Positions 1 to 32,000 of a stretch of DNA of 32,000 bases are shown in pieces. Within the stretch, counting starts at the first letter, position 1; each line of letters starts with the position of its first letter. Below the pieces are notes generated by a model. That model worked only from the letters and a program-made list of their open reading frames with translations. It did no database searches and was not told the origin of the DNA. Both the position numbers and the translations under genes were made by a program. Location: contig NC_013849.1 of NCBI RefSeq assembly GCF_000025505.1, positions 750,001 through 782,000 of the forward strand. Direction: 5' to 3'. The stretch comes from Ferroglobus placidus DSM 10642. Its GTDB lineage: Archaea; Halobacteriota; Archaeoglobi; Archaeoglobales; Archaeoglobaceae.

Positions 1-155
1 AAAGTTCTTCTTTCTTCTTTTACTTTTCTTATTATTATCACTTCTTTATTTTTATCGTACTCGACCTCCAGTAGATCCCCTATCTTCAATCCCATTTTCT
101 TCCTAACCTCCGCCGGTATAGTAATTTGATAATTTCTCGTAATTTTCACTCTCAT
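1..155 (-). CDS. AbrB/SpoVT (MazE/VapB-like) DNA-binding antitoxin-type protein, truncated by the window edge
   Basis: Not in the ORF track because it is too short within the window. Reverse-strand ATG at 155 reads MRVKITRNYQITIPAEVRKKMGLKIGDLLEVEYDKNKEVIIIRKVKEERR..., matching the classic AbrB/SpoVT 'QITIPxEVRKKLGIKxGD' motif. Confidence 0.7.
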   Translation of the reverse strand, partial: MRVKITRNYQITIPAEVRKKMGLKIGDLLEVEYDKNKEVIIIRKVKEERRT

Positions 156-178
156 ACTACGATTTGAAATATAGTAAC

Positions 179-186
179 TTTATAAG
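179..186 (-). promoter_or_regulatory. TATA-box-like element (CTTATAAA on the minus strand) for the AbrB-like gene
   Basis: About 24 nt upstream of the ATG at 155, the same spacing seen at many genes in this window (leaderless layout). Confidence 0.4.
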
Positions 187-248
187 CATTACTATCACTC
201 CGCACGATCGAAAATAACAAGCTTTAGTACAGAAGAAAGTTTAAAATT

Positions 249-1253
249 TTAAATCCTAAAAACCCTCCCAGCTTTGTAAAGTCTGTTCATTATCGCCTTT
301 CCAATTCCCTTCTCCTCAACACCTTGAACGATTATCACGTCGCACTCTTTATCGAGCTCTCTGAGAACTTTGAAAAGATTTTTAGCCATCTCTTCTAAAT
401 TCCTACCAAAATTTTTGTAAATAACGTCATTCCTTTTTTCTTCCAAATTCAAACCAGCAACTCCAACTCTATACCCTTTCTTTACGAAATCTTCGGCAAT
501 TTGCGTAGCTTTTTTTAAAAAATTCTTTCCGACGAGAACTATCGTTTCAGCGTCTGGAGCGTAATGCTTATACTTCATCCCCGGACTTTTAGCCACGCTG
601 AAATCTTCGGCATACTTAACGTCAACGTATTCTTCAAGCTCCTCCTTAGTTATTGCTCCAGGTCTGAGTATTTCTACCGGATAAACGGTCGTGTCAACGA
701 CGGTAGATTCCAAGCCTATCTTCGTCTCGCCACCATCTATAATTACATCTACAAGATTGCCGAGATCCTCAAGCACGTGCTCAGCTTTAGTTGGACTCGG
801 CTTTCCGCTTTTGTTTGCCGATGGAGCAGCAATCGGAGTTTCGCTAAGCTCTATAAGTTTCAAAGCTACCTTGTGATCGGGCATTCTTACAGCCACAGTG
901 TCTAAGCCGGCTGTGGTAATCTTCGGGACTTTCTTATTCTTCATCACGAGAGTTAGCGGACCGGGAAAAAAAGCATCGATAAGCTTTTTCGCAATTTCGT
1001 TTGGTTGAGCAATCTCGTAAATCTGATCAACGCTGCTAACGTGAACTATCAAAGGATTGTCTGCCGGTCTCCCCTTAACTTCGAAAATTTTTCTCACAGC
1101 CTTTTCGTTTAACGCATCAGCCCCGAGCCCGTAAACGGTTTCAGTCGGAAAAGCAACCAAATTACCTTTCTTTATCTCTTCAGCAGCAATTCCGATTTTG
1201 TCATCCTCCGGATTTTCCGGATCGACTTTTATTATCCTCGTCCTTATTTTCAT
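249..1253 (-). CDS. sua5: L-threonylcarbamoyladenylate synthase Sua5/TsaC (tRNA t6A biosynthesis), long form with a Sua5 C-terminal domain
   Basis: 334 aa. N-terminal YrdC fold motifs 'GNLVAFPTETVYGLGADA...KIFEVKGRPADNPLIVHV'. The start overlaps the elp3 stop (tcat at 1250-1253, an ATGA overlap). Confidence 0.9.
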   Translation of the reverse strand: MKIRTRIIKVDPENPEDDKIGIAAEEIKKGNLVAFPTETVYGLGADALNEKAVRKIFEVKGRPADNPLIVHVSSVDQIYEIAQPNEIAKKLIDAFFPGPLTLVMKNKKVPKITTAGLDTVAVRMPDHKVALKLIELSETPIAAPSANKSGKPSPTKAEHVLEDLGNLVDVIIDGGETKIGLESTVVDTTVYPVEILRPGAITKEELEEYVDVKYAEDFSVAKSPGMKYKHYAPDAETIVLVGKNFLKKATQIAEDFVKKGYRVGVAGLNLEEKRNDVIYKNFGRNLEEMAKNLFKVLRELDKECDVIIVQGVEEKGIGKAIMNRLYKAGRVFRI

Positions 1254-2884
1254 AGCTTTTTCACCATGTATTCGAACTCCTTTTTATATCCCCTTCTCCT
1301 GTAATACTCCCTCACACCGACCCCGCTTATAACAGCTATTCTGTCGTACTTCTCCTTCGCTATCTCCTCAGCTTGCTTTAAAAGCTTCTCGCCAAAACCC
1401 CTGTGCTGAAAAGCTTCATTTTCTTCTTTACTTATCGGAACAGCCTCTCCGTAAACGTGCAGCTCCCTTATTAAAGCACAGTCTCTCAAAACATCTATAA
1501 ACGGTTCGTCTGGAAATCTCAGCCTTATAAAACCTATTAAGACGTCCTCGCTCGGAATTTCGTATGAAATAAAGAACTCCTTTCCATCAGAAGCCTTATA
1601 CTCTCTCACCACAAGTTCGAAATCCTTTTCTTCAAACTTCTTAAGCTTCAATCCAGCTTCTCTACACCTGATGCATCTGCAAGAATATCCAAGCTCTTTC
1701 AGCCTCTCGTGGACGAGCTGCCTTATGTTCCCCTTGTCTATCCCTATAGAAGCATTGACGGGAATGTCGCGCTGAATTCTCTGAATTCTTACGTATTCGG
1801 GAATGTACTTTTTAGCTTTCGCAATTAACTCAACGACCTCTTCAGTGGTGTAAGGCTCGTATTCTCCTCTCTCGTACATTTCGTAGAGCTTAGTCCCCCT
1901 AACGACTATGGTCGGATAAATTTTCAGGTAATCCGGCTTGAATTTTTCGTCTTGGAAGAGAATCTTGAACATCTTCAAATCCCTCTCGAAACTGCTTCCC
2001 GGCAACCCCGGCATTACGTGGTAGCCAACTTTGAAAGCTGAATCCCTCAAAAGCTTCGTCGCTTCCACAACCTCCCTCACTCCGTGTCCTCTGTTTATTT
2101 TTTCAAGAACGTCGTCGTAAACGCTTTGAACTCCGAGTTCAACCTTCGTCCCTCCGTATCTAAGCATCTCGATTATATGCTCCTCCTTAGAATAATCCGG
2201 ACGAGTTTCAAAGGTCATTCCGACGCATCTCGCCTTAGCTTTTTCGTTTTTCAGCTTCGCTTCTTCAACAGTCTTAGAAAGATCGAGTTCATCCTCAAAG
2301 CTGTTCAAAGCTCTGTATATTCCGAGGATAAAGCTGTCTCTGTACTCTTTCTCTCTCGCTATAAAAGTTCCTCCCATGACTATTACCTCAACCTTGTCTA
2401 CAGCGTGTCCGATAGCTTTCAATTCTTTGAGCCTCGCAGAAACTTGCTTGAAAGGGTCGTAGTTGAATTGCTTTCCTCTCTGAGCTGCTGGCTCTAAGCC
2501 GATGTAGCTCTGAGGTGTGTTGAACTCAACTCCCCCCGGGCAAGGGACGCATTTGCCGTGGGGGCATATAGCTGGGGAACTCATAACGCTAACCACAGCT
2601 ACTCCGCTCAGAGTTCTTACGGGCTTAACTTTCAGAATTCTTCTCAGCTTTTCGTAACCCTCCAAATTTTCGGAGAACTTTAAGATGTCCGCATCGCTCG
2701 GAAACCTATCGAGCTTAAACTTCTTCGCAAACTCCCTCTTTATTCTGCCGACTACCCTTTTATCTTCAACTCCCCTCCTCAGAATTTCCTTGGCTATTTC
2801 TACGCACGCCGTTCTGTAGTCCATCCTTTGGAAGTGGTAGTTTCTGAATTTAAAACTTTTATCTCGAAAATCCTTCTTAAGCAT
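1250..2884 (-). CDS. elp3: Elp3-type radical SAM + GNAT tRNA wobble-uridine modification enzyme
   Basis: 544-aa ORF with a Cys-rich radical-SAM region (CPHGKCVPCPGG), '...GGTF...' and a C-terminal GNAT motif 'QHRGFGEKLL'. The true start may be the ATG at 2824 (MDYRTACVEIA...); both candidates overlap the upstream gene. Confidence 0.9.
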   Translation of the reverse strand: MLKKDFRDKSFKFRNYHFQRMDYRTACVEIAKEILRRGVEDKRVVGRIKREFAKKFKLDRFPSDADILKFSENLEGYEKLRRILKVKPVRTLSGVAVVSVMSSPAICPHGKCVPCPGGVEFNTPQSYIGLEPAAQRGKQFNYDPFKQVSARLKELKAIGHAVDKVEVIVMGGTFIAREKEYRDSFILGIYRALNSFEDELDLSKTVEEAKLKNEKAKARCVGMTFETRPDYSKEEHIIEMLRYGGTKVELGVQSVYDDVLEKINRGHGVREVVEATKLLRDSAFKVGYHVMPGLPGSSFERDLKMFKILFQDEKFKPDYLKIYPTIVVRGTKLYEMYERGEYEPYTTEEVVELIAKAKKYIPEYVRIQRIQRDIPVNASIGIDKGNIRQLVHERLKELGYSCRCIRCREAGLKLKKFEEKDFELVVREYKASDGKEFFISYEIPSEDVLIGFIRLRFPDEPFIDVLRDCALIRELHVYGEAVPISKEENEAFQHRGFGEKLLKQAEEIAKEKYDRIAVISGVGVREYYRRRGYKKEFEYMVKKL

Positions 2885-3873
2885 TCCGCATTACCGAGGA
2901 CAGCTATTAGAATTAAAGAAGCTGCGAGCTGGTTAAAGATTGAGCCGAGAAAAATTATGAAAAGTCTGACGTCTCTCGTTATGGGAATTCCTTTAGATTT
3001 GTAAGTGGTTTTGTAAGCTGCAACGAACTTATCCCCAGTGTAGGCGATCATTAAAGCCGCGAAAGCCGCGAGAAATCCGAGGATCCAGTAAGATTGGTTG
3101 AGCTGAGAAAGAGAGAACGTTATCGAAAAGATGATTACGAAGTCAGCGTATCTGTCGAGAACCCCGTCAAGCCACGCTCCGTAACTCGACTCCATAAACT
3201 TCAGCCTCGCAATCTCTCCGTCGCTGCAGTCTAAGATGTTGTGAATCTGAACGATTATCCCTGCTACCAAAGTCGCTAAGTAGTTGTTGATCAGGTAAAG
3301 CATCGCAGCAACAAGAGATAGTAAAAATGAAAATACGGTAATTTGGTTGGGGGTAACGTTTTTGCCTGCAAGAAACTTCGAGATTCTCAGCGAAATTTTT
3401 CTGTTTACAACCCTCGCAATTACTCCGTCGTAGTAAGCGGGCTTCAATCCTGTTTTTTCTGATTTTACGAGGGACTCGAGAAGGAGCTTTTCAGCTTTTT
3501 TGAGATTTTCTTCGGAAACTTTTACCGCCCAAACTTCTTGCTTTTCAATACTGTTCATCGAAATATACCTCTCGATAGCCGAAAGAAGATCTCCCGAGAA
3601 AAAGTTTCTGAAATCGCCTTCGAATAGGTAGCCGAAAAGGGAGTTATCGGAAATAAGAGCTTTTTTACCCTCCAAACGAAGGTCTCTTTCGAGTATCAAA
3701 ACGGGTTCCAAAATGAAAAGGTAACTTTCAGCTTCCCTAAGCGTTAAACCATCGTTAAAAAATTCTACAACGAATCCTGCTCTCTCTAAAGTTTTTTTAA
3801 TCCTCTCTCTGAGGGTTAATCCGAGGAGTTTGTTGTCGTAAACTTTGCTATCCTTAATCAGAGCGACCTTCAT
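2800..3873 (-). CDS. CDP-alcohol phosphatidyltransferase family membrane protein with a ~150-aa soluble N-terminal domain
   Basis: CDP-OH-PT signature 'DCSDGEIARLKFMESSYGAWLDGVLDRYAD' (DGxxARx8Gx3Dx3D) followed by several hydrophobic helices. Start taken at ATG 3873 (MKVALIKD...), preceded by GAGGGT. The ORF track extends it to 3909. Confidence 0.8.
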   Translation of the reverse strand: MKVALIKDSKVYDNKLLGLTLRERIKKTLERAGFVVEFFNDGLTLREAESYLFILEPVLILERDLRLEGKKALISDNSLFGYLFEGDFRNFFSGDLLSAIERYISMNSIEKQEVWAVKVSEENLKKAEKLLLESLVKSEKTGLKPAYYDGVIARVVNRKISLRISKFLAGKNVTPNQITVFSFLLSLVAAMLYLINNYLATLVAGIIVQIHNILDCSDGEIARLKFMESSYGAWLDGVLDRYADFVIIFSITFSLSQLNQSYWILGFLAAFAALMIAYTGDKFVAAYKTTYKSKGIPITRDVRLFIIFLGSIFNQLAASLILIAVLGNAECLRRIFEIKVLNSETTTSKGWTTERRA

Positions 3874-4822
3874 ATCTAACCCTCGGCACTCTTTTCCTCT
3901 TGACGCCAATTAAAGCGTGGGAGAGAATCGGGAGAGCTATGGTGGCGTCGCAGTTTACCTGAACTTTCCTCGCTTTTCTGTTTATCTTCCCCCAGCTTAC
4001 GCCTTCCTCGAAAGTGCAACCGCTCAAACCTCCGAATTGTGGGGTGTCGGTGGTTATTTGAATGGCATATTCGTGCCCTCTAACTTCGTAACCCTTCAGT
4101 CTCGCAACAATTTCCGCCTGCTGAATGAAATTCTTCGGGACGCCGCCTCCGATAAAGATCACTCCAGTTTTTTTGGAATTAACCACTATCTCGGTAAGCT
4201 CCTCAACATCTTTCATAGTATCGACGACGACTTTTCTACTCGCTATGGAGGAAGCTATCCCTATTGAGCTGTCAGCTATAGCCGGGCAGAAAATCGGTAC
4301 GTCGCTTTCGTAAGCCGATACCAATATGGAATCTCTGTCTTTAACTTCGAGTCTTTTTGCTATCTCTTCAAGAAACTGTCTCGACGACATTATCCCTTCA
4401 ATTCCGGAAATTATGTTCGCGAGTACGTAATCGACCCTGTTAAACTCCTCTTCGTAGGCAAAAACGTTGTATATTCTATCAATACCCTTCTTAAAAAGCT
4501 CGTAATCGTCAACTATCTCGCTTCCAAGGTAGTGCTTGAACCCCAGAGCTTCATGAATGTCGTGAAATATGTTCGCCCCGGTTGAGACGAGAACGTCGAT
4601 ATACCTATTTCTTATCAACCAGGAGATTATCTTTCTCATTCCAGCTGGAACCATCGCACCGCTTAAGCCCATAAAAATGGTAATTTCGTCCTCTTTCAGC
4701 ATCTCAAGCCAGATTTCGAAAGCTTCTCCTAACTTTCTCCCCTGAAATCCGGTCTTAGCCATCGCTAAAAGTAGTTCGGAAATTTTCTTTTCCGCCACTT
4801 CTATAGGTTCCACCGGCTTCAT
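3854..4822 (-). CDS. dys: Deoxyhypusine synthase
   Basis: 322 aa with 'GFQGRKLGEA...FMGLSGAMVPAGMRKII...LVSTGANIFHD...GGGVPKNF', typical of DHS. ATGA overlap with the pdaD stop (4819-4822). Confidence 0.92.
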   Translation of the reverse strand: MKPVEPIEVAEKKISELLLAMAKTGFQGRKLGEAFEIWLEMLKEDEITIFMGLSGAMVPAGMRKIISWLIRNRYIDVLVSTGANIFHDIHEALGFKHYLGSEIVDDYELFKKGIDRIYNVFAYEEEFNRVDYVLANIISGIEGIMSSRQFLEEIAKRLEVKDRDSILVSAYESDVPIFCPAIADSSIGIASSIASRKVVVDTMKDVEELTEIVVNSKKTGVIFIGGGVPKNFIQQAEIVARLKGYEVRGHEYAIQITTDTPQFGGLSGCTFEEGVSWGKINRKARKVQVNCDATIALPILSHALIGVKRKRVPRVRYEGRSD

Positions 4823-5379
4823 AAAACGAACACCGCCGCTGCCACAACCGTCGTAAACTCTTCGACCTCAGCTTCAGCGGTAATGCTGAAAGTTCTAGCC
4901 GGCTCGATTCCGAAAGCCGTTCTAAGCATGTAAGCTGCATTCTCTTCAGCAATCTTCCCAGCATTTTCTCCGTTGCAGTACCCGTGGTATTCGGTTAAGT
5001 AGCCGTTTAAACTCGGATCCGGAGGAATTGCTGCCCCAACACTTGCAAAAATTCTTTCTCCTTTTTTATTGCTCGTCATCCTCGACATCACGCAGAAAAC
5101 GATTTGTCCGGGAAAAAGCTCTCTGAGACCATCTTCGATACCGATTATCTCGCAGCTCGGCGGAAATATGCTGCTAACCGTGACGAGATTGAACTTCTCT
5201 ATCCTCGCATCTCTCAAAGCGAGTTCAAAGCTTACAAGCGCATCTTCATGCTTTCCAACGCCGGTAGTGAAAAACACTTTTCTCGGAATCAACTTCGTTG
5301 CCGAAAGTGGATAAGAACCGCTCTTTTGCTCTGGAACTCGCCTAAACCCAGCTAATTCTCCTTTTACTGCCTCAAACAT
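4819..5379 (-). CDS. pdaD: Pyruvoyl-dependent arginine decarboxylase (makes agmatine)
   Basis: 'IPRKVFFTTGVGKHEDALVSFELALRDARIEKFNLVTVSSIFPP', including the self-cleavage/pyruvoyl SS region characteristic of PdaD. Confidence 0.9.
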   Translation of the reverse strand: MFEAVKGELAGFRRVPEQKSGSYPLSATKLIPRKVFFTTGVGKHEDALVSFELALRDARIEKFNLVTVSSIFPPSCEIIGIEDGLRELFPGQIVFCVMSRMTSNKKGERIFASVGAAIPPDPSLNGYLTEYHGYCNGENAGKIAEENAAYMLRTAFGIEPARTFSITAEAEVEEFTTVVAAAVFVL

Positions 5380-5412
5380 CCTCTCGCACCTTGCAATTAG
5401 TTTTAGTTAGGG

Positions 5413-5420
5413 TATTTAAG
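5413..5420 (-). promoter_or_regulatory. TATA-box-like element (CTTAAATA on the minus strand) for the pdaD operon
   Basis: 34 nt upstream of ATG 5379, with AAGGTG (SD-like) between it and the start. Confidence 0.4.
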
Positions 5421-5613
5421 CATTACTCCTACTAAAATAGGCTAAACGATTTTAGATTAATTATTAGCAAAGATCGAGCAAATCGGAATTGGGTGGAATA
5501 ATATAAACTCGGAAAATTAAAATTCGAAATAAAAATTTTTATTAGAAGATAATTAATAAAAATGAAATTCATAAAACAAATATTGTCAAACCTTAATAAA
5601 ATTACTCGCAACC

Positions 5614-5621
5614 TTTTTAAT
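5614..5621 (+). promoter_or_regulatory. TATA-box-like element (TTTTTAAT) for icd
   Basis: 22 nt upstream of ATG 5643. Supports a leaderless icd start at 5643 rather than the ORF-track start at 5562. Confidence 0.45.
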
Positions 5622-5642
5622 TCTTGGAGCAGTTTGCCGAGC

Positions 5643-6881
5643 ATGAAATACGAAAAGGTAAAGCCGCCGGAGGAAGGGGAGAGAATAGAGTACAAAGACG
5701 GAAAGCTCATAGTTCCCGATAATCCGATAATACCCTACTTCGAGGGAGACGGAATTGGGAAAGACGTAGTTCCCGCTGCGTTAAAAGTTTTGGATGCTGC
5801 TGCCGAGAAAATTGGAAAGGAAGTTGTGTGGTTTAAAGTTTACGCCGGAGAGGATGCCTACAAGCTTTACGGAACTTACCTTCCCGAAGATACGCTAAAC
5901 GCGATAAGGGAATTTAGAGTCGCTCTAAAAGGTCCGCTAACAACTCCAGTTGGAGGAGGTTATAGAAGTTTGAACGTCACGATAAGGCAAACCCTCGACC
6001 TCTACGCAAATGTCAGGCCGGTGTTTTACATCAAAGGCGTTCCGAGCCCGCTGAAAAATCCGGAAGTCGTTGATCTCGTGATATTCAGAGAAAACACCGA
6101 AGACGTTTACGCCGGAATAGAGTGGCCTAAGGGAAGTGAGGAAGCGAAAAAAGTGATAAAGTTCTTGGCTGAAGAATTCGGAATTCGCATAAGAGAGGAT
6201 TCGGGCATCGGCTTGAAGCCGATAAGCGAATTCGCCACGAAAAGGCTCGTTAGGTTAGCTATAAAATACGCGATAGAAAACAACAGGAGGAGCGTTACTC
6301 TCGTTCACAAGGGGAACATAATGAAGTACACCGAAGGAGCCTTCAGAGACTGGGGGTACGAGGTGGCTAAGGAGGAGTTCGGAGACAAAGTTATTACAGA
6401 GGAGGAGCTCTGGAACAACTACAACGGAGAGCTGCCGAAGGGAAAGATTCTGATAAATGATAGAATAGCCGACAACATGTTCCAGCAGATCCTTACGAGA
6501 ACCGCAGAATACGACGTGCTTGCTATGCCAAACCTGAACGGCGACTACATGAGCGATGCAGCTGCAGCTTTAGTTGGAGGACTCGGAATCGCTCCGGGAA
6601 GCAACATAGGAGACGGAATGGGAGTCTTTGAACCAGTTCACGGCTCAGCTCCGAAATACGCTGGACAGAACAAAGCGAATCCAACAGCCGAAATTTTGAG
6701 CGGAGCTTTGATGTTCGAATACATAGGCTGGAAGAAAGCTTCCGAGCTTATTAAGAAAGCTCTCGAAATGACGATTTCACAAGGTATAGTCACCTACGAC
6801 ATCCATCGCCACGTCGGTGGAAAGCTTGTAGGAACGAGAGAGTTTGCAGAGGCTGTGGTTGAGAATTTGCAGTCCATCTAA
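5643..6881 (+). CDS. icd: NADP-dependent isocitrate dehydrogenase
   Basis: '[12 protein letters not shown]...[32 protein letters not shown]...[23 protein letters not shown]...[15 protein letters not shown]'. Start moved to M28 of the ORF-track translation ([13 protein letters not shown]...). Confidence 0.93.
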
Positions 6882-6923
6882 CCACAACTCTTAAAAACAC
6901 ATATGTTTTAAAGCTTTCCAGCA

Positions 6924-6998
6924 GCCCGGGTGGTGTAGCCAGGCCTAACATGCGGGCCTGTCGAGCCCGCGCCTCGGGTTCAAATCCCGACCCGGGCG
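6924..6998 (+). tRNA. tRNA-Asp (anticodon GUC), no encoded CCA
   Basis: Folded by hand. Acceptor GCCCGGG/CCCGGGC plus discriminator G. D stem GTGT/ACAT with one G-U pair. Anticodon stem CGGGC/GCCCG with loop CTGTCGA (anticodon GTC). T arm TCGGG-TTCAAAT-CCCGA. Total 75 nt. Confidence 0.9.
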
Positions 6999-7062
6999 TA
7001 AAGGAAAAAGTTAAACGCACGAAAGCGGAGAGCTCGGTATCAAACTTACAGCCCTTAAATAC

Positions 7063-7069
7063 TTTTTTT
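7063..7069 (+). terminator. Oligo-T tract (T7), possible archaeal terminator for the icd/tRNA-Asp transcript
   Basis: Run of 7 T located 65 nt downstream of the tRNA 3' end. Confidence 0.3.
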
Positions 7070-7435
7070 GATAAAAAGGTATACGTGAAGCAAAAGGTCG
7101 ACATGGAAAAATGGAGGAGAATAATCTTTATTGAGGTAAAGTCCATAAGGCTGATTGTGAGTAATAAGGAAAAAATAATAAAGGAGGAATTAAGCAAGAT
7201 TAAATAAGATGAAATACAAGAGGGGGGTTGGCAGTTAGGGAGTTTTGCCATTTTTATTAGTTTATAAGGTCGGGGGAATCCAAAAATTGAGATTCTACTT
7301 CTTAAAATTCGATTTAACCGATAGGCTCGGGTGCCCGAAACTCCTCATCACCAACTATCGAGCATCGAGGGAATGGTTTGAAATCACTATTGGGCCTGAG
7401 GATGGGAGAATGAGTTAAGTGTGGAAGTCTGACCG

Positions 7436-7852
7436 ATGGAGGATGAGAAGAAGAAAATTCTTGGAATAGAGCCAGAAGAGTATTTTACGGGTGAGGACTG
7501 GATAAGGGCTGGACGAAGGCGTTACATGCTTCTGAACATCATTTACTACCTTCAGCACTTTGCAGGAAAAGAGGATGGAGTTAGTATTAGCGAGATTTCA
7601 GAGTTTCTTGAAGTTCTTCAAACTGTTGACAGAGAAATCTACTCCAGCATCGTGAAACCCGGAATAGCTGTGGAATCGACTTTAAGTGAGCTTCTGAATA
7701 AAGGATTGATCATTGATAGGTCAGAAGGAAAATTTTCCATAAATGTGGAAAAGGTTAAGTCGGAAAAAGATTTGATTTACTGGGGAAGTGTGAAAAGAGT
7801 ATTTGACAAGGTTAATGAAATAATGAGTTTTGGAGGTTATAGAAATGAATAA
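7436..7852 (+). CDS. Small hypothetical protein with a winged-helix-like core, first gene of the McrBC-like module
   Basis: 138 aa. The segment '[11 protein letters not shown]...[24 protein letters not shown]' reads like helix-turn-helix plus a beta wing (my inference). Its stop (7850-7852) lies inside the start region of the next gene. Confidence 0.55.
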
Positions 7853-10800
7853 AGAAAGGTTAAAGCCGGTGTTAGAAGAGTTAAGAGAAAAATACGAGAA
7901 AGAATGGAGAAGTGTTGAAGATACTATTTTGAAACATCTTGATGAAGTTAAGGAAACCATCGAGCAGCATTTAAAAAACAATCAGGAAATTGATTTTGAA
8001 ACAGCAAAGAAAATATATGAAAAAATTGAAACAATAGACAACTTAACCAAGCCTTTTCTTCTGTGGATATCTCCTTCAGAAGGAGGATTTGCAAGGGATA
8101 AACATGAGGACACAGAGAAAATAAGAACGAAAATATTGAACAATCAAATAATTAGAGATTTTCTAAATGAAGTTAAAAGCTTAGAGAGTTTAGGGGAGCT
8201 CCAAAGAATTAAAGATAGACTTGAAGAAATTAAAGGAACCGAAGAGATCAAAGGAATAAGCATATCTAATTTAAGCACGTGGATGAGTATCTTCAATCCG
8301 AAAATTTTCATGCCAACATGGGAAAACACAGTAAATAAGCATCTGAGGAATGATCTGGGTTTTAATCGATTCTGGGGTGGTGATTCGGATATTGAAAAAT
8401 TTATTGAGTTTACCAAAACCGTTAGAGAGATTGCTGATGAGGTTGGAATAAATAGCATGTTGGAAGCTGCATTTTATCTAAGCAAGTATGAAAGAAGCAA
8501 TGTTGAAAGTTTTTCAGATTTACTTAAATTACTTAAAGAACTAAAAGATTACTATCATAAAGAATGGAAAGAAGTAGAAAAGCCATTTATGGATAAAATT
8601 GAACAAATAAGGAAATTAATTCTGGAAAAAATTGAAGGCGGTGAAAGATTCAGTGAGGAAGATGTGAATGAAATCCTCAAACTAAGAAACGAAGTTCCTG
8701 AAAATTGTAAATTCTTATTAAGATATTTTGTTAGTGCAGGAGTACCTCCGAAAGAAGTGCTAATTAGACTACTCAACAATAAGAATTTCCAAAATCTGGT
8801 TAAATCGATAAGTCAAAGAAAAGAGGATGAAATAAGGAAGTTCTATAAATTAACCAAAGAAGAAGTAATGTATGTCGGTAACTCATCGTTGAGTACTTGG
8901 CTTGCAGTTTTGAATCCAGAATATTACATGCCTACTTGGGGATGGGAACATCAAAGTGGAACCCTGCCACTTGTATTATATAAGGATGTCAAAGAGCTTA
9001 GGAGTTTTGAGAAATGGTGGACACAAGAACCAGAGAAAATATTTGAGCTGTTTTCTCTTTTGAAGAAAGTTTCAAATGAAGCTGGGATTAATAACATGTT
9101 TGAAACGGCGTTCTATTTAAATAAGTATGAGAGCAGGAATATAAAAGAGAAAAATTACTGGATAGAGATAGGAGGCCCACCCTCAAAAGAATATATAGGT
9201 AAATACCTGTGGGCTCCGAAGGCACCGCAATGGAGATTACTGGAAAATGTTCAGAAAGACGACATTATTTATCATTATGTCACTTCCAAAGGGCCTGAGG
9301 AGTTTGGGGGAAAGTTTGTCGGAAAATCTAAAGCAAAGGAGAAAGCCAAGGAAATTGATAAAGATGAACTTGTCAGAATAATGAGGGAGATTGACGAAAA
9401 TTGGGATAACTTCTTTGAAGGTTGGAGAAATTATGATACCTTCTACTTAGTCGAACTTTACGATTATAACGAATTCAAACAACCGATCTCGAAAGAAGAG
9501 GTTGGATTTAATCCCCCTCAGAAATATTTTGTCAGGGCCCCATCCGAAATTGTAAACAAAATTGAACAGCTGACGTCAACTCAAAAGAAGTCAGAAATCG
9601 ATGAAAAAACAAAAAAGAAAATCGAAACCATTCTCACCTACAAAAAACAACTCATCCTTTACGGCCCTCCTGGCACGGGCAAAACATGGCTTGCAAGAAA
9701 CTATGCAATAGAAGTTGGTCAAGAAAAATACAGGTTTAGAAGAAAAACCCTATTGGGTGTAGAATTTTTCTTTTGGGTTATAAACCCTGAGAGGTGGGAT
9801 TATACACAGCTTGAAGAAGGCAAAGACGTTGAAATGGGGAAAGGAAGATTAAAGAGTGCGTTTGAAAAGATAAACAACGGAGACCTGGTGTTTATATATG
9901 TAGGTAAACAAATAGGAAAGATATACGGAATCGGGAAATATAAATACGATGATTCAAACGAAAAGCCCTACTTATCTGTTTTGAAGCTATTTGAAGGACC
10001 CAGTTTAAACGATTTAAGAGCAATTTTGAAGGACTCGATTCCAATTAAACAAAACCTAAGAGGAACTTTGTTTCCGTTGAAGCCTGAAGAAGGTCTAAAA
10101 CTGCTTGAAGCATCAGGATTAAGTCTGAGTGATTTAAGCCTTGAGGCGGAAGAATACTCTGAAGAGGTAGAGGGTATAAGATTCGTTACTTTCCACCCCT
10201 CTTATTCCTACGAGGAGTTCGTTGAAGGATTAAGGCCAAAAGCGGATGAAGAAGGGGATATTAGGTACGAGATAGAAGATGGAATTTTCAAAACTGTTTG
10301 CAAAGACGCCTTCAATGCCCTTATGAACCATGCCGGCATCGATAAGGTGTGGGAAGATGAATTACCCGAATTAAGCTATGAAGAAAAACAGATTGTTTTA
10401 GGTTCTCTGGAAGATGCTCCAAAATTCTTCCTCGTGATAGATGAGATAAACAGGGGCGACATTTCCAGAATTTTCGGGGAGCTCATAACTCTTATAGAAG
10501 AAGACAAAAGGCTCTTTGCCGAGAACGAGCTGACAGTTACTCTGCCATACTCCAAGGAAAAATTCGGAGTCCCGCCCAACCTCTACATTATAGGCACTAT
10601 GAACACAGCAGACAGAAGCATAGCCCTGATTGACGTAGCCCTGCGCAGGAGGTTTGGTTTTATCGAACTCATGCCGGACTACGAAATTCTCGAAGATAAG
10701 CTCTTGTCAAGGGATGATGAAGCGAGAGATATTAAAGAACTCGCAATCGATGTTTTGAGAAAACTGAACGAAAGAATCAGAAAGAATTACGACAGAGACC

Positions 10801-11060
10801 ATCAAATAGGGCACAGCTACCTTTTAAAGCTTGAAAAAGCCGATACCAAAGATAAAGCAGTTGAAACTCTGCAATTCATCTGGTATCACGAGATACTCCC
10901 GCTGCTGCAGGAGTACTTCTACGACAGTCCGGAGAAGCTTAAGAGAGTCCTCAACGAAGCATTCGTTAGGGTTGAAGAGAATAGCTTCGACTTTGAGTAC
11001 CTTGAAGGTGAAAGATTTGTTGAAGAGCTGAGAAAAGTTGCCGAACAGGAGCAGCAATGA
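7845..11060 (+). CDS. Giant McrB-family AAA+ GTPase (type IV restriction specificity/motor subunit) with a multi-domain N-terminus and an internal insertion
   Basis: Walker A GPPGTGKT (9663-9686); '[16 protein letters not shown]'; Walker [12 protein letters not shown] (10425-10457); McrB signature '[11 protein letters not shown]' (MNTADRS at 10599-10619); 'LRRRF'. Start taken at ATG 7845, preceded by GGAGGT (7833-7838). The ORF track uses TTG at 7830. Confidence 0.9.
7860..9140 (+). repeat. Intragenic tandem duplication, two ~210-aa copies of an uncharacterised module in the McrB-like N-terminus
   Basis: Copy 1 (aa 11-224) against copy 2 (aa 231-437): [26 protein letters not shown]; [38 protein letters not shown]; [40 protein letters not shown]. 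Confidence 0.85.
9153..9497 (+). other. PUA/EVE-like putative modified-base reader module (aa 442-556 of the McrB-like protein)
   Basis: '[10 protein letters not shown]...[26 protein letters not shown]...[17 protein letters not shown]'. The pattern (aromatic-W start, conserved W, acidic-DxIxxY strand, trailing beta strand) resembles PUA-superfamily domains fused to type IV enzymes. Assignment is by eye only. Confidence 0.4.
9762..10124 (+). other. EVE-like domain inserted within the AAA+ core (aa 645-765)
   Basis: '[13 protein letters not shown]...[33 protein letters not shown]...[18 protein letters not shown]...[17 protein letters not shown]' matches the EVE pattern (W..NP..W, GD.V.FY, I.GIG, trailing 'pl..ee'). 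It lies between Walker A (aa 612-619) and [10 protein letters not shown] (aa 788-797), which are about 25 aa apart in E. coli McrB as I recall it. Confidence 0.6.
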
Positions 11061-12337
11061 AAACCTATTCAACCTTTGAGTATTCGGAAGTGGAGTACAG
11101 AATAACTGACGATGGAGAGGAAAGAGTAGAGAATAATGTACTCTACCTCAAAGAGAAATCTGTTGAATATCTGGAGAAACTGAACGTAGCTCAGGTTCTG
11201 AGAAACAAAATAAAATTCCAGAACTACGCTGGAGTCATTTCTTTCGAAGATATCAGGCTGGAAATTCTCCCAAAATTTCTCAGGACGGATAAGAAGCTGG
11301 TAAAACCAGAAGAAATTGATGAAAAGAGAGAGAAAATCTTGCAAAATCTCGTTAGAATGCTTGAATATTCGGGATGGGAAGGAATTAAGGAAACCGACCT
11401 CACACAAATCGGGACGGAGAAGGATTTCTTTGAAATCTACGTTTTCCTCTTTGCAAAAAACCTTGCAGAGCTTCTCAAGGTAAACAGGGATGCATCTTAC
11501 GTCCGAACTTACGACGAACTCAGATTCGTAAGGGGGAAGATAGAATTCAGGAAGTACTGGAATCCAGCAAGACTTCATATAATTCCATGCAGCTACTATG
11601 AGAGGAACATGAACACACCAATCAACCGCACCCTGAAATTCGTCTCGTATCTTCTTTTAAAGAAAGTTGAAAGCTCTGAAACGAGAAGGTTGCTTAAAAG
11701 CGTGATATCTGTATTAGACTCAGTCACTTTGTCCCCAGTAACTCTGGCAGAGGTCGAGAAAATCACCTTCAACAGGCTTAATTCACGCTTCATTCCGTTC
11801 ATAGACTTTTGCAGAGCTTTTTTGAGAGACTCAGTTTTCTCGCTTCAGGGCTCGGATGTAGAGTTCTTCTCATTCCTAATACCGATGGAGACATTGTTCG
11901 AAAGATTCGTGGCGAAAGCCGTAAAAGAGTTATATAAGGGCACAGAATGGAAACCACATATCCAAGAAACATTTGGTTATCTAGTACCCAAAGAGAAACT
12001 TTTCCAGCTACAGCCGGATATAGTTCTCGAAAATGGGGGAGAAAGGGTGATAGTAGATACAAAATACAAGATCCTGGACCCAGAGGACAGAAAGCTCGGT
12101 GTTTCTCAGCAGGACCTTTACCAGATGTACGCATACTGCAAAGAGCTTGGATCCAGTAAATGTGTACTTATATACCCCGAAAGTCTGAATGGCAAGATAG
12201 ATGGAGAATTTAAACTTGGAAGCAAGGAAAAGATCGATTTGAAGGTAAAAACAATATCTCTCGAAAACCCATTTGATAACGGCAAACTTTCGGAGAATTT
12301 TAAGGAAAGTTTGAGGAACGCTATAGGATTACTCTAA
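11057..12337 (+). CDS. McrC-like PD-(D/E)xK endonuclease subunit
   Basis: 426 aa. '[10 protein letters not shown]' followed by '[22 protein letters not shown]' (PD...D-T-K-Y-K, 12014-12070) and '[10 protein letters not shown]', the McrC C-terminal nuclease signature. The ATG overlaps the mcrB-like TGA (ATGA at 11057-11060). Confidence 0.88.
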
Positions 12338-12696
12338 TCTTACATCTGACTTAGTTAAACAAAAAACTTAAGTATAACAAATCTAATCAACTATTAATGT
12401 CCCAAAAGGCTTACATAACCCTCCTCGGCCGCTCTGGCTGGGCGCTTATTTTAAAGGTTTAACTGTCATTGTGGTTTGCAGAGGTCTGAGAGGTCTCTCT
12501 GGGGAAAAAGAGTTAAAAGGAGTCTAATCTTCTACGATAAAGCTGAATTTGCTTATAACGTCTCAAACAAATAGGAAGTGGGTTTATCCTTCGTTATTTT
12601 AGCAATTCCGTAAGAAATTTTAATAGCTAAATTATAATCGGATTTCTCGCAAACGAGCTGAAATGATAAAGTATTTCAAAAAGTCAACGAAACTGC

Positions 12697-12704
12697 TTTA
12701 AATA
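12697..12704 (+). promoter_or_regulatory. TATA-box-like element (TTTAAATA) for the wHTH/MFS-like/MinD-like operon
   Basis: About 20 nt upstream of the GTG at 12724. Confidence 0.4.
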
Positions 12705-12723
12705 ATCAAACTAATAAAAGATC

Positions 12724-13041
12724 GTGAACGAACCCGTGGAAATCGTCGACCTTCTAAAGAGAATTCTCGACGTTTTGGAGAGGATAGAGAAGAAAATCAG
12801 CAACAACGGTGAGGAGGAAAAAATCAAATTCGACCCATTCACACTTCTCGAACTTCCGGACAATTTAAGATCTACCGCTATGGCGCTGATAAAGCTTGGC
12901 AGAGGGACAGCCTCTGACGTGGCGAAGATAACGGGAAGAGGAAGAGCCATAGAAAGTCATTATCTAAACACCCTCGTTAAGATGGGTTACGCGAAAAAGA
13001 GGAGAGAGGGAAGGAGAGTTATCTATGAGATCCGAGGTTAA
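12724..13041 (+). CDS. Winged-helix (MarR/TrmB/ArsR-like) transcriptional regulator
   Basis: 105 aa with a GTG start. 'LPDNLRSTAMALIKLGRGTASDVAKITGRGRAIESHYLNTLVKMGYAKKRREGRRVIYEI' is a typical wHTH (HTH plus a basic wing). Confidence 0.65.
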   Translation: MNEPVEIVDLLKRILDVLERIEKKISNNGEEEKIKFDPFTLLELPDNLRSTAMALIKLGRGTASDVAKITGRGRAIESHYLNTLVKMGYAKKRREGRRVIYEIRG

Positions 13042-14074
13042 CGGTGCGCTCCTTACCTTCTCCTACGGTTCCTTTTTGCTAACCTACCCAAACTTTGGTC
13101 CTATTTCGATTAAGATTGTAGAAGCGTTGAATGCAAATCCCTACGAGTTTTTTTCCTGTTTTTACCTTTCTCACGTACTTGGGATAGCTTTTTCATCGAT
13201 TTTTCTCGATAGAGTTGAAAAGCGAATAAGGTTACTCAAAGTAACAATTCCAGTTTTAATTTCATCGGCATTTCTGACAATTTTCAACCACTTGGCAATT
13301 TTTGCAATCGGTTTTACAATGGGTGTATTTATTGTAATCCTCGGCAGTTACTTCGCCCGCTTCATAAAACCTTGGAGAAGAGGTAAAACTTTTGCTTTTG
13401 GCGCTTTCATGTCCAACGTTTACCTTTTCCTTTTAACCAAGCTAACGTTCCTCAACCTCCCAGTTCTCGTTCTCTTGTCCATCCTTCCGTTGCTGCTCGT
13501 ATTCACTATACCCAACGAGAACTTCGAGCTAAGATCCTCCAAAATAAATGGAAAATTCGTTTATTTCTCTTTGCCGGTTTTCGTTTTCTACTTCGTTGGA
13601 GGAGTGATGTACGGAATTATGGAAAAAGCCTTCAGAGAGGCTGGAATATCAACGCACGTACTCTTTTACGCTACGTTAGTAATTCTCGCGGGAATCGTGT
13701 ACGACAAAGTTGATAGGAAAATTGTTGCAATCGCTGGACTAATCGCTTTATCCGCCTCGCTCCTTCTCTTTCCCTCTTCGCTCGTTTACTCTGCTCACCT
13801 TATCCAGTCTTCATACGCTTTCGTGGACGTCTTTGCAATGATGATCTGGGCGGATATAAGCAGGGTTGGCAGCGAAGCGAAACAGTACGGAATTGGAATG
13901 CTTTCGATAACACTTCCGATATACTTGGGATTTCTCCTTTCCGAATCGTTTTCGTTCCAGCTGAGTACGACGATAATGATCGTCCTCCTCGTTCTTTCAG
14001 CCTTCTTACTCGGCTCCGTGGAGGAGCCGGCAACAACTCCTGAAGAATACCTGAGGTGGTTGGCAAGGAGGTAA
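13025..14074 (+). CDS. Polytopic membrane protein, MFS-like (about 10-11 predicted TM helices)
   Basis: 349 aa, almost entirely hydrophobic helices. A basic loop 'KPWRRGKTFAFG' resembles MFS motif A. It overlaps the wHTH gene by 17 nt. Confidence 0.55.
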   Translation: MRSEVNGALLTFSYGSFLLTYPNFGPISIKIVEALNANPYEFFSCFYLSHVLGIAFSSIFLDRVEKRIRLLKVTIPVLISSAFLTIFNHLAIFAIGFTMGVFIVILGSYFARFIKPWRRGKTFAFGAFMSNVYLFLLTKLTFLNLPVLVLLSILPLLLVFTIPNENFELRSSKINGKFVYFSLPVFVFYFVGGVMYGIMEKAFREAGISTHVLFYATLVILAGIVYDKVDRKIVAIAGLIALSASLLLFPSSLVYSAHLIQSSYAFVDVFAMMIWADISRVGSEAKQYGIGMLSITLPIYLGFLLSESFSFQLSTTIMIVLLVLSAFLLGSVEEPATTPEEYLRWLARR

Positions 14075-14079
14075 TTTAA

Positions 14080-14772
14080 ATGATAATCGGCTTGCACTCG
14101 TTTAAAGGTGGAAGCGGAAAAACGTTCGTTGCAACAAATTTGGGATACAAGCTGTCTGAAAAGGGAAGAAAGGTTTGCGTCATCGAACTCGACATGAAAG
14201 CTCCGAGCTTGCATTCTTTTTTCGAAACGGAAAAGTTCGTAAATGAGCTGCTGACGAAAAAAGCGTCAGCGAGAGATTACCTTAACGAAGTGAAGGAAAA
14301 TCTCAGCGTGATCGTTGCTTCTCCTTCCCTTCAGGAGATCAAAAGGGATTTGATGAGGAGTGATGTTGAAAGCTTGAAAATTCTGAAAAGATTGCAGGAA
14401 GTTCTGGCTGAGCTGAAATCCATGAACTTTGATTTTATTATACTCGATAACCCTCCCGGGTTAAGCTACATGAGCGTGAACTCGATGCTCGTAAGCGATA
14501 TTATATTTTTCGTTTCACGAGCCGAAAAGGATGATTTGGCGGGATTGAACATTCTTTACGAGGTCTCGAAAAACGTTGAAAAGCAGAAGTATGTAATTTT
14601 GAACAGAATCACGGAAAGAACAAAAAATATCAGGTTGAGCTATCCGGTTGCTGCAAAAATACCTTGCAGCTGCGAAATCACTGACGAGCCGTTTTTCGTT
14701 GAAACCTTTAAAGAGCATGAGGTTTCGAGGGCTTTCGACGAATTAGCTGAAAAAATTCTTGGATTGCGGTAA
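14080..14772 (+). CDS. MinD/ParA-family P-loop ATPase
   Basis: Deviant Walker A 'FKGGSGKTFVATNLG', 'VCVIELDMKAPS' and Walker B-like 'FDFIILDNPPG'. Starts 5 nt after the membrane-protein stop. Confidence 0.85.
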   Translation: MIIGLHSFKGGSGKTFVATNLGYKLSEKGRKVCVIELDMKAPSLHSFFETEKFVNELLTKKASARDYLNEVKENLSVIVASPSLQEIKRDLMRSDVESLKILKRLQEVLAELKSMNFDFIILDNPPGLSYMSVNSMLVSDIIFFVSRAEKDDLAGLNILYEVSKNVEKQKYVILNRITERTKNIRLSYPVAAKIPCSCEITDEPFFVETFKEHEVSRAFDELAEKILGLR

Positions 14773-14797
14773 ATTCCAGCACTTGTTTTCCAATTTC

Positions 14798-14811
14798 TGT
14801 TTTTTGATTTT
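14798..14811 (+). terminator. T-rich tract (tgTTTTTTgaTTTT), likely archaeal terminator of the MinD-like operon
   Basis: Oligo-T runs about 26 nt after the stop at 14772. Confidence 0.35.
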
Positions 14812-14920
14812 ACTTCTGTCAAGCTGAACTGCTCAGCTATTTTATGTTTAATTGTTGAATAACAAAACATTTATATTTGATAGTTGCATCAACTTCTCTT
14901 TGAAAGAAAGAGGTGCTTCG

Positions 14921-15040
14921 ATGAGCTCGTCGCAAAGAGTTCCGAGCAGAGATGGTTTTGATTTCTTTTTCGGAGTTAGCAAGCTCAATGGAGTTGAGTC
15001 ACGTATTGGGCAGAGGGGTGGTAAAATTGAGGGCTGTTAG
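14921..15040 (+). CDS. Candidate 39-aa small protein (MSSSQRVPSRDGFDFFFGVSKLNGVESRIGQRGGKIEGC)
   Basis: TTTATATT TATA-like box (14870-14877), then GAGGTG (SD-like, 14910-14915) 5 nt before ATG 14921. No recognisable family. It could equally be a noncoding transcript. Confidence 0.3.
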   Translation: MSSSQRVPSRDGFDFFFGVSKLNGVESRIGQRGGKIEGC

Positions 15041-15161
15041 GTTTCTGTTTGCGGTTTTACTGCTGGAGATGGTAAGCGGAACAAAGGTAAAAACAAAGGT
15101 AAAAATGAGAGAGTAACCAAATCCAAAATTTTGCAGGCAGAATGGCGAAAAGCTTTAGGAA

Positions 15162-15854
15162 TTACAGCTTCACCCTCCTCCTAACGAGCTGATTTCTCTC
15201 CGAAATTTTTTCGAGAAACTTCTCGAAGCTGTCGAAGTCTGCAACTTTTTCTTTTAAAAATACCCCAGTTCTACCTATCTCTCTCCTCCTCTCCAGAACC
15301 CTAATTCTTTCTTCAACTATGTCCACGCCAACTCCGAGAATCTTTGCAACTTCACTTTTATCGAGTTCGTTAATCGGAATTTCCACGTGCCCAAAGCTCT
15401 CGGGAATTATCAGCACGAGCCTCTTATCAACTCCGCAAACCCTCTTGTCATTTCTTAATTCGTCGAGTGTTATTGCACCTCCAAATTTGTAGAAATCCAG
15501 CTCTCTGTCCTTCATCTTCGCAAGGGGAAAGCTGACGTTGGCATTAGCCAGTACGAACTCCCCTTTAACGACGTGATTTGGCGTGGCTTGAATTATCCTC
15601 TTCTCCAAAATTTCGAAATCCGAAAGAGCGAGTTCTATCTTGAAGGAGGGGATTTGAAGGGGGATGAAAATGTCGACGTCGCTGCTTTCCTTAACGTCAC
15701 CCCTCGCTACGCTTCCGTACAAAATCGAAGGAATTCCGAAATCCTCGAGAGTTTCCATTAACTCCTTCGCAATTTTTCTCTTCTCTTTTAAAAGATTCCA
15801 GTGATTTTCGTCGTATTTTACAACCCTCCTTTCCCCGTAAGTTGCGACTTTCAT
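15162..15854 (-). CDS. Pol-beta-superfamily nucleotidyltransferase domain protein
   Basis: 'ILYGSVARGDVKESSDVDIFI' is the GSxxRGDx5SDxD minimal-NTase motif. Start taken at ATG 15854, which forms an ATGA overlap with the cutA stop. The ORF-track start at 15923 would overlap cutA by 73 nt. Confidence 0.75.
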   Translation of the reverse strand: MKVATYGERRVVKYDENHWNLLKEKRKIAKELMETLEDFGIPSILYGSVARGDVKESSDVDIFIPLQIPSFKIELALSDFEILEKRIIQATPNHVVKGEFVLANANVSFPLAKMKDRELDFYKFGGAITLDELRNDKRVCGVDKRLVLIIPESFGHVEIPINELDKSEVAKILGVGVDIVEERIRVLERRREIGRTGVFLKEKVADFDSFEKFLEKISERNQLVRRRVKL

Positions 15855-16159
15855 TCTACCGTTTCGTCTATCCAGTCCAAGTACTTCCTGTCCCCCTCCT
15901 CTACGTTCAAAGCGCATATGCATGGAGTTGTGTAGCTGTGGATTTTCTTTATCTCCTCCCTAACCTCAGAGAACTTTTCAGCTTTCGTCTTTACTATCAT
16001 CGCATACTCCTCATCTCGCTGAATTTCCCCTTCCCACCAGTACATCGACTCTATCTTCCAGAAATTAACGCAAGCGGCAAGCTTCTTTTCGAGGAGGTGC
16101 TTTGCTATTTTTTCAGCTTCCTCCTTGGAAGAGGCTGTTACGTAGATAAAGTAGTACAT
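15851..16159 (-). CDS. cutA: Divalent-cation tolerance protein CutA
   Basis: 102 aa. 'VYVTASSKEEAEKIAKHLLEKKLAACVN...YWWEGEI...E..MIVKT...HSY..P' is typical CutA1. Confidence 0.9.
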   Translation of the reverse strand: MYYFIYVTASSKEEAEKIAKHLLEKKLAACVNFWKIESMYWWEGEIQRDEEYAMIVKTKAEKFSEVREEIKKIHSYTTPCICALNVEEGDRKYLDWIDETVE

Positions 16160-16180
16160 GAAATTCGTTAAACTAAACAG

Positions 16181-16190
16181 ATATAAATTT
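16181..16190 (-). promoter_or_regulatory. TATA-box-like element (AAATTTATAT on the minus strand) for cutA and the NTase gene
   Basis: 22 nt upstream of ATG 16159. Confidence 0.45.
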
Positions 16191-16195
16191 TTACC

Positions 16196-16843
16196 TCAAG
16201 AATAGAAGTCTTCCAGTTTCTTTCTGGCTCTTCGGAGCGCATCTTTTCCAACAAGCTTTTCAGCATACTCATCTGCAGCTTTCTCAATTTCGTTCTCGGG
16301 AATGTGGAGGAAAGTTAAAAACTTAACAGCCTTAAGCGAAAACAGTTTGTTTTGCATGGCATGGAATTTTTCGTGGTATATAACAGCCGAAAGCTCGTCC
16401 TCTTCAAGTAACTCGAGCAAACCCTCGCTTACAAAAACATCTCTTCCTACCGTGAATGCTTTGGGAAGAAGAGTGTTCAGCACGTAAATTCTTTTTAAAT
16501 CGTGTTTTTTCGCAAGCTCGTCATCAGTTCTAAAGCCGTACATCTTTCCCAAGTACAGCTTGTAAGCTTTTGGAAAGCTGAAAAGGAGAATTCCGAACGT
16601 CAAAGCGTAGAGAGCGTAGTACTTCATAAACCAAAACATGTCGCAGGACATTGAGAAGTAAACTACCGGAAGATTGACCGCTACAAAAGCGTTTGCGAAT
16701 ACGTAAAACTTCACTTTGAGAATCGAATCCCTCGAAAGCAAGTATCCTAAAGTAGCAACAGCGACACCTAAGCTGAAAACAAAAAAAGCTTTACCGAAGT
16801 TAGAGTTTGCAAGGCAGTAAAACGCGCAGGCTATTGAATTCAC
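16196..16843 (-). CDS. Membrane zinc metallopeptidase, M48/M56 (BlaR1/HtpX-like), with no sensor domain
   Basis: Three to four N-terminal TM helices, then 'PKAFTVGRDVFVSEGLLELLEEDELSAVIYHEKFHAMQ' (HExxH at 16361-16375). 4-nt overlap with the upstream BlaI-like gene. Confidence 0.7.
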   Translation of the reverse strand: MNSIACAFYCLANSNFGKAFFVFSLGVAVATLGYLLSRDSILKVKFYVFANAFVAVNLPVVYFSMSCDMFWFMKYYALYALTFGILLFSFPKAYKLYLGKMYGFRTDDELAKKHDLKRIYVLNTLLPKAFTVGRDVFVSEGLLELLEEDELSAVIYHEKFHAMQNKLFSLKAVKFLTFLHIPENEIEKAADEYAEKLVGKDALRRARKKLEDFYS

Positions 16844-17193
16844 TTCTTTTCCACCTTCCTGTGGAAGTAGTCCACAACAACATCTCCAAACTTATCGATT
16901 AACTTGTCGAGAATGCTTTGAACGAAATTAACCTCCACATCCTTCTTGCTTACAGCCGGATAAAACACGAACTTTCTTCTCCCTTCAACGCTCTTCTTCT
17001 CCTTCTTCACGAATCCGTTTTTCTCAAGCCTGTCGAGAGTGGCGGCAACACTCGACATCGACGCGTTTACACCTTTAGCGATCTCCGAAAGAGTAGCTTC
17101 CTTTTTCTCCCACAGAAACTCCATTATTTTTTCTTCGAGGGGAGAGAATATCCTCAGCTCTTCGCCTAATTCGATTCTCTCTTTTTTGACCAT
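16840..17193 (-). CDS. BlaI/MecI/CopY-family winged-helix repressor
   Basis: 117 aa. 'LSPLEEKIMEFLWEKKEATLSEIAKGV...SSVAATLDRLEKNGFVKKEKK..GRRKFVFYPAVSKKD' follows the penicillinase-repressor family layout. Confidence 0.8.
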   Translation of the reverse strand: MVKKERIELGEELRIFSPLEEKIMEFLWEKKEATLSEIAKGVNASMSSVAATLDRLEKNGFVKKEKKSVEGRRKFVFYPAVSKKDVEVNFVQSILDKLIDKFGDVVVDYFHRKVEKK

Positions 17194-17215
17194 TAAGCTA
17201 AATTTTATTCATCAG

Positions 17216-17224
17216 GTATAAAAG
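17216..17224 (-). promoter_or_regulatory. TATA-box-like element (CTTTTATAC on the minus strand) for the BlaI/peptidase pair
   Basis: 23 nt upstream of ATG 17193. Confidence 0.4.
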
Positions 17225-17229
17225 TGTTT

Positions 17230-17904
17230 TCAAACTACTTCAGCCTCTTCAAATACCTCCATTCCCCTTTCAGAAATCGTGTACGGGCGAGGTTTTCTCG
17301 AGTGGTTCATCCTCCGCATCTTTAAAACCTCCGCAATCAGTATTACCTCCTCGAACTCTCCTCCCCTCGCCATTCTAAGCACAATCAACCCATCAGAAAC
17401 GTATTCGAGAATCCCGTATTTCGAATGAAGCGGATTGTCCTTATCGCTCTCGCTCGTTATGATGGCTGTTGCACCGCTCTCCTTCACGATTCTCTTAAAA
17501 GTCGATAGAGCTTTGTACCTCTCTCTTTCTGAGTAAAGCGTTTCGAGAACGCTTATGTTGTCTATTACAACTCTTTCCACACCGAAATCTGTGAAAATTG
17601 TTTTCATCTCGTTTTCGATTTTTTCGAAGCTATCTCTCACAACCTCCGCTTCAAGTCTCAGAATTCTCACGTTGCTTTCAAGGTTCATGCCGAAACTTTT
17701 TGCCGTTTCGATAATGCTCTCCTCGTCCTCCTCGAAGCTTATAAAAATGCACCTCTCCCCCCTTCTAACACCTTCGCTGATGAAGTGAAGAGAGAGCGTT
17801 GTTTTCCCGGTCCCGTAACCTCCGATTACTCCAACTACGTACCCCTTTGGAATTCCGCCACCGAGCATTTTATCCAGTCCCGGAATTCCGGTTGAAAGTA
17901 ACAT
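17230..17904 (-). CDS. Single-domain KaiC/RadA-like RecA-superfamily ATPase with intact motifs
   Basis: 'TGIPGLDKMLGGGIPKGYVVGVIGGYGTGKTTLSLHF' (Walker A at 17800-17823), 'ISFEE', Walker B 'RVVIDNIS' and 'LKMRRMNH'. Confidence 0.85.
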   Translation of the reverse strand: MLLSTGIPGLDKMLGGGIPKGYVVGVIGGYGTGKTTLSLHFISEGVRRGERCIFISFEEDEESIIETAKSFGMNLESNVRILRLEAEVVRDSFEKIENEMKTIFTDFGVERVVIDNISVLETLYSERERYKALSTFKRIVKESGATAIITSESDKDNPLHSKYGILEYVSDGLIVLRMARGGEFEEVILIAEVLKMRRMNHSRKPRPYTISERGMEVFEEAEVV

Positions 17905-18653
17905 TATATCACCCTGTGAACCCTCGAAATTATGGTGCCGACGAAGGGATCGAGCTTAACTTCAAACCTCGATACTCCGGAACGCTCAATGAACGGCATC
18001 AGCCCGGAGAACTTCCTTATGTACATCCACCTCCTCATCTCTCCTCTCTCGTAGCTGAGTTCGAAATCTATTACCACCTCAAACTGATCGAGTAACTCGT
18101 TTTCCCTTTCATCGGGCAATTTGGAGTAGTGGAAAGCTGCAATGGACTCTTTTCTCTTACAAACTTTTTTCAATCCCTTTATGAAGTCTATAAGATCTTT
18201 CCACTTTATTTCATGCCCCACAAGTCTCACGAGATCCGTCAGGGAGTCGAAGAAAACGAAGCTGTTCTCCTCAATATTATCAAAAGCATTTATAATTTCA
18301 CCCATTATTCCTCTCCTCTCTTTCATGCTCTCCAGCTTTTCTTTACCACCAATCCACCTCAAAGGAATCACGCTTTTTTCGAAATACGCCTCAGCGAAGC
18401 TGACAATCTCCACGCTTTTCAAAACGCTCTCCGGATTTTCTCTTGGAAAGGTCGAGGAAATCCTATCCTTCACCTCCTCAACTGTATCCGTTACTGAGAA
18501 GTAGTAGCTCTTAACGTTCTCATTTTGGGAGGAAAGCTTCATCGCTGTAACGGCAAATTCTCTCGCGCATCCTCCGACGTTTTCCGTGAAGACAGCTACA
18601 GTTGGCGGAATTTCGTGCTCGTCTATCACGTCAACTCCGAACCTGACTTTCAT
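17904..18653 (-). CDS. KaiC/RecA-like paralogue with a degenerate P-loop (predicted inactive)
   Basis: 249 aa. 'RFGVDVIDEHEIPPTVAVFTENVGGCAREFAV' sits where GIxGLD...GxxGxGKT would be (18558-18587), with no GK[ST]. It retains a Walker-B-like 'SFVFFDSLTDL' and a 'MYIRKFSG' strand. TAATG overlap with the downstream gene. Confidence 0.5.
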   Translation of the reverse strand: MKVRFGVDVIDEHEIPPTVAVFTENVGGCAREFAVTAMKLSSQNENVKSYYFSVTDTVEEVKDRISSTFPRENPESVLKSVEIVSFAEAYFEKSVIPLRWIGGKEKLESMKERRGIMGEIINAFDNIEENSFVFFDSLTDLVRLVGHEIKWKDLIDFIKGLKKVCKRKESIAAFHYSKLPDERENELLDQFEVVIDFELSYERGEMRRWMYIRKFSGLMPFIERSGVSRFEVKLDPFVGTIISRVHRVI

Positions 18654-19207
18654 ACGAGCTCTATCACCTCGTCACTCATCAGAAAGACCTGAGCGTAGGT
18701 CGATTCGTCAAGCTCTCCGCTTAGGGTGAATAAAATGACGGCTAATCCCTCAGCTCGCATTCTTCCGGTAACCTGTCTGAGAAACTTTATCATGGACTCC
18801 TTGGACTTGTACAGAGAAATAATAGAGAGGGAGTCGAAGAAGACGAATCTGTGGTTCGAATTAAGCTTTTCCAAAGCTCTCGTCAGGGCGACTTGAATAT
18901 GAACCGGATCCGGAGAAGACACGTAAATGCAATCCTCCTCTTTTTCGTAAGAGTACTCCCTCGACACGCAGTCTATGAACACGAGCTTTTCAACGTTCAC
19001 TCCAGAGGACGAAAGAATTCTTTTCAAACTCTTGCAAGGCTTATTTAAGGAAACGTAGACGCCTTCAGCAAAGCTCGTAAAGTATCTGAGCACGCTGCTC
19101 AAAATTGCTGCGTAGTTTTTCGTATTAACTTTAAAGAGGAAAATCTCAGCTCCGTTTGCCAAAGCGACTTCGACTTTTCTTATGACGTCCTCCAGCATGC
19201 TTTTCAC
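18650..19207 (-). CDS. Second KaiC/RecA-like paralogue lacking a P-loop (predicted inactive)
   Basis: 182-185 aa, no GK[ST]. Has 'RFVFFDSLSIISL' (Walker-B-like), 'AVILFTLSGE' and 'FLMSDEVIEL'. The probable start is ATG 19198, preceded by GGTGA; GTG 19207 is the alternative. ATGA overlap at 18650-18653. Confidence 0.45.
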   Translation of the reverse strand: MKSMLEDVIRKVEVALANGAEIFLFKVNTKNYAAILSSVLRYFTSFAEGVYVSLNKPCKSLKRILSSSGVNVEKLVFIDCVSREYSYEKEEDCIYVSSPDPVHIQVALTRALEKLNSNHRFVFFDSLSIISLYKSKESMIKFLRQVTGRMRAEGLAVILFTLSGELDESTYAQVFLMSDEVIELV

Positions 19208-19815
19208 CGGATCACTTTTTTACCCACGACTTCTTTCTCGGTTCTGAATCGATAACCCTCTATAAAAATGTCTCTGTTTCTGTAAACCTTTCCTTCGAGC
19301 AAATGTAATGTGAAGAATTCAACTTCAACTGGATATTTAACAAAAACCTTTGGAGACAAATCGTACTCTCCAAAGAGCTCGAATTCGTCTAAATTAAGCT
19401 CTCCTATTATTTCCTCCAGTCCCCACTCTATCCAATCCCACAGCGCACCGAACTCTTTCATTTCCCGCAAAAACATGGAAGCGGAGATGTAAGATTCCGG
19501 AGAGCCGTCTCCTTCCAGAACTTCCTCAGGCTTTTTAGCTCCTTTCGGTTTCGGGTAGCTTATGAACTCGCAATCCTCCACTTCGGGAAATTCGCCCCTC
19601 GTTGCCCAAACCACACCCTTTCCCCTCAACCCCTCCCGATAAACGTAAGCTACAAGCCTGTATCCTTCTCTAATCCGTATTCCCTTGTAAAGTTTGAGAA
19701 TTTCTTCGGGATCGACTTTAGATTTCTGCCAGCCCTCTTTTCCGCTAACTCTCCAAAGATCTTCAGCTTTCATGTGCAAACTCTGGAGTTCTTCGGCGGA
19801 AAATTTAACAATCAT
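19204..19815 (-). CDS. Hypothetical protein, lead gene of the KaiC-like operon
   Basis: 203 aa from ATG 19815 (MIVKFSAEELQSL...). The ORF track uses TTG at 19824. No motif I recognise. Coding assumed from length, codon texture and tight coupling to the downstream genes. Confidence 0.6.
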   Translation of the reverse strand: MIVKFSAEELQSLHMKAEDLWRVSGKEGWQKSKVDPEEILKLYKGIRIREGYRLVAYVYREGLRGKGVVWATRGEFPEVEDCEFISYPKPKGAKKPEEVLEGDGSPESYISASMFLREMKEFGALWDWIEWGLEEIIGELNLDEFELFGEYDLSPKVFVKYPVEVEFFTLHLLEGKVYRNRDIFIEGYRFRTEKEVVGKKVIR

Positions 19816-19838
19816 TCGAAACAAATTTGCAAAAAAAG

Positions 19839-19846
19839 TATAAATT
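19839..19846 (-). promoter_or_regulatory. TATA-box-like element (AATTTATA on the minus strand) for the KaiC-like operon
   Basis: About 24 nt upstream of ATG 19815, in the 38-nt gap after the gatD stop. Confidence 0.4.
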
Positions 19847-19853
19847 AGTTCCG

Positions 19854-21074
19854 CTAATAAAACTGCAAGCTCTCGTTGATTTCTCCAACAAGGTTCTTTT
19901 TAACGAGTTCTTTAGCCTCCTCCAAGCTGTAATTTCCGAGGAGCCACATCACCTTAACGAGAGCAACTTCCGGAAGCATGTCTTCCCCTTCGATAACTCC
20001 AGCCTGAAGAAGGTATCTTCCAGTATCGTAGACTCTATCGCAAACTCTTCCCCACAGGCACTGGGAGGTCATAACAACGAGGCTGTCTTCGGCAATTCTC
20101 TTTATCGTTTCCACCCAATCTGTAGAGACGTGTCCGAGTCCAGTTCCCTCAATAACGAAACCTCTGTATCCTTTGTCGTAGTAGAAGTCGAGAATCTCAG
20201 GAGAAAGTCCCGGGAAGAATTTTATCAAAACGACTTTTTTCTCCAGCTTATCCTTGAGCTTTAGCTCCCTCTCTCCTCTTCTAAATCTCTCCGCCAACCA
20301 CTCAATCTTTCCGTCAGGATAGATGACTTTACCGAGGGGTGGATAATTCACGCTCTGGAAAGCGTCCCTCCTTGAAGTGTGATTCTTTCTGACTTTCACG
20401 CCTCTGTGGATGTAGCAGAAGTCGTCGCTTGTAGTTCCGTGCATGACAACCACAACCTCTCCAAGATCCGAAAGGGCTGCGTGTGCTGCGCAGATCATGT
20501 TCATAGCCGCGTCGCTGCTCGGTCTGTCGGAGCTTCTTTGGGCTCCCACGAAAACCACCGGCTTTGGAGTTGAGAGCATGAAGGAAAGTGCTGCTGAGGA
20601 GTAGTGCATCGTGTCAGTTCCGTGGGTAACTATGACACCTTCGTAGTCCTTTTTCAGCGACTTGTAAACCTCTCTCGCAAGCTCGATCCAGTTCTCGGGC
20701 TTCATGTTTTCGCTCAAAATGTTGTACAAAAGGGTGGCATCTATTTTACATATCTCCGCCAACTCGGGAATGTCGGAAACTATTTCTTCTGCAGAGAACT
20801 GACTTGTAACCGCTCCAGTTCTGTAATCGACCTTGCTCGCTATCGTTCCTCCTGTGGAGATGACTTTAACGTTCGGAAGCTCTTCCTTCCACTCAACTTT
20901 TGGCGGAAGTGGAGACTTAAACTCCTCTTCGTAAACTTCGAGTATTTCGTAGTCTCTGAAGCCGACGTTGTAACCGTTATCGAGCTTGAGAACGAGTTTG
21001 TCCGTAAAAGAGGGCATCACGATTCCTTCGAAAATCCTTCCCTTCGCTTTAATCTTCACCCTTTTCCCGAGCAT
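19854..21074 (-). CDS. gatD: Glutamyl-tRNA(Gln) amidotransferase subunit D
   Basis: 406 aa. GatD-specific N-terminal 'GRIFEGIVMPS...LVLKLDNGYNVGF' followed by the asparaginase fold 'VISTGGTIASKVDYRTGAV...HGTDTM'. Confidence 0.92.
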   Translation of the reverse strand: MLGKRVKIKAKGRIFEGIVMPSFTDKLVLKLDNGYNVGFRDYEILEVYEEEFKSPLPPKVEWKEELPNVKVISTGGTIASKVDYRTGAVTSQFSAEEIVSDIPELAEICKIDATLLYNILSENMKPENWIELAREVYKSLKKDYEGVIVTHGTDTMHYSSAALSFMLSTPKPVVFVGAQRSSDRPSSDAAMNMICAAHAALSDLGEVVVVMHGTTSDDFCYIHRGVKVRKNHTSRRDAFQSVNYPPLGKVIYPDGKIEWLAERFRRGERELKLKDKLEKKVVLIKFFPGLSPEILDFYYDKGYRGFVIEGTGLGHVSTDWVETIKRIAEDSLVVMTSQCLWGRVCDRVYDTGRYLLQAGVIEGEDMLPEVALVKVMWLLGNYSLEEAKELVKKNLVGEINESLQFY

Positions 21075-22501
21075 ACTCTTTCAACCTCATTCATAAGATG
21101 CTTTATTCTTTCCTCTATCCTCGACTTTAAAACTTTCAGCTTTTCCTCGTCTTCAGAAATTTTCCTCTCCCTTTCCCTGATCATTCTCTCCAGCTCTTCT
21201 TTAGCAGTCCCGCCGACGTTCTTCCTCCTTTCCAGAGACTTTTCGACGTCAAGCCACTCTTTCAGCTCATCTTCGCTCACTTCAATCTTTACCCCGAAAC
21301 TTTCAGCCTCTTTTATCAGCTCCTCAGCACTCGGAGGAATTCTGTTCTTTTTTACCAAGCTTCCCACTATTTTGTGGGAAAGTCTGAAAGGCACTCCTTT
21401 CCTCACGAGAAGGTCAGCGAGATCAGTTGCTAAAGTCAAGCCTTTCGAAGCTTTCTCCCTCATTACCTCTTCTTTGAACTTCAAAGCGGAAAACATCTTT
21501 CTGAAGGTCTTTACGGAGAGCAAGCATTCGTTCATCGAGACGTAAAGCAGGCTGTTCATTTCCTGAAAGTCTCTGTTGTAAGCGTAAGGCAGAGCTTTCA
21601 GGATTGTGCAGGCAGAAGCTAAATAACCCACGCTCTTTCCAGCTTTAGCCCTGATTATCTCAGCCACATCTGGATTCTTTTTTTGGGGCATTATGCTTGA
21701 AGACGAGGAGAACTCGTCGGGAAGCTCGACGAAATCGAATTCCGAAGCCCACAAAATAATTTCCTCGCAGAATCTGCTTAAATTCAGCATTATCGACGTG
21801 GAAAGAAACAGCGATTCTATCAGAAAATCCCTTGAGGCTGACGCGTCCATGGTGTTCTCAACCAATCCATCAAACCCAAGCAATTGTGCCACGTATTCCC
21901 TATCTAGTTCGTGGGGAGTCGAGGCAAATGCTGCTGCTCCGAGGGGGGATTTGTTCACTCTGCTGAAGATCTCAATTCCCCTATCAAAATCTCTCCTTAT
22001 CGCATCGTGATAAGCTATTAAATAGTGGGAAAGCTTGGTCGGCTGAGCGTACTGCAGATGAGTGAAGCCGGGCATTATGCAGTCAAAATATTGCCTCGCT
22101 TTCTCAATAAAGGTTTTTCTCAATTCCAAAAGCTCGGAAAGGATCTCTATAATTTTATCCCTTGCGAAAAGCCTTAAACAAGCGGCTATTTCGTCGTTTC
22201 TGCTCCTCGCTGTGTGCATTTTCATTCCGCTTTCTTTGGCTATCTCAACAACTTTACTCTCTATAGCCTCGTGAACGTCCTCTCCGCTCAATCTTTCCAA
22301 CCCAAGCTTTTCAACTTCTCTCAAAGCCTCGAAAATTCTCTTCGCATCTTCTTTCGTTATCAGCCCAACTTTGAGAAGTCCAAGAACGTGGGCGTAATCG
22401 ACGAGAATATCGTATTTGAAAATGTGCCTATCGTGTTCCAAGGAACTCGTCAGCTTTAAAGCGTCCTCGTCCAAACTCCCGCTTAACCTGCTTCGAATCA
22501 T
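21056..22501 (-). CDS. argH: Argininosuccinate lyase
   Basis: 'GFTHLQYAQPT', 'SSSIMPQKKNPDVAEIIRAK' (the fumarate-lyase signature GSSxMPxKxN). Start taken at ATG 22501 (MIRSRLSGSLDED...). The ORF-track start at 22540 is TTG. Confidence 0.92.
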   Translation of the reverse strand: MIRSRLSGSLDEDALKLTSSLEHDRHIFKYDILVDYAHVLGLLKVGLITKEDAKRIFEALREVEKLGLERLSGEDVHEAIESKVVEIAKESGMKMHTARSRNDEIAACLRLFARDKIIEILSELLELRKTFIEKARQYFDCIMPGFTHLQYAQPTKLSHYLIAYHDAIRRDFDRGIEIFSRVNKSPLGAAAFASTPHELDREYVAQLLGFDGLVENTMDASASRDFLIESLFLSTSIMLNLSRFCEEIILWASEFDFVELPDEFSSSSSIMPQKKNPDVAEIIRAKAGKSVGYLASACTILKALPYAYNRDFQEMNSLLYVSMNECLLSVKTFRKMFSALKFKEEVMREKASKGLTLATDLADLLVRKGVPFRLSHKIVGSLVKKNRIPPSAEELIKEAESFGVKIEVSEDELKEWLDVEKSLERRKNVGGTAKEELERMIRERERKISEDEEKLKVLKSRIEERIKHLMNEVERVCSGKG

Positions 22502-22558
22502 CGAGAGAAGAGAGGCAAAGGAGGTAATAAATTTTTGCAAAAAGAGGTAAAAAATTAG

Positions 22559-24214
22559 TTAGTCTTCGCTGCTTTCGCTTTCGCTTTCACTCTCGCTTTC
22601 GCTCTCGAAGCTCTCCTTACCCTTCTCCTTCTCAAGTCCCTTAGCAGCAATGACGTCGTCGATTCTGAGAATCATTATCGCCACTTCCGTTGCCGAGCTT
22701 ATAGCCTGCTTCTTAACTCTGAGCGGTTCGAGAACGCCAAGCTCTCTCATGTCCACGATTTTTCCGCTGAACACATCTACTCCAGCGTAGACGTTTCCTT
22801 GCTCGTGAGCTTTTCTTAGCTCGACCAAGATGTCGATCGGATCAAGTCCGGCGTTCTCGGCTAAAGTTCTCGGAATTATCTCAAGGGCAGAAGCGAAGGC
22901 TTCAGCTGCTAACTGCTCTCTTCCACCGAGGCTCGGAGCCCACTCCTTGATTCTGAGACTCACTTCGATCTCCGGAGCTCCGCCACCGGCAACGACTTTG
23001 CCGTCTTCCAAAGCAGCTTTGACGACTTTTATTGCATCGGTCAAGCTTCTCTCGATTTCATCTACGACGTGCTCCGTTCCACCTCTTATTAGGATCGTCA
23101 CAGCCTTCGGATTCTTGCAACCTCTTATGAACACCATTTCCTCATCTCCGACCTTCTTCTCCTCTACAAGCTCAGCCTCTCCGAGATCTTCTGGCTTGAT
23201 GTCTCTCAGATCGGTTATAATCTTCGCTCCAGTTGCTTTGGCGATCTTTTCGATGTCGCTCTGCTTGACTCTCCTCACAGCAAGAACTCCAGCCTTAGCC
23301 AAGTAGTACTGAGCCAAGTCGTCAATTCCCTTCTGGCAGAAAACTACGTTAGCTCCAGCTTCTACGATCTTGTCGACCATCTCCTTTATCATCTTCTCCT
23401 CCTGCTCTATGAACCTCTGAAGCATTTCCGGATCCGTGATGTTTATCTCAGCGTCGGTCTCAGTTTCTTTCACCTCTAAAGCAGCTTTCAGCACGGCAAT
23501 CTTAGCATTCTTCACCCTCTTCGGCATTCCGGGGTGAACGACTTCTTTGTCAATGACGATTCCGTCGACAAGCTCCGTGTCCTCAACTCCTCCTCCCTGC
23601 CTCTTTTCGAGCTTGATGTTGTCCTCGTCGACCTTAATCTGCCCATCGACTTCTTCAGCTACTCTCTTTACAGCTTCAACCACGAGAGAAGCCAGGTGAT
23701 CGACGGCATACTCAGCGTGCTTTCCGGTTATAGCAGTAGCTGCTATCTTCTTAAGCAGCTCGTCATCGTCTCTGTTCACCTCTATCGCTATGCTGTCGAG
23801 GATTTCCATTGCCTTTTCCGCGGCAAGTCTGTAACCCTTAGCGATCACCGTCGGGTGTATGTCAGCGTCAAGGAGCTCTTCGGCTTTCTTCAACAATTCT
23901 CCGGCAATGACGACAGCTGTGGTAGTTCCGTCTCCCACTTCGTTCTCCTGAGTCTTAGCAACTTCGATCACCATCTTCGCCGCCGGATGTTCCACGTCCA
24001 TCTCCTTGAGAATCGTTACTCCGTCGTTGGTAATAACTACATCACCCAAGCTGTCCACGAGCATTTTGTCCATTCCTCTCGGACCTAACGTACTTCTCAC
24101 AGCTTCAGCTATAACTCTGGCAGCCATTATGTTCATCCTCTGCGCATCTCTACCAACGGTTCTCTGCGTCCCCTCCTTCAGAATCAGTATAGGAGTTCCC
24201 TGCAGCGTAGCCAT
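22559..24214 (-). CDS. ths: Thermosome subunit (group II chaperonin)
   Basis: 551 aa. '[25 protein letters not shown]', '[16 protein letters not shown]', 'VAGGGAPE'. Confidence 0.95.
22571..22606 (-). repeat. Hexanucleotide (GAR-AGY) microsatellite encoding the (Glu-Ser)6 thermosome tail
   Basis: Plus strand reads gct ttc gct ttc gct ttc act ctc gct ttc gct ctc, giving a protein tail of ...[16 protein letters not shown]. Confidence 0.85.
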
Positions 24215-24251
24215 CCTTCACCACCTCGAGAGTTTAGTGGATTGGTAGTTC

Positions 24252-24259
24252 TATATAAA
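24252..24259 (-). promoter_or_regulatory. TATA box (TTTATATA on the minus strand) for the thermosome gene
   Basis: 38 nt upstream of ATG 24214, with GGTGGTGA (SD-like) in the short leader. Confidence 0.5.
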
Positions 24260-24338
24260 GGTTTTGGTAAAAGAAGCTCGAATAGAAATTATCTCAATCA
24301 AAAATAAAAATTTTCAGAATTTAGAGACCATTCCAAAA

Positions 24339-24346
24339 TTTTAAAT
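24339..24346 (+). promoter_or_regulatory. TATA box (TTTTAAAT) for the aIF2-alpha/nop10/PAC2 operon
   Basis: 24 nt upstream of ATG 24370. Confidence 0.5.
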
Positions 24347-24369
24347 TCCACGAAATTAAAGGGGATTCA

Positions 24370-25167
24370 ATGAGCGAGAAGTTCATGGTTAAGCGAGACG
24401 GCTTTCCCTCTAAAGGTGAAATAGTTATCGGAACAGTAACGAGAGTTCTCGATTTTGGTGCTTTCGTTTCACTGGATGAGTACGAAAACAAAGAGGGAAT
24501 GGTTCACATAAGCGAAGTTGCTTCCGGATGGGTTAAAGACATACGAGATTACGTTAAGAAAGGTCAGAAAGTTGTTTGCAAGGTTTTGAACGTAGACAGG
24601 AAAAGGGGACACATAGACCTGAGCATAAAAGACGTGACGGAGAGGCAGAGAAAAGAGAAGCTTCAGCAGTGGAAAAGCGAGATGAGGGCTTTCAAGTGGT
24701 TGGAGATTGCCGGTGAATCTGTAGGAATGAGCAAAGAGGAGCTTGTAAAGATCGGGAAGAAGCTTATAAAAACTTACGACTCGATATACAACGCTTTCGA
24801 AGAAGCCGCATACGAAGGCTACGAAGTTTTAGTACCTATTACCGGAGAAGAGCTTGCGAAAGCGATAGCTGAAATAGCGAGAGAGAACATAAAACCGCCG
24901 AAGGTTAAGGTTAGAGGCTACTTCGAACTTACTTGCTTTAAGCCAGATGGCATAGAGAGAATAAAGAAGGCGCTAATGGCTGGTATGAACGTGAAAGATG
25001 GAGCTGAGGTGAAAATCGAATACGTTGGAGCGCCGAGATACAGGGTTATCGTAGAAAGCGAAGATTACAAAACTGCCGAAAGCGTGTTGAAGAAAGTCGT
25101 CGACAAAGTTGTAAAAACTATGAAATCCCTTGGCGGAGAGGCTAAGTTCGTGAGAGAGGCTGTATGA
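24370..25167 (+). CDS. eif2a: Translation initiation factor aIF2 alpha subunit
   Basis: 265 aa. N-terminal S1 domain 'GEIVIGTVTRVLDFGAFVSLDEYENKEGMVHISEVASGWVKDIRDYVK.GQKVV.KVL.VD..RGHIDLS'. Confidence 0.92.
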   Translation: MSEKFMVKRDGFPSKGEIVIGTVTRVLDFGAFVSLDEYENKEGMVHISEVASGWVKDIRDYVKKGQKVVCKVLNVDRKRGHIDLSIKDVTERQRKEKLQQWKSEMRAFKWLEIAGESVGMSKEELVKIGKKLIKTYDSIYNAFEEAAYEGYEVLVPITGEELAKAIAEIARENIKPPKVKVRGYFELTCFKPDGIERIKKALMAGMNVKDGAEVKIEYVGAPRYRVIVESEDYKTAESVLKKVVDKVVKTMKSLGGEAKFVREAV

Positions 25168-25352
25168 AGTCGCTAATAAGGAAATGCTGCGAGTGCGGAA
25201 GGTACACTTTAAAAGAAGTCTGTCCGAGCTGTGGCGGAAGAACGATCATGGCAATTCCGCCACGATTCTCTCCAGAAGATCCGTACGGAAAGTATAGGAG
25301 AGAGCTTAGAAAGAAAATTGGATTCTTCATAAGGAGGTGCGAACATGATTGA
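25164..25352 (+). CDS. nop10: H/ACA RNP protein Nop10
   Basis: 62 aa. 'CxxCGRYTLKEVCPSCGG.T....PPRFSPEDPYGKYRR' is typical. ATGA overlap with the aIF2-alpha gene. Confidence 0.9.
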   Translation: MKSLIRKCCECGRYTLKEVCPSCGGRTIMAIPPRFSPEDPYGKYRRELRKKIGFFIRRCEHD

Positions 25353-26115
25353 GAGAGTCGACATCAGGATTTTGAAGAAGCCAGAGGAAGTTCAGCTCAA
25401 AGATCCAGTACTCGTAGAAGGTTTGCCGGGGATAGGGCACGTGGGAAAGCTTGTCGCAGACCACCTCGTTAAGGTGCTCGACGTCGTGAAGGTTGCCGAG
25501 ATATACTCTCACCACTTCCCCCCGCAAGTTATGGTGAACGAGGACGGAACGATAAGATTGCCGAAGAACGAAGTTTACGCGTATAAAGGTGAAAGAGACT
25601 TGCTCATCCTCGTTGGAGATTTCCAGAGCATAAGCAACGAAGGTCATTACGAGCTCGTGAACGCTTACATGAAAATCGCTAAGATGTTCGGGGTAAAGAG
25701 AATACTAACCCTCGGAGGTTACGGAGTCGGAAGACTTGTGGAAGAGCCGTACGTAATCGGCGCGGCGAACAAAAAAGAGCTGGTAGAAGAGCTAAAAAGC
25801 TACGGAGTAAAAATAGAGGAAGGTGAGCCGGCTGGAGGAATAATCGGAGCTTCGGGACTTTTACTCGGAGCTGCAATGCTCGAAGGAATTGAAGCGGCTT
25901 GCTTAATGGGCGTCACTTCTGGATACATGGTAGATCCGAAAAGCGCCAAGGCTGTGCTGGAAGTTCTGATGAAAATGTTGAACATAAAAGTCAGCACAGA
26001 AGACCTTGAAGAGAGAGCGAAAGAGATGGAAAAGCTCATAGCTCAGATAAAAGAGATGCAGGAGGCGGCGGTTCAGCAATACAGAGGAGACGAAGATCTG
26101 AGGTATTTCAGATGA
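25345..26115 (+). CDS. PAC2-family proteasome assembly chaperone-like protein
   Basis: 256 aa. 'PVLVEGLPGIGHVGKLVADHL' is the typical archaeal PAC2/COG1938 N-terminus. AGGAGGTG lies 5 nt upstream of the ATG. This is the conserved aIF2a-Nop10-PAC2 neighbourhood. Confidence 0.8.
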   Translation: MIERVDIRILKKPEEVQLKDPVLVEGLPGIGHVGKLVADHLVKVLDVVKVAEIYSHHFPPQVMVNEDGTIRLPKNEVYAYKGERDLLILVGDFQSISNEGHYELVNAYMKIAKMFGVKRILTLGGYGVGRLVEEPYVIGAANKKELVEELKSYGVKIEEGEPAGGIIGASGLLLGAAMLEGIEAACLMGVTSGYMVDPKSAKAVLEVLMKMLNIKVSTEDLEERAKEMEKLIAQIKEMQEAAVQQYRGDEDLRYFR

Positions 26116-26116
26116 T

Positions 26117-26281
26117 ATGAAGTGCGGAGATTGCGAATACTTCCTTCCCGATTACAAAAACGCGGGAATGTGCGTGATATCTTCGGATAAAATATGTGCA
26201 AGCAGAGGGTGCACTGGACTGCCTTTCAGGAGAGTTTTCGCTCACGACGAGGCTTGCGAAAAGTTCAGAAAGAAGTCATAA
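26117..26281 (+). CDS. Candidate 54-aa Cys-rich miniprotein (MKCGDCEYFLPDYKNAGMCVISSDKICASRGCTGLPFRRVFAHDEACEKFRKKS)
   Basis: Not in the ORF track (<60 aa). The ATG lies 1 nt after the PAC2-like stop. Six Cys including an N-terminal CxxC. The 3' end overlaps the convergent gene by 6 nt. Confidence 0.4.
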   Translation: MKCGDCEYFLPDYKNAGMCVISSDKICASRGCTGLPFRRVFAHDEACEKFRKKS

Positions 26282-27040
26282 GCGTAGCAGTTTTTCAACA
26301 ACTTCTTTCTGCTCTTTCAAAACCCTAACCTTTTCTTCGAAGCTCAGCTCTCCTATTCCCAGATCGTCGAGTTCTATCGTAACGAGTCCTTCATAACCTG
26401 CATCTCCCACTTTTCTCAGCATCTCCATTACTTCTTCGCTCCTGCTAACTTCAACGTGCCTTCCCCTTTCATCGTATCCGCTTACGTGCAAATTCTCAAC
26501 TCTGTCGAGGATTTTCAGAAAGCTTTCGAAGTTTCCGTTCTTGGCAGCGTGGTTTAAATCCAGTGTAACTCCGAAACCAAATTTTTTCGAATAATATTCT
26601 ATCTCCTCAGCAGTTCTGCACAACCTGTTTATCCCCTTTTCGGAGTTTTCGAGAAGAACTTTGACGTTTTTTATCTCCGCGTAATTTTTCACTATTCTGA
26701 AGTACTTTTCCAAAGCAGCGTAATCCTCTTCAACAGGCTCCCTCTCAGCGCTCCTCTTTCCGCCGTGAATCGTAACGGGAGAAGAAAGCAGAGACGCTAT
26801 CTTAACGGAATACAGAGTCTCCTGAATCGAAAGCTCCGCCACCCTCTCGTTGGAAGAAACCGGATTTAAATCAATCACAGCTGAATGAACAGCTTTAACG
26901 AACCTCTCTATTTCTCCAAGCATCTTTTCATCCTTTTTCCACCAGAAATAAGGAGTTTCAACCCAGAACTCCACTCCATCGTATTCAGCAAGTTCCACAG
27001 CTTCAGCAATTCTGCCGAGAGGATACTCGAAGAGGAACAT
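26276..27040 (-). CDS. Xylose-isomerase-like TIM-barrel protein (sugar-phosphate isomerase/epimerase, AP-endonuclease-2 fold)
   Basis: 254 aa. 'DGVEFWVE', 'VTIHGG', 'VLLENS', 'VTLDLNHA', 'LHVSGYDERGRHV' follow the beta-strand-end metal-ligand pattern of this fold. Confidence 0.7.
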   Translation of the reverse strand: MFLFEYPLGRIAEAVELAEYDGVEFWVETPYFWWKKDEKMLGEIERFVKAVHSAVIDLNPVSSNERVAELSIQETLYSVKIASLLSSPVTIHGGKRSAEREPVEEDYAALEKYFRIVKNYAEIKNVKVLLENSEKGINRLCRTAEEIEYYSKKFGFGVTLDLNHAAKNGNFESFLKILDRVENLHVSGYDERGRHVEVSRSEEVMEMLRKVGDAGYEGLVTIELDDLGIGELSFEEKVRVLKEQKEVVEKLLRL

Positions 27041-27054
27041 TGTAGAGAAGATTA

Positions 27055-28047
27055 TCAGACTTTCACCCCCTGCATTTTAAAGTAAAGGTTTCTTCGGGAG
27101 AGAAGCTTTTCGTAGTAGTTATTGCCGGTAGCAAAAACGCTCAAAAGGGGAGATTCTTTATCGTAAACTTCCCCTCTAACCGGGATGTCTCCGAAGAAAG
27201 GGTTTCCAGTTGGGGATACCTTTATTTTCACTCTCCGAGGAGCGAAAACAACCGCTCTCGCAGCGGTTCTCTTCGGCTTAACTTTTTCGAGCTTTTTACC
27301 TTCCACGGCTCTAACGTGAAGTTCGAAGAGGTTGACGTCAGAAGACAGCTCTATCGAATCGAGAGAACCCTGAAACCTCGGATTTACTTCTAAAACGTAC
27401 ACGTCATCTCCAAGTATAAAATCCACCCCGTAGTTTCCTATTAACTCAAAGTGCTCTCCAAGATCTTCTGCTATTTTGACCATCTCCTCAACTCTTTCGT
27501 GAACGAAAGGCGTGACGTTTCCGCAGTATTTGAATTTCGAAGCGAAAAAGTTCCTGTCTCCTACGAGCATTAGGTTAACCCCAGCCACTACGAATTCTTT
27601 CTCGGATCTCACAGCTGAAACCGAGCACGGAATACCTTCGACGAACTCCTGATGAACGTAGCCATCTTCATTTATCTCCCCGAACTTTATCCCCTCTCCG
27701 CCACCGCCAATTCTCGGCTTCAGAATTCCTCTTTCCCCATCGGAAAGAAGTTTTGGAAAATTTATTCCGATTTTTTCGAGTTCTCTGTAAAATTTCAGCT
27801 TGTCCACGAGTTCCTCTCTTACTTTACTTCCAAAGTTTTCCACGTCGAGAAGCTCGAAACCGGATGAAAGAATTACCTCAGCATTTAACGATTCGGAAAG
27901 CTCCTTAACCCTTTTTTCGTTCTCTTTATGATTTTCCACAGCTCTGAAAACTTTTTCAGCGTATAGGATTAGATCCGCATCTATATGTTTCGTGTAAGCG
28001 TACACTTCATACCCAGCCTTTCTCGCCGATTCGACAACATTTCTCAC
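27055..28047 (-). CDS. ATP-grasp ligase (predicted carboligase; specific substrate unknown)
   Basis: 330 aa. 'GILKPRIGGGGEGIKF', 'VHQEFVEGIPCSVS', 'YVLEVNPRFQGS'. Confidence 0.75.
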   Translation of the reverse strand: MRNVVESARKAGYEVYAYTKHIDADLILYAEKVFRAVENHKENEKRVKELSESLNAEVILSSGFELLDVENFGSKVREELVDKLKFYRELEKIGINFPKLLSDGERGILKPRIGGGGEGIKFGEINEDGYVHQEFVEGIPCSVSAVRSEKEFVVAGVNLMLVGDRNFFASKFKYCGNVTPFVHERVEEMVKIAEDLGEHFELIGNYGVDFILGDDVYVLEVNPRFQGSLDSIELSSDVNLFELHVRAVEGKKLEKVKPKRTAARAVVFAPRRVKIKVSPTGNPFFGDIPVRGEVYDKESPLLSVFATGNNYYEKLLSRRNLYFKMQGVKV

Positions 28048-28058
28048 GTTACTCCCAG

Positions 28059-28805
28059 CTACGAGGAACCTCTTATTTTCCTCGATATGACATCTTCCTC
28101 CTCGCTTCTGTAAACTTCTTTAACACTTCCCTCCCCTAAAACGTCCAATCCTCTGAACACAACAGCCGGAGTTGCTGAATCCCCTTCGCCCATTAGAAGG
28201 TTGGCGAAAGCAGCGATTTCGTCAACGACGCATTCTACAGTAACTTCGAGAACTTTCCCGTAAAGGTCTCTTTTTCCCCTCCAGTCCCTCAAAACTTCCA
28301 CTCCCGCAGAGCCTACAGCAAATCCCACGACGCCTTTCCTGAAGCACCTTCCGTTGGTGTCTGTGACGATCACGCCTACGTTCTTTCCGGTTAGCTCCGC
28401 TATCCTCTTCCTTATTTTTTCCGCACTCTCGTCCGGATTAACCGGAGGGAGTAAGAGTAGTCCTTTTTCAACGTTGCTCTGATCGATCCCAGCGTTAACG
28501 CAAACGTTCCCGAACTTAGCTTTAACGAGGAGAAATGGGTAATCGATCAAAACTTCTTCGCTCTCTTCAAGAACAGCCTGAACGAACCTCGGATCTTTAC
28601 CGATTTTCTTCGCTATCTCAATCGCTTTTTCGCTCGGTTTGTAATCTTCGAGCCTTCTAACTCTCCCTTCAGCCTTCGAAACTATCGTAGAGCAGATAGC
28701 CAAAACGTCTCCGTCTTTAAATTCGAAGAGATTCGAGACGATCTCCCCTATGTCGTCCCCTTCTTTTATCTCGGGAATTCCTTTTATTACGTGAACTTCG
28801 ATCAT
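28059..28805 (-). CDS. cofE: Coenzyme F420:L-glutamate ligase
   Basis: 248 aa. 'DGDVLAICSTIVSKAEGRV', 'VNAGIDQSNV', 'VGVIVTDTNGRCFRKGVVGFAVG'. Confidence 0.9.
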   Translation of the reverse strand: MIEVHVIKGIPEIKEGDDIGEIVSNLFEFKDGDVLAICSTIVSKAEGRVRRLEDYKPSEKAIEIAKKIGKDPRFVQAVLEESEEVLIDYPFLLVKAKFGNVCVNAGIDQSNVEKGLLLLPPVNPDESAEKIRKRIAELTGKNVGVIVTDTNGRCFRKGVVGFAVGSAGVEVLRDWRGKRDLYGKVLEVTVECVVDEIAAFANLLMGEGDSATPAVVFRGLDVLGEGSVKEVYRSEEEDVISRKIRGSS

Positions 28806-31507
28806 CTCGACAGAACTTCAAAGAGGAGATTTACGACCTCGTCTTTTTCTGGCATTATCTGCCCTGCTCCCTGAGCGAGATCTCTTCTTCCGCCACCGCT
28901 TCCTTTTACGAGTTTTCCTATCTCCCTCATTAACTCTCTCGCATCTACTTTTTCGTGCCCGCTGAAGGTAACGAGCCTTACTCCCTCTTTTCCACTGAGC
29001 AAAACTCCGACGAAGCCCATTTCAGCCAGCTTCTGCCCGAGTTTGGCTAAGGTCTTTATGTCTTCGTCTATTCTCTCAACAACTATCTTTATCCCGTCGA
29101 ACTCCTCGTAATTTTCCGCTATTCTCTCAGCTTTCAGCTTCGCAATTTCTTCCTTCAGCTTTTCTATCTCCTTCTTTTGCTCTTTCCACTCCTCGAAGAA
29201 CCTTTCAACAGTTTTAGGAAGAATTGAAGGTTCAACTCTCAGAATTGAGCTCGCTTCTTTAAGCAGAGACTCTTGCTTCGCTACATGCTCTAAAGCAGCT
29301 TCTCCAGCTGCGTATTCGAACCTTATAACTCCGTCCTGAATTGACTCGACCTTCAGAATCTTGAACATTCCGATTTCGCCGGTGCTTTCAACATGAGTTC
29401 CTCCGCAAGCCTGAACGTCGTCTCCAGCTTGGACAACCCTTATAACCTTCCCCGGAGGAACTCCACCCTGATAAAGTCTGAAGCCAAACTTTTTCTCAGC
29501 TTCGTTTCTTTCCATGAACGTCCATCTCACAGGCTTGTTCGCCATTATTTCTCTGTTAACTTCCCTCTCGATCTCTCTTATCTCCTCGTCGCTCAGCCTC
29601 TTGTAGTGAGTTACGTCAAGCCTCGCTTTGTCCTTCTCCTTCCTCGCACCAGCCTGCCAGACGTGTTTTCCAAGCTTTTTCTGAAGAACGTTGAGCAGAA
29701 GGTGTGTGGCTGTGTGGTGCCTCATGTGTCTGAACCTCGTTTCTTCGTCTACCAACCCTTTCACTTTATCTCCAACTCTAAGCTCCCCGTCAACCTTGTG
29801 AACGACTACTCCGTCCTCCTCGAAAACGTCCACAACCCTAACCTTTTTGTCTTTCGCGATAAGATAACCAACATCGTTGTCCTGTCCACCGCTTTCCGGA
29901 TAGAAAGCAGTTTTATTTAAAATCACGAGGTCCCCTTCAACCCCTATAACTTCAGCTTCGAATTCGAGAAGCTTTGAGTTATAATAAAGCTTTTCAGTTT
30001 CTGGATAATCGTTCTTTAGTATCTTCGGCTTCTCTTTCTTTTCAGCTTTAGAGTGCCTCGAAGCGAGCTCGGCGTACAAATCCTCAACCTCCTCAACCTC
30101 AGCTCCTTCTTTTTCCGCTATGCTTATTACGATCTCGGGAGGAATTCCGTGGGAATCGTAGAATTCGATTAAGTCCTCTTTCGTTACCTTCTTCTTTCTC
30201 TTCACGGTTCTTTCAACCATCGATTTTCCTCTCTCTATCGTCCTTTTGTACTTCTCCGTCTCAAGCTCAAGAATCTCTTGGATAGTGTCAAGCTCTACTT
30301 CAAACTCGAAGGCTTTCAGAATCTTCCTGTGAAGCTCCACCAAATCGAAAAGCGTTAGCGTAAAGCCGATGTCGTCAGCTAACCTCAAACTCCTCCTGAT
30401 CATTAGTCTTGCCAAGTATCCAGCCCCAGCATTAGAGGGGACTAAACCGTCTCCGAGCATGAAGAGGATCGCTCTCGTGTGATCCGCTAAAGCGTAAGCT
30501 TTCTCCATCGGGGAAATTATCCTGTCAAGCACCTCAACGCTCATTCCGAACTTGTCGGCAATGCTCTTTCTAAGCTTCAAAAGCTCTTCTCCTCTCAAAG
30601 AGCTCATAACTCCAGCCAGTTTCGAGCTTTCAGCTAAAAGCCCCTTCATGTCTTCATCTTTTCTGCTGAATTCAATGCTGCTGTTTTCGACGATTTTATC
30701 AACGACCTCCGGAAATATCGCATCGTAAACTGTTGGAGTCCCCTGAGATGCCCACACAAAACGCTCAAGTCCGTAGCCGGTATCGACGATGTAGTTGTCC
30801 ATCCTTCTGTATCTCTCTCCTTTGATCTCTATGTCGCCATTCGGATCAAGTTCGAGGTTCATGAAAACTAAGGTGGCAAGCTCAAGTCCGCCGACAATCG
30901 CTTCTAAGCAAGGTCCAGCATTTCCTCCTCCAGCCCAAGGCTCTTCTTTGTACACTATTTCTTCCTTCCTTACTCCAAGCTCGTTTAACAGCTCTGTGCA
31001 GTAAGCTACAGTTTCGTTCTTCCAGTAAATCTCCTTTCCGGGATAGTTGAAAGCGTGATGCGCCATCATTTCGAACAACGTAAGGTGCCTTCCGGTTCTC
31101 CCAATGCTGTCGAGATCTTCCATTCTTATACACGGCTGGGATATGGTGAGGGGATTAGCCGGAGGAGGAACTAAACCGGAGGTTACGAAAGGTTGAAAGT
31201 CAGCTATACTTGCTATCGTCAAGTAGATGTCATCTCTCCACCTCGCGACAACCGGATAACGCTCAATTCTTTCGTGCCCCCTCTTTTCGAAGAACGATAA
31301 GTAATACTCCCTCATCTCGTCGATGTTCATTTTTTTCTTGAAAATTGGATTACCTATGAACGTGTAAGTTCCGCATGGAGGATCTCCGCAAATTTCTCTG
31401 CTTTCATCGGCAGTCCAGAAGTATTTGCCACACGAAGGGCACTTCTTTCTGACGAATCCGTTCTCCTTGAGGAACGTTATGTCTAAATACTCCTTCTCCA
31501 AGCTCAT
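28802..31507 (-). CDS. alaS: Alanyl-tRNA synthetase (archaeal type)
   Basis: 'CPSCGKYFWT' N-terminal zinc motif, 'RHLTLFEMMAHHAF', editing-domain 'HTATHLL' and 'CGGTHV'. Start taken at ATG 31507 (MSLEKEY...), with TTATATTTT 22 nt upstream. The ORF-track start is 31561. Confidence 0.95.
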   Translation of the reverse strand: MSLEKEYLDITFLKENGFVRKKCPSCGKYFWTADESREICGDPPCGTYTFIGNPIFKKKMNIDEMREYYLSFFEKRGHERIERYPVVARWRDDIYLTIASIADFQPFVTSGLVPPPANPLTISQPCIRMEDLDSIGRTGRHLTLFEMMAHHAFNYPGKEIYWKNETVAYCTELLNELGVRKEEIVYKEEPWAGGGNAGPCLEAIVGGLELATLVFMNLELDPNGDIEIKGERYRRMDNYIVDTGYGLERFVWASQGTPTVYDAIFPEVVDKIVENSSIEFSRKDEDMKGLLAESSKLAGVMSSLRGEELLKLRKSIADKFGMSVEVLDRIISPMEKAYALADHTRAILFMLGDGLVPSNAGAGYLARLMIRRSLRLADDIGFTLTLFDLVELHRKILKAFEFEVELDTIQEILELETEKYKRTIERGKSMVERTVKRKKKVTKEDLIEFYDSHGIPPEIVISIAEKEGAEVEEVEDLYAELASRHSKAEKKEKPKILKNDYPETEKLYYNSKLLEFEAEVIGVEGDLVILNKTAFYPESGGQDNDVGYLIAKDKKVRVVDVFEEDGVVVHKVDGELRVGDKVKGLVDEETRFRHMRHHTATHLLLNVLQKKLGKHVWQAGARKEKDKARLDVTHYKRLSDEEIREIEREVNREIMANKPVRWTFMERNEAEKKFGFRLYQGGVPPGKVIRVVQAGDDVQACGGTHVESTGEIGMFKILKVESIQDGVIRFEYAAGEAALEHVAKQESLLKEASSILRVEPSILPKTVERFFEEWKEQKKEIEKLKEEIAKLKAERIAENYEEFDGIKIVVERIDEDIKTLAKLGQKLAEMGFVGVLLSGKEGVRLVTFSGHEKVDARELMREIGKLVKGSGGGRRDLAQGAGQIMPEKDEVVNLLFEVLSR

Positions 31508-31528
31508 CGGATTTTCAAACTTCCGCAA

Positions 31529-31537
31529 AAAATATAA
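31529..31537 (-). promoter_or_regulatory. TATA box (TTATATTTT on the minus strand) for the alaS operon
   Basis: 22 nt upstream of ATG 31507. Confidence 0.45.
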
Positions 31538-31569
31538 CAGTTTCGTAACCGCTTTTTCCAAGCGAAAAC

Positions 31570-31577
31570 TTTAAATT
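31570..31577 (+). promoter_or_regulatory. TATA box (TTTAAATT) for the zinc-ribbon gene
   Basis: 24 nt upstream of ATG 31601, divergent from the alaS promoter. Confidence 0.45.
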
Positions 31578-31600
31578 GATGATTTCGTCGGGGACATAAG

Positions 31601-31852
31601 ATGAAAATAATTAGATGTCCTTCTTGCGGAGAGGAAATCGAATTAAAAGACCTCTACGAAGGGATGGAAGTAAACTGTAGCCTCTGCGGAATTACTTTGC
31701 TTTACGAAGAGGGGAAGTTCATACTTCTCGACACGAACGAAGAGTTCGATCCAGAAGATTTGCAAGAGGACTTCGAGGAAGAAGAGGAGTTTGAAGAGGA
31801 AGAGTTCGAAGAAGAAGAGGAAGAGTACGATTACGACTACGACGAATACTGA
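31601..31852 (+). CDS. LysW-like zinc-ribbon protein with a hyperacidic C-terminal tail
   Basis: 83 aa. 'CPSCGEEIEL...EGMEVNCSLCGITLLYEEGKFILLD' has the two CxxC knuckles and spacing of LysW/ArgW carrier proteins. Its ~39-aa tail is 'EEFDPEDLQEDFEEEEEFEEEEFEEEEEEYDYDYDEY'. Confidence 0.6.
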   Translation: MKIIRCPSCGEEIELKDLYEGMEVNCSLCGITLLYEEGKFILLDTNEEFDPEDLQEDFEEEEEFEEEEFEEEEEEYDYDYDEY

Positions 31853-31886
31853 AAAATTTTTAAAAAATTTTTACTTTTTCAACTTT

Positions 31887-32000
31887 ATGAAACTTCTTGC
31901 TCTGGTCGGAAGCAAAAGGCACGGAAACAGCATTTTTTCCTCCAAGTACATCGCTAAAAAAATCGGAGCAGAGCTGGAGATAGTCAATTTGGCAAATTCG
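31887..32000 (+). CDS. Flavodoxin-like / NAD(P)H-dependent FMN reductase-like protein, N-terminal fragment (continues past the window)
   Basis: 'MKLLALVGSKRHGNSIFSSKYIAKKIGAELEIVNLANS' has the 'GSxRxxGNS' phosphate-binding loop typical of this family. Confidence 0.5.
   Translation, partial: MKLLALVGSKRHGNSIFSSKYIAKKIGAELEIVNLANS

Follow-up and report, generated by a model that had tools for sequence, protein, structure and literature searches.

A McrBC restriction module with a mosaic of reader domains in Ferroglobus placidus, apparently trimmed from a larger archaeal defence locus

We suggest that three coupled genes of Ferroglobus placidus DSM 10642 (g1, g2 and g3) encode a McrBC system whose McrB subunit carries a mosaic of reader domains, that the small g1 protein acts as an adaptor, and that a surrounding chassis of further genes has been trimmed away in this species; we hold this reading, taken as a whole, with fair confidence. 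An initial annotation of the same DNA had proposed a coupled three-gene module, a candidate Type IV restriction variant with g1 as a dedicated partner of McrB. The McrBC identity, the predicted fold of g1 and its adjacency to McrB-family genes have stood up, but the dedicated partnership has not. All positions given are on the forward strand of the window, the whole 32,000-nt stretch analysed (NC_013849.1, 750,001 to 782,000).

The module consists of g1 (Ferp_0863, 7436–7852, 138 aa), the McrB gene g2 (7845–11060, 1071 aa counted from the ATG at 7845, with the ORF open from 7830) and the McrC gene g3 (11057–12337, 426 aa). The g1/g2 junction is spanned by ATGAATAA, which contains the ATG of g2 and the TAA stop of g1 (7850–7852), and a Shine-Dalgarno-like GGAGGT read from the sequence (7832–7837) lies 7 nt 5' of that ATG, within the 3' end of g1; g2 and g3 share ATGA at 11057–11060. 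The physical coupling first described was thus confirmed in all its sequence features. A tRNA-Asp(GTC) gene (6924–6998, ARAGORN) marks the left edge of the low-GC segment containing the module, with GC dropping from ~0.44 to 0.33–0.37 across 7000–9500; a search downstream for a direct repeat derived from this tRNA gene found none.

To judge from their sequences, g2 and g3 encode a McrB GTPase of the canonical NxxD clade and a McrC PD-(D/E)xK nuclease, together a Type IV McrBC system, because family models, motifs and matches to the T. gammatolerans proteins TgMcrB and TgMcrC agree. Matches of g2 include NCBIfam McrB (1.8e-43), a split match to AAA_5 and a precomputed one to PF28529 McrB_lid, and its motor aligns with TgMcrB (6ut5/6ut3) at E 3e-74. 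A first AAA+ GTPase segment (aa ~585–635, 9597–9749; AAA match 603–637) holds the Walker A motif GPPGTGKT (aa 607–614) and the next helix, while the remainder (aa 779–1071, 10179–11060) holds a 10-residue motif (783–792), Walker B DEINRG (866–871), the NxxD signature MNTADRS (919–925), RRRF (934–937) and the lid. The ~140-aa insertion noticed initially in the motor is real, as flanking alignments to TgMcrB (g2 592–628 with 200–236, and 779–821 with 243–285) delimit ~150 aa; insertions in the GTPase domain of McrB had already been reported as frequent and likely to encode specificity domains (Bell et al. 2024, PMC11090510). The g3 product matches Pfam McrBC PF10117 (3.9e-66), NCBIfam McrC (1.9e-28) and TgMcrC (6ut5_G, E 4.2e-25), and has an N-terminal finger/DUF2357-type region followed by the PD-(D/E)xK nuclease (PD at aa 320–321 and VDTKYK at 333–338, with D334-x-K336). 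Motifs and family models therefore bear out the GTPase hallmarks, the nuclease core and the McrBC identity already recognised. By homology with the solved complexes of T. gammatolerans and E. coli, McrB would form a hexamer which McrC enters, boosting GTP hydrolysis and cleaving DNA through its PD-(D/E)xK site; we infer from this both the enzymology and the modified-base target of what would be a GTP-driven, modification-dependent restriction enzyme.

The extra material in g2 is largely identifiable by profile comparison as two R domains, a PUA-like domain and an EVE-like insert. The R domain (~205 aa, modelled as all-helical; AF2 pLDDT 86.5 for copy 1) occurs at aa 4–216 (7854–8492; iterated HMM on homologues, E 4.7e-80) and again at aa 225–430 (8517–9134; HMM E 3.2e-64; 27% identical to copy 1), and the protein P0005 aligns with both copies. 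Between one and three copies are found in the McrBs of g1-bearing loci, those of the NxD clade included. The domain has no match in Pfam, and its profile retrieved nothing from PDB sequences. The best PDB fold matches are Ogg2-type 8-oxoguanine glycosylases (3knt, 3n0u and 3fhg; E 0.27–1.7, TM 0.40–0.47), a faint likeness of the predicted model that lies below significance; conceivably, the R domain might be related to HhH-GPD glycosylases but catalytically dead. The PUA-like reader (aa 437–560, 9153–9524) takes the canonical place directly N-terminal of the motor and matches PDB 6n0s_A (phmmer E 0.0026, profile E 1.1e-7), which covers a 181-aa piece from the N-terminus of an archaeal AAA_5 (McrB-type) ATPase. 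We take 6N0S to be the N-domain of Staphylothermus marinus McrB, with a PUA-like EVE fold, presumably that described by Hosford et al. (2020, J Struct Biol). The two domains are homologous and placed alike with respect to the motor, at ~20–25% identity and with the base preference of neither readable from sequence. The EVE-like, PUA-superfamily insert (aa 636–778, 9750–10178) interrupts the GTPase after the Walker-A helix, ahead of the next strand, and is also present in the McrB P0003. Its match to Pfam EVE (E 0.031) is under Pfam's threshold; hhalign against EVE domains of other McrB homologues, all five of which match PF01878, gave a probability of 97.9% and E 5.8e-13. Target recognition would then fall to this mosaic of PUA-like, EVE-like and two R domains. 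The early view that g2 specificity is unpredictable from known McrB N-domains was half right, as the PUA-like and EVE-like domains, two of its four modules, belong to a kind of PUA-superfamily reader already known in McrB.

By comparative evidence, g1 is a genuine, rare gene under purifying selection, because it has 21 homologues (52–85% identity), dN/dS values of 0.13–0.32 and a family of just 19 clusters among 1.84 billion proteins. An AF2 model built on a 22-sequence alignment (pLDDT 81, topology H-H-H-H-beta-beta-H) has a winged-helix fold, in keeping with the winged-helix-like protein noted at the outset; the assignment rests on this single model, and the fold matches (DtxR, MarR, LmuC and Rpa2-WH, best E 0.077) are weak and not significant. 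The long N-terminal helix, EDWxRAGRRRxxLLNxIYYLQ, is highly conserved and is where the conservation map concentrates; a C-terminal helix is present too. The protein has a pI of 5.1, and its putative recognition helix has a net charge of −2 and no conserved basic residues.

Relatives of g1 occur in Archaeoglobales and Thermococci, nearly always 3' of a gene for a metallo-β-lactamase-fold (MBL) nuclease. Among the related loci that include upstream sequence, most have this gene as the immediate 5' neighbour of g1. As exceptions, a TPR gene intervenes in L013 and L028 (a separate gene in the latter), 4 kb lie between the upstream MBL gene and g1 in L033, and no MBL gene was seen in L026. Of the 16 distinct g1-family loci with enough downstream sequence, 14 have a McrB/McrC pair immediately 3' of g1 or at most a few kb away, in both gene orders and with both GTPase clades, so that the adjacency is conserved and not fortuitous. 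However, g1 is not specific to McrBC, and its most constant neighbour is the upstream MBL gene. A TPR::g1 fusion, one of those found, stands in L024 beside SbcCD-like genes in McrBC's place; L033 has g1 together with GmrSD and no McrBC; and g1 is absent from L020, the locus of P0003, which shares the g2 architecture and insert. These loci argue against g1 as a dedicated McrB partner. A g1 paralogue lies 3' of McrC in L001.

In our reading g1 belongs to a conserved archaeal defence chassis that runs from an HFX_2341-type CARF-like/wHTH regulator through GIY-YIG and RmuC to the MBL-fold nuclease, then (TPR), g1, an effector pair and (a g1 paralogue), and ends with the CARF-like d162, the PIN-like d338 and HAD. 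The F. placidus genes appear to be a trimmed remnant of this larger, undescribed multi-nuclease locus, because relics of flanking genes are found on both sides. Upstream, a degraded MBL 3' end (7335–7418) has the translation PKLLITNYRASREWFEITIGPEDGRMS*, which by eye resembles the MBL C-terminus PEIIIPVHTTKHDWFLENFEGVKALGDGGYVEV*; BLAST did not detect it, and DNA similarity to other loci starts at 7406–7420, equivalent to the last 15–30 nt of their MBL genes. Downstream, a conserved promoter-like element (12354–12396; TATA-like TTAAGTATAA between inverted GTTRA...TCAAC; blastn to L001, L008 and L013) occurs as a single copy in the window and precedes, in related loci, the HFX_2341-type regulator gene, the GIY-YIG operon and d162. 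Next to it, a relic of a d162-type gene, with ~17 codons from its beginning (12397–12462, MSQKAYITLLGRSGWALILKV*, cut off by a stop), aligns with d162 gene starts in L001, L005, L008 and L013; d162 itself weakly matches Csa3_N and Cas_NE0113. On this reading F. placidus has lost the chassis to the left and right of g1-McrB-McrC except for relics, and the three-gene module, although real, is a piece of a larger conserved locus.

Fusions and context suggest that g1 is an adaptor between the constant chassis (MBL/TPR) and the effector that happens to follow, acting through protein contacts and the conserved basic RAGRRR helix. We prefer this to a classical sequence-specific repressor because of the low pI, the acidic putative recognition helix, the concentration of conservation in helix 1 and the fact that g1 identity between loci (50–85%) does not track McrC type (two groups, ~37% vs 60–73%). 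Against an adaptor, g1 is intact and selected although MBL and TPR are gone, and a McrBC-tied role such as regulation fits this at least equally; the McrB of closest architecture, in L020, presumably works without g1. That g1 is a controller-type regulator of its own g1-mcrB-mcrC operon, or of the conserved promoters with TATA and inverted repeat in the larger locus, limiting nuclease toxicity, is possible if doubtful. MarR/DtxR-type repressors are among its top (weak) fold matches, it opens the F. placidus module with an overlap into g2 of the kind seen with C proteins, it survived the MBL/TPR loss, and an inverted-repeat promoter-like element recurs in related loci. In the window, however, no copy of that element stands 5' of g1; in other loci g1 is almost always mid-operon, separated from the preceding MBL (or TPR) gene by between a few nt and ~140 nt; its putative recognition helix is variable as well as acidic; TPR fusions point to protein-protein interaction; and the loci already carry an HFX_2341-type regulator, of a family known to repress cas genes.

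It is rather unlikely that g1 is a hitch-hiking remnant of the MBL/TPR nuclease module, adding nothing to restriction by McrBC. The steady MBL neighbour, the loci with SbcCD-like or GmrSD genes, the g1-free McrB and a truncated locus in which adjacency to mcrB would explain g1's survival all fit such a history, but the ORF is intact, its overlap and Shine-Dalgarno site with mcrB are preserved, and dN/dS against its closest relative (L010) is 0.25, a comparison that cannot date the deletion. Most improbable is a trans-acting specificity subunit steering the complex to particular sequences like R1 of LlaI/BsuMI, since, although a separate DNA-binding protein is found in some three-gene McrBC systems (bioRxiv 10.64898/2026.08.31.748284) and g1 is co-translated with McrB and has a basic patch, LlaI.R1 is unrelated in fold and size, g2 already has four readers, g1 is far more conserved than those variable readers, the opposite of what a specificity factor would lead one to expect, and a methyltransferase gene was sought near the module and not found.

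No named McrBC subtype with this gene set was found in the literature searched, consistent with its having been proposed as undescribed. Fusion to McrB is reported to be the most common of the defence architectures that contain EVE, and extra domains are frequent in it (Bell et al. 2020, PMC7641849); that paper and the one on GTPase insertions (PMC11090510) contain no R domain, g1 or MBL/RmuC/GIY-YIG/CARF-like chassis, and defer non-CoCoNuT branches to a later publication. The closest solved relative of the g2 motor and g3 is T. gammatolerans McrBC (6UT3–6UT8), which shares the MNTADRS signature, the Walker motifs, the mcrB-mcrC order and a PUA-superfamily reader directly before the motor. TgMcrB carries just one N-domain, of YTH type, and a linker of 7 aa, whereas g2 adds two R domains and, between the positions of TgMcrB residues 236 and 243, a further PUA/EVE domain; a g1-like gene is not described for T. 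gammatolerans. LlaI/BsuMI resembles the module as a cassette of a small upstream protein, a McrB-like motor and a McrC-like nuclease, but its R1 is a 329-aa, two-domain ERCC4-like DNA binder (g1 is a 138-aa predicted winged helix), its R2 lacks N-terminal readers, and it acts site-specifically with cognate methyltransferases. CoCoNuTs, which hardly occur in archaea, combine an NxD motif with long coiled coils and with tandem nucleases of HEPN or other type; we rejected this identity for g2, which has NTAD (NxxD) and no long coiled coil. Their CnuB and CnuC are nevertheless McrB/McrC derivatives in multi-nuclease loci with CARF-domain regulators, and the loci related to the F. placidus module likewise combine CARF-like genes with several nucleases.

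The genes g1 (7436-7852, 138 aa, Ferp_0863), g2 (mcrB, 7845-11060, 1071 aa) and g3 (mcrC, 11057-12337) were recovered by ORF calling exactly where the initial annotation had placed three coupled reading frames, and every motif it had quoted for the products of g2 and g3 is present in the translations. The junction proposed between g1 and g2 also stands: the ATG of g2 at 7845 overlaps the TAA stop of g1 (7850-7852) within ATGAATAA, with a GGAGGT (7832-7837) 7 nt ahead of that ATG. mcrB is followed on the same strand by mcrC, the two overlapping by ATGA at 11057-11060. The module lies directly 3' of tRNA-Asp (6924-6998), within a stretch of lower GC (0.33-0.37, compared to ~0.44 in the surroundings). 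Genes to the left have housekeeping functions (pyruvoyl arginine decarboxylase and isocitrate dehydrogenase, IDH), while those to the right encode TrmB-like, MFS-like and ParA-like proteins; no methyltransferase was found among the module neighbours (IDH, tRNA-Asp, TrmB-like, MFS, ParA-like), and no extra nuclease gene within the module itself. Integration at tRNA-Asp with att repeats was considered and rejected, as a tRNA-derived direct repeat was searched for and not found. The promoter and terminator scan used bacterial-type models and is uninformative for an archaeal host. A few kb downstream, and seemingly unrelated to the module, are a nucleotidyltransferase-domain gene (NTP_transf_2/Polbeta, 15165-15923, minus strand) and a gene pair for a BlaI/MarR-type repressor and an M48 peptidase (16199-17193, minus strand).

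By homology, g2 and g3 are an McrBC Type IV restriction system of the canonical NxxD clade. The g2 protein, 100% identical to a protein of Ferroglobus placidus DSM 10642 named 'ATPase AAA_5', carries the GTPase motifs GPPGTGKT (607-614), DEINRG (866-871), MNTADRS (919-925) and RRRF (934-937); it matches NCBIfam McrB at 1.8e-43, with a split AAA_5 match, and its nearest solved structure is Thermococcus gammatolerans McrB (TgMcrB, 6UT5/6UT3, E 3e-74). The g3 protein matches Pfam McrBC PF10117 at 3.9e-66 over residues 52-374 and NCBIfam McrC at 1.9e-28, and is nearest in structure to T. gammatolerans McrC (6UT5_G, E 4.2e-25). It combines an N-terminal finger/DUF2357-type region with an intact PD-(D/E)xK nuclease, in which PD 320-321 and D334-x-K336 (VDTKYK, 333-338) align with the catalytic PD...DAKYR of the T. 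gammatolerans protein. In such a system, a GTP-dependent hexameric motor would recognise modified bases through its PUA/EVE readers, and DNA cleavage would fall to McrC. PADLOC assigned g1 and g3 to no named system and returned only generic REase/AAA matches for g2. Motor and McrC seem to recombine as separate units: between the related loci L007 and L001 the motors are 71% identical, but the L007 McrC is 35% identical to that of L001 and 60% to that of the window.

Besides the motor itself, g2 contains four further domains. A single ~205-aa domain, hereafter the R domain, occurs twice (residues 4-216 and 225-430), and McrB homologues in related loci carry one to three copies each by iterated HMM search; the homologous protein P0005 aligns with both copies of g2, and another, P0003 (883 aa), has the g2 architecture minus one copy. 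The R domain has no match in Pfam, and a word-index search for homologues of g2 aa 1-441 returned one protein only. Its AF2 model is confident and all-helical (pLDDT 86.5), and its top fold neighbours in the PDB are same-sized Ogg2-type 8-oxoguanine glycosylases (3knt, 3n0u, 3fhg; E 0.27-1.7, TM 0.40-0.47), a likeness between a model and solved folds that we treat as a lead, not a finding. Searches of the R-domain profile against PDB sequences gave spurious apolipoprotein and coiled-coil matches only, Foldseek against viral structures gave nothing significant, and plasmids gave no match. We suggest that the R domain is a new candidate nucleic-acid reader.

A PUA-like domain at aa 437-560, a predicted DNA reader, provides the specificity domain N-terminal to the motor that is typical of McrBC. 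Its homology to PDB 6N0S shows in a single-sequence search (E 0.0026) and with a profile (E 1.1e-7). That entry holds 181 aa from the N-terminal part of an archaeal McrB-type ATPase, probably the McrB of Staphylothermus marinus, whose N-domain is PUA-like; an origin from the T. gammatolerans N-domain is ruled out, as the sequence differs from 6UT5 residues 55-81. The fourth domain (636-778) is inserted in the GTPase between positions equivalent to TgMcrB 236 and 243. Its match to Pfam EVE PF01878 (14.7 bits, E 0.031) lies below the 23-bit cut-off, and hhalign, run against domains that score positive for PF01878 in five further McrB homologues, gives a probability of 97.9% (E 5.8e-13). On this profile evidence the insert is homologous to EVE-like domains, though it stays below Pfam's own criterion; its profile found nothing significant among PDB sequences, a YTH protein (4rcm) reaching E 0.14. 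Since the homologue P0012 and the NxD-type McrB of locus L018 carry different inserts at the same GTPase site (~170 aa in L018), the position after the Walker-A helix is an insertion hot spot, in agreement with the remark that GTPase domains often hold inserts, probably encoding specificity domains (Bell et al. 2024, PMC11090510). EVE-McrB has been reported as the commonest EVE defence architecture (PMC7641849). McrBC is a textbook Type IV restriction enzyme. As each g2 subunit would bear four readers, including one within the GTPase fold, it offers a test case of how readers position DNA and how their geometry bears on translocation and cleavage.

The small g1 protein belongs to a rare family: an index of 5.8 billion proteins contains 22 sequences of it, and a set of 1.84 billion representatives contains 19 clusters. 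Among the species-level genomes searched, members occur only in Archaeoglobus, Geoglobus, Ferroglobus and Thermococci, and searches of plasmids, phages and viral contigs with g1 found none. The protein is well conserved across homologues and under purifying selection (dN/dS 0.13-0.32). Its AF2 model (pLDDT 81) starts with a long helix, continues with a winged-helix unit of three helices and two strands, and ends in a further helix; Foldseek matches are weak (DtxR/MarR, LmuC, Rpa2-WH; best E 0.077). The invariant residues fall within helix 1 (EDWxRAGRRRxxLLNxIYYLQ), and the helix at the recognition position is variable with a net charge of -2.

Rare as it is, g1 indicates a conserved locus in archaea, with one slot that is filled by various effector pairs and bordered by constant nuclease and CARF-like genes. 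We surveyed about 18 distinct loci, and counted McrBC over the 16 with enough downstream sequence. As a rule, g1 is separated by a few nt up to ~140 nt from an upstream gene for a ~510-aa metallo-β-lactamase-fold (MBL) nuclease (Lactamase_B/RMMBL), with exceptions in L013/L028 (a TPR gene in between), L033 (MBL 4 kb upstream) and L026 (none seen). Further 5' are RmuC, a small GIY-YIG gene and an HFX_2341_N plus winged-helix gene; a characterised member of the HFX_2341 family represses cas genes (PMC11434293). The effector pair is followed by d162 (CARF-like, 162 aa), d338 (PIN-like, 338 aa) and a HAD hydrolase. A McrB-McrC pair was found downstream of g1 in 14 of the 16 loci, directly adjacent in 12, inverted 3 kb away in L008 and a few kb away in L026. 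Conservation of the g1-McrBC adjacency, as initially proposed, is thus borne out, but g1 is part of the constant flanking gene set, or chassis, rather than of the McrB specificity apparatus.

The content of the slot varies. In Thermococci, g1 precedes a DUF2357/PD-(D/E)xK (PDDEXK_7) McrC-like gene and then an NxD (VNMDE) McrB of the other GTPase clade, in reversed order (L018 10418-14952, L015 451-4649, L019 10418-12094); the NxD McrB of L015 carries two R domains. L024/L025 (4488-12996) run from MBL through a TPR::g1 fusion, a Metallophos (SbcD-like) gene and an AAA_23 (SbcC/Rad50-like) gene to d162 and d338, so that an SbcD/SbcC-like pair sits in the McrBC slot, and in L033, which lacks McrBC, GmrSD is found near a g1-type gene. 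By sequence, McrC divides into two groups, and these do not track g1 identity.

A 120-aa paralogue of about 45% identity, directly 3' of McrC and ahead of the CARF-like gene in L001 (12869-13231), indicates that the family fills two positions in the locus, and the g1-type gene of L032/L033 likewise takes the second. TPR/g1 fusions occur in P0043, P0051 and P0058, the TPR gene is present and g1 absent in L022 and L023, and L020, which encodes P0003, passes from MBL straight to McrB without g1. In L026 (CP002737.1, GCA_000214415.1; 2894-13917) a 638-aa g1::TPR fusion lies near HFX_2341_N, GATase_4, RecD2-like helicase and McrB-type genes, extending the association beyond Archaeoglobales and Thermococci. 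An apparent in-frame g1-McrB fusion in L014 proved to be an artefact of a masked N run (4450-4790; also L013 ~8700).

Judged from its sequence, the F. placidus locus is a trimmed version of this larger one. The translation of 7335-7418 is a degraded C-terminus of the MBL-fold nuclease that precedes g1 in related loci, and nucleotide similarity to those loci begins at 7406-7420; the relic suggests that the upstream half of the ancestral locus was deleted next to tRNA-Asp. At the other end, a promoter-like element (12354-12396), TATA-like TTAAGTATAA between inverted GTTRA/TCAAC, follows the pattern GTTGAAC-N-TTTAAGTATAAC-N-ATCAAC seen also in L001 (4296-4339 and 5100-5130). In related loci it precedes three units, the regulator gene, the GIY-YIG operon and d162, and the HFX_2341-type regulator may use it as its operator. 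Downstream of the window copy, up to 12462, are the first ~17-21 codons of a d162-type CARF-like gene, followed by a stop.

We favour a role for g1 as a putative adaptor between chassis and effector because of its TPR fusions, its constant position between the two, its acidic surface and its conservation irrespective of the effector. The main rival is a controller-type regulator. Its best support is that g1 was kept as the first module gene in F. placidus after loss of its usual partners, and there the position of g1 and its overlap with mcrB fit the controller (C) proteins of R-M systems, small HTH proteins encoded upstream of or overlapping the nuclease gene. Such proteins bind operator boxes in their own promoter; an operator-like element 5' of g1 was looked for in the window and not found, elsewhere g1 lies mid-operon, and the protein is acidic (pI 5.1). 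That g1 is a passive remnant is less likely. A specificity subunit like LlaI.R1 is also less likely, R1 having ~330 aa and an ERCC4-like domain 1 versus the 138 aa and winged-helix model of g1, for which Foldseek gave no ERCC4-like fold match.

Extending the adaptor role, we tentatively raise a wider reading that we consider rather doubtful: in hyperthermophilic Euryarchaeota (Archaeoglobales, Thermococci and one Methanococcales-type genome), g1 could mark a modular defence chassis not described before, with swappable effectors coupled by g1, and the F. placidus module could be its decayed survivor. The constant set would comprise an HFX_2341-type CARF-like regulator, GIY-YIG, RmuC, the MBL-fold nuclease, TPR and/or the putative adaptor g1, d162, d338 and HAD, driven from shared TATA/inverted-repeat promoters; NxxD McrBC, DUF2357/NxD McrBC, SbcCD-like genes or GmrSD would serve as effector cassettes, and winged-helix g1 would form the physical link between these and the chassis. 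If true, this would provide a concrete, testable case of cassettes being exchanged in the defence islands of archaea, and Type IV restriction might be linked to signal-sensing (CARF-like) modules.

In the literature searched, the coverage of which was incomplete, we found no description of the g1 family, the R domain or an MBL/RmuC/GIY-YIG/CARF-like chassis with exchangeable effectors; a further paper on non-CoCoNuT branches has been announced (Bell et al. 2024, PMC11090510). The LlaI/BsuMI-type three-gene class differs from the window module, in which g2 has ~600 aa of N-terminal domains and no methyltransferase is nearby. The CoCoNuT branch (CnuB/CnuC) and its relatives are defined by NxD and nearly absent from archaea (Bell et al. 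2024, PMC11090510). CoCoNuT systems combine a long coiled-coil with a tandem nuclease (HEPN etc.), whereas g2 has two globular helical domains and no extra nuclease; its signature at 920-923 is N-T-A-D (NxxD), and membership is rejected on this motif. McrBC itself, EVE/PUA readers and GTPase inserts are already known.

Follow-up and report, generated by a model that had tools for sequence, protein, structure and literature searches.

In the McrB protein of the archaeon Ferroglobus placidus, an EVE-like domain is nested within the AAA+ GTPase core, where it separates helix α1, which follows Walker A, from strand β2. A sequence-only reading of the window (the whole stretch of 32,000 nucleotides analysed here, positions 750,001 to 782,000 of NC_013849.1) had proposed such an insertion into an otherwise intact motor, and AF2 models, Foldseek searches and hhalign profile comparisons all agree with it. 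The arrangement is confirmed for F. placidus and is common across bacteria and archaea; it represents a variation on a known theme and not a new type of system.

The mcrBC locus and the split AAA+ motor

F. placidus McrB is encoded by one unbroken ORF of the complete 2.2-Mb genome (ADC65032.1 / WP_052299963.1). Two start codons are annotated for this gene, TTG at 7830 in the RefSeq entry (WP_052299963.1) and ATG at 7845 in the GenBank entry (ADC65032.1, 1071 aa). The product of the adjoining mcrC gene matched the Pfam family McrBC (PF10117) with an E-value of 3.9e-66 over profile positions 1–318 of 318, and its PD...DxK motif is intact (PDIV...IVDTKYK, aa 320–337). The 138-aa ORF at the other end of mcrB is probably co-transcribed with it (Table 1). 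PADLOC returned generic matches alone for the locus ('REase_II' and Walker A-region matches), and a search for att-like direct repeats around the tRNA-adjacent island gave short, chance-level repeats only. As judged from its genes and motifs, the locus most likely encodes a McrBC system for modification-dependent (Type IV) restriction which is otherwise ordinary.

Table 1. Features of the F. placidus mcrBC locus (nucleotide positions refer to the window)
Feature	Amino acids	Nucleotides	Strand	Remarks
138-aa ORF		7436..7852	+	overlaps mcrB start
mcrB		7830..11060	+	1076-aa multidomain McrB-family AAA+ GTPase
Helical N-terminal repeat 1	1–232	7830..8525	+	no Pfam family
Helical N-terminal repeat 2	233–442	8526..9155	+	BLASTP against repeat 1
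N-terminal PUA-like reader candidate	443–582	9156..9575	+	related to the 181-aa chain 6n0s_A
AAA+ core, first piece	~590–632	9597..9725	+	helix, strand β1, Walker A, helix α1
Linker strand 1 (predicted)	633–640 (KYRFRRKT)	9726..9749	+	AF2 secondary structure, both models; pairs with linker strand 2; confidence low to moderate
Nested EVE-like (PUA-superfamily) β-barrel	641–773	9750..10148	+	Foldseek, hhalign
Linker strand 2 (predicted)	774–781 (EEYSEEVE)	10149..10172	+	AF2 secondary structure
AAA+ core remainder and lid	782–1076	10173..11057	+	β2 IRFVT, Walker B, MNTAD, ALRRRF, McrB_lid
mcrC		11057..12337	+	426-aa nuclease partner; start overlaps mcrB stop

All motifs quoted in the sequence-only reading were found in the mcrB frame at the residues it had named. 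The Walker A motif GPPGTGKT occupies aa 612–619 (nt 9663–9686), and the next conserved McrB block, 18 residues in length, is located at aa 783–800 (nt 10176–10229). Counted from start to start, Walker A and the FHxSYxYE[DE]F block are separated by 176 residues as compared to 30–31 in nine canonical homologues, a surplus of about 145 aa; the distance of about 25 residues which the sequence-only reading gave for E. coli McrB is consistent with the canonical value. The insert begins approximately 14 residues past the GKT of Walker A. A phmmer comparison with PDB sequences aligned residues 200–236 of Thermococcus gammatolerans McrB with residues 597–633 of the query and residues 243–285 with 784–826, and the alignment of E. 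coli McrB was split at the same place. Hence, about 6 residues of the solved McrB structures correspond to about 150 residues in F. placidus McrB, which confirms the insertion. The Pfam AAA_5 match was likewise obtained in two stretches, broken at profile position ~30. Homology to T. gammatolerans McrB runs on across the insert junction, and no second Walker A motif follows the insert. Two independent metagenomic homologues, P0003 and P0005, contain a homologous insert in the same place; as the F. placidus genome is also complete, the insert is neither a chance nor an assembly effect.

Downstream of the insert, the Walker B motif (nt 10425–10457; aa 866–876), the McrB signature MNTAD (aa 924–928; nt 10599–10613), which is of the NxxD form, and the arginine motif ALRRRF (nt 10638–10655) are present. 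Alignment A2 shows no variation in Walker A, Walker B, N-x-x-D (N342 and D345 of A2) or RRRF, and the McrB_lid family (PF28529) appears in the precomputed Pfam list of P0001. The NxxD motif of McrB is required for GTP hydrolysis (PMC11090510, PMC7680126). An AF2 model of the AAA+ domain plus insert reached a pLDDT of 84.5, and its AAA+ part can be superposed on solved McrB structures. Foldseek matched this model to T. gammatolerans McrB (6ut5_A, E 4.9e-28, TM 0.66) and to E. coli McrB with TM values up to 0.77 (6hz4_E), both normalised to the target; in phmmer, 6ut5 matched F. placidus McrB with an E-value of 3e-74. Sequence conservation and models support a motor whose fold and catalytic motifs are intact despite the insert and for which GTPase activity is predicted.

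The nested domain and the N-terminal region

AF2 modelling of the insert alone yielded an EVE-like fold at moderate confidence (pLDDT 73.9, pTM 0.71). The three best Foldseek matches of this model in the PDB were 2gbs, 1zce and 2ar1 (E 4.6e-5 to 2.8e-4, TM 0.53–0.60), which we take to be EVE-family proteins; YTH and ASCH structures ranked after them. A profile of the insert (A1) was compared by hhalign with a profile of N-terminal EVE domains from classical EVE-McrB fusions (A3), giving a probability of 97.6% and an E-value of 4.3e-12 over 120 columns. The latter profile comprised the N-terminal EVE segments, with bounds set by eye, of five McrB homologues having PF01878 in their precomputed Pfam lists. 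Such a profile-profile comparison was needed because BLASTP, run with the insert on just one N-terminal EVE domain (P0013), gave the correct register at a non-significant E-value of 0.65. Searching PDB sequences by phmmer with the insert alone gave no match at E-values up to 10.

With Pfam EVE (PF01878), the full F. placidus protein scored 14.7 bits and the insert alone 17.4 bits (E 0.0045), both under the gathering cut-off of 23 bits, and the match on the insert covers profile positions 5–63 only. For this reason we term the insert 'EVE-like / divergent EVE'. Nested domains retrieved with the insert profile from homologues that share the site do exceed the cut-off over the full model, namely those of P0052, P0057, P0061, P0065 and P0086 with 34–42 bits and that of the Mycobacterium sp. 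E342 locus with 25.5 bits. Motifs of the EVE pattern were located in the insert at aa 648–658 (11 residues), aa 682–690 (NNGDLVFIY), aa 698–704 (IYGIGKY) and aa 743–754 (12 residues). The signature blocks (F/W)W..INP..W, GD.VF.Y, GP and RGTLF.L..EE are retained, as are the aromatic positions W649, W656, Y658, F678 and Y690. Residue F648 stands where the family has mostly Trp, and L726 occupies a position with an aromatic residue in 87% of the family; owing to these changes, the putative aromatic pocket for a flipped modified base may be altered in the nested domain. Together, the modelled fold and the profile match support the assignment of the inserted segment as an EVE-like domain that would be autonomous with respect to the motor.

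N-terminal to the motor, two helical repeats are related to each other (BLASTP E 4e-25), and the same repeat recurs in other McrB homologues. They are followed by a domain (aa 443–582) whose profile A5 matched 6n0s_A among PDB sequences with an E-value of 2.1e-6. This structure is presumably the PUA-like domain at the N-terminus of McrB from Staphylothermus marinus (an 'AAA_5' protein) and reportedly stems from work by Hosford et al. in J Struct Biol in 2020. Given this kinship, F. placidus McrB therefore appears to possess a conventional N-terminal reader as well. Comparing this PUA-like domain with the nested EVE by hhalign revealed no kinship (probability 11%).

Proposed role of the nested domain

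The nested EVE probably serves as an exposed modified-base specificity module of the McrBC complex. The barrel would be a plug-in domain, the N and C termini of which meet in the predicted two-stranded ribbon. From the established AAA+ topology, the α1-β2 loop is expected on the far side of the sheet from the nucleotide pocket. As the loop should thus lie away from both this pocket and the pore, six EVE domains are predicted to line the hexamer on its outer rim. In T. gammatolerans McrB, the N-terminal reader domains were observed in this same region, on 'the outside edges' of the hexamer (PMC7680126). At the rim, the EVE domain would most likely bind foreign DNA that contains a modified base and recruit the GTP-driven McrB6-McrC complex, which would cleave with the PD-(D/E)xK nuclease of McrC. 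The nested EVE would act beside the N-terminal PUA-like domain and the two helical repeats, and the specificity of the system is therefore probably combinatorial or broadened.

This second domain of reader type, akin to the solved 6n0s, also permits the view that the nested EVE of F. placidus is a degenerate relic with a structural role or non-specific DNA contacts, whereas the PUA-like domain is the true specificity module. We regard this as improbable. Its sub-threshold Pfam score, where bacterial members pass, and the changes from Trp to Phe or Leu at family-conserved aromatic positions fit degeneration, as does the comparison with P0027, to which the insert region is 68% identical and the motor core 87.6%. 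However, a specificity module is expected to evolve faster when phages exert pressure on it. Moreover, the EVE signature blocks are retained, the AF2 fold is still that of an EVE domain, a phmmer search with the single insert sequence retrieved more than 100 relatives, and many family members have a nested EVE without a recognisable second reader.

The sequence-only reading had suggested that a nested reader would link the recognition of bases with GTPase state. In this view, the EVE domain would be held rigidly on the ring by the two-stranded ribbon that extends the Walker A helix, and a modified base caught at the rim would send a mechanical signal through this linker to α1 and the P-loop, so that the binding or hydrolysis of GTP is gated in cis. 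The motor would then have target sensing built in, unlike the studied McrBs with their loosely tethered N-terminal readers. The short distance from the Walker A GKT to the insert speaks for such a relay, as do the linker, which AF2 models as two paired strands and not as a floppy tether, and the reuse of the α1-β2 site across the family, with a different domain in P0011. On the other hand, conservation in the family alignment is lowest, and length varies most, in the linkers: Walker A and β2 are 150–240 residues apart, in one case more than 310, with some 40 additional residues between them in the bacterial class. Poor conservation and variable length argue against a conserved mechanical relay. 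In addition, AAA+ topology places the loop opposite the P-loop on the sheet, the linker strands are modelled at low confidence (pLDDT ~45–77), and the close relatives P0002 and P0004 (59–61% core identity) have the same motor without the insert. The suggested coupling is consequently unsupported, and we consider gating in cis unlikely. In a weaker form of the same reading, such rigid readers would set the route that DNA takes around the McrBC ring.

As to the insertion itself, the chance that it reflects mis-assembly, the fusion of a gene pair or a long normal AAA+ element is negligible, given one ORF on a complete genome, the same architecture in many independent assemblies and phyla, and an insert with its own fold family.

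Nested readers bear on how McrBC engages DNA and moves along it. The central pore is plugged by McrC, and cryo-EM maps resolve the N-terminal readers poorly (PMC7680126). A reader nested by two short linkers should sit in a more defined position than N-terminal readers. Nested-reader McrBs, some of them from hyperthermophiles such as F. placidus, could therefore suit viewing reader, DNA and ring together.

Distribution of the nested architecture and relation to known systems

A search with the insert profile matched 183 protein clusters. Among the sequences gathered for this analysis, 110 showed both motifs, and 85 of these have the domain at the same site. The nested architecture was seen in Mycobacterium, Acidobacteriota, Planctomycetota, Spirochaetes and Bacteroidales and in the archaeon Methanospirillum. 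A contig scan, which is a sample and not a census, found it in at least seven genomes, and McrC adjoins the nested-EVE McrB in all five other loci checked. The insert occurs together with both the long T. gammatolerans-type and the short E. coli-type spacing between β2 and Walker B. Nested-EVE proteins such as F. placidus McrB are currently labelled 'AAA family ATPase' only, because the AAA+ match is split and the EVE score is sub-threshold; the finding bears on the annotation of McrB proteins with split AAA+ matches.

Classical EVE-McrB fusions (Bell, Wolf & Koonin 2020, PMC7641849) consist of the same parts, EVE, McrB GTPase and McrC. Their EVE domain is N-terminal, whereas that of F. placidus is located in the α1-β2 loop and splits the motor by about 145 residues. 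A census of about 34,000 McrBC systems (Bell et al. 2024, eLife, PMC11090510) states that McrB GTPase domains often hold insertions 'likely encoding specificity domains', which were removed ahead of tree building. These insertions are exactly this phenomenon in general terms; the insertion site, the domain identity and examples are absent from the text searched. The view that the insertion is unusual or uncatalogued is therefore not supported, given this census and the many homologues with the same site, and the possibility that it had already been catalogued holds for McrB insertions in general (PMC11090510) but not, within that text, for the site and the kind of domain. The searched supplementary text of Bell 2020 and Bell 2024 contained no mention of Ferroglobus, ADC65032 or WP_052299963.

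The closest solved motors are those of T. gammatolerans McrB (YTH-AAA+; 6ut3–6ut8) and E. coli McrB (6hz4, 6ut6), which share the catalytic motifs and McrC with F. placidus. Their readers are N-terminal on short or flexible linkers and their α1-β2 connection comprises about 6 residues, whereas the reader of F. placidus is nested. F. placidus McrB is excluded from the CoCoNuT systems of the NxD clade (Bell et al. 2024), as its motif is NxxD (N-T-A-D) and no coiled-coil fusion was seen.

The same principle was found in P0008 and P0010, in which DUF8426 (PF28530), a putative reader, is nested in the McrB core and followed by McrC. In contrast to F. placidus McrB, these inserts belong to a family other than EVE and lie past the GIFK helix but before Walker B, one fold element further on. 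The α1-β2 loop and this second loop before Walker B are permissive slots at which McrB systems exchange putative specificity modules.

A comparable layout exists outside the McrB family. Domain II of RuvBL1/RuvBL2 (Pontin/Reptin) is a nucleic-acid-binding OB-fold barrel which interrupts the AAA+ core after Walker A and before Walker B and projects from the ring. These proteins differ in AAA+ clade, in the inserted fold and in their job (chromatin remodelling, assembly chaperone), and the likeness is an analogy and not homology of the insertion. RuvBL1/RuvBL2 chains appeared among the weaker Foldseek matches of the motor-plus-insert model, at ranks 25–46.

An additional segment in the McrB motor

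The sequence-only reading proposed that an EVE-like domain separates Walker A from the remainder of the AAA+ core of F. placidus McrB, and all motifs it quoted lie in the McrB ORF where it placed them. Alignment with the sequences of solved structures (phmmer) confirmed a large extra segment after Walker A. Residues 200–236 of T. gammatolerans McrB map to residues 597–633 of the query and residues 243–285 to 784–826, and E. coli McrB aligned in the same split manner; therefore, about 150 residues stand where the solved motors have a connection of six residues. Measured from start to start, the FHxSYxYE[DE]F (β2) block follows Walker A after 176 residues, compared to 30–31 in nine canonical homologues, and the Pfam AAA_5 match is broken into two at about profile position 30. 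The database forms of this protein, GenBank ADC65032.1 (1071 aa, ATG start at 7845) and RefSeq WP_052299963.1 (1076 aa), are annotated solely as 'AAA_5 / AAA family ATPase'.

The segment is a divergent EVE domain, so the earlier assignment was correct, as judged by profile comparison, fold matches and signature blocks. A profile built from three insert sequences aligned with the N-terminal segments, delimited by eye, of five classical EVE-McrB fusions with PF01878 in their precomputed Pfam lists (hhalign 97.6%, E 4.3e-12, 120 columns). The AlphaFold model of the insert alone (aa 632–782; pLDDT 73.9, pTM 0.71) revealed strands and helices in the order typical of PUA-like barrels. Its nearest solved structures were 2gbs, 1zce and 2ar1 (E 5e-5 to 3e-4, TM 0.53–0.60), which are EVE-family proteins, followed by YTH and ASCH domains. 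Pfam EVE itself gave a weak match (17.4 bits, cut-off 23; first 60 profile positions). The family signature blocks (F/W)W..(I/A)NP..W, GD.VF.Y, GP and RGTLF.L..EE are retained, with Phe and Leu at two positions which are mostly Trp or aromatic in the family.

Modelling of aa 584–1076 including the insert (pLDDT 84.5, above 90 across most of the AAA+ core) revealed similarity to McrB of T. gammatolerans (E 5e-28, target-normalised TM 0.66) and E. coli (TM up to 0.77). The elements are ordered β1, Walker A, α1, linker strand, EVE barrel, linker strand and β2, after which the normal fold continues. An alignment with 15 homologues showed no variation in Walker A, Walker B, the NxxD signature (MNTAD) or the RRRF motif. 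The linker strands (aa 633–640 and 774–781) are predicted to pair in both models, at low to moderate confidence. The expected autonomous domain on an intact AAA+ core thus holds for the barrel and motor folds, both of which match solved structures; that the EVE domain projects from the motor is suggested by these two independent fold matches, of the insert alone and of the motor with insert.

Distribution and turnover of the nested layout

Searched exhaustively with HMMER, 1.84 billion cluster representatives yielded 183 proteins that match the insert profile at E ≤1e-3, about two dozen of them classical fusions with N-terminal EVE. Walker A and the β2 block were both recognisable in 110 of the 170 sequences gathered. 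The same insertion point was found in other McrB homologues: at least 150 residues separate the motifs in 85 of these 110 (canonical McrB, 30), with sizes in nested members peaking at about 170–190 and 200–220. An insert homologous to this one is present at the site in the close metagenomic homologues P0003 and P0005 and absent from homologues P0002, P0004 and P0006. When one genome per species was scanned, the nested layout turned up in at least seven genomes, the matches listed including Mycobacterium sp. E342, a Mycobacterium MAG, Candidatus Sulfopaludibacter, Methanospirillum, and MAGs of Spirochaetaceae, Phycisphaerales and Bacteroidales. McrC directly follows nested McrB in all four of these genomes that were checked, and also follows P0003. 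Pfam EVE was passed over the whole model by five of ten nested members tested (34–42 bits), and the nested domain of the Mycobacterium protein passes it. The accompanying N-terminal modules vary freely, and nested EVE occurs with both the long T. gammatolerans-type and the short E. coli-type β2–Walker B spacing.

The layout, regarded as unusual in the sequence-only reading, is therefore widespread across several phyla, and it has already been noted in general terms. Frequent insertions in McrB GTPase domains, likely to encode specificity domains, are on record through the census of Bell et al. 2024 (PMC11090510), the searchable text of which does not spell out site, EVE identity or distribution. 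Among EVE fusions in defence systems, EVE-McrB was described as the most common, with no discussion of nesting (Bell, Wolf & Koonin 2020, PMC7641849), and McrB specificity was still called N-terminal in a 2025 review (PMC12707154). A 2026 preprint on LlaI pointed out an additional helix, one 'that immediately precedes the beta2 strand', along with species-specific AAA+ insertions that constrain the integration of binding modules.

P0027 has the closest motor, with 87.6% identity in the core and 68% between Walker A and β2, and core identity of the insert-less P0002 and P0004 is 59–61%. Comparison of these sequences points to a nested module that may recently have been gained, lost or exchanged; together with the distribution, such identity contrasts indicate that the α1–β2 site behaves as a slot that readily accepts a fast-evolving module. 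P0002 lacks the insert, yet its N-terminal PUA-like domain is 76% and its motor 61% identical to F. placidus McrB.

Homologue P0011 has another insert of about 130 aa at this site (aa ~480–630), not EVE-like by eye, which suggests that the loop may be a general slot for extra modules. EVE, seemingly in an N-terminal position, is also on the precomputed Pfam list of P0011. A second nesting site was observed in P0008 (locus L038, 122–2311, McrC following) and P0010, where DUF8426 (PF28530) lies between the post-β2 GIFK helix and Walker B, resulting in β2–Walker B distances of 225–232 residues (46–49 in the shortest homologues). The AAA_5 protein P0018 has a similar domain ahead of its DEMN Walker B, and DUF8426 is N-terminal in other homologues, e.g. 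P0004 and P0013. In Geoglobus sp. UBA235, of the same archaeal family, McrB (locus L012, 4111–7173) has the canonical 30 residues and no insert; a 445-aa ORF, McrC-like by size, lies just downstream.

Probable role in target recognition

In AAA+ topology, the α1–β2 loop lies at the sheet end opposite the P-loop and pore loops, so that nested EVE domains would sit at the outer rim of the hexamer formed by McrB. The best-supported reading is a Type IV McrBC restriction system in which these rim domains would recognise the target. Niu et al. 2020 (PMC7680126) observed the reader domains of T. gammatolerans McrB at 'the outside edges' of its hexamer and argued against DNA passing through the pore. 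As a PUA-like domain and two helical repeats accompany nested EVE, recognition is probably combinatorial. Coupling of base recognition to GTPase state through nesting, as proposed earlier, is possible but unsupported; the flanking linkers are poorly conserved and length-variable, and the same motor operates in close relatives without insert. McrB proteins of this layout may offer well-ordered material for structural studies of how McrBC engages DNA, which is their main interest.

Locus and N-terminal modules

Table. Features of the McrBC locus of F. placidus DSM 10642 (window coordinates)
Feature	Position	Strand	Remarks
tRNA-Asp gene	6924-6998		immediately upstream of McrBC locus
138-aa ORF	7436-7852		overlaps mcrB start
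mcrB	7830-11060	+	single ORF of 1076 aa holding the insert
two tandem helical domain copies	7830-9155		aa 1-442; ~215 aa each, 29% identical, E 4e-25
N-terminal PUA-like domain	9156-9575		aa 443-582; second reader-like domain
mcrC	start 11057		426 aa; overlaps mcrB stop codon; Pfam PF10117, E 3.9e-66

The PD...DxK motif of McrC is intact. A three-sequence profile of the PUA-like domain matched solved chain 6n0s_A ('AAA_5', 181 aa; E 2e-6); no Pfam family matched this domain, and relatedness to the nested EVE was not detectable. The helical repeats, likewise without Pfam match, recur (one to three copies) in many McrB relatives as well as in P0018, a different AAA_5 protein.

The 138-aa ORF is probably co-transcribed with mcrB. 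It gave only faint matches to PriX (E 0.05) and DpdH (E 0.01), and no counterpart was seen upstream of P0003. G+C of the McrBC locus is below that of its flanks, and the region 7000–12400 beside tRNA-Asp resembles an island of mosaic make-up acquired by horizontal transfer, but no att-like direct repeat was found around it. Along mcrB, G+C climbs in steps: the N-terminal repeats have 0.33, the PUA-like and EVE parts 0.37–0.40 and the C-terminal motor 0.43, compared to 0.43–0.445 in the flanks.
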